A stretch of 38,968 nucleotides of DNA from Stramenopiles sp. TOSAG23-2 (taxonomy: Eukaryota). The stretch covers positions 1-38,968 of the forward strand of contig LT649315.1 of the NCBI GenBank assembly GCA_900128395.1, read 5' to 3'. The translations under genes were made by a program, and so were the position numbers. The number at the start of each line of letters is the position of its first letter. The stretch's first letter is position 1. The notes beneath the pieces are model-generated. The model was not told the origin of the DNA, did not search any database, and worked only from the letters and a program-made list of their open reading frames with translations. This document shows, piece by piece, positions 1-38,968 of the stretch.

Positions 1-318
1 GATTGATATATATATATATATATATATATGTTTGTATAATTATTTTTTTTCTCTTGATTGATATTCTTATTATTCCAGAGCTATTCTTCGTTTCTATTAT
101 TATATAATTATATAGTTATATATTAGTTATTGCACTATTGAATGATGAGAAAAGAACAAGATCAGATGAAGTGCGCATATATACATGTATATAATAATTG
201 AATAAAGCAGACGACAATTAATACCCACATGAGAAAAAGATTAAAAATTGAACAATAGAAACAAAACCTTTTGGTAATTGCAACCCATATATATATACTA
301 TATTACATCATAGAAAGA

Positions 319-3300
319 ATGCACAGCAATAATACAAGTAAAAATGGAAAGGTCAACGTACCATTTGTACTTGGACAATTATTTTCAGATCATCAATATT
401 ATAGAATATTTTATTATTATTTTCATGTATTTTGTAAAATTGGAAATTTAAACAATAATAATAATAAAAAGAAAAATAATAAAGTTATTGTTGGTGGCAG
501 ACGAGAAAGCTTTTCGCCTAAATCATGGCTTGTTGATAATCTTACACGAAAAAAGGAGAATGACATTGTTATGGACGTTTCTGATCTTGCAATGGCATTT
601 GATAGAATCATATCATATGTTGTAAAGAATCCGCCGTTTTCAAAAGTAAGTCCATTTTCAGAGTTTGAAAAGCAAATTTTTGAGTTCATATTAGAGTATT
701 TATTTAATTTTGGCTTTAAAGGCGCTGGTTTGTCCAATATCAAGAAATATATTGTTGGAAAATTTAACAATGGTAATAAAAGTGAAAGCAGCGAAGAGAC
801 ATTGCATGAACATGTAGAAGCCATTTTATTGGCAAACTCTAGTAATGTCCCTGGTGAAGCAAGTTTATTTTATAGAGAAAAAATGAATAATAATAATGTA
901 AATGATGGTGGCGATGATAATAATAATAATGGTACTGGTGTATATGTCTTGTCTGAATTTGTAAATAATAAAGATGATATATTTTATGCATTTAACGATG
1001 TATGCATGTCCGCAAAGTTACCACATTTATTATCGATGGTACCAATAGCACCAATCATGACGAATCTCATAGCGAATACAACATTTATTAATCATTTTGC
1101 AATTGGTAATGTAAATAACAACTTTAATATATGGTGCACACTTGATTTAGGGGGTAATTCAGCTTTACATATAATTGCAGCAATTTTTGATAATAATGTT
1201 GAATCATCATCATCTTTGATTAATAACGTATTGTTATCAATCAATTTAAATCTAAATCAAAGAAATAAAAATGGCCATTGTCCTTTACATATCTCATGTG
1301 CATTAGGCCAAAATTATGGAATTCAAAGCTTTCTAAAGAATGGTGCAAATGCGGATCTTTCAGTATTGAAGTTTGCTATTTCAAACAATACTGATATTTC
1401 TTGTTTAAAGAAATTATTAGAATTATCATGTATTGATCCTGATATTGTTGAAAAGTATTATACATCAATATTTAACGCAAAGATAAATAAGGAAAGTTTT
1501 CATCGTAAACATGATAAAAATATAAAGCTTTTAGTTAGATGGTATATGTTAAATACATCGTGGCCATGGACAATTGATAATAAAAACAACAAAGCACAGC
1601 CTACTATTGTGCCACGGATGGAATCAAAGACTTATTTAGTTAAATTAAAAAAGCCATTGAGAACGAAAGATATCCCACGCGGGGCTTTCTTTTCTGTGAA
1701 AGATATAAAATTGCTTGCAAATAATAATAAGAAAAGTGGGAAAACAAGTGATGATCTGTTTATCTATGAAGATTCGTTAGGTAAAGTTTTGAAAAGCAAA
1801 AACATTGGCTTTCATACTGTTGCATTAGACATGACGTCTGAAAAAGTGAGCAAACATTCATCACCAGATGTTAGTAAGCGTAAAACCATTTCAAATGAAC
1901 AAAATCAAATGTTAAAAGCTGCGATTTGTACAAATGAGGTAAATGGCGTCTTATCCATGATTATTAGAGGTGCAAACGTAATTGGTCTTGAAAAAGAATG
2001 TATTGAGAAATCTATGAATCAAATGAATCAATTTTTTCGTCAAGATGGCAACAGTGATGATTTAAGCTATTTTGACAGAATTGCATCAACCAACTCGTCT
2101 AACTCAAATCAGTTTTGGATGCCGCTGCACTTTGCCTCATATTCCTCTAACGAGGATATGGTACGATTATTAATTGGAAATGGTGCAAATATAAATGGTA
2201 AAAATGTGAACGGACAAACACCGTTACATTGTATATCAATGCTATCGATGCGAGTTGATTTACAAATAAATAGTAAACGTGGTCGATATCGTTCAGATCA
2301 AATATCAGAGGAGGATATAGAAGACTTCTTAGCAACGGAGGAAGTAATTAAATTAATAGAAAAAGAAACTTTGAATAAATCCATATGTACAACATTTGCC
2401 CTGCTTGAATTAGGAGCAAATGCCAATGTACTAGATAAATATGGCATATCCCCATTGCACATTGCAGCCCAACGAGGAGATCATAAATTGGCATCGTTAT
2501 TATTACTACATGGAGGAGATCCAACGATTATTTGTGGCACTGATGCATACGAAACAACACAAGAGAACGATACCATCGACAAAGTTGTTGTTAGGGATGA
2601 TGGAAATTTCCCATACAATGGAATGTCATCATTGCATATTGCAGTGATGGAAGAGTACATACCGATTATTGGTGCTATTTTATTTAATCCACCATTGTAT
2701 GGTTTATCCTCGGAGCATAGCCTTCATAATTTCATTATGGCAGAATATATAAATGTAATAGATACAAGTGGCAGAACAGCATTTTTCTATGCTGTTACAA
2801 ATTACAATCCAAGTATAACCGGATTACTAGCAAATGCTGGTGCTGATATAAACTTGAAAGATAATGAAGAAGTTACATGCATTGATATGATAGATTACAA
2901 TTATGAGACAAGTATTGGCCCATGGGGTAAATATTTTTATAATTTGTTGATTTCCAATGGTGTCCAACTATCTCGGAAGTCTACCAGTGGAAAACATAAA
3001 AAATATGCCAATCAATTAAATGAAGCCCGACGAGTGTTTGAAATTAGAACAATAAAACAAGACGAGTATAATAATAAAAGTAGTGCAAATACAATAGATG
3101 AGCGAGTTGCACACCCTTTAGTATTTTGGGCAGAACCAAAATTATCACCAATATGTTTTTCATGTATACATGGTCATGGTGATACTCAAATGATGCTTGA
3201 TGAGGAAAATAAAAATAATACTGCTGTGGAACAATTTCATTGTTTTTATTGTGGATTGTTATATTGCAATTATTGTTCATATTCCCAAATCGATAATGAT

Positions 3301-3387
3301 AGAACATTCCCAAAATTTGTTGAGACATCAAATGGAGATCAATTGAAAGCAAAAGTATGTAAATCTTGCATTTTATTATTGTTGTAA
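319..3387 (+). CDS. Ankyrin-repeat protein with C-terminal FYVE-like zinc finger
   Basis: Long ORF with first ATG at 319 (the track start at 271 is TTG). Multiple ankyrin motifs: GNSALH, GHCPLH, PLHFAS..NGANIN, GQTPLH, GISPLHIAA, GMSSLHIAV, GRTAFFYA. The C-terminus has a FYVE-type Cys pattern: W...CFSC...HCFYCGLLYCNYCS...KVCKSC. Confidence 0.85.
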   Translation: MHSNNTSKNGKVNVPFVLGQLFSDHQYYRIFYYYFHVFCKIGNLNNNNNKKKNNKVIVGGRRESFSPKSWLVDNLTRKKENDIVMDVSDLAMAFDRIISYVVKNPPFSKVSPFSEFEKQIFEFILEYLFNFGFKGAGLSNIKKYIVGKFNNGNKSESSEETLHEHVEAILLANSSNVPGEASLFYREKMNNNNVNDGGDDNNNNGTGVYVLSEFVNNKDDIFYAFNDVCMSAKLPHLLSMVPIAPIMTNLIANTTFINHFAIGNVNNNFNIWCTLDLGGNSALHIIAAIFDNNVESSSSLINNVLLSINLNLNQRNKNGHCPLHISCALGQNYGIQSFLKNGANADLSVLKFAISNNTDISCLKKLLELSCIDPDIVEKYYTSIFNAKINKESFHRKHDKNIKLLVRWYMLNTSWPWTIDNKNNKAQPTIVPRMESKTYLVKLKKPLRTKDIPRGAFFSVKDIKLLANNNKKSGKTSDDLFIYEDSLGKVLKSKNIGFHTVALDMTSEKVSKHSSPDVSKRKTISNEQNQMLKAAICTNEVNGVLSMIIRGANVIGLEKECIEKSMNQMNQFFRQDGNSDDLSYFDRIASTNSSNSNQFWMPLHFASYSSNEDMVRLLIGNGANINGKNVNGQTPLHCISMLSMRVDLQINSKRGRYRSDQISEEDIEDFLATEEVIKLIEKETLNKSICTTFALLELGANANVLDKYGISPLHIAAQRGDHKLASLLLLHGGDPTIICGTDAYETTQENDTIDKVVVRDDGNFPYNGMSSLHIAVMEEYIPIIGAILFNPPLYGLSSEHSLHNFIMAEYINVIDTSGRTAFFYAVTNYNPSITGLLANAGADINLKDNEEVTCIDMIDYNYETSIGPWGKYFYNLLISNGVQLSRKSTSGKHKKYANQLNEARRVFEIRTIKQDEYNNKSSANTIDERVAHPLVFWAEPKLSPICFSCIHGHGDTQMMLDEENKNNTAVEQFHCFYCGLLYCNYCSYSQIDNDRTFPKFVETSNGDQLKAKVCKSCILLLL

Positions 3388-3585
3388 AATTTTTTAGATA
3401 TATTTTATATATATAAAAAAATGTACGAGAAGATTATCATTTGTGATGATGCATCGTAGATTTATACGTATGATGTAGTGTTAAAATTTCGAATGTATTA
3501 CTGTATATAAACGTCTAATTATTTTTTCATGAAATTTATTTACAAAAATATTAATATATATATATCAAAAAGACAAAATAAATTT

Positions 3586-4008
3586 TTACACTTCTGAAGT
3601 ATACACTTCCGATGATGCCTTTTGCCATCGTTTAAATACAGTACGAATTGTGACAATAACCATTCCAAATGTTATAGCCGACAAAATGTAAATTAAATAT
3701 ACAGCGTTACCAGCTTTTGGATCATTAAAATCAACCAATGTCATGGCCCAAACAGTTGCCACAAATGTAAAAAATATGATGAATAATTCCCATGCGTGAC
3801 CGCATGCTGCACAAGAAAAAATAGAATTATAGCGACGTTTAAAATTAACTCTGTATGCCATACCCATTGCCGTTCTCCAAGCTGATTTTGGTTTTAAAAT
3901 GCCAGCTAAACGCATTGTATCAAACTCTTTCTCTGTATATGGACCATGGACTTCATCATTAATATCTCGTATATAATATCCATCCTTAGAGCCTGTAGAT
4001 GACGCCAT
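3586..4008 (-). CDS. Small membrane protein with N-terminal GYF_2 (DUF4339)-like domain and two TM helices
   Basis: ATG at 4008 (MASSTGSK). YYIRDINDEVHGPYTEKEF..M..AGIL....WRTAM matches the GYF_2 pattern, followed by CAAC and two hydrophobic segments. Confidence 0.65.
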   Translation of the reverse strand: MASSTGSKDGYYIRDINDEVHGPYTEKEFDTMRLAGILKPKSAWRTAMGMAYRVNFKRRYNSIFSCAACGHAWELFIIFFTFVATVWAMTLVDFNDPKAGNAVYLIYILSAITFGMVIVTIRTVFKRWQKASSEVYTSEV

Positions 4009-4414
4009 GAATATGAATTTACACAACAGCTACAATGATGAAGATCGTGTGCTTTATATATATAGGTTATCTCTGCGTCTAACATGCACTGATATCTATG
4101 TGTTTATGTTTTAGTTTATGTTTCTATTATTTTTATTCATTTTCTTCTTCTTCATTTCTTCTTCTTCTTCTTTTGTTGGGCGAATCCCTTAAATATTATA
4201 ATTGCCGCACGACCGTAACCGCCGCCGACCACACTGCCATTTCTATAGTACTGATTGGAAGGAAGGAAAGAAGTAAAATGAAATTCTATCATCATTATAC
4301 AAAGTAGATATATTATATATGATAAAAAATTATATACGACATATTTAATCCCGATTACTACCTTTTTCTTTTCTCCCATCATTATTTGTACATACATATA
4401 AATCAACAATAAAT

Positions 4415-5518
4415 ATGCCTATTTTTGTTCATGGTCCAATAGTGTATATAATGATGTTCGTATTATTGAATATTTATTTAATTTATGCATCTGCTCCTAG
4501 ATTGCAATCAGCAAGGCTATTTGCTGAAGAAGAACGAACCAAAAGAAAAGAGCAAAGTCTAAAGGAAAATGGTAATTCAAATGCAAATTTTAACAGTATT
4601 AGTACTGACAATCCCTGTTTTGGTGTTGGGACGTTAAAAGGTGCTTGGGATGATAAAACACATAAATTTGTATCTTCGACCTGCGATATTGAACCTATTC
4701 GATTTGGATTATTTGAGGATCAAAGTAGTAAAAGTCGATTAAGGCTTGCACAATGTTTTAGTAACCGGAAATGGGTTGTTTTGATGGGGGATTCTAACTC
4801 TAGGGGAATGTTTAATATCATATGTGACATTTTAACTAATACATTAGGAAAGCAATCGGTATTTCGATTTGGAGGCGATGAAACAAATAAACACGGCGAC
4901 GCGCGTTGGAGTGATAGAGAGTGCATTTTTCCAGGTTCAAAAACAGTTGGTCCTTTTCGATTCTCGTTTCGCTTTTATAATAATTATGAACGTTTTAAAT
5001 CACATGTTGCTGACAAATTTCAACAAGACCTGGAACACGATAATACATTAGAAAAGCAGCAAATTCGTGGATCGTTGTTTGAACGATACGTCGTGCCAAA
5101 AAAAAATGGATATCCATCAGTTCTATTGATCAGCAGTGGCCTTTGGGATTTAAAATGTGAAAGTGCAAAAGATACATATGAAGTATTAAATGAAAAACTC
5201 CAATCTTCGATTCAAAATATTCTTTTTTTCACTCCGGCTCGTGTACATAAACATCCGTTCTTAACAAATGACATGATTAAAGGAGTCCATGATTGTATTA
5301 TGGAAAAACGTAATAAAGAATTAATTGATGTGATGGACAGAGTACCACTATTTGAAACCCACAACCGTAAGCCTGGCGTTGTTCCCATTCTTGATGTTTA
5401 TTCTATGACTGATACAATGCCATTGGAATGGATGAAAGGTTATCATTATTCCGGGACTCCCAAAAACCCACTTGCCCAGACAGTTGTATCCTATCTTTTG
5501 AAATTTGTATGTAAATAA
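4415..5518 (+). CDS. SGNH/GDSL-fold PC-esterase-like protein with N-terminal signal or anchor
   Basis: Hydrophobic N-terminus, G.W...C motif, C...KWVVLMGDSNSR (GDS nucleophile), SSGLWD block, and a C-terminal LDVY...GYH block. Confidence 0.75.
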   Translation: MPIFVHGPIVYIMMFVLLNIYLIYASAPRLQSARLFAEEERTKRKEQSLKENGNSNANFNSISTDNPCFGVGTLKGAWDDKTHKFVSSTCDIEPIRFGLFEDQSSKSRLRLAQCFSNRKWVVLMGDSNSRGMFNIICDILTNTLGKQSVFRFGGDETNKHGDARWSDRECIFPGSKTVGPFRFSFRFYNNYERFKSHVADKFQQDLEHDNTLEKQQIRGSLFERYVVPKKNGYPSVLLISSGLWDLKCESAKDTYEVLNEKLQSSIQNILFFTPARVHKHPFLTNDMIKGVHDCIMEKRNKELIDVMDRVPLFETHNRKPGVVPILDVYSMTDTMPLEWMKGYHYSGTPKNPLAQTVVSYLLKFVCK

Positions 5519-5864
5519 AAACAATTATACATGATGAGAAGTATATTATACGTACATAATATAATTGACGCTTTTTTCGTTTTGTGGTTTTGTATCGAAG
5601 AGAGCTGTAAAATGTAAAATGACATTTTTTAAAATACTATAATATGAGAGATGTAAAAAAAATTGGTGATGTGTTTTAATAAATCATATATTTTTATAAA
5701 ATTCAAAATAATATTCTACGACTCGTATCATAGATCTAAATACATTTTTAATAATATGGTGATTAATATTACGAACGAGTTCGTAATTTTAAATAAATAC
5801 TCGTATATTTTATAAATTTTTACACAGATCTAAATCTACGAATGCCAATATCATAATCTTCATT

Positions 5865-8800
5865 TCAAAAAGAAACTATAAATGTTCTAACTTTCAATGG
5901 TGTCAATAAAACATTGTATTTTGGATACATTGGTAACGGCAATTTAGGGTTAGGATTTAATGGTGTTTCACCATGAAATTGTAAACGACGTTTTTCCATA
6001 TCTTCTAATTCCTCATTTGCAAGTAGTGTTGTTTCTTCAATGGAGGAAATTTCATTGTTATCCACCATCAAATTAAATAAATCTGTTAAAGATACAGTAA
6101 CAGGCTTTGATAATTCTACATCCTCATTGACTGCAAATTTATGCATTAATCGAATTAAAAAGGTATTTGTTTTATTTTTATATTGTTGTAAAGTTAATAA
6201 ATTCACATTTTCCGGTAAACTTTTTTTTAATGCACTGCCTGAAAATCGTTTGAAATTATTTACATTGTTAATACCACCATTCACATCAAAACCTAATAAT
6301 ATAGAACGAAACATTTTTTCACTTTGTACGCGATACATCTTTGCTGCATGTTCAATGCTTACTATGCCAACACGATGTTTCCCTCTAACAACGATACCAG
6401 GGCCATCTCGGTACCAATATCTAGTATCTGGAGCATGCCAACCAAAAATTCGAGTTTCATTTAACGGTTCTCCATTGGGACCCATTCCACCTCCAGGGTA
6501 GTCAAAACCTAGTAGCCTACGGTGAACGAAAATGTCGATCAATCCAGAATCAAGAGAAGTTCCACCTTGGGATCTATCATTTAAAACAATAAATTGCCTC
6601 TTGTCATCCTTAATAGATATGACTGAATTAACGTTAACAACATTTGATGCAATTGGTTCCGTAACATTCAATTTAAATGTGTCCCTATGGTTTACAACTC
6701 GATCGATCATTTCATAGGCATTTGAATCAGTTGTCCAAGTATGCTTTGAATCAATATCGGTTTTAAAACGGCTAAATAATTCTTTGCTGGCGTTAATACC
6801 AGTGACCGGAACAGGCCCCACACTCCATTCCATCTCTAAAATATCATCAACAAGTCGTATTGTTTGTGTTATCCAATCATTAAATATTTGAACAACTTCT
6901 ATAACTTCATTAGTTGAAGACTTTATAACTGACAATTGTGCTTTATCACTAACAGGGATAGCATCTTCAGCTTTTGTTTGATCTGGTCTTAACATCCATG
7001 GACCTGAATTTTTTGCCGTATAATAATAAAACCCTTGATCGTAGATATTTGTTGTAATTTGGTCTATTTTATTTGTTAAGGATGTCAGTTTTCCTGTTAC
7101 ACTATTAAATTCAGCTTTTATATATTTATTTTCCAATAATACGACGCCAGTGTTATCGCCAGAATTATGTTTTTTTACAATTATTTCTCCCTTTTCTGAT
7201 TCTAGTTCCATTTTCTTTTCCAACGTTATTGCAAATGTCTCAAAGCCTAATGGAGGTAATACAACATTAAAAACAATCACAGATGGCGCAGACTCGGAGG
7301 AAAAGGAAGCAGCTTCTTGCATTTCACTTGCCCAACCGGTTGCTGGTAATAACGAAGAACTGACTATGTTGTTCTTCGACAACAAAGTAACTTTTGGAAC
7401 TAATACATTTGTTTCGTGGTTAACTACAGTTGGTACCCTTATGTTTTCACTACGTTTATACCCTAATGGATTATATGCAATCATATATAACGTATCCCCG
7501 ATTTTTTTTAGCGAATTGGTAGCAGGTTCGCATATGGATACATTTAATTTTTTACATATAAGAAATGTCGAAGATGATTCTGTTAATTTTGAAAATGCTT
7601 CATTTACTACTACATCTGCCAAATCATTTCCTAGACTTAGATGTTTTGCATAGTCATTTGTCACATGTTGTCTAGCTGTTCCAGTGACAGCATCATGATG
7701 CGATACTAATGCAACCGCGGCTGATAATGGATTTAAACCTTGTCCATTTAGTGGTGACCAACTAATCGATGGTTTTGGATCTGGTTTTAAATTTGCCCAA
7801 GCTTGTAGTTGCCTTGCTGTTTGCAAATAATTACTACTATATCTTTGATAATATTTCAACGTCGGCCTTGAGGTAAAATATCCAGACCAGTACATATGAC
7901 CCCGTAATCCAGATTCTTCCGTCCAATCTTGTGCGCATGGTATGAAATCATCCGTTTTAATACTCCATGTTAAATTTTCTTGATGCTTCTCTTGAGTATA
8001 TGTTACTGCATCTGAATATTTTGCAAAAATTCTTCCATCTGCATTGACAGCAGAAATTAATCTGTCAACATTATTGTACCATTCAAAAGCATTTTCGTAT
8101 GCATAATCACAACCCATCATGTACATTACATTTTTACCTTGGCTATAAGTTGCATATTCTTGTACACTAGATACAAAAAAATCAACCTTTGCTTGTATAT
8201 TTTCATCTTCTAACATTTGATTATTCATAATTGGCTCTCCATCAAATGCGCCGCCCCAGCCAAATATCGGAGGCGAACAGTATGCACCTTGTACAAATGC
8301 ACCACTGAAAATTTCATTTTTTAAGCTTGGCGAGGCTCTCCATAACATTTCCATTTTACCAGTTTTTCTTCTTTCAATCCTATCTTGATAATCGATCCGT
8401 GCAAAATAAAATGCATCAAATCCAACTTCAGCAGTTAAAAGAGATGCTTGGGTTGAAGTATGACCAAATGGGTCAAGATGCCAACCAATTGTAGGAATTA
8501 CATTAAATTCATCTTTCAAAAATTGTGTTCCAAAAGTTGTTTGATCAATCATTGTAGTAAAATGTAAGCATCCTTCATCATGCTGCGCCCATCCACCATC
8601 AACAAATATTAATTGCTTGTTTTTCACTAATTGTTTTACCACTTCTTTTTTACTTGTAGACTGTTCTTCATACCATCTTTGAAAAAAAGCTTGCTCTGCA
8701 TATGTAAATTTGCGTGTCGGGTCAATATTTAAAGCAGCAACTACACTATCTAAAATATATTGACACCCAGCTTTCTGTATTGTACCATTTGCACCATAAT

Positions 8801-9065
8801 AACATTGATCCACAGTTTTCAACCAACCAACATCCATATGGGAATGAGGTATAATATGTACATTTATTTTCTTACCAGCTTTATTTTCTGCATTATTATT
8901 ATTATTATTATTACCACGATATTGTTCGTCTAATAAATTTCCCATATCAATTTCTCTTTCCTCTTGTGTTATAGATTTAGCAATTGCATATTTGTTAGAG
9001 ATGCTAATACTTATAGATGTTATTGTCAATAATATTAGTACTATTGGTGACTTCATCTTGAACAT
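5865..9065 (-). CDS. GH38 alpha-mannosidase (lysosomal, MAN2B1-like)
   Basis: Zn-binding HSHMDVGWLKT, nucleophile motif GWHLDPFGH, YWSGYFTSRP, HHDAVTGT, DRSQGGTSL, and terminal LTPLKVRTF. Likely start is 9065 or 9056, followed by a signal peptide; the upstream part of the track ORF is AT-rich UTR. Confidence 0.95.
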   Translation of the reverse strand: MFKMKSPIVLILLTITSISISISNKYAIAKSITQEEREIDMGNLLDEQYRGNNNNNNNAENKAGKKINVHIIPHSHMDVGWLKTVDQCYYGANGTIQKAGCQYILDSVVAALNIDPTRKFTYAEQAFFQRWYEEQSTSKKEVVKQLVKNKQLIFVDGGWAQHDEGCLHFTTMIDQTTFGTQFLKDEFNVIPTIGWHLDPFGHTSTQASLLTAEVGFDAFYFARIDYQDRIERRKTGKMEMLWRASPSLKNEIFSGAFVQGAYCSPPIFGWGGAFDGEPIMNNQMLEDENIQAKVDFFVSSVQEYATYSQGKNVMYMMGCDYAYENAFEWYNNVDRLISAVNADGRIFAKYSDAVTYTQEKHQENLTWSIKTDDFIPCAQDWTEESGLRGHMYWSGYFTSRPTLKYYQRYSSNYLQTARQLQAWANLKPDPKPSISWSPLNGQGLNPLSAAVALVSHHDAVTGTARQHVTNDYAKHLSLGNDLADVVVNEAFSKLTESSSTFLICKKLNVSICEPATNSLKKIGDTLYMIAYNPLGYKRSENIRVPTVVNHETNVLVPKVTLLSKNNIVSSSLLPATGWASEMQEAASFSSESAPSVIVFNVVLPPLGFETFAITLEKKMELESEKGEIIVKKHNSGDNTGVVLLENKYIKAEFNSVTGKLTSLTNKIDQITTNIYDQGFYYYTAKNSGPWMLRPDQTKAEDAIPVSDKAQLSVIKSSTNEVIEVVQIFNDWITQTIRLVDDILEMEWSVGPVPVTGINASKELFSRFKTDIDSKHTWTTDSNAYEMIDRVVNHRDTFKLNVTEPIASNVVNVNSVISIKDDKRQFIVLNDRSQGGTSLDSGLIDIFVHRRLLGFDYPGGGMGPNGEPLNETRIFGWHAPDTRYWYRDGPGIVVRGKHRVGIVSIEHAAKMYRVQSEKMFRSILLGFDVNGGINNVNNFKRFSGSALKKSLPENVNLLTLQQYKNKTNTFLIRLMHKFAVNEDVELSKPVTVSLTDLFNLMVDNNEISSIEETTLLANEELEDMEKRRLQFHGETPLNPNPKLPLPMYPKYNVLLTPLKVRTFIVSF

Positions 9066-9549
9066 GTAACGTTGTATATCTCTGTTTATATATGTATATA
9101 TGTAGCTTTGGCTGTTTGTTTGAAATCCTAAATATATATATATTATATTCTCTCCATACAATTTAACTTTGTGTATCCTTTTGTTTTTGTTGTTGTGTTG
9201 TATATGTTGTTGGTTTTTTTTCTTCACCACACCTTTGGAATAAGGTGTTTTAACATGGGAATAGTATTGTGCTATTGTATTAATTTTGTTTTTTTGATGA
9301 TTCTAAAATATGATGGATTTATTATGAGATTGATGATGGATTATTATTATTATTAGAATAATTATATTAATATTATTGGATTAAGAAAAATGAATTAGAA
9401 TTAGAATCCATACTAATAAAGAAGTAAGAGCAAGAAGAGATCTAAATAAGAAATAGAAAAAAATGTAAAGATATATATTAAGATATATACACATATATTA
9501 AATCATCAATCCATAGAATAACCAGAGGAATATATCAACACATATAAGG

Positions 9550-11365
9550 ATGGATTTGAACCAACAGCCAACATTGCAATCGCCATCGAATTTGAGAAAA
9601 GAATCCGTGGATGATGACCCATTAAGTATGTTTCTAGACAATGATGACGAAGAAGAAGAAGAAGTTGATAACAATAATAATAGTAANNNNNNNNNNNNNN
9701 NNNNNNNNNNNNNNNNNNNNNNNNNNNNNNNNNNNNNNNNNNNNNNNNNNNNNNNNNNNNNNNNNNNNNNNNNNNNNNNNNNNNNNNNNNNNNNNNNNNN
9801 NNNNNNNNNNNNNNNNNNNNNNNNNNNNNNNNNNNNNNNNNNNNNNGAATTTCCCACCAACATCAAAGTATAACTTAGGATCACAAAATAATAATTTTGA
9901 TCCTATTAATCCAAATATACTGCACGGGAGCCCAAAGCGACGAACAGTATCACAACCACCGTTACCGACGAAAATAAGGACAAATCAATCGTATCTGACC
10001 AAAACCCCATCGAGTCTAACACCAAAGCCAAATAGACAACCATCAGCCTCTGATACATCATTTAATTATAATAATGGAATGATTAACAGTCTCAACCCAC
10101 TAACACAATTTTTGAACAAGTGTATTGACAAACCGGCTACGACACCATTACCATCAGAATCTTTTAAGGATTGTATTAAATTATATCAAAGTGGTTCATA
10201 TTTAAAATGTATTGAGACGGCAAAAACATTATTGAATCCTTCAGATATAAGTGCAACAAATGTTATCAAATTGCACAGCGAAGAATGGATCAATTTGAAC
10301 TTTTTGAAACTTTTATCATATGTAAAATTAAATTTAAAAGATGAAGCATTGAAAATAATTGAAACCATTGGTGTGATTGATCAACATTTGTATCGTCGCA
10401 ATAATGATAATGATGATGATGATGATAGTGGATCGACTGTACCATTTGCATTACGTATTGAAATTATAAAGTTAACAAATGGTAATAATAAACAAAATCT
10501 TGCTAATAATAATAATAATAAGAGTAAAAAGAACATTTTGAATCATTATCAACAAAATGCTGCTGATAGACTACGTGGTATATTGGCATTGTTGGACTCT
10601 GGCCATGTTAGCGTACTAGGTGAAAATGGAATAAGGCAATTAAAAAAATTAGGGGTTAAAGAAAACGATATCTTAAATTTACGCTTAAAATTATATGAAA
10701 CGATTATCTCCAAATTGTTAAAATGTGAAGAATATGGTGGTGCACATAAATTATTAAATGACGTGTTAGAGACCAGTGAAGATGATGATGATATTAGTAA
10801 TAATAAGTTTGGATTAAATTGTAAAAATCGTCTTTTGTTTGTTTTAAGTGCTGCACGTGTTTACATGCATATGGGAGATATAACAGCAGCAGAACGTTTA
10901 TATAATAAAGGCAAAGAAATGGGAAATAATGATAAAATTGCTTCAGATGATGTTGACATAATTCAAGCACGATTGGGATTGAATTGGGGCTTATTGCTTT
11001 TTTCTAAAAGTAAATTTGAGGAGGCTATAAAAATATTTTCAGAAGTGATTGATAGATGTCGCAATGAAAATATAAAAAATAATAATGTTAATGGTAAAGA
11101 ATGGATTGAATTGATGGTTTCCTGTGCAAATAATTTAGCTGTATGCGCATTAATGGGTGGCGATCCGAAACATGCCGTGAAAGTGATCGAATTAACATTG
11201 CAACATAGCATGTATCGCAACGTAAATATACAATTGATACGAAATTTGAATATTTTATATTCATTATTATATAGCCCAAAGACAGCAAATTCAAAGAAGA
11301 AAGCAATTATTGATGCTGCAAAAACATTTGGTATTGATTTACCAACAAATGGTGTAACAATATGA
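9550..11365 (+). CDS. TRAPPC12: TRAPP complex subunit 12-like TPR protein (spans an assembly gap)
   Basis: GSTVPFALR and C-terminal NNLAVCALMGG...IRNLNILYSL resemble the conserved TRAPPC12 motifs (GSMVPFS.R; NN.AVCLLY.G; LFNL.T.YEL), with TPR-like helices. Start at ATG 9550; the frame change falls inside the N-run, whose length is only an estimate. Confidence 0.7.
9687..9846. other. Assembly gap (160 N)
   Basis: Run of N directly after an AAT-rich low-complexity tract. Confidence 1.
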
Positions 11366-11567
11366 GAAACAACAGACGACAATATTTTTTGGTCGTAAAA
11401 TTAACATGATACGAAGCGTACAAAGTATGTGTGTGTGTGTGCCTAATAATGCAACAAGTACAAAGTTTTTATGCCCAGAGAAAGAGTGCATTATGATGAA
11501 AACACGACGCTTCATAAAAATTTATATGTATCATAATGCATAATGCACATTTAAAATATATTTTTAT

Positions 11568-11777
11568 TTATATTTGTGTGTTGTGTAAATTTACAACTAC
11601 ACACGACACATTATCTTGTGTACCTTTATGCAATGATTCATTCACAATTTCTTCAGCCGCTTCGTTTACTAGATGATGATCTATACTACTCGTATGATTT
11701 CCTTCTTTCAAATGCTTAAAAACAATTTCACATGCCTCACTGTGAGTTAAGACGTCCCAAATACCATCACTTGCAAT
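11568..11777 (-). pseudogene. C-terminal fragment (69 aa) of a PP2C/PPM protein phosphatase
   Basis: Manual translation: IASDGIWDVLTHSEACEIVFKHLKEGNHTSSIDHHLVNEAAEEIVNESLHKGTQDNVSCVVVNLHNTQI*. It contains the PPM hallmark motifs ASDG.WD and G..DN.S.VVV. There is no ATG, and an in-frame TAA lies immediately upstream (11780-11778). Confidence 0.85.
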
Positions 11778-12900
11778 TTAACAATGGTTGATTAAATGCT
11801 TCACCCCAATCAATTGATAATCGTGGACATGCAATTTGTACCCATACATCAATATTATTAAATTGATTTAATTTAGCAGGGAAAATTTCAGATAATAACA
11901 ATAAAAAATAATCTTTATTATTTTTTTTCAATAATTTACACAATCGATCTAATATTTCAGTATTACCTTGACGTCCCAATGTTCCTAATATAATACCCCA
12001 CATTTGATGTTTATTGCTTCTTTTTGCTTTTTTAATTTGATTATATCGCAACGTATGCATTTCCCTCGTTTGATAATTTTCCACTGTCATAATTTTTGAA
12101 TATGGATTATATTGATATGCTATAGCATGTGGATTTTGAATCATTGCACTTTCTAAATGAAAACGACCATCAGCAATGAAAATCAATATTTCCACATCGG
12201 AAGCTAACATAGGAGATGTACAACCTAAAACTTCACCCCTTGATAATGGCTTTGCTTGCGGTATTTGCAAACCAATATATCCATCTTTTTGTAATAAATT
12301 AATAGTTGCATTTACTGCGGTAGTAAATTGTATAGTACCCATAATAGCAATTTTTTTATTTACATTTGGTATAGTTAATTTGATACATTCAATTAAATGA
12401 GATACATCGATATCTATATCTACAAATACATATTGTACTGGTATATTTGTCTTGTTTACAGGCACTAAACAGCTATGGCCATAATGTACAAGCATATCGC
12501 AACCAAGAGCCACAGCAGAATAATCGTCTACACAACAAGCACCATATGTAACATCTCCCATAATTAAAACGTCTTCAACTTGTGTAAATTTTTCAATAAT
12601 ATCAGAAATAATGCAAGAATACATCAACAACCCTTCCGGAAATTGCAAGGCCACCGTTTTAGGTTTGACCTTTTCAATTCTCCATAATGTTTTTTTAATT
12701 TCAAAATTATAGTTAGATGGTAGTGATTTTGCTATGGCATCGTTCAAAAATGTATTATTTTTAATAGAATCAGGCATTGTTCGTGCAGCACGCCTTGCTT
12801 TACGCCTTGCTTCCCGTCTTGCCTTTTTCTCTTCCGCCGTCAATGGCGCTTTCTTCGTTTCATCTGTACTTGTTGGATTTGATGTTGCCAATGTAGCCAT
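11767..12900 (-). CDS. DPH1: Diphthamide biosynthesis protein 1 (C-terminally truncated as assembled)
   Basis: LPSNYNFEI.KT, VALQFPEGLL, GDVTYGACCVDD, LVHYGHSCL, GEVLGCTSP, DGRFHLES.MI.NP, ILGTLGRQG and WVQIACPRLSIDWG. It ends at QPLLNCK* without the usual PYE...YPMDYY tail. Confidence 0.95.
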   Translation of the reverse strand: MATLATSNPTSTDETKKAPLTAEEKKARREARRKARRAARTMPDSIKNNTFLNDAIAKSLPSNYNFEIKKTLWRIEKVKPKTVALQFPEGLLMYSCIISDIIEKFTQVEDVLIMGDVTYGACCVDDYSAVALGCDMLVHYGHSCLVPVNKTNIPVQYVFVDIDIDVSHLIECIKLTIPNVNKKIAIMGTIQFTTAVNATINLLQKDGYIGLQIPQAKPLSRGEVLGCTSPMLASDVEILIFIADGRFHLESAMIQNPHAIAYQYNPYSKIMTVENYQTREMHTLRYNQIKKAKRSNKHQMWGIILGTLGRQGNTEILDRLCKLLKKNNKDYFLLLLSEIFPAKLNQFNNIDVWVQIACPRLSIDWGEAFNQPLLNCK

Positions 12901-13213
12901 ATTTTCGTTTCTTTGTATGGTAATTATATATATATATATGTATATACATGCTATTACTACATTTTTATCTTTTCTATAAATTCTTAAAACAATATATATT
13001 CATACGCAAGGAGAAAAAAGCCAAATCCCCCATACTTTTATAGTTGCTGCGATAATGTTGTAACATATTCCGATGCTATTTGCCTGCTAGCGACTATGAA
13101 CGGCAGATTTTGTTTTCGATTTCCTAATTTTTTTTCATATTTTAATGGTATGTAGATGCTACGCAAAAACTGAAGAAAAACTATTTTCACCAGCAGATCA
13201 AGACTGTATTTTT

Positions 13214-13637
13214 TCATGAGTCCTTAAAAATAATTGTAAAATTATGTTTTAAGCCTACATTTAGTAGTATAAGGAATATGTACCAATGATTAGCTATTTT
13301 TGGGTCGTAGGCAGTTGTAATTTTAATGTTAACAACTAGTTGTAAATTTCCACAATTGATTATGTTATCATTGTTTACATGAAATCCAGCTTTTTGCCAT
13401 GCTTTTACATTGCTATTGATGGTTAGAAATAATAATTCCGGTTTGTTTGTATGGTTTGCTAAGTTTAAATAGTTTGAAAATGCGGTGGTTGGTTTGCTTT
13501 TATTTGAGGATGATAATTTCCTACATTTTAAATGGTTAAATTTGGTAATTGGGGATTTGGGAAGATGATATTTTGAAAATGTTATGACGGATTGTGAAAG
13601 GAATCTATGGCGGTGTATATATTGTTGGAGATGCATG
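13214..13637 (-). CDS. Possible truncated gene: transit-peptide-like leader plus start of a VOC/glyoxalase-like domain
   Basis: Basic, Ser-rich leader with no acidic residues (MHLQQYIHRHRFLSQS...RKLSSS), then PELLFLTINSNVKAWQKAGFHVNNDNIINCGNLQL. From memory this resembles the N-terminus of actinobacterial VOC-family proteins (W..AGF.V.....C..G). The 5' end is tandemly duplicated. Confidence 0.3.
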
Positions 13638-13783
13638 ATGTGGGAGGATGATAATTTCCTACATTTTAAATGGTTAAATTTGGTAATTGGGGATTTGTGA
13701 AGATGATATTTTGAAAATGTTATGACGGATTGTGAAAGGAATCTATGGCGGTGTATATATTGTTGGAGATGCATGATGTGGGA
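13506..13783. repeat. 138-bp tandem duplication (2 copies, near-identical)
   Basis: GAGGATGATAATTTCC... starts at 13506 and 13644, with one visible substitution (GGAAG vs TGAAG). Confidence 0.95.
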
Positions 13784-13963
13784 CGTGGGTTGGGGGGGAA
13801 ATTGGAAATGTTTTACGTATATATGCTTTTTCACTTTTTCATCTGTTCTTTGCACTTTTATTCAAATTTTGTTGTTTTTTGATGATTTTTTGAAATGTGT
13901 TATATAGGAATATTATTGTATATTGTAGTTGGTAGTATATAAATAGATATATATTAATAATTA

Positions 13964-16288
13964 TTATGCCCATATCCACACCCCCCACACTTGTTGATAC
14001 CCGTTTGATCCATATCTTTTATATTGTTGTATAGCTTTTAATTGTGATATCATATTATCACTAAGTTGATTATTCTCTAGGCGCAAGAAATCTAATGTAT
14101 TGTTTGTTTTTAATACATCAATAATACTTTGTATTCCACTATCATCAGTAATATTATTATGAGATAGGTTCAATACTCTTAATGTATTGTTTGTTTTTAA
14201 TCCTTCACCAATACTTTGTACATCAGTAATATTATTATAAGATAGGTTCAATGTAGTTAATGTATTGTTTGTTTTTAATCCTTCACCAATACTTTGTACA
14301 TCAGTAATATTATTATTATCTAGGTTCAATTTCGTTAATGTATTGTTTGTTTTTAACAATTCACCAATAGCTAATGCATCCTCATCCGTGAGAGTATTGT
14401 TTGTTTTTAATCCTTCACCAATACTTTGTACATCAGTAATATTATTATCAGATAGGGACAATTCCTCTAATGTATTGTTTGTTTTTAACAATTCACCAAT
14501 AGCTAATGCATCGTCATCCGTGAGATTCTTTCCCCCCAAATTCACTTCCCTCTTTCCATCAAATTCTTTTTCCCATTTAATATATATTATATATGCAGCA
14601 CTTTTCTTTGTCTCTGCTCCATTTTTCACATGTTGCATATCTCCCATAAGCGTATTTTCCATCTCATTATGATCACGTTCAACCTCTAGAAGTCCATCTT
14701 CATTCTTATCATTCCCTTTCGATTTTGTTTGTATAGTTTTTGACTGTATTTTTTCAGTTGTTATAAACATATTATTATTATCATCTATACCAGATGAAAC
14801 ATCTACCCATCCTTGTTGCACCGTTGATTTTTCTTGTTGTTCCGGTCGTCTATGTTTGATCGCCTCCTTATGTTTACGTTTCATTTCCTCTTTTTTTATT
14901 TCTTGCATTTTATCAATTGCAGGACCACCTGATAGTTGCTTAATTATTTTATCTATATTTAAATTCAATACATCGGGATCATCACGATCCACTTTCATAA
15001 ATGCTATATCACTAAGAAATTTAAATTCTGCTGGAGCCAATGACATTAATTTTCCAATGTTCTGTTGATCATTTCTTCGAACAACAGGTTGAATCGGTAT
15101 ACCAGCTTCTTTTGCCCATCTTAATTCTTCCAGACAGTACCATCGATTAAAATATGCATTCTTTTCAGGTGGATCAGAAAAATCTTCATTAGCACAAGGG
15201 CCAGTTACGATAGCAAGAAATAATTTACAATTTTCAACACCTTCTTTCATTGCATCTGTTGATGGATCGGACATTTTAACATCTAGCCACACAGTGTAAC
15301 CTTTGGCAGTCAATTCATTATGTAAAGTTTCAGCAAGTGTTGTTGCTACTCCACTACGTCTGGAATGTCCAATAAAAAAATCCCAGTGGCCTGGTTTATT
15401 AAATGTTTTTTCTGATGTTGCTCCTTTTAATTGTTCACTCAAGTTCTCAAACGTAGGTCTTTCCTCTGGTTTCTGTGCCCAACAATCTATTATAAATTGT
15501 TTTTCGCTATCTTCTAGACTTATTATTGCATCTATCGATGGACGTTCAGGTTGAGAATCTTCAAACATTAGCGCCTCCATGTGCATTGCTAAAATTTCAT
15601 TTTCAGGTACACCAGCAAATGCCATTTTACCAGAAAATAATTCCCAGCTCAATATCGCAAAACTGTAAACATCAGCTGCTTTTGAATATGTTGCTCCACC
15701 CATGCGCTTCGATTTGAAAAGTTCTGGTGCTTTATATTGTATTGTCCCTCGCTCTCCTTTTGTTGACCCGGCAGACATTGTTTTAATTTTTGACAATCCA
15801 AAATCTGATATCCATGGAACATCGTCTTTGCTAATTAAAATATTTTCAGGTTTTAGATCTAAATGTAATATGTTACGACTATGCAGCATTGCCATTCCAT
15901 TGCATATACCACATGCAAGTTGAAATCGTTTCGCGTTTGACATATTTGGTTCATAATTAAGTAAATCTCTTAAATTTCCTTTTTCTGCAAACGCTAATAT
16001 AAGCATAGGTGGCTTGAAACAAATATTTAATATTTGTACAACATTTTGATGTCTACATAAGCTTAACGTTTTGAATTCATTCTGTAATAATGATTTTGCT
16101 TGTTCACGATCTTTTTCGCTCGCCTGCACATAAAGTTTTTTAATTGCAACATCCATTCCATATAAAGTACCTTTATGTACATCTGCAAAAGCACCTCGTC
16201 CGATAACTTCAACAATTTCAATTGCACTCGCATCAATTTCCCAATTTTTATTTGCTTCTACATTTTCTTCCAATAATAATCTTGACAT
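13964..16288 (-). CDS. TKL-type protein kinase - TIR - leucine-rich-repeat protein
   Basis: ATG at 16288 (MSRLLLEE). Kinase at about 16240-15425 (GRGAFA, VAIK, HLDLKPEN, DFG, GTIQYKAPE, DVYSF). TIR at about 15390-14935 (WDFFIGHS, GYTVWLD, MKEGVENCKLFLAIVT, WYCLEELRWA). RI-like LRRs at about 14550-14020. Confidence 0.9.
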   Translation of the reverse strand: MSRLLLEENVEANKNWEIDASAIEIVEVIGRGAFADVHKGTLYGMDVAIKKLYVQASEKDREQAKSLLQNEFKTLSLCRHQNVVQILNICFKPPMLILAFAEKGNLRDLLNYEPNMSNAKRFQLACGICNGMAMLHSRNILHLDLKPENILISKDDVPWISDFGLSKIKTMSAGSTKGERGTIQYKAPELFKSKRMGGATYSKAADVYSFAILSWELFSGKMAFAGVPENEILAMHMEALMFEDSQPERPSIDAIISLEDSEKQFIIDCWAQKPEERPTFENLSEQLKGATSEKTFNKPGHWDFFIGHSRRSGVATTLAETLHNELTAKGYTVWLDVKMSDPSTDAMKEGVENCKLFLAIVTGPCANEDFSDPPEKNAYFNRWYCLEELRWAKEAGIPIQPVVRRNDQQNIGKLMSLAPAEFKFLSDIAFMKVDRDDPDVLNLNIDKIIKQLSGGPAIDKMQEIKKEEMKRKHKEAIKHRRPEQQEKSTVQQGWVDVSSGIDDNNNMFITTEKIQSKTIQTKSKGNDKNEDGLLEVERDHNEMENTLMGDMQHVKNGAETKKSAAYIIYIKWEKEFDGKREVNLGGKNLTDDDALAIGELLKTNNTLEELSLSDNNITDVQSIGEGLKTNNTLTDEDALAIGELLKTNNTLTKLNLDNNNITDVQSIGEGLKTNNTLTTLNLSYNNITDVQSIGEGLKTNNTLRVLNLSHNNITDDSGIQSIIDVLKTNNTLDFLRLENNQLSDNMISQLKAIQQYKRYGSNGYQQVWGVWIWA
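14094..14525. repeat. 78-bp coding tandem repeat (LRR units)
   Basis: Units start at 14180, 14258 and 14336 (period 78); a 59-nt block is identical between units. Confidence 0.95.
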
Positions 16289-17252
16289 AATGATGGTCGA
16301 AGAAGAAAAGAAAAAAAGGTATAATAACACAATATCGATATTTAAGAGTAATAATTTCAGTTTCAATTTATTTACGTATATATATATCAACTGTATCTCG
16401 TATTTATATATCTATATCTATATATATCACATACACATTGTGTATTTGCAACATTATTACATGTAATATATGTATCTTCTTCGATACTATTGTAATTGTG
16501 GCACATTGAAAGATTATTTATTAGATAGATATAGATAGATAGAAGTTGCAGAAGCAAAGTTATAGGCAACTACTTCTTATACATACACAGCAACCACAGT
16601 ATTATACCTATAGTATAGCACTATAAGTAGAAGAAGAAGAAGAAGAAAAAAAAAAAGCTGTTGTTTTGTTTGTTGTTGTTGGTTGTTGGTCAATTATTAT
16701 TATTATTGGATCGTAGGCAATGCTGTGTCAATTGTAATAGATGCTAGCATGATAGTACGCCTAAAATCAATATAGCATAGACAGAAAAACATAATAATAC
16801 TTAAATTTTAATAAAATTTCCATAATATATAAAAATTACATGTGAATGTAGCACGAGAGTTGCCGGAACCAATCCTGTCATTGTGTGCATCATAAAAATT
16901 TAGAAAATCATCTCGGTAAAAATTAATGATGGTTAAAATCTAAGTTATAATAATTTTACACTTCTCGTGCTAAGTAATATGCTCAATACTCAATCGCAAA
17001 GAATAATATTCTATCCTATTATAGTAAAGCTCTAATGCACCTCTGCAAACTAATACTCTACAAGCATGAGTAGGTTTTTATCCTTCCATGCGCAATATAG
17101 CAATAATATAAATTTAGTATGCGTATAAAGGACAAGGTTTAAAGTGGCCATTCGCAGTGTGTGAATATTTGGCATCATTATACAACAGGGTAAAGAAAGG
17201 TCCTATCAACATACTTCTTTTTTGGGAAATGAGTGTGTGATATATTGTACAA

Positions 17253-20200
17253 TTAATCCTCAAGACATACGCATTGCTCATAATTTAAAATAGGTGATGA
17301 TGTTGTGTTGTTGGAAAGGGGTAATCGAGATACAGACCAATCGGTAGTGCTAGTTTTCATCCATTCAATGAACATGTCATTTCGATTATTCGCAACGTCG
17401 ATATATTTATGTATGAATCTACTATGCATAGTTTGAGATCTAAAATGCATCATTGGGTTCAGAGTGCCAAAAATAAAAAATAGAATAATCAAACGACTTA
17501 TTGATGGATACACTTTCTCCATGTGATTGGCCAAAGTATATTTTTGTTGCTGCGCCTGCTTTGCTGAGTCGTACATGAAAAGATTCTCTGCTAGGGACGC
17601 TCTGCGTTTGCTTTTTCTTCTTATTTTTGAAGTCGTTGTTCTAAATTCAAAATTTCGCAGCCTGTATGAATAATATATTCGAACAAGGCTAGTCCCAAGT
17701 ATGCATGCCATAAACTGGAATATATAACCATTGATGTACAAATTCCTATTGTATCTTATCCCAGAGTTCGAAAAGACTGAAACATCCTTCTTTGATATTT
17801 TACTCAACATACCTTGCATGTAAAGGACTACAATCATCACAAGTCTTGATGTTGTGTACGTGTGCATAGAGTAAATACCCCTGACAGCACGATTTATCAG
17901 TGTTAAGCTTTCTTTTTCCTTTGATTCTGATGTATCGGTGATTAACTTAGTTGGCTTTTTTGATTTTAAAACATATGTGACATATGCAATAATTTTTATA
18001 TGCAAACCAGTACACATAGTAACATAAAACAACAGTTCCAATATCGTAGTTACTATGAAATCAGTAGAATATGGCTCTATCAAAATATATAGTAATGCAT
18101 TGTTTACATTCCGATACATCTTAAAACCAATAACCAAAACCATAGACAGCTTTCGACCAGCAGCCTTTATTGATATGCGATATAATATATCTGCCAGTAA
18201 TGCACCAAAGAGACACCAACTTAAAATAATTATACTATACTTAGGAATCCATGACGCGTAATGCTTGCAGCTGTGTTTACAAGCTTGTGTCGGTACATCC
18301 TTCTGAAAATACGATTCTTCTTGATCTAACATAAATTTCAAATGCACAAATATAATTGCAAATAATGAAGATAACCAATCAAAAATGTACAAGAAAAACA
18401 TTACTATTATAACTTTGTACTCAGTTAATTTCGCATAAAAACTTTCGTTATCACCACTCTTCGTCACCTCTTTATCTTTATATATCTTAAATACATATAT
18501 TCCTAGAGAGAACAGTGTATACCCAATAACTGGAATAAAATACAATGATATATTTGAGGAATACGACGACGAATCTATTTTATTCTTGCCATTTATTGTG
18601 GCGTATGATATTATCTCAAACAACGTAACAAATAAAGTAAGAAGTATTACCAGACGTTGAACAACAATAATTCCTTTATTTGATGACAGATACTTCTTGG
18701 TGTTATTGCGTCTGTAACGGCAATAATGCAATGCAACAATGCATATTGCAACTAAAACATGGATGTACATTAAAATAGAATAAATAACATCATTCGTAGT
18801 TCCACCAACAATTTCGGTAGTTGAACTAAGAGCTTTATTTGTGATATTATTGCCATTTTTATTATTATCGATGGCAATAGTTTTGTTGTAAATGTTTAAT
18901 TTACCAATTCCTAACACATGTCCTCTACTGTAAAAATCAATCGATGATAATGAAGTGCGTACTAATAACCATATGCTTATACATACGAAGAAGATGTTTT
19001 TCTCCGTTTTATCTGTCCAGCGTTTCTCACGATGCTGTAAAGGCTCATTTATCCATGCTAAATATATCCACCATATCGTTGGAAACTTTCCCATACCCCA
19101 TAGTAAAAAATGTATGAAGAATCTAAATTCGTTGTTGTGATAAATTTCTATTGTATCTTGGAAGAAAATGTCCACAATGGTAAAGATTGCAGCTGACAAC
19201 ACTGCTATAAACGTTGGTGCAAGAAAGTAACGTTTGTAAAAACTTTTCACGATATCTAATATTTGAATGCCATTCCGTTTCCAGCCTTCAACACTTTTTT
19301 TATAATTATGGTTGAAAAATTTTTCTTTATAAAACATACAGTGGATTACGAATCTTGTCAATCCAAAAATTGGAAGAACAAATACGACAATAAGCAATAA
19401 CATTTGATTCTTAATGTTTTCAAATGTTGACACTGTGACACTATTATCAACACATGTAGTGATAAACCAAGAAAAATTTAAAAATTCTTTTCTACTAAAT
19501 TTAGAAATTTTACATGAATAATACCTTCTTCGCAAATTGTAAATTGAAATAAATTGAATATTTATACAAACATCATCCAGGGTGTTGCAATCTTGATATG
19601 GGCGTGGTTTTTTCTTCGTTAGCTTGTTAAAGTGCCTTTGGCCATAGCTAAATATTAATTTTATCAATTGGATTTGATTTTTTGTTCTTACATTTGTTTT
19701 TTTTATTCCTTTAATTGATGTTGCAGCAATTTGAATTTGTTGGGTTTTATGAAGATATTCTACAACACCAAGAACAATTGGATGGGGCTTCCTTGATTTA
19801 TATTGTACATCAGCTGGTAGCGATTTATTTGATATTGTATGTAAGATTTTATCAAAATTATAAAACGTTAAATCAACAACACCCAAACGTAAAACATTTC
19901 CATTTATTGGATCGATTACTTTAGCAGAACAACCCAAATATACTACACCAAACTCATGCGATTCCGCTGCTTCTTCTTCATGACTTGGAATCCAAGTAAT
20001 TAAATTTTTATTTGAACTATCCTTTGAATTAAAAACTCCAATAAAAGCTTCTTTTGCATCATGTGTGTAGATTTCTCCATTGTATGATTCATCGATCTCG
20101 TCGCTTGAAAATATTGTTGGTGGGAAATTATTTAAATTACATTCAGATTCGCATCCTGTCGAAATGATTTCGTCCATTTTCATTGGAACGTTGCTTGGAT

Positions 20201-20885
20201 TCGTTCCCCAACAAAAATACATGGCAGTGTTATTTTTGGGACAATACGAATTCCACGCTCTCTCAACGCCTGTAACCATGCCGTTTGAATTTAACGTGTA
20301 ATACCCAGCCAAAATATTTTCCAACGGATTTCCGTTTCTATTTTTTTCATTTACGTGGAATACGTTAGATAGACTTTGAAGTATCATCCTTCGTTCTGCT
20401 AGAGTGGCATTATTTGGTAAATCCTTTGAAATTTCTGCTATGAAAGAAGCTTGTGACTCTGTATTTGATTTAATAATTTCTAATTTCTCCAAAACATTAT
20501 CAGTGATGTCCTTGACAAGTCGCGCTTTTCTTTCCGAGGCAGAATTTTCTAACATCATAACAGTTGCTGATAAAATGAATGAAGAAAAGAGAAGAATAAT
20601 TCCAATTGACCATCCTACAAATATAACACGAATCGTATGTCTATCAGTCCTATTTTGCTTCGCTTCGAAACTTTGTTCAATAGATTTCTTTGAAGTCTCT
20701 TCCTCATTTTCTAAATTTAAACCACGGTTATGAAGCTCCTGTGTTGTTGTAGTAAGAGAAATCATTTCAAGCATTCGTTCTTCTTTCTTATGGCCATCCA
20801 CTTGCTGCTGCTCATTGTTTAAATTCACTTCAAGCATTTGTTCTTCTTTTTTATTGTCATTCTCCAGATGTTCATTATTTATCAT
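17253..20885 (-). CDS. Polytopic membrane protein with Cache-like extracellular domain
   Basis: 1210-aa ORF: TM1, then an about 390-aa ectodomain containing TWIPSH...LGCSAKVID..NGNVLRLGVVDLTFYNFDKIL (dCache-like strand pattern) and FSWFITTCV just before TM2, then roughly 10-13 further hydrophobic segments. Confidence 0.6.
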   Translation of the reverse strand: MINNEHLENDNKKEEQMLEVNLNNEQQQVDGHKKEERMLEMISLTTTTQELHNRGLNLENEEETSKKSIEQSFEAKQNRTDRHTIRVIFVGWSIGIILLFSSFILSATVMMLENSASERKARLVKDITDNVLEKLEIIKSNTESQASFIAEISKDLPNNATLAERRMILQSLSNVFHVNEKNRNGNPLENILAGYYTLNSNGMVTGVERAWNSYCPKNNTAMYFCWGTNPSNVPMKMDEIISTGCESECNLNNFPPTIFSSDEIDESYNGEIYTHDAKEAFIGVFNSKDSSNKNLITWIPSHEEEAAESHEFGVVYLGCSAKVIDPINGNVLRLGVVDLTFYNFDKILHTISNKSLPADVQYKSRKPHPIVLGVVEYLHKTQQIQIAATSIKGIKKTNVRTKNQIQLIKLIFSYGQRHFNKLTKKKPRPYQDCNTLDDVCINIQFISIYNLRRRYYSCKISKFSRKEFLNFSWFITTCVDNSVTVSTFENIKNQMLLLIVVFVLPIFGLTRFVIHCMFYKEKFFNHNYKKSVEGWKRNGIQILDIVKSFYKRYFLAPTFIAVLSAAIFTIVDIFFQDTIEIYHNNEFRFFIHFLLWGMGKFPTIWWIYLAWINEPLQHREKRWTDKTEKNIFFVCISIWLLVRTSLSSIDFYSRGHVLGIGKLNIYNKTIAIDNNKNGNNITNKALSSTTEIVGGTTNDVIYSILMYIHVLVAICIVALHYCRYRRNNTKKYLSSNKGIIVVQRLVILLTLFVTLFEIISYATINGKNKIDSSSYSSNISLYFIPVIGYTLFSLGIYVFKIYKDKEVTKSGDNESFYAKLTEYKVIIVMFFLYIFDWLSSLFAIIFVHLKFMLDQEESYFQKDVPTQACKHSCKHYASWIPKYSIIILSWCLFGALLADILYRISIKAAGRKLSMVLVIGFKMYRNVNNALLYILIEPYSTDFIVTTILELLFYVTMCTGLHIKIIAYVTYVLKSKKPTKLITDTSESKEKESLTLINRAVRGIYSMHTYTTSRLVMIVVLYMQGMLSKISKKDVSVFSNSGIRYNRNLYINGYIFQFMACILGTSLVRIYYSYRLRNFEFRTTTSKIRRKSKRRASLAENLFMYDSAKQAQQQKYTLANHMEKVYPSISRLIILFFIFGTLNPMMHFRSQTMHSRFIHKYIDVANNRNDMFIEWMKTSTTDWSVSRLPLSNNTTSSPILNYEQCVCLED

Positions 20886-21386
20886 GTTTTTCCCTGAAAA
20901 ATATATGGTTTGGTTTGTTCAAAAAATCGATGATTAAAATAAGAATATTTGCACCATCGAATCTATCTGGTCCACAAGATTTTCAAAAATGATGACGTAT
21001 ATGAATGAAATGAAGAACGTGTTTCATATGAAGAAAGAAGTGCGCAAGTGCAAGATTGCAAGATTCATAGATTCATACGAGCGACGAGCGCTGTTGTTGT
21101 TTCTGGAGGATTTTATTCACAATCCAGAAAAAACCCTACTTAACAACATTTTGATAGGAAAAAAGACTAGTGAGTAAAGTTAGTTAATCTTTACCTACCT
21201 GAAATTTAGGATGGACACAGCATTAAATAGCATAGATAGAGCATTAAAAATCTGATAAATTCCAGAAACAGCTCGTATAAGTGATGCGTAAAAGCACGTA
21301 AGAGTGTGGCAACAATTATTATTTTTTTTTTTGGCAATAACCTTAATACACCACGTCGTACATTTTAATTTAAGGAAAACTTTCTG

Positions 21387-21530
21387 AAATCGTTCTACTT
21401 TTTTTAACATATATTAAGTATATATAGTTGTATACTAATAGTTAATAGTGCTACCAAATAAAATCGGAATCTTAGTATACAAATATATATACTTAACATA
21501 TATTTTTTTTAAAAAAAGTATGAACGATTT
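21387..21530. repeat. Imperfect inverted repeat (about 50-59 bp arms, 33-nt loop); MITE-like
   Basis: AAATCGTTC...TTAAGTATATATAGTTGTATACTAA (21387-21438) is reverse-complementary to TTAGTATACAAATATATATACTTAA...GAACGATTT (21472-21530). Confidence 0.7.
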
Positions 21531-21533
21531 TAC

Positions 21534-21625
21534 ACAAGGCTCTCAGCACCACACAAAATAACACTTACATACCATTTACAAGGCTCTCAGCACCACACAA
21601 AATAACATCTACATACCATTTACAA
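21534..21625. repeat. 44-bp tandem repeat (2 copies)
   Basis: ACAAGGCTCTCAGCACCACACAAAATAACA... at 21534 and 21578. Confidence 0.9.
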
Positions 21626-21862
21626 GCGCACAGCAGCCACTCATTAGCGACATTATCTTCATTTTATGAATAAAAAATACAAATATTGACTTATTTCGGT
21701 AAAATTAACATCATCTAGAATAGTATATACTCGCTAAATTTGGTATAAATACGAAATATGACTAAATAAAAAATTATGATTTTTACATTCATAGAGAGAA
21801 GTTAGAACAATAGGTTTGAATATGATCATTTTTTCTAATTAGTCATATTTCGCATATATATT

Positions 21863-21961
21863 ATAAATAGGCTTTTTGGGGTGTTTATTGTGTACTAAAT
21901 TGTAGTCTAATATAAAATAGGATTTTTAGGGTGTTTATTTTGTACTTAGTTGTAGTCTAAA
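21863..21961. repeat. About 50-bp diverged tandem repeat (2 copies)
   Basis: AAATAGG.TTTTT.GGGTGTTTATT.TGTACT...TTGTAGTCTAA occurs twice in succession. Confidence 0.8.
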
Positions 21962-22217
21962 TATAGACATTGCTTTTGATTATTACGAAATGAGGCGATA
22001 TTTGTTATTGAAAAAAAACCGTCAAGAAACAAAAAGTCAAGAAACAAAAAAAGACGTGCGTTTGAACACAAGGAGTTGATCCCGTCAGGGGTTGATAAAT
22101 GTTCTCTCTCTTGATGTTCGTATGTTCGTAGCGATTTTCATGCTCGTATTATTTTATAAAGCAGATGGTTACATATACGTGTGTGAAGAGGAAAAGATCT
22201 AGTGTGAGGAGTGTAAA

Positions 22218-22451
22218 ATTATAATAATAAAAATGTAGAGAGCGTGGGTCTTACTTCTAGACTTGGTTCTTTTGTAAATTTGTTTTATTTTTATTTCAAT
22301 TCTACTTCACTGTGATATGTTTTATATATATAGATTATAATAATAAAAATGTAGAGAGCGTGGGTCTTACTTCTAGACTTGGTTCTTTTGTAAATTTGTT
22401 TTATTTTTATTTCAATTCTACTTCACTGTGATATGTTTTATATATATAGAT
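22218..22451. repeat. 116-bp exact tandem duplication
   Basis: ATTATAATAATAAAAATGTAGAGAGCGTGGG... at 22218 and 22334. Confidence 0.95.
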
Positions 22452-22917
22452 ATAGATACATCATATATAAGCCAATACATCAACTACCAATATAAACGAT
22501 ACATTGTTCATATGGATATAAAGAATCCAAAACAATTGATTTATATACTTTACAAACATCATTTCATTTCTTTATATATATAATATATATCATCGAAGTA
22601 ACATCGCTCCTTGTCTTTTCATTTTTTTTTCCCTTTTTTTTATAAATTTTATTTGTGTGATATATATACTCTTTTTTATTTTCAATAATCCACAAAAACA
22701 TTTTATATATGTGATTCTCGTTATTATTTCATTTATTACATACGAATAATCATTGAAAATCAAACTAAATAATCAACAAGCAAGATAATATTATAATATA
22801 TTATTTGTGTTTCACTTTTCTACATCATATATATACGTAAATATACAATCAATGTATATATATATATATATATACAATATCTATAGAAAAGTTCCATATG
22901 TATATATATATAAAAGT

Positions 22918-23439
22918 TTAAACATCATATTTGTCTTTGTCATGTCTACTTTCGAATTTTGCTTTTTCTTGATCATAAATTTCTTTCAAACGTGCAGCTT
23001 CTTCTTGGTACTTCCTTTTGGAGTTATCTGCTAAGCCTCTCCATTCTTCACCTAAAATTTTAGCAACGTCCGTAACTTTTGCTTCTGGTTGTTCCGCTTT
23101 AATTTGTGGACGACGGTCTTTAGCAAATAAAAAGAATGATGTTGGGGAACGTTTTGGTCCACTGTTTGCATTTTTCATTGCCAAATATTCTGCTTTGACT
23201 TTTTCGTATTTCTTTTTCTCGGTTTCAGCTTGTGCATAGAATTCGTTTTTCTCATGCTCTCTCAAGTTTCTCCATTCTTCACCTAATGCTTTTGCAACTT
23301 GTGTAACACCTGCACCTGGTGCAGCACGTTTAATGTGTTGACGTCTGGTAGCAGCAAATAAAAAGAATGCAGTTGGTGGACGTTTTGGTGCGTCTGGATC
23401 TTTTTTTTGTCCTTTTTTACGTTGTGCGGTACGTGGCAT
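22918..23439 (-). CDS. HMGB-type protein with two HMG boxes
   Basis: KKDPDAPKRPPTAFFLF...VAKALGEEWRNL, and a second box PKRSPTSFFLF...VAKILGEEWRGL. There is no long acidic tail. Confidence 0.95.
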   Translation of the reverse strand: MPRTAQRKKGQKKDPDAPKRPPTAFFLFAATRRQHIKRAAPGAGVTQVAKALGEEWRNLREHEKNEFYAQAETEKKKYEKVKAEYLAMKNANSGPKRSPTSFFLFAKDRRPQIKAEQPEAKVTDVAKILGEEWRGLADNSKRKYQEEAARLKEIYDQEKAKFESRHDKDKYDV

Positions 23440-23768
23440 GTTTGTTGTTTTTGTTGTCTTAATTAATTAGAATATATAAATGTTAAATACAATAATTGTT
23501 ATTGTTTTCTTTTGTGTCTATCAAGAAATGTTTCTATTTCCATGCGTTTCCTATACATAGTAGGTCTTTTTGATGATTTTTTATTCTTTTTTTTATGTTG
23601 ATGTCATCTAATTATGGTAGTTTAGTATTCTAATATTCCTTTCAAGTATAAAAAATGAACATTTGCTAGGAGGAAATATTGATAGGTTTGTTTTAATGTA
23701 TACTAATATATTAGAGGTTGTGTATATGTTAAATGTAAATATAAGTTATACTTAATAAAATGATCTCG

Positions 23769-24020
23769 TCGAAGCAAAAAGATGGAAAAGGTCTTGGATT
23801 TTGAATATTTGAATATTTCTTTTAATATTGGCGCCCCCCCGTTATTTTCATGGAGGTGATATGCTGTGCCTTGCTAATATTGACATACCATGGATCGAAG
23901 CAAAAAGATGGAAAAGGTCTTGGATTTTGAATATTTGAATATTTCTTTTAATATTGGCGCCCCCCCGTTATTTTCATGGAGGTGATATGCTGTGCCTTGC
24001 TAATATTGACATACCATGGA
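23769..24020. repeat. 126-bp tandem duplication at the head of the 61-bp array
   Basis: TCGAAGCAAAAAGATGGAAAAGG... at 23769 and 23895; each copy ends in a partial 61-bp unit. Confidence 0.95.
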
Positions 24021-24443
24021 CATAGCACCGTTATTTTCAGGGAGGTAGTGCTGTGCCTTGCTAATAGTGACATACCATTGACATAGCACCGTTATTTTCA
24101 TGGAGGTAGTGCTGTGCTGATGCTAATAGTGAAATACCATTGACATAGCACCGTTATTTTCATGGAGGTAATGCTGTGCCTTGCTAATAGTGAAATACCA
24201 TTGACATAGCACCGTTATTTTCATGGAGGTAGTGCTGTGCTGATGCTAATAGTGAAATACCATTGACATAGCACCGTTATTTTCATGGAGGTAATGCTGT
24301 GCCTTGCTAATAGTGAAATACCATTGACATAGCACCGTTATTTTCATGGAGGTAGTGCTGTGCTCATGCTGCCAAGAAATACCATTGACATAGCACCGTT
24401 ATTTTCATGGAGGTGATGCTGTATGCTGTGCCATGCTAATAGT
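24021..24443. repeat. 61/62-bp minisatellite, about 7 copies
   Basis: Consensus CATAGCACCGTTATTTTCATGGAGGTAGTGCTGTGCCTTGCTAATAGTGAAATACCATTGA, with units starting at 24021, 24082, 24144, 24205, 24267, 24328 and 24389. Confidence 0.95.
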
Positions 24444-24505
24444 ACACAGGTATTTTTACTCTTCATTTTTCACATACCACATATTACAAGATACATTAGT
24501 GCGTA

Positions 24506-25231
24506 TTAAACTTCACTCTCCTCACTTCTCCCTGGATGTACTTTCTTACCACGGCAACATTGCATCAACCCAAACACAACTAACATCCCAATCCATATAA
24601 ACATCCAAGAATACCTAATAATATCCTCTTGAAGCCATCCTTGTCCATTTAAAAACGTATAAACTGACAATACCACTACAAATATATAAGATGCTTTTGT
24701 CCAGTGGTTTATTGACCATAAATATTGACATGGAGATTTTAGATGGATATACAATGCCAATAACAAGTTGCATAATACTACGATAATTAATCGAATCACA
24801 GATGATTCCGAAAATACCACAGTTGCTGTACCAATTGCCATATCTATACCAATTTGCCATAATTGAAACGATTGAGTCCAACGAACACTAGATGCTTTTG
24901 ACTTGAAAAAAAAATAGACAGTTTCCTCATCTGATTTAGATTCCATAAATTGGCTACCAATTACAGTAGCAGTTGGAACTAAAAAAATCAAAAGACCTAA
25001 TGCTATAGATGCATATAATTGATGTGTTGGACCCCAACAGATTACGTTGTCATGTACTGCCATAGTAGCAACTGCTGTTGTGCTAGTGGACATCACTGCC
25101 GTACTATTATTGAACATTATCGTACTACTATTAAACACCACCGTGCTATTATTGGCCACCGCCGTAGATTGAACAGAAGCCTTTTTGATCACCATTTCGT
25201 CGTTTTTTTTTTGCATTTTCATACAATCCAA
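24506..25231 (-). CDS. Multi-pass membrane protein, probably a 5'-truncated fragment
   Basis: LDC...ICWGPTHQLYASIALGLLIFLVP followed by about four more TM segments resembles the C-terminal half of common protist multi-TM domains. An in-frame TAA lies a few codons upstream. Confidence 0.55.
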   Translation of the reverse strand: MDCMKMQKKNDEMVIKKASVQSTAVANNSTVVFNSSTIMFNNSTAVMSTSTTAVATMAVHDNVICWGPTHQLYASIALGLLIFLVPTATVIGSQFMESKSDEETVYFFFKSKASSVRWTQSFQLWQIGIDMAIGTATVVFSESSVIRLIIVVLCNLLLALYIHLKSPCQYLWSINHWTKASYIFVVVLSVYTFLNGQGWLQEDIIRYSWMFIWIGMLVVFGLMQCCRGKKVHPGRSEESEV

Positions 25232-25291
25232 TTGCTTCTTCTTCTGTTAACGACATGTTTCTTTTACACTAATGATACAAATATATATCCC

Positions 25292-25354
25292 ACACACATC
25301 TACACATCTACACACATCTACACACATCTGCACATCTACACACATCTACACACA
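25292..25354. repeat. (CACACATCTA)n-type 10-12 bp microsatellite
   Basis: Repeated CACATCTA(CA) units. Confidence 0.9.
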
Positions 25355-25544
25355 AATCACAAATGGTAAATGGTAAAACGTAAAACAGAGATATAATTTG
25401 ACAATTGACAATACACACTGCTGTGCAATGCTATAATAGTGTTAAATAGTGAAATACCATGGGGATACGTAGAAACAGCATCACAAGACCGTCCTGAAAT
25501 AAGACCAAATACCAATAGTAAACGTTAAGACGTATTGTGTGACA

Positions 25545-25697
25545 TTTTTAGATTTCCCACCCTATCAAATGACCCATAAGTTATACTTAAATGGGACATT
25601 AGAATACATTTTGCTGCAATTCTTTTTAGATTTCCCACCCTATCAAATGTCCCATAAGTTATACTTAAATGATAAATTAGAATACAATTTTCTGCAT
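25545..25697. repeat. 78-bp diverged tandem repeat (2 copies)
   Basis: TTTTTAGATTTCCCACCCTATCAAATG.CCCATAAGTTATACTTAAATG at 25545 and 25623. Confidence 0.9.
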
Positions 25698-26042
25698 CGA
25701 GACTTCTTCTTCTTCCTTAAAACATTTTATATTTTGAAAATAAAAAATATTTTTTCATAAAAAACAAACAAACTAAAAAAACAAAAGTTGTTGTTGCACA
25801 ATCGTTTATCCGAATGTTGTGAAAAAAGTGAAAAAACACAAAGAAATTCAATCATTTACTGTAGTATAACATTTTAGACAATACCCGAAAGCAACAAAAC
25901 GCCCCGCATTCATAAAACCATTCAAACAACTGAGAGAAAAAAAAAATACATATTTTTTTCATACAAATTTATAAAAAAATATCATTTCAACATTATTCAC
26001 TTTTAGTTAGTTCTATATATATAATAAAGAAACACACAAAAC

Positions 26043-26903
26043 ATGGACTTACAACGATTTCAAAATCCAGGGCATAACATGTCATTTGGTATTCAAAGTG
26101 ACGGTGCAACCAAGAACAATAAAAATGAAAAAAATGATAATATTACAAACGCGCCTTCTCATCGTAGCGACTCACGTAATAGCAATGACAAACGTGTATC
26201 AAATCATAATATCAATGATATGGAAAATAAATTACCAAATGATATGAACCAAAATAATACGTCGTTGAACTTCACCTCAAAATCGAGTATTAATAATGAT
26301 AGTAGTAATATCATCAATGCTTCGTCTAATAAAAATTCACGCAATGATACTGGCAACAATAATATTATTCGACCTATTATTAAAAAGCATGTTTACAATG
26401 ATCCATCTACATCATCACCATCGACAACGACGACGACAACGACGACGACAAATAATCGATTAAAAAATAATAATAATATTCATATTGAAAACAATCAACA
26501 ACAACAATCTACAAATAACAATCATAATAATCGTAATCATATGATTTCACCACGTAATAATAATAATAACAACAATGACGGTAATATGATGATGCCAGTA
26601 ATTCGAAGAAGACCTGATAACAACAACAATCATCCACAAGCAATACAACTTGTAAATGAATGTAATAAAACATCAGAAGATTATGCAAATGAATTATCAA
26701 AAACGGAAGAATGGTGTGAAGCAGTTATACGTGATATGCGTCAAAAAAAAGATGATTTGGAAGATACAAAAATGCAATTAGCGTTTTTAGTCTGTAGCTG
26801 TTTCGAAACATTTGATCCTAGTTTGTATTCAGAAATTGAAAAACTCCATTCAAATTTAAAATCAGTAACAAAACCATCAGAATATCATTCATCATCAGAT
26901 TAA
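26043..26903 (+). CDS. Asn/Thr-rich low-complexity protein with C-terminal coiled-coil/helical domain
   Basis: 286-aa ATG-started ORF; about 200 disordered residues followed by heptad-like EDYANELSKTEEWCEAVIRDMRQKKDDLEDTKMQL. Confidence 0.7.
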   Translation: MDLQRFQNPGHNMSFGIQSDGATKNNKNEKNDNITNAPSHRSDSRNSNDKRVSNHNINDMENKLPNDMNQNNTSLNFTSKSSINNDSSNIINASSNKNSRNDTGNNNIIRPIIKKHVYNDPSTSSPSTTTTTTTTTNNRLKNNNNIHIENNQQQQSTNNNHNNRNHMISPRNNNNNNNDGNMMMPVIRRRPDNNNNHPQAIQLVNECNKTSEDYANELSKTEEWCEAVIRDMRQKKDDLEDTKMQLAFLVCSCFETFDPSLYSEIEKLHSNLKSVTKPSEYHSSSD

Positions 26904-27568
26904 TAGAATTTATAGAATGTGTAAATGACATAGATATATATATTTATACTCGTATGTGAGAATGAAAAGAAAAGAAACATGTTGCATATATATATTATAT
27001 ATATTTGAGAGAGATTTTACTCGTGAAAAAAAAATGAAAAACAATTTATATAAAAAAAATGCGTGCCACGCACACAATTATAATATACTTGAGATATGAT
27101 TTTAATACATATGCGCTATATTTTAAATGTGTGTGAAACACAATATAAAAACGTAATGCCACCGTACATTATATTTTTTATTGAAAACATTAAAAAACAC
27201 AAAAAAAGAGAGAGAGAGACGGCGCCATCACACGTTTACTTTGAAAACACCAAATAACAAAAATTTTAATAAAAATACATCGTCGAAAATGGAAGGGAAA
27301 AAAAACAACTATTTATACTTCGTATATATATATATATACGTCGTATATCAAATCATATATTTTGTTAAAAACAAAATTGGTGCGTATCATTTACCGAACA
27401 GTAAAAAGAGTTTTGCAAAGCGACGTCCGTGCGTGCGATATTAAAAAAACAAGCACTCCAAAACCACCGATATAAAAACTAATATCAAAAAAATATATGA
27501 TGTATCTCATACATATTTATATTCAAAATGATGGGTGTGTAAAATATTACCACACGCTCAGCGCTCTT

Positions 27569-29498
27569 TTACAACTTTGCTTTAATATTATTATTATCAT
27601 TAGAACCAGCATGGCCATGACCACCACTGCCAATTAAAAATCGTGCTAAATCAAAATTGACATCACTACTAATTAAATGATTGATATTTGCATATGATAC
27701 AACATCAATCGTGGCATCATCATCATCATCATCATCACTACTAAGATGATGCATCATCATTTTACTATTATCACCATCATTCGAAGAAGAAAAAGATCGA
27801 TTTTTTCTTGTTATTTCAAATAAACATGTAGATGTATTGACTAACGTAGCTTGTGCATTCATACTCATTTGCCAATTTTCTCTACCAAAAAAAAACACTA
27901 TTAAACATCGTTGCCATGATACCACCATGACAACCTATTATAATTAATCCACCACCAGACATTTCTTCATGCAATTCTTTACTTTTTAACCAATTTGCTA
28001 CTTGTTCACATCGTTTTAATAATTGATCCCACATTTTTGGCATCATGGATCCACCTTCTGATGGATATAAAACTGATGCAGGTAATGGATATGTCATCGA
28101 TCCTTCTGGAAAAATAGGACCATTGTTGTTTGAACAATATTGTGATGTATTTAATCTTGGTTCATGTTCATTTAATTCATCTGCCGTGATGTGTAAACGA
28201 TCTAAACCTTCCTTTTCCCATAAAATAGCAAATTCTTTCATCCCTGGCATTGGTGGACCATGTGGACTTATCTCATGTAAATCATCACGTATATATATAT
28301 CTTGATTACAACTCGTTGCTAATGGCAATATCGTATTCCATGCACGATTCAATACAGATGCAACAAATTTCACTTTAATACCATTGTTAATAATAGATTG
28401 TATGGATTGTTTATAATAATCAGTAAATTTATTCATTTCATTTACACCAACAGATGTTAATGGTGGGTCTACAGGATATTTATCTTTATGAATTAATTGT
28501 AATAATTCCGTTTCTGTTGGTTTTGTCTTTCCATTAAAATATTTTCGTAATAATGAATTAGAAATAGATTCACCATGACGTACAAATAATATTCTTACTT
28601 TCTTATTTCCACGACTTAATAAACGACTTGAATCAATTCTTCCATCACCATTACTTTCTTTAATTAAATGATCTTCATTATTATATGTTAATAAATCACA
28701 TGTTGTTTTTGTAATTGACATTAATGTTGTTGATGAATTTTTTAAATTCACATTAAATTTCCAATCTTTACAATTTAAAATAGATTTTAATATTAAACGT
28801 GATAAAAATGCTGCATGCGATGCAATAATCAATAAACCATTAGATCCCATTTCATTTTGTAATTCATCTGATTGTAACCATTGTTTTACATTATTACCAC
28901 GTGTTGTTACTTGTTCTAAAAATGTACCTGTCATACCAATTGATAGATCTTCTTCTGGATATGTATCGATTGGATCAAATCCAGGATGCAATGAACCATC
29001 TTGTAAGATTGATCCATTTTGATTACAATATTGTTTTGTATTTAATCTTGGTTCTATTTCATGTAATTCATTTGCTGTTACCAATATACGATCTTTTTTC
29101 TTTTCAGCAATTAATTTTGCATATTTACGTATACCTGGAATTGGTGGGCCAGCACCAACTTCATGTAAATCATCACGTATATATATATCTTTATTTAATG
29201 CTTTTGCTAACGGTAATATTGTACCCCATGCACGTTTTTGTATTGATGAAACAAATTTTATTTTATTATCATCATTATTATTAATGATTTGTTTCAATGG
29301 ATTGATATAAAAATCTTTTAATATATTTGCTTGTTGTTTTCCAAGTGAACTTAAATTACGATCGACCATTGGACCATCTGTTTCATTTATTAATTTTAAT
29401 ATTGCTTCTGTTGATGGTGGCGGACCTCCTGGGTTAAATAAAGTATTTGATGTTACATTTTCTTCACTTTCCCCATGCCGTATGAATAAAACACGCAT
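27569..29498 (-). CDS. Tandem histidine-phosphatase (phosphoglycerate mutase family) protein, frameshifted near 27890
   Basis: Two domains, starting VLFIRHGES and ILFVRHGES, each with S...RA..T, DDLHE and a second His (ASH/GCH). The missing end of domain 2 (LVNTSTCLFEI...VVSYANINHL, parallel to LKNSSTTLMSI...LLTYNNEDHL in domain 1) lies in the 27569..27928 frame. Confidence 0.85.
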
Positions 29499-29791
29499 TG
29501 TTGTATCAAAAAAGTCCTAAAAATTATAATAATAAAATTAAAAATGCCTAAATTTAAATTTGTAATAAAATAAAAAAATAAAAATATATATATATGTATT
29601 TATATTATCTACAATAAAAATTCGCGAGGGGGGGGAAAACAAACACTAATATATATATATATAATACAATCTTATCAATATATATATGCATTACACAATT
29701 TTAAAATTCGTATTTGCCATTATATATATATATATATTATAACGTCATTGATACTCATTTTACTGAAAAAAAAGTCTGTTGTCGCCAAATA

Positions 29792-30120
29792 CAGTCGATC
29801 AGATTAAGATCTGGAAAAACACCCCCCTCCGATTAAACGCCTCCTTTCCTCCAAAATTTTTACATTGAAGTACAATATTAGTATAATATAATTTAACTAC
29901 TTGATAGGAAATCGACGAAAAAATGTAACAAATTTGATAGAATAAAATTGCGTATCAAAACAGTACAAAAATTGTTCCATTTTTTGCGATTTTTTGTCGA
30001 TTTCCTATCAAGTAGTTACATTGTAGTATACTAATATTGTACTTCAATATAAAAATGTTGGAGGAAAAGAGGCGTTTAATCGGAGGGAGGTGAGATTCTC
30101 GATTTAGATCTGATCGACTG
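29792..30120. mobile_element. Tc1/mariner(pogo)-type MITE, 329 bp, near-palindromic
   Basis: Ends are TA|CAGTCGATCAGAT and ATCTGATCGACTG|TA, giving a TA target duplication and CAGT termini. The arms stay complementary for about 140 bp (CCCTCCGATTAAACGCCTC / GAGGCGTTTAATCGGAGGG; TAACTACTTGATAGGAAATCGAC / GTCGATTTCCTATCAAGTAGTTA). Confidence 0.9.
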
Positions 30121-30626
30121 TAGTAGTCGTCCAAAGTCCAAAGGAAGGAGTAAGACACAGAAAAGAAAAAAATGCTGAAGAACAATTATTCCGATTAGAT
30201 CTGATAAATATAACATTATTTGTATGTTAACCACACGTGTTTTTTATTGAATTTTGTTGTTTGGAATAGAATGTGGGGTAAACCCCGTCGTGAAAGGCAT
30301 TAATACTTATCATCTTTCTGTATATATATATGTAGGTTTTGATTTCACATTGCATTATTTTGCATGTTGGTTAATTTTATATTATTAGTGGCATTATATA
30401 TATATTATATACATAAATATATACTGCATATAGATTTCTTGTTACAAAACAAAATTGTCTTATTTTTTTTTTTTCTAGTAGAGATATAATTATTTCATTT
30501 TTATATATTATTTTTATTATACTCCACGTGTGAAATTTAGAAATTCCAATCCAATAAGATTTGATTTTTTATTTTGATAACATTGTATATATATATATAT
30601 ATAATAAAACAACACATAAAACCAAA

Positions 30627-31685
30627 ATGGCCCAATCGATTAAAACAAGCAATCCAAACATGCCACATTTTGCATTTACATACGATGTTGAACCATTACA
30701 ACATATACAAGTTAATTATGGATATGTTAAAAATAATGAAAATATATCTTTACGATATGCTGTAATGAATGATGATACTCACGTTCATAAAAATAATAAT
30801 TATAATAAGAACAACAACATTATTATAACACCAGGTGGGCAACGTGGTATTAAAGAAGTACTTGGTTTTGCAACATATTTAGCAAATGAAACAAATGATT
30901 TAAGAATCATAGTATGGGATCGACGAAATATGGGTCAATCTGGTTTTTCCTTTAATGGCACACCATTGGAAATCGATGAAGCAGAAGATTTAAAAAGTAT
31001 AATTGAACAAGTTTGTAATGGATATGCAAGTGTATATGGTGTTAGTTCCGGTGCACGTACAAATTTAATATTAGCATTGAAGTATCCACATTTAATTAGA
31101 ACAATGTTTTTAGCACCACCAACTGTAAGTATTAAAATATAAACATTATATCTCAATATTTAATACGCGTGTTACTAACTAATAATTATATTTATAAAAA
31201 TATTTACACTACAGGGGGGTGGGCGTATTGCAAAAACTTTAGCTAAAATGTATTATTATCAATACATTGATGATAAAGCTAAATTAAAATATAATTCAAT
31301 GAAGGATATTGCATCTTTACCATATTATCAAATATATTTAAAAAACATGTCAAATGAAAAAGAACGTCAACAATTTTTAAATATACCATTTCAGCAATAT
31401 ATAGAAACAATGCAATTAAGTGGCGATTTTTTAATACAATATAGTAATGATATTTTATTAGGCTGTACGGATGATGAATTGACACAAATACATACACCAA
31501 CAATGATCTTTCATCATGGTTCAAAGACAGATTTTGCACATACGATTGAAAGTGCAAGGAATGCTTGTATGAAAATGCCAAATTGTAAATTAATCATAGC
31601 ACCAAATCGTGAAATAACTTTTCAACATATGATACCATTTATTATTGAAAATGGTGGTAGTGGTGATGGTGATAGTAAATTGTAA
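30627..31685 (+). CDS. Alpha/beta hydrolase, two exons (30627-31124, 31215-31685)
   Basis: TPGG oxyanion loop, WDRRNMGQS, and nucleophile elbow GVSSGAR. Splicing joins LAPPT to GGGRIAKTLAKMYYYQYI in phase 0. Confidence 0.85.
31125..31214 (+). other. 90-nt GT-AG spliceosomal intron
   Basis: Donor GTAAGT at 31125, branch point TACTAAC at 31173-31179, acceptor TACAG ending at 31214. Removal fuses two ORFs in frame. Confidence 0.9.
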
Positions 31686-31936
31686 AGAGCGTATATATAT
31701 AATTATAAATAAGAGAATTTTTTATATATATATAATTTGTAGAAATCTACAAGCTAAAGTGATCAAAGCCGCGGCTTTTTGCCACAACCGTGCACTTCAA
31801 GATCTTTAAGTATCCACTACCGACAGCTGCATCATCTTCATCTTCATCACGCCATCCACCCATAGAACCTCTTGGATGATCATGTCTCCAGCCACTATAA
31901 GTTGGCTCGTTGTTTGTTCTCCAATTTTTCGTATAT

Positions 31937-32065
31937 TCAAGATAACCGCCTATTACTTGCAACACATGTTTTGCATCGTGAGTTGCCAGGCCCTTTGTTC
32001 CATTGGCTTTTACTGAATGCAGTGTTGCTATAAGTCTCTAAACAAGATGTACATTCTCTTATCAT
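31937..32065 (-). CDS. Stc1-like C4 zinc-finger module (42 aa), out of frame with the upstream gene
   Basis: Manual translation MIRECTSCLETYSNTAFSKSQWNKGPGNSRCKTCVASNRRLS* matches the CxxC-x7-FSKxQW-x7-RCKxC pattern. Confidence 0.7.
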   Translation of the reverse strand: MIRECTSCLETYSNTAFSKSQWNKGPGNSRCKTCVASNRRLS

Positions 32066-35000
32066 TGCTCATCATCCGTATCGCTTATTGAATAATCATT
32101 ATCATTCTCAGCCACATCAATTTTTGCATCGTCCACACTTTGATCGTCTTCAACTTCGCTATTTCCAGCTTTGTTGGTCTTCGTGTCTTCCTCTTCATTA
32201 TAAGTTTCTATTTCCTTCTCTATGTCAGCCCAATACTCTGTACCATCGACATCAACGATTAATTTTTCACCTTCATTTTTAACTACTTTACCCTTTTTAC
32301 TATTGTAATAAACAAAATCACCAACCGCATAAATAATTTTATTTGTACCTTCTTCTTCTCTCTTCAAGCAATGCCTCATCATTGAATATAAATATTTAGA
32401 TCCAAAAACCAAAGGAGGTATTGCAAGATATATATAAAATGTAGTAATCAAGACACCACACATTTCCCCGACAATATCTATTAATTCCATATTGACTACC
32501 CCATTTTCTGTGAAATAGGAACTTTGCCAACTTTCAAGATAAATCCATTCATCTGCTCCAGGGTAGCTATATCCATAGTTAGGGTTTGATCTATTGAGTA
32601 CCTCATCGCTAATTTGGGTCCTATAATAATCAGATTTACATATTTCTTCCGAGGCTTCTCCAATTCTACAATCTCCTTTGCATGGGTTTCTGCATGGTCT
32701 AGAATCATTATATGCAAAATGTATGAAATACCTTGTTGCTGCATAAGTCATTGTTACTGGTTCATATTGAACATCATATGTGGTAAAATAGGATTGATTT
32801 ATGATATTGGATTTACTGCAATTTTTTGCAGAACACATACATAAATAATCTTGGTTGCGTATAGTTCCAATATAATGAGAATCATCTCCATATTGATAAC
32901 GGCACAAGCGATTACAACCTACAGCAATCAATTTGGTGTCTTCTATTGGATCAGGATTTTCATTGCCAACCATATATTTTTTATACCCCTCAACAAACTT
33001 TCCCAAGTCTTGCAATTTATACTCATTGTAATACGGTATAAATTTCCAGTCATCACCACAGTATCCTTCATACATTGTTATGGTTTTACCTTCAACATAG
33101 TTGTATTTCATACCGGAACACATAATTAATACACATGATACAAACAATAACCCATAAATAAATATGGAAAACATATTTGAAGTAGCTACACCTGCTGCGT
33201 AGTCCCAGTCTTTCAAATTTTCCACTAGCTTTTTGTCTCCAAAATGCACATGACTCATCACTTTGTCTACACGGGATGTAGGGAAAAGCTCTCTGACTTT
33301 TTTTTCTTCCCTAAGTGGCCCGAATTGACGCTCTTTCGAATCTCGTACTTTTAAAACTTTGAGACGCCTTACATCATACAAACGATTTCTTGAAATATCA
33401 CCCGTATTTTCGAATATCCAAACGTATACGTAGTCTTCACTGTCCCACAACACATCATAGTCGTCTTTACATCCAAAACACACAGCGATTTTATCTTTTA
33501 TTTTTTGGATCATTCCTGTTTTTGACTTCCATTGATCAGCTTCCCACCAGTTTTTATTCAAAATATAAATGTATTTTTGTTGTTGCTGAAATTTATTTTC
33601 ATCCTCCTCATCCTCAATATTGTCTATCTCATTGTTTCGTGTAAACATATTCATAATATATTTCGTGTACAGACTATCAGATTCAACATCATCATTTTTA
33701 TTTGGTCCATTTTCTTCTTCTATCGTTTCATCTCCATTTTTTCGCTTTGCTTGACAAATGCCATCTATTATGTTACACAAAGCTAGTAAAAGATCATCGT
33801 TTGCTTCCTTCAAATAATAATGTAGAAGATGGATGGGATAATTTGGAATGATTTGGGCAAGATCATTAACATTTTGCGGTGATATTTCTTCCCCATGCAA
33901 TTCTTGTTGAATTTTTTGTCTTGTATTTTCCGTATTAATTCTCATTTTTGCATTTTCATCCTTCATATATTTCCTCCAATCACCATTACCCTTTTTCATT
34001 ACCCTATTATATATATTTGTTACTATGCTTTCATAATGTTGAACAATTTCACCAATGTCTCTATCATCTGCATGTAAATATTCACCTTTATAAAGTTTCA
34101 CGACATGCCCATATCCGGGCTCCATTTCATTTCGTCTTAGGTGACTCCATTTAAAGTCGGCTTCTTGGTCCGTAACAATTTTATCTAGTCCCTGTATTTG
34201 CTCCTTCTCCAACTGAAATATGTTTTGCATAACAACATATTGCGGCAATTCACGATGATTCCAATATTTGCTTTTTATATATTTTTCTTCAAAATCATCT
34301 GGTTTTAACTCCTCCAAATATTTTTTAACTAGCTTCCGTTGGTATGTATTAATTTTCATCCATTTATATAAAGCTTCTGACGTACTCACCGTTTGGAAGT
34401 TTTCAAAACATGCACTTGCCCATGCATGGTTTTGTTCAACAAATGTATTAATTGTAAGCAGACTTTTTTCGACATCCTTTAATTTAGACGTCTCTCCTCT
34501 CAGATTGTTCATACTTGAACCTATTACGGCAATAGTACCAATTGAAGGCAGTATTGCCGAAACAAAAGCATTAAACGCAGGAAAGAAACCATTGGCATTC
34601 GTAACATTCCCATAGTCCACACCTTTAAGCACAGCAATTGCTGCAACAACAAATGCACAAAAAAGGGTAAAATATGAAAAGTATAATGTTTGATTCAAGT
34701 CAGTATTGTCAAAATCAAGAATAACTCCAGCTTGCGTTAATGCACGATAAAAAGCATAGTTGGATAATCTCCTTCTCTCAATTGCTTTTATCTCTGTTAC
34801 CAAGACAAAATTAATGATTGCTAAAAAAAATACATCAAAAAAGCCAATGCCTGTAGATGGATTTCTTTTCAAATATAGACTAAACACTGCTTGGCTAGCC
34901 ATAAAAACAAGAAACACCTCAAGCCCATGCCACTTGTCAAATATTGTAGGTTTCTCGTAAGCGACATTCTCTTTAAACTTCTTCAAATATTCTTTGAGAC

Positions 35001-35241
35001 GTCCAGGCATCCTTTCCGATTCCTGCTTTGAAAGTATAGCTTCGGTATAAATGGATGATCTAGCAGCTTTAAACTTCATTTTCTTTCCATCTTTGGATAT
35101 TTTGACTTCAGAAGTTTTCCGTCTCAATTCAACACTTTTATCCAAACTTGATGATATTGATTTACGTTGTTCTTTCGTCGCCTTTAAAAATAATGGGTTA
35201 ACAGTATCCCTCCTCGGTTTAGTGTCACTCATTGTGTGCAC
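32062..35241 (-). CDS. Large multi-domain membrane protein of unknown function
   Basis: 1059-aa ORF with about four N-terminal TM segments and a cytosolic region containing CUE-like VNDLAQIIPNYPIHLLHYYLKEANDDLLLAL. This is followed by a TM, a Cys-rich loop, another TM, an SH3/Tudor-like YAVGDFVYYNSKKGKVVK and an acidic tail. Confidence 0.75.
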   Translation of the reverse strand: MHTMSDTKPRRDTVNPLFLKATKEQRKSISSSLDKSVELRRKTSEVKISKDGKKMKFKAARSSIYTEAILSKQESERMPGRLKEYLKKFKENVAYEKPTIFDKWHGLEVFLVFMASQAVFSLYLKRNPSTGIGFFDVFFLAIINFVLVTEIKAIERRRLSNYAFYRALTQAGVILDFDNTDLNQTLYFSYFTLFCAFVVAAIAVLKGVDYGNVTNANGFFPAFNAFVSAILPSIGTIAVIGSSMNNLRGETSKLKDVEKSLLTINTFVEQNHAWASACFENFQTVSTSEALYKWMKINTYQRKLVKKYLEELKPDDFEEKYIKSKYWNHRELPQYVVMQNIFQLEKEQIQGLDKIVTDQEADFKWSHLRRNEMEPGYGHVVKLYKGEYLHADDRDIGEIVQHYESIVTNIYNRVMKKGNGDWRKYMKDENAKMRINTENTRQKIQQELHGEEISPQNVNDLAQIIPNYPIHLLHYYLKEANDDLLLALCNIIDGICQAKRKNGDETIEEENGPNKNDDVESDSLYTKYIMNMFTRNNEIDNIEDEEDENKFQQQQKYIYILNKNWWEADQWKSKTGMIQKIKDKIAVCFGCKDDYDVLWDSEDYVYVWIFENTGDISRNRLYDVRRLKVLKVRDSKERQFGPLREEKKVRELFPTSRVDKVMSHVHFGDKKLVENLKDWDYAAGVATSNMFSIFIYGLLFVSCVLIMCSGMKYNYVEGKTITMYEGYCGDDWKFIPYYNEYKLQDLGKFVEGYKKYMVGNENPDPIEDTKLIAVGCNRLCRYQYGDDSHYIGTIRNQDYLCMCSAKNCSKSNIINQSYFTTYDVQYEPVTMTYAATRYFIHFAYNDSRPCRNPCKGDCRIGEASEEICKSDYYRTQISDEVLNRSNPNYGYSYPGADEWIYLESWQSSYFTENGVVNMELIDIVGEMCGVLITTFYIYLAIPPLVFGSKYLYSMMRHCLKREEEGTNKIIYAVGDFVYYNSKKGKVVKNEGEKLIVDVDGTEYWADIEKEIETYNEEEDTKTNKAGNSEVEDDQSVDDAKIDVAENDNDYSISDTDDEQ

Positions 35242-35758
35242 TGATATGACGTACTACTCGTATTAATAATCGAAGATTTATTGTATGTAAACCAACAGTA
35301 TAGTGCAGTAATAGTCTAGTCGCTAGACTCTTCGGTAGAAGGCAGTTCAGTAACTGGTAATTGGATAATTCTTAGATTCTTAATCTATTAACTATTGATA
35401 ATAATAATGTTTAATATAAATATAACTGGTACTGTATAGTAGACTATATTACTATAACAATGTAATAATTAATATTATAGATGTAGATATTATTAAATAA
35501 TAGTGCTATAAAATATCTTTATAATATATTGTTCTTAGTTGTCTGCATACATGTACAGTATAAATAATAGATCCGAGAGATTGAAGATGATCCCATGATC
35601 CCATTATTTAGTTTCACACCGCACAATAACGACATTTTGTTTTAAGGAAAATGCCCTAAAACCACCATTTTTACATTTTTTATGATGCATTTTTTAATTA
35701 TAATTAGTGTTATTAATTTTCTATAACAGCACAGTATGGGAAAAGTATTAAGAAAATC

Positions 35759-35981
35759 CTCCATTATTTTCCAGGTACATAGCATGGGAGAAATAGCAGG
35801 TACACAACGAACGTCGGAGGTGTAAAATTGAGGAGTTCAAAAAGTATATTTTGCCGACAGTCTTTTTATCTCCATTATTTTCCAGGTACATAGCATGGGA
35901 GAAATAGCAGGTACACAACGAACGTCGGAGGTGTAAAATTGAGGAGTTCAAAAAGTATATTTTGCCGACAGTCTTTTTATC
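35759..35981. repeat. 111-bp exact tandem duplication of the outer end of the left long inverted repeat
   Basis: TCCATTATTTTCCAGGTAC... at 35760 and 35871. Confidence 0.95.
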
Positions 35982-36173
35982 ACATATCTTAAAATATATA
36001 TAACTATTCATAATAAGAAAAATATAAAAATTATAATACACATAAATAGGATAAAATTAGAATATACATCGCATTTTGTGCATGCACTTAATATTGGTAT
36101 ATGATACACTGGAGGCTTTGCCCCTTACACTTTAGGAAAGGTGTGTTTAATCTCTGTGTATATATATACATGC
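35871..36173 (+). repeat. Left arm of about 300-bp inverted repeat
   Basis: Reverse complement of 37654-37956 with only a few differences, e.g. GGAGGCTTTGCCCCTTACACTTTAGGAAAGG vs CCTTTCCTAAAGTGTAAGGGGCAAAGCCTCC. Confidence 0.95.
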
Positions 36174-36177
36174 ATAT

Positions 36178-37425
36178 ATGATGTCTGCAATGTCATTATC
36201 AACAAATTCAACAGAAAAATATGAAAAATATGACAATTGGACACCTTATTCAGGCACAATGACCCAAAAAAGTGCTGGGTGGGAATATAAAAGTGGAAAA
36301 TATCTTGGTGAGAGTGTCGTATTTTACAGAAATGTACCATTCAATTCAAGAAAAAAAGTTAAAAAACATACTGTTGCGTATGTGTTAAACAGCTTAACAC
36401 CAAACACAGTTACTTTTAATAAGATGATACAGCTGTTGCGGAAACACTCATCCGTTTCAAGCAATGAGTTTACAGTACAGGATTTACGGCAACTTGAAAC
36501 CAAAGGGAAACGTAAAACCAAAACAAGTGCATACTGCGGAGAATGTGGCAATAAAATAAGCAGCACTGCACTCACATCTGGCTTTTGCAATACTTGCACA
36601 TCGCGAAAAAGACAAAAAATGCAAAAGGAGGTACTGCGACAAAAAAAGGAGAAAGAAGAAAAAGAGGCAAATATACTAGCCAAAGAGGCAAATATATTAG
36701 ATTTAAAGAAACAAATACGTGAAATGAAACAAGAAAGTAATAAAATCAAGGAAAAAATGAATCTTCAACAACTGGAACTGGTAAAGTTAGAGCAATCTTT
36801 TGCCACAGTTAGTTTGGAAAAAAACAATTTTATAAAAGAACAAGAGAGAAGTAAGGCAACGTCTCTACAGGAGGAAAATGATTTTTTGAAAGGGAATTTT
36901 GAGGCAATGAGTACTAATATTGGTGACTTTCTTGCATTAAATGGCACAATAATAAGCCAACAACAACAAATTAACAATAATAATAATGAAATAAAAGCTA
37001 AATTTGAAACGTTAGAGCAATCATTTCGTCAAGTTGTTCTTGCATTAAATGGCACAATAATAAGCCAACAACAACAAATTAACAATAATAATAATGAAAT
37101 AAAAGCTAAATTTGAAACGTTAGAGCAATCATTTCGTCAAGTTGAAGAGAAAGTAGAGTCTTTTGGTATTGGGTTGGAAAAATTAAAAAATATGCAATAC
37201 CTGCCAAGAGAAAATCCCTTTGGCATCTCTTTGATTGAAGATGTAACATACTTTGGTATATATAGACTGGCTTCAACACCGTTTTCCAATGGTTATACAG
37301 GTATTGAGCGTGTTTCCAATCTTTCAGGTTTAGGAAAATCAGAGGCGTACATGGCTTGCAACAGCCTGATGCGTGTTGCTGCATCCTGTTCCGTCGGGAC
37401 ACTTGTTTTTGCTACCGAATACTGA
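36178..37425 (+). CDS. Orphan protein with CxxC-x13-CxxC zinc finger and long coiled coil
   Basis: 415-aa ORF with CGECGNKISSTALTSGFCNTC followed by a K/E/Q-rich coiled coil. It contains an in-frame 108-bp duplication (36931/37039). No DDE motif is recognisable. Confidence 0.7.
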   Translation: MMSAMSLSTNSTEKYEKYDNWTPYSGTMTQKSAGWEYKSGKYLGESVVFYRNVPFNSRKKVKKHTVAYVLNSLTPNTVTFNKMIQLLRKHSSVSSNEFTVQDLRQLETKGKRKTKTSAYCGECGNKISSTALTSGFCNTCTSRKRQKMQKEVLRQKKEKEEKEANILAKEANILDLKKQIREMKQESNKIKEKMNLQQLELVKLEQSFATVSLEKNNFIKEQERSKATSLQEENDFLKGNFEAMSTNIGDFLALNGTIISQQQQINNNNNEIKAKFETLEQSFRQVVLALNGTIISQQQQINNNNNEIKAKFETLEQSFRQVEEKVESFGIGLEKLKNMQYLPRENPFGISLIEDVTYFGIYRLASTPFSNGYTGIERVSNLSGLGKSEAYMACNSLMRVAASCSVGTLVFATEY

Positions 37426-37653
37426 TGGTCAAAAACTGTAAAATAAAACCTACCTTGATAAGATCGTTGGTTTTTTATTATTCTGTTCCATCGCGAGTAC
37501 TCTCTAAACTGAGCAAACGTAATATTTGCTTTTTTTCGATTATTTGCTACTACCGATTTCATAGTCAAAACTGGGAGAAAGCAGCTAAAATACGCCAAAA
37601 TACGCTACAATGCACCAGCAATTGTATGGTAATTAGGCCAGAGATGTTTATTA

Positions 37654-37956
37654 CATGTATATATATGTACAGAGATTAAACACGCCTTTCCTAAAGTGTA
37701 AGGGGCAAAGCCTCCGGTATATTATATACCAATATTAAGTGCATGCACAAAATGCGATGTATATTCTAATTTTATCCTGTTTATGTGTATTATAATTTTT
37801 ATATTTTTCTTATTATGAATAGTTATATATATTTTAAGATATGTTGATAAAAAGACTGTCGGCAAAATATACTTTTTGAACTCCTCAATTTTACACCTCC
37901 GACGTTCGTTGTGTACCTGCTATTTCTCCCATGCTATGTACCTGGAAAATAATGGA
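37654..37956 (-). repeat. Right arm of about 300-bp inverted repeat
   Basis: Reverse complement of 35871-36173. Confidence 0.95.
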
Positions 37957-38082
37957 AAATAATAATGTTTGTTCTCCTACTTAAAATATGTAGTAATACA
38001 TTGCATGATTTCGCTATCAAAATCGTACATCCTTAAATTTTGCTATATTTTTGCCATGGCTATTGTGCGGTGTGTTTATTAA

Positions 38083-38766
38083 CCTTCTCGTCGGGGGACT
38101 TTTTGGATGGAAGTGGCCAAAAACAGCCACTTCAATTTCCGACATTTTTCGTATGATATTTTACAAACTACCTGCTATTCCCATTATATAAATCCATCTG
38201 GAAAACATAAATATATTTTAGTTTCGGCAAGGAAAATAGACACTTTTGATAGGGGCGATTTTGTGTAGTCTAATCAATTTACACAAATTATAAAGAAAAT
38301 ACTCATCTTCAAGTGTATTCTACTACAAAAAATCGTTAAGGATGGGATAAAACCATGCAATAAACCTAAAGATGACTAAAAAGGATTTTCAATAAGATAA
38401 ATACAGAGCGCTTAAAGTGGAAGTGGCCAAAAACAGCCACTTCTAATTTGATCAAACAGTATATGTGTGTGGAAATGTATGCATTGTTTTCTGGTCGTTT
38501 TTCTGTGAACGATATCTACAAGTACGGCCGGGGGATTATTGCTTACATGAAAATAACATGAACAACTACTCAACCTTATACTAAACTTTGGCTACATATA
38601 GGCGATTAAAAATCGGAAATATTTAATTTAATGTGTTATATTTTTTAATAAATTTTATCAATGCTATTCCATACTGCTTTATTAGAATGGAAATAGCATC
38701 AAAAATTCCATTTTTTTAAGCAAGTGGCCAAAAACAGCCACTTCTAAAAGTCCCCCGACGAGAAGG
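38083..38766. mobile_element. Non-autonomous piggyBac-type element, 684 bp
   Basis: TTAA|CCTTCTCGTCGGGGGACTTTT ... AAAAGTCCCCCGACGAGAAGG|TTAA: a perfect 21-bp TIR, CC/GG ends and a TTAA target duplication, with no ORF. Confidence 0.92.
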
Positions 38767-38968
38767 TTAAGAAGTGTAGAAGTGTTTAAAAGTGTTTAAG
38801 TTGGTATGATAGACTTAGTCACTTTAACTTAGTCTAGGTCCTATAGACTTTTCAGTAGTATATACAATATCCTTGTAAATGAGCAGGATTGTTAGTGGAT
38901 TTCAAAACGGTGCTTAATGTTGTAAGTACTACTTCCACGACATTATTGATAGGAAATGAAAGTAGTAG

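Follow-up and report, generated by a model that had tools for sequence, protein, structure and literature searches.

A protist family of LRR modules with near-uniform scaffold DNA and diversified codons of a predicted binding face, as represented by a kinase-TIR-LRR gene

Results

The kinase-TIR-LRR gene and the limits of its repeat module

The window, which is the whole stretch of 38,968 bases that was analysed, carries on its minus strand a gene encoding a kinase-TIR-LRR protein, and its features are collected in Table 1. The gene is intronless and its reading frame is intact throughout according to the list of open reading frames; the array is a single uninterrupted frame, and the first-pass annotation had likewise described it as without introns. 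The first ATG is codon 35 (16286-16288), upstream of the kinase domain. Besides the kinase and TIR domains Pfam identified the LRR module, which forms the C-terminal part of the gene, by matches to PF13516 LRR_6 (32.5 bits, cut-off 23.4) and PF12799 LRR_4 (38.1 bits). Neither the window protein nor any of 10 scanned relatives matched NACHT, NB-ARC, Roc or COR in Pfam, and the window protein matched neither LRRNT nor LRRCT. ResIII-type helicase P-loop domains were identified in 4 of these 10 relatives in place of NACHT or NB-ARC, and PF05729 NACHT is present in the more distant database matches P0003 and P0004 (40-43% identity).

Metatranscriptome contigs are colinear with 14589-16383 at about 96% identity, which is weak evidence of transcription as RNA libraries can contain DNA. 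The remaining genes of the window are cellular (GH38 mannosidase, diphthamide synthase and ankyrin-FYVE). The host, probably a stramenopile, is a marine protist whose DNA is rich in AT and largely free of introns. A viral origin was rejected: no relatives were present in viral_contigs, none of 9 pattern matches was confirmed, and the neighbouring genes are cellular.

Table 1. Features of the kinase-TIR-LRR gene and its module in the window
Feature	Positions	Strand	Basis or remark
Whole ORF, kinase-TIR-LRR protein	13964-16390, including stop codon	minus	808 codons listed mechanically from TTG
Protein kinase domain, residues 57-321	15428-16222	minus	Pfam PF07714, E = 1.9e-48, 165.5 bits
TIR domain, residues 338-444	15059-15379	minus	PF13676 TIR_2, E = 7.5e-8, 33.3 bits (cut-off 28)
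Module 5' edge (KKSAAY..KWEKEFDGK linker) and N-cap (strand VNL and helix DALAIGELLKTNNT)	14471-14609	minus	start of blastn homology; unit map
Canonical 26-residue unit, cassette LEELSLSD	14393-14470	minus	scaffold contains the 55-nt block 14394-14448
Out-of-register half unit (LTDEDALAIGELLKTNNT), second copy of the N-cap helix, no beta-strand	14339-14392	minus	unit map
Canonical unit, cassette LTKLNLDN	14261-14338	minus	scaffold contains the 59-nt block 14258-14316
Canonical unit, cassette LTTLNLSY	14183-14260	minus	scaffold contains the 59-nt block 14180-14238
29-residue penultimate unit, LRVLNLSH and NNITDDSGIQSIIDVLKTNNT	14096-14182	minus	one per gene across the family
C-cap: unit LDFLRLEN and NQLSDNM..QQYKRYGSNGYQQV, with terminal strand (WIW)	13967-14095	minus	unit map; AF2 strand at model residues 200-202
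Family-conserved 3' UTR, core 20-mer 13920-13939	13908-13963	minus	DNA homology with paralogues ends here (blastn end 13908-13914)

The comparison rests on 26 related loci recovered from a metagenome collection (with handles such as L001), the window gene being designated WIN. The first-pass annotation had placed the array at 14094-14525, which covers most of it, but the module is wider and runs from about 14609 to the stop codon (13964-13966), with about 55 nt of 3' UTR beyond. On the 5' side, blastn homology to paralogues with unrelated heads begins at 14585-14609 and the divergence from L005 begins at 14579. On the 3' side, the UTR element is recognisable in 11 of the 17 flanks aligned; its 20-mer is exact in 5 of 26 loci and occurs once in the window versus 0.01 expected. 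As a general terminator this motif was rejected: within the window it was found behind the kinase-TIR-LRR gene only. A six-frame HMM scan of the window identified no LRR units outside 14096-14545.

DNA pattern of the array

The pattern that had drawn attention to the locus is directly observed in its DNA. A block of 59 nt at 14180-14238 is repeated letter for letter at 14258-14316, its last 55 nt occur again at 14394-14448, and neither strand of the window holds a further copy. The four adjoining stretches of 19 nt all differ and encode, on the minus strand, RVLNLSH, TTLNLSY, TKLNLDN and EELSLSD. The changes do fall, as had been claimed, on the x positions of LxxLxLxxN, flanking or within the predicted beta-strands (AF2 strands occupy unit positions 3-5).

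The three canonical units of 78 nt contain 11 variable columns, 10 of them within the 15 nt of codons 2, 3, 5, 7 and 8 (the x codons) and 9 of these 10 at codon base 1 or 2, whereas only 1 of the 63 other nucleotides, the scaffold, is variable (Fisher P = 2.4e-8). Any two of these units are 81-88% identical in protein, with 3-5 substitutions in 26 residues, and the scaffold DNA of the identical blocks is 100% identical. A tandem duplication of 132 nt (copy 1, 14393-14524; copy 2, 14261-14392) gave rise to the half unit. Its copies differ at 10 sites, 8 of which are base 1 or 2 of the five x codons (hypergeometric P = 1.1e-9), and at 6 of 44 residues (86% identity).

All the loci, including the window, are short-read contigs, and in 12 of the 26 loci the contig stops within an array. 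The unit order, the unit number, the join between head and array and the 132-nt duplication of the window gene are known from one assembly only: no Logan contig from four runs (k = 31) bridged the array, such contigs breaking at repeats, and none of the 91 listed proteins in a search with linker plus module spans the unique linker and the array. P0317 is 98% identical but comprises the head only.

It is thus possible, although we consider it unlikely, that an assembler, by threading or collapsing reads of many paralogues, produced the identical blocks together with the order of the units and the duplication of 132 nt, and that the true locus differs. Exact repeats of 55-59 nt are longer than common k-mer sizes, many related loci end inside arrays and no contig bridges this one. 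The window contains five other near-exact two-copy duplications (108-138 nt) and a run of N, hinting at scaffolding or gap-closing; in L005, whose head is nearly identical, the 132 nt are missing and the tail is another one; and there is a published precedent in Podospora, where short-read assemblies of such repeats have been shown to drop or create repeats (PMC12222747, as far as its accessible text goes). On the other hand, the family signal is independent of threading, every unit showing fixed synonymous codons and kept third bases, and the one-per-gene C-terminal units show this as well. With 10 sites differing between them, the copies of 132 nt are no simple overlap duplication, the artefact-like duplications elsewhere in the window being 99-100% identical, and the frame is intact throughout.

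Extent of the family and catalogue of units

The family-wide extent of the pattern is likewise a direct observation. The 59-mer is multi-locus and not restricted to a single locus, with 14 exact copies in 10 of the 26 related loci. In the unit set, the window gene and 23 of the 26 loci, 24 sources in all, contribute 81 canonical units of 26 residues, with 2 to 8 canonical units per array. Most units lie 0-5 changes from the 63-nt scaffold consensus, the three of the window 1, 0 and 0. The cassettes are distinct in 76 of the 81 units; re-use of cassettes from a small pool was rejected on this count, the only repeats being the L009/L011 pair and one duplicate within L012. In a second protein set, which overlaps the 26 loci (140 units, 79 proteins), the entropy profile is the same, with positions 3, 5 and 7 at about 3.2 bits, and 117 of the 140 cassettes are distinct.

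Summed Logan contig depth in X1 was 14,000-38,600 over the array versus 266 on the unique part, values that are not copy numbers and that are consistent with many similar sequences. Elsewhere in the gene, X5 contigs gave no cover over 15534-16221.

Codon usage and selection

Scaffold codons are fixed by position. For leucine, these are TTG at Leu4 (81/81), TTA at Leu1 (63/72), CTA at Leu6 (69/79) and TTA at Leu21 (78/81); for asparagine, AAC at Asn24 (77/81) and AAT at Asn9, Asn10 and Asn25; for glycine, GGT at Gly18 (71/76) and GGA at Gly20 (46/50). Genome-wide codon bias cannot be the cause of codons fixed in this way. At the x codons of LxxLxLxx, bases 1 and 2 are near saturation across the 81 units, with the third base retained: NNC at position 5 (65/81), NNT at position 7 (72/81) and NNA at position 3 (62/81).

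The excess of amino-acid change at the x codons is observed at several depths. Across all unit pairs pN is 0.48 at the x codons, and in the scaffold pS is 0.13 and pN 0.07; at position 7 pN is 0.585 vs a pS of 0.101. In the C-terminal part, where units correspond one to one (15 loci, 104 pairs), x-codon pN is 0.54 and scaffold pS 0.035. The pS of the x codons is itself high (0.31-0.36), from path averaging over multi-hit codons, and formal omega values are rough. In the close pair L009 and L011 the x codons are only mildly elevated, with pN 0.045 vs pS 0.021-0.042, a point against the proposed diversification.

The retained third bases and the x-codon pN relative to the scaffold pS bear out the strong diversifying selection that had been put forward for the x sites. 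The x-codon pattern points to selection on amino acids and not to local hypermutation, because the third base is kept while bases 1 and 2 approach saturation. Local hypermutation, and with it adenine-directed mutagenesis of the retroelement type, was rejected on the base spectra and on third-base retention.

Scaffold uniformity and exchange between paralogues

Synonymous divergence is lower in the scaffold than in the heads to which it is joined. Head pS is 0.374 vs a scaffold pS of 0.051 in the pair L001-L006, and 0.416 vs 0.063 in the pair L017-L021. Over some 780 nt, as far as 14580, WIN and L005 show a single base difference; from the module edge on the sequences diverge, the 132 nt are absent in L005 and the downstream flanks are unrelated. 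Between the two genes, cassettes at corresponding positions are separated by 4, 7, 8 and 7 changes in 15 nt, the random-pair mean being 6.75. Out-of-register in-frame junctions were identified in WIN, L007 and L013, and a nonsense cassette bearing TAA is identical in two different genes, L006 and L014.

The gap in pS between scaffolds and heads and the difference between the WIN and L005 modules indicate recombination or concerted evolution, with mis-threading possible in loci that are all short-read contigs. The first-pass annotation had proposed that the constant blocks act as recombination handles for shuffling cassettes among paralogues. For exchange of this kind through the constant DNA the support is indirect and comes from the low scaffold divergence, the near-identical heads with unrelated cassettes, the out-of-register junctions and the shared nonsense cassette of these short-read contigs.

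Scaffold identity is 0.912 within a locus vs 0.917 between loci, and gene-specific concerted evolution was rejected on these values. Pairs with identical scaffolds within loci show a weak enrichment (12 vs 5.3 expected, P = 0.02). When pairs of scaffold sites were put to a four-gamete test, 39 of 105 carried all four gametes, some of them just 2-3 nt apart, a result in which conversion, recurrent mutation and sequencing error are inseparable and on which nothing here is based. Since units are no more alike within a locus than between loci, the uniformity could also reflect a recent star-like burst instead of ongoing conversion. Under such an explanation one master unit or module was duplicated recently, and point mutation and selection alone followed, with no continuing exchange between paralogues. 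The small distances to the consensus and the equal identity within and between loci agree with it. Nevertheless we regard it as rather improbable: heads several times more diverged than the module would require recent grafting onto many old heads, which is itself recombination; the WIN and L005 heads are 99.9% identical yet their cassettes stand at random-pair distance; and one nonsense cassette is common to two genes. We infer that the uniformity of the scaffold is maintained by recombination and is not due to recent origin.

Programmed and possibly somatic assembly of cassettes in the manner of VLRs, or mutagenesis of the retroelement type aimed at the x codons, could also place unrelated cassettes on near-identical heads, and so many distinct cassettes in variable 19-nt windows flanked by constant 59-nt blocks are in its favour. 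Somatic recombination has been proposed for candidate receptors of Ectocarpus (PMC3341825, in the portion consulted). Against it, the gene is complete and in frame, the HMM scan identified no further units elsewhere in the window, and the kept third bases mean that change is filtered by its effect on the amino acid and not aimed at nucleotides. Moreover, the variation goes beyond one template base (A17, G32, T19 and C13 at base 1 of position 7 in the 81 units) and the L009 and L011 arrays are colinear with few changes. Such a mechanism seems very improbable here.

Predicted structure

The AF2 model of the module has a moderate mean pLDDT of 75.9, with strands alternating with helices. Over model residues 53-68 (14372-14419), which include part of the half unit, the pLDDT falls below 50. 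The window copy, with a half unit that AF2 leaves unplaced, may be impaired, as far as such a model can tell. Foldseek matched the module model to NOD2 (32-33% identity), RNase inhibitor and NLRP1/3 with E = 5e-7 to 8e-6 and probability 1.00; the TM-score on the query reaches up to 0.72 for these matches of a moderately confident model. Designed RI-like LRRs were likewise matched with probability 1.00, and there were matches to doublet-microtubule LRR proteins and SDS22 as well.

Head domains

The domain architectures, observed directly by Pfam in the 10 relatives scanned, are diverse. The module is joined to TIR and ResIII helicase in L001 and L006; to CHAT, ResIII and a Schlafen-type helicase in L021; to ResIII in L017; to caspase C14 in L008; to ankyrin in L012; to a kinase in L020; to MLKL_N and a kinase in L022; and to kinase-TIR in L019. 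Of these 10 relatives, 6 have at least one domain that is typical of immune or cell-death proteins (TIR, CHAT, caspase, MLKL_N or Schlafen-type helicase), the cell death being of the regulated kind, and the window gene has TIR. Other members of the family have transmembrane heads, ankyrin heads or no recognisable head domain.

The cassettes presumably bind ligands. The domain composition, on which the functional assignment is based, suggests that the family would serve in non-self recognition (of a pathogen, a virus or in allorecognition) and signal via the head domains. The same evolutionary pattern might instead belong to a non-immune role, such as a general protein-interaction adaptor for signalling, for the recognition of prey or mates, or for allorecognition. 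LRRs of the RI-like type are found in axonemal and regulatory proteins too, as the doublet-microtubule and SDS22 matches illustrate, and the members with transmembrane or ankyrin heads or without a recognisable head would fit this role. The cell-death and immunity domains of the window gene and of more than half of the scanned relatives are against it, and where amino-acid change saturates on a binding face, antagonistic co-evolution is usually behind it. A non-immune role thus appears doubtful.

Discussion

Taken as a whole, the locus is probably best explained as a kinase-TIR-LRR gene with an LRR sensor whose scaffold is homogenised by recombination and whose x residues are diversified by selection. 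In a cytosolic protein with kinase, TIR and LRR domains, the array would form the end that senses ligands, and the gene would belong to a large family of fast turnover in which one module, recognisable at the DNA level, is joined to many different heads. This module comprises the linker, the N-cap, 2-8 canonical 26-residue RI-like units, the 29-residue unit, the C-cap and some 55 nt of 3' UTR. Its heads, of kinds usual in immune proteins and in those of regulated cell death, are kinase-TIR, TIR-helicase, CHAT-helicase, caspase, MLKL_N-kinase and ankyrin. The scaffold DNA, synonymous sites included, would be held near one family consensus by recombination between units and between paralogues through unequal crossing-over, gene conversion and exchange of whole modules. 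Around each beta-strand, diversifying selection acting on the amino acids would push the five solvent-facing residues x2, x3, x5, x7 and x8 apart.

A more far-reaching proposal, which we advance as quite unlikely, is that of a NOD-less receptor repertoire in an uncultured marine flagellate akin to stramenopiles, in which a portable DNA cassette, made up of linker, LRR array, caps and a 3' UTR of its own, is moved among at least 8 kinds of immune or cell-death head and its binding-face codons are re-diversified fast, giving unrelated specificities on heads 99.9% identical. If exchange were frequent in mitotic growth or actively promoted, this would be recombination-based recognition diversity in a unicellular eukaryote, with the 59-nt blocks as homology handles. 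To our knowledge, the defences of marine heterotrophic protists against viruses and intracellular bacteria are almost unknown, and the family is a candidate repertoire of innate immunity or non-self recognition for these organisms, as predicted from sequence. The family may further be viewed as a 'consensus LRR library' made by nature, one that shows which positions determine specificity. No description of this LRR family was found in a full-text literature search. The text of a study of uncultured marine stramenopile comparative genomics, supplements apart, makes no mention of leucine, LRR, TIR or caspase (PMC8163842).

Comparison with known systems

The strand-helix horseshoe, the LRR_6 match and the Foldseek probability relate the predicted module to the RI-like LRRs of NOD2, NLRP1/3 and RNase inhibitor, whereas its own conserved N-cap, 29-residue penultimate unit and C-cap with terminal strand set it apart. 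The RI-like unit is usually 28-29 residues long; the canonical unit of the family is 26 (78 nt), outside that range, with one 29-residue unit per gene.

Lamprey and hagfish VLRs are built of LRR modules in which the framework is conserved and the concave-face residues vary, and their diversity arises by copying between LRR cassettes. The modular design is shared, but the analogy drawn by the first-pass annotation finds no support: the gene is complete and not an incomplete germline gene, no donor cassettes or cassette arrays were found elsewhere in the 38,968-base window, and the protein is cytosolic, fused to kinase-TIR and without Pfam matches to LRRNT or LRRCT. In plant R genes diversifying selection is concentrated on the solvent-exposed strand residues of xxLxLxx, and TAL effectors have repeats whose DNA is almost the same apart from one or two codons that vary. 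The family resembles plant NLR and receptor LRRs in the selection on x residues and TAL repeats in the near-identical DNA with few variable codons; however, plant LRRs have no internal conservation at the DNA level, and TAL repeats bind DNA and belong to bacterial effectors.

The analogy with Ectocarpus holds in part. In this alga's genes of the LRR-ROCO and of the NB-ARC-TPR type, diversifying selection on the LRRs, birth-and-death evolution and repeat shuffling that remodels the sensor are described in the parts read of PMC3341825 and PMC11378527. Selection on LRR units, probable unit shuffling and birth-and-death are common to both systems, and the lineage of the host is probably stramenopile too. 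The layout of one repeat per exon is not shared: there shuffling is of exons, whereas the window array is one ORF without a ROC-COR GTPase.

High internal conservation (HIC) of repeats together with hypervariable sites is regarded as a diversity generator in fungal and in some bacterial and animal NLR-like receptors, with WD40, ANK and TPR sensors. The family would bring this design an LRR sensor, no NOD domain, a host of an abundant but uncultured kind of marine protist, and direct fusion of the sensor to TIR, MLKL_N, caspase, CHAT and Schlafen-type helicase heads.

The closest parallel is with the fungal NLRs with HIC repeats, as described in the sections consulted of the papers cited here. 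These have few hypervariable binding-face positions under diversifying selection, and their examples are the Podospora HNWD genes het-e, het-d and het-r with WD40 repeats, besides ANK and TPR repeats (PMC4986451, PMC12222747, PMC13449251). Polymorphism in repeat number, exchange of repeats within and between genes and occasional stop codons inside repeats are reported from the same three sources. HIC is defined by repeats at least 85% identical over at least 100 residues (PMC4986451), and the repeats are 80-100% alike within and between paralogues (PMC12222747). The window units (81-88%) and the 44-residue copies (86%), from a short-read array, lie inside the 80-100% range (PMC12222747) and are borderline for the 85% rule. 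Both groups have hypervariable binding-face positions and, as judged from short-read contigs on the protist side, would also have in common highly similar repeats, varying repeat number, repeat exchange and a stop codon inside a repeat; for the repeats of both short-read assemblies are unreliable. The main text of PMC4986451 describes fungal NLRs as lacking LRRs, and the protist family differs accordingly in its LRR repeats, in its marine host, in the lack of NACHT and NB-ARC in the window protein and 10 relatives, and in a conserved module that includes a common 3' UTR. Cell-death heads, among them TIR, CHAT and MLKL_N, occur in both.

The LRR array of the window gene

The array is found in the minus-strand ORF 13964-16390, whose protein contains in Pfam a protein kinase domain (residues 57-321), TIR_2 (residues 338-444) and LRR matches. 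The 59-nt block reported by the first-pass annotation is exactly repeated, 14180-14238 being identical to 14258-14316, and a third copy, of its last 55 nt only, lies at 14394-14448; no further copies were identified elsewhere in the window. The four 19-nt stretches between blocks all differ, as had been described. These changes had been placed on the x positions (2, 3, 5, 7 and 8 of LxxLxLxx), and when the three canonical units are compared, the 15 nt of those codons do hold 10 of 11 variable columns (P = 2.4e-8). The half unit is due to a 132-nt tandem duplication whose copies are unlike at 10 sites, at eight of which the change is in the first or second base of one of the five x codons (P = 1.1e-9). 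The pattern of conserved blocks and variable stretches is real and statistically strong. An antisense ORF (14265-14672, plus) is a by-product of the strand opposite the array and not likely a gene.

Elements of the LRR array (forward-strand positions)
Element	Position	Strand	Description
N-cap		minus	start of the array, in coding orientation
Canonical unit	14393-14470	minus	26 residues, LEELSLSD...
Half unit	14339-14392	minus	18 residues; N-cap helix again, without strand
Canonical unit	14261-14338	minus	LTKLNLDN
Canonical unit	14183-14260	minus	LTTLNLSY
29-residue unit	14096-14182	minus	LRVLNLSH
C-cap	down to 13967	minus	

The AF2 model (mean pLDDT 75.9, pTM 0.77) places a strand on positions 3-5 of every unit and one more, at the end, in the C-terminal tail; in LRR strands the x side chains line the concave face. 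The model does not place the 132-nt duplication, with pLDDT below 50 at 14372-14419. Foldseek matches were designed RI-like LRRs, NOD2, RNase inhibitor and NLRP1/3.

A family with fixed synonymous codons

A scan of metagenome contigs yielded 26 related loci sharing a common plan: a linker (KKSAAYxKWEKEFDGK in many of them), an N-cap helix, two to eight canonical units of consensus LxxLxLxxNNITDVQSIGEGLKTNNT, one 29-residue unit and a C-cap ending in ..QYKRDGSNGYQQVxGMxIxT. Right at the 5' edge of this module the window gene carries, within 14580-14639, a 9-nt insertion, reading AAYIIYIKWEKEF versus AAYIKWEKEF in the related locus L005 and AAY(I/M)KWEKEF in others.

The 59-mer, which might have been confined to a single locus, is multi-locus, with 14 exact copies in 10 of the 26 loci. 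Of 82 ungapped canonical units, an aberrant one from L013 was left out; the remaining 81 come from 23 loci and the window, 24 sources in all. The scaffold had been called invariant; this holds for the identical blocks within the window and not family-wide, where 60 distinct 54-nt scaffolds were identified among the 81 units. Fifteen units, the three of the window included, carry the consensus scaffold; measured against the family consensus, the window units differ by 1, 0 and 0 changes. Scaffold codons are kept per position, synonymous choice included: TTG for Leu4 (81/81), TTA for Leu1 (63/72) and Leu21 (78/81), CTA for Leu6 (69/79), AAC for Asn24 (77/81) with AAT for Asn9, 10 and 25, GGT for Gly18 (71/76) and GGA for Gly20 (46/50). 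Codon bias is ruled out as the source because the same amino acid takes another synonymous codon at other positions. In a protein-level sample that overlaps the loci (140 units from 79 database proteins, 117 distinct cassettes) the entropy profile is alike.

Selection on the x codons

At the x codons of the 81 units the first two bases approach an even distribution and the third is retained: NNG at position 2 (64/81), NNA at position 3 (62/81), NNC at position 5 (65/81, opposite to the A+T bias of the genome) and NNT at positions 7 (72/81) and 8 (73/81). Nei-Gojobori proportions over all unit pairs gave pN 0.48 and pS 0.31 for x codons, with 0.63 and 0.22 at position 5 and 0.585 and 0.10 at position 7, versus 0.07 and 0.13 for the scaffold. 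The test is cleanest on the single-copy portion of each gene, made up of the 29-residue unit and the C-cap. Over these 65 residues, aligned without gaps for 15 loci (104 pairs, leaving out the near-identical L009/L011), x-codon pN is 0.54 and the scaffold has pN 0.051 and pS 0.035. Diversifying selection on the x positions, one of the two explanations first offered, is well supported by the pN versus pS comparison and by third-base retention. Positions 3, 5 and 7 favour Y, D, N, S, H, R and W.

Nucleotide-directed hypermutation was rejected, the third bases being retained though such a process would strike them too. The substitution spectrum at variable codons is not confined to one base.

Probable exchange between paralogues, and the assembly

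Where the heads of paralogue pairs can be aligned, they are far more diverged at synonymous sites than the scaffold. Synonymous divergence between L001 and L006 is 0.374 in the head (the domains N-terminal of the module) versus 0.051 in the LRR scaffold, and between L017 and L021 it is 0.416 versus 0.063. Paralogues with unrelated heads share DNA homology from window position 14585-14609 to 13908-13914, some 55 nt beyond the stop codon. Of 17 aligned flanks, 11 show a recognisable form of the conserved 3' UTR element there (13908-13963, minus; core 13920-13939). An exact match is seen in 5 of 26 loci, and the window has the element once; it could be a common regulatory or 3'-end signal, or the mark of a module spreading as DNA.

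The window and L005 have one base difference over about 780 nt (15360-14580), diverge from 14579 on with a 132-nt indel, and are unrelated past 13919. Their cassettes (the LxxLxLxx segments), matched by position, differ at 4, 7, 8 and 7 of 15 nt, the mean for random pairs being 6.75 (SD 1.9). In-frame out-of-register junctions were identified in the window, L007 and L013. A 24-nt cassette with an in-frame TAA at hypervariable x3 (stop codon at 3884-3886 in L006 and 2782-2784 in L014) is identical in these two loci, whose heads differ, and L001 contains an in-frame TGA within the array, at unit position 20 (4412-4414); the three stop-bearing arrays may reflect pseudogenes, transfer of cassettes or contigs that were mis-threaded.

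The mosaic with L005, the out-of-register junctions and the common stop cassette could also come from repeats mis-threaded by an assembler. Nine of the 26 loci lie on contigs that end inside the array, no more than 6 nt from where the match ends; that of L017 ends within 48 nt, those of L015 and L018 begin inside the array, and none of the Logan contigs (k=31 assemblies of sequencing runs) spans the array of the window, whose exact form, the 132-nt duplication above all, is provisional. Short-read assemblies of such repeats in Podospora omit or create units, according to PMC12222747. The head versus scaffold divergence, the DNA edges of the module and the evidence for selection are independent of unit threading. 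Against ongoing exchange count a scaffold likeness of 0.912 within versus 0.917 between loci, the mild clustering of identical-scaffold pairs (12 versus 5.3 expected, P = 0.02) and the colinear, little-changed arrays of L009 and L011. That paralogues exchange sequence through the constant DNA, the other explanation first offered, is likely, on evidence drawn in part from unverified short-read contigs.

Trust in the assembly is also touched by five two-copy tandem duplications (periods 108-138 nt, 99-100% identity; 13506-13783, 22218-22451, 23769-24020, 35759-35981 and 36929-37144), one of them within ORF 36178-37425, which together with the single N run (9687-9846) may be scaffolding or gap-closing artefacts. 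ORF 13214-13855 (minus), a by-product of the 138-nt duplication, is not likely a gene. An array of 61-nt units (7.4 copies, 91% matches; 23965-24422) overlaps one exact duplication.

Heads and host

A Pfam scan of the window protein and ten relatives identified kinase-TIR (window, L019), TIR with ResIII/DEAD helicase (L001, L006), CHAT with ResIII and Schlafen-group-3 helicase (L021), ResIII (L017), caspase (Peptidase_C14; L008), ankyrin (L012), kinase (L020) and MLKL_N with kinase (L022); L007 gave no head domain, and neither NACHT nor NB-ARC was identified in these eleven proteins. More distant LRR matches (40-43% identity) carry NACHT. Such a set is that of NLR-type receptors in immunity and regulated cell death, and by its head domains the family would have a function of this kind.

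The gene is flanked by ORFs of an ordinary cellular kind: GH38 alpha-mannosidase, diphthamide synthase, ankyrin-FYVE and histidine phosphatase. The G+C content of the window is 31%. Among named homologues the diphthamide synthase is closest to those of oomycetes (55-57% identity), and the sequencing runs containing the stretch are marine; the host would thus be a marine protist, probably a stramenopile. Contigs of one metatranscriptome run, which align colinearly over 14589-16383 (about 96% identity), hint that a close relative of the gene is transcribed without introns over that region.

Kinase, TIR_2 and LRR_6 also occur together in two proteins of a chytrid fungus (P0081, P0086; 33-34% identity to the LRR part), a combination that may be older than the family or convergent. 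RI-like arrays of 36-46% identity, some TPR-fused, were identified in Rickettsiales, Chlamydiae and Legionella (P0009, P0017, P0031, P0032, P0039), intracellular bacteria of protists and insects, where they may be host mimics.

Comparison with known systems

The lamprey VLR analogy first proposed is not supported on the two features compared, the gene being complete and the window containing no donor cassettes; nothing speaks for somatic or programmed shuffling. Closest are the fungal NLRs, whose WD40, ANK and TPR repeats show high internal conservation (HIC). PMC4986451 and PMC12222747 describe there repeats that are very much alike and vary in number, evolve in concert both inside a gene and across paralogues, and have a few binding-face positions under diversifying selection. 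The present family has the last feature and probably the others, these being judged from short-read contigs. In a 2026 survey (PMC13449251), HIC repeats extend across domains of life, with LRRs among the types screened and enrichment in ATPase-containing proteins, and the names of the head domains above recur in a figure legend (section 12). Ectocarpus LRR-ROCO genes combine selection with shuffling via one-repeat exons, according to PMC3341825. The present family stands apart: its HIC-type sensor is an LRR with a 26-residue unit, it has no NOD domain, its array is without introns and conservation of its module extends into the 3' UTR. For understanding how immunity evolved in protists the finding is clearly interesting.
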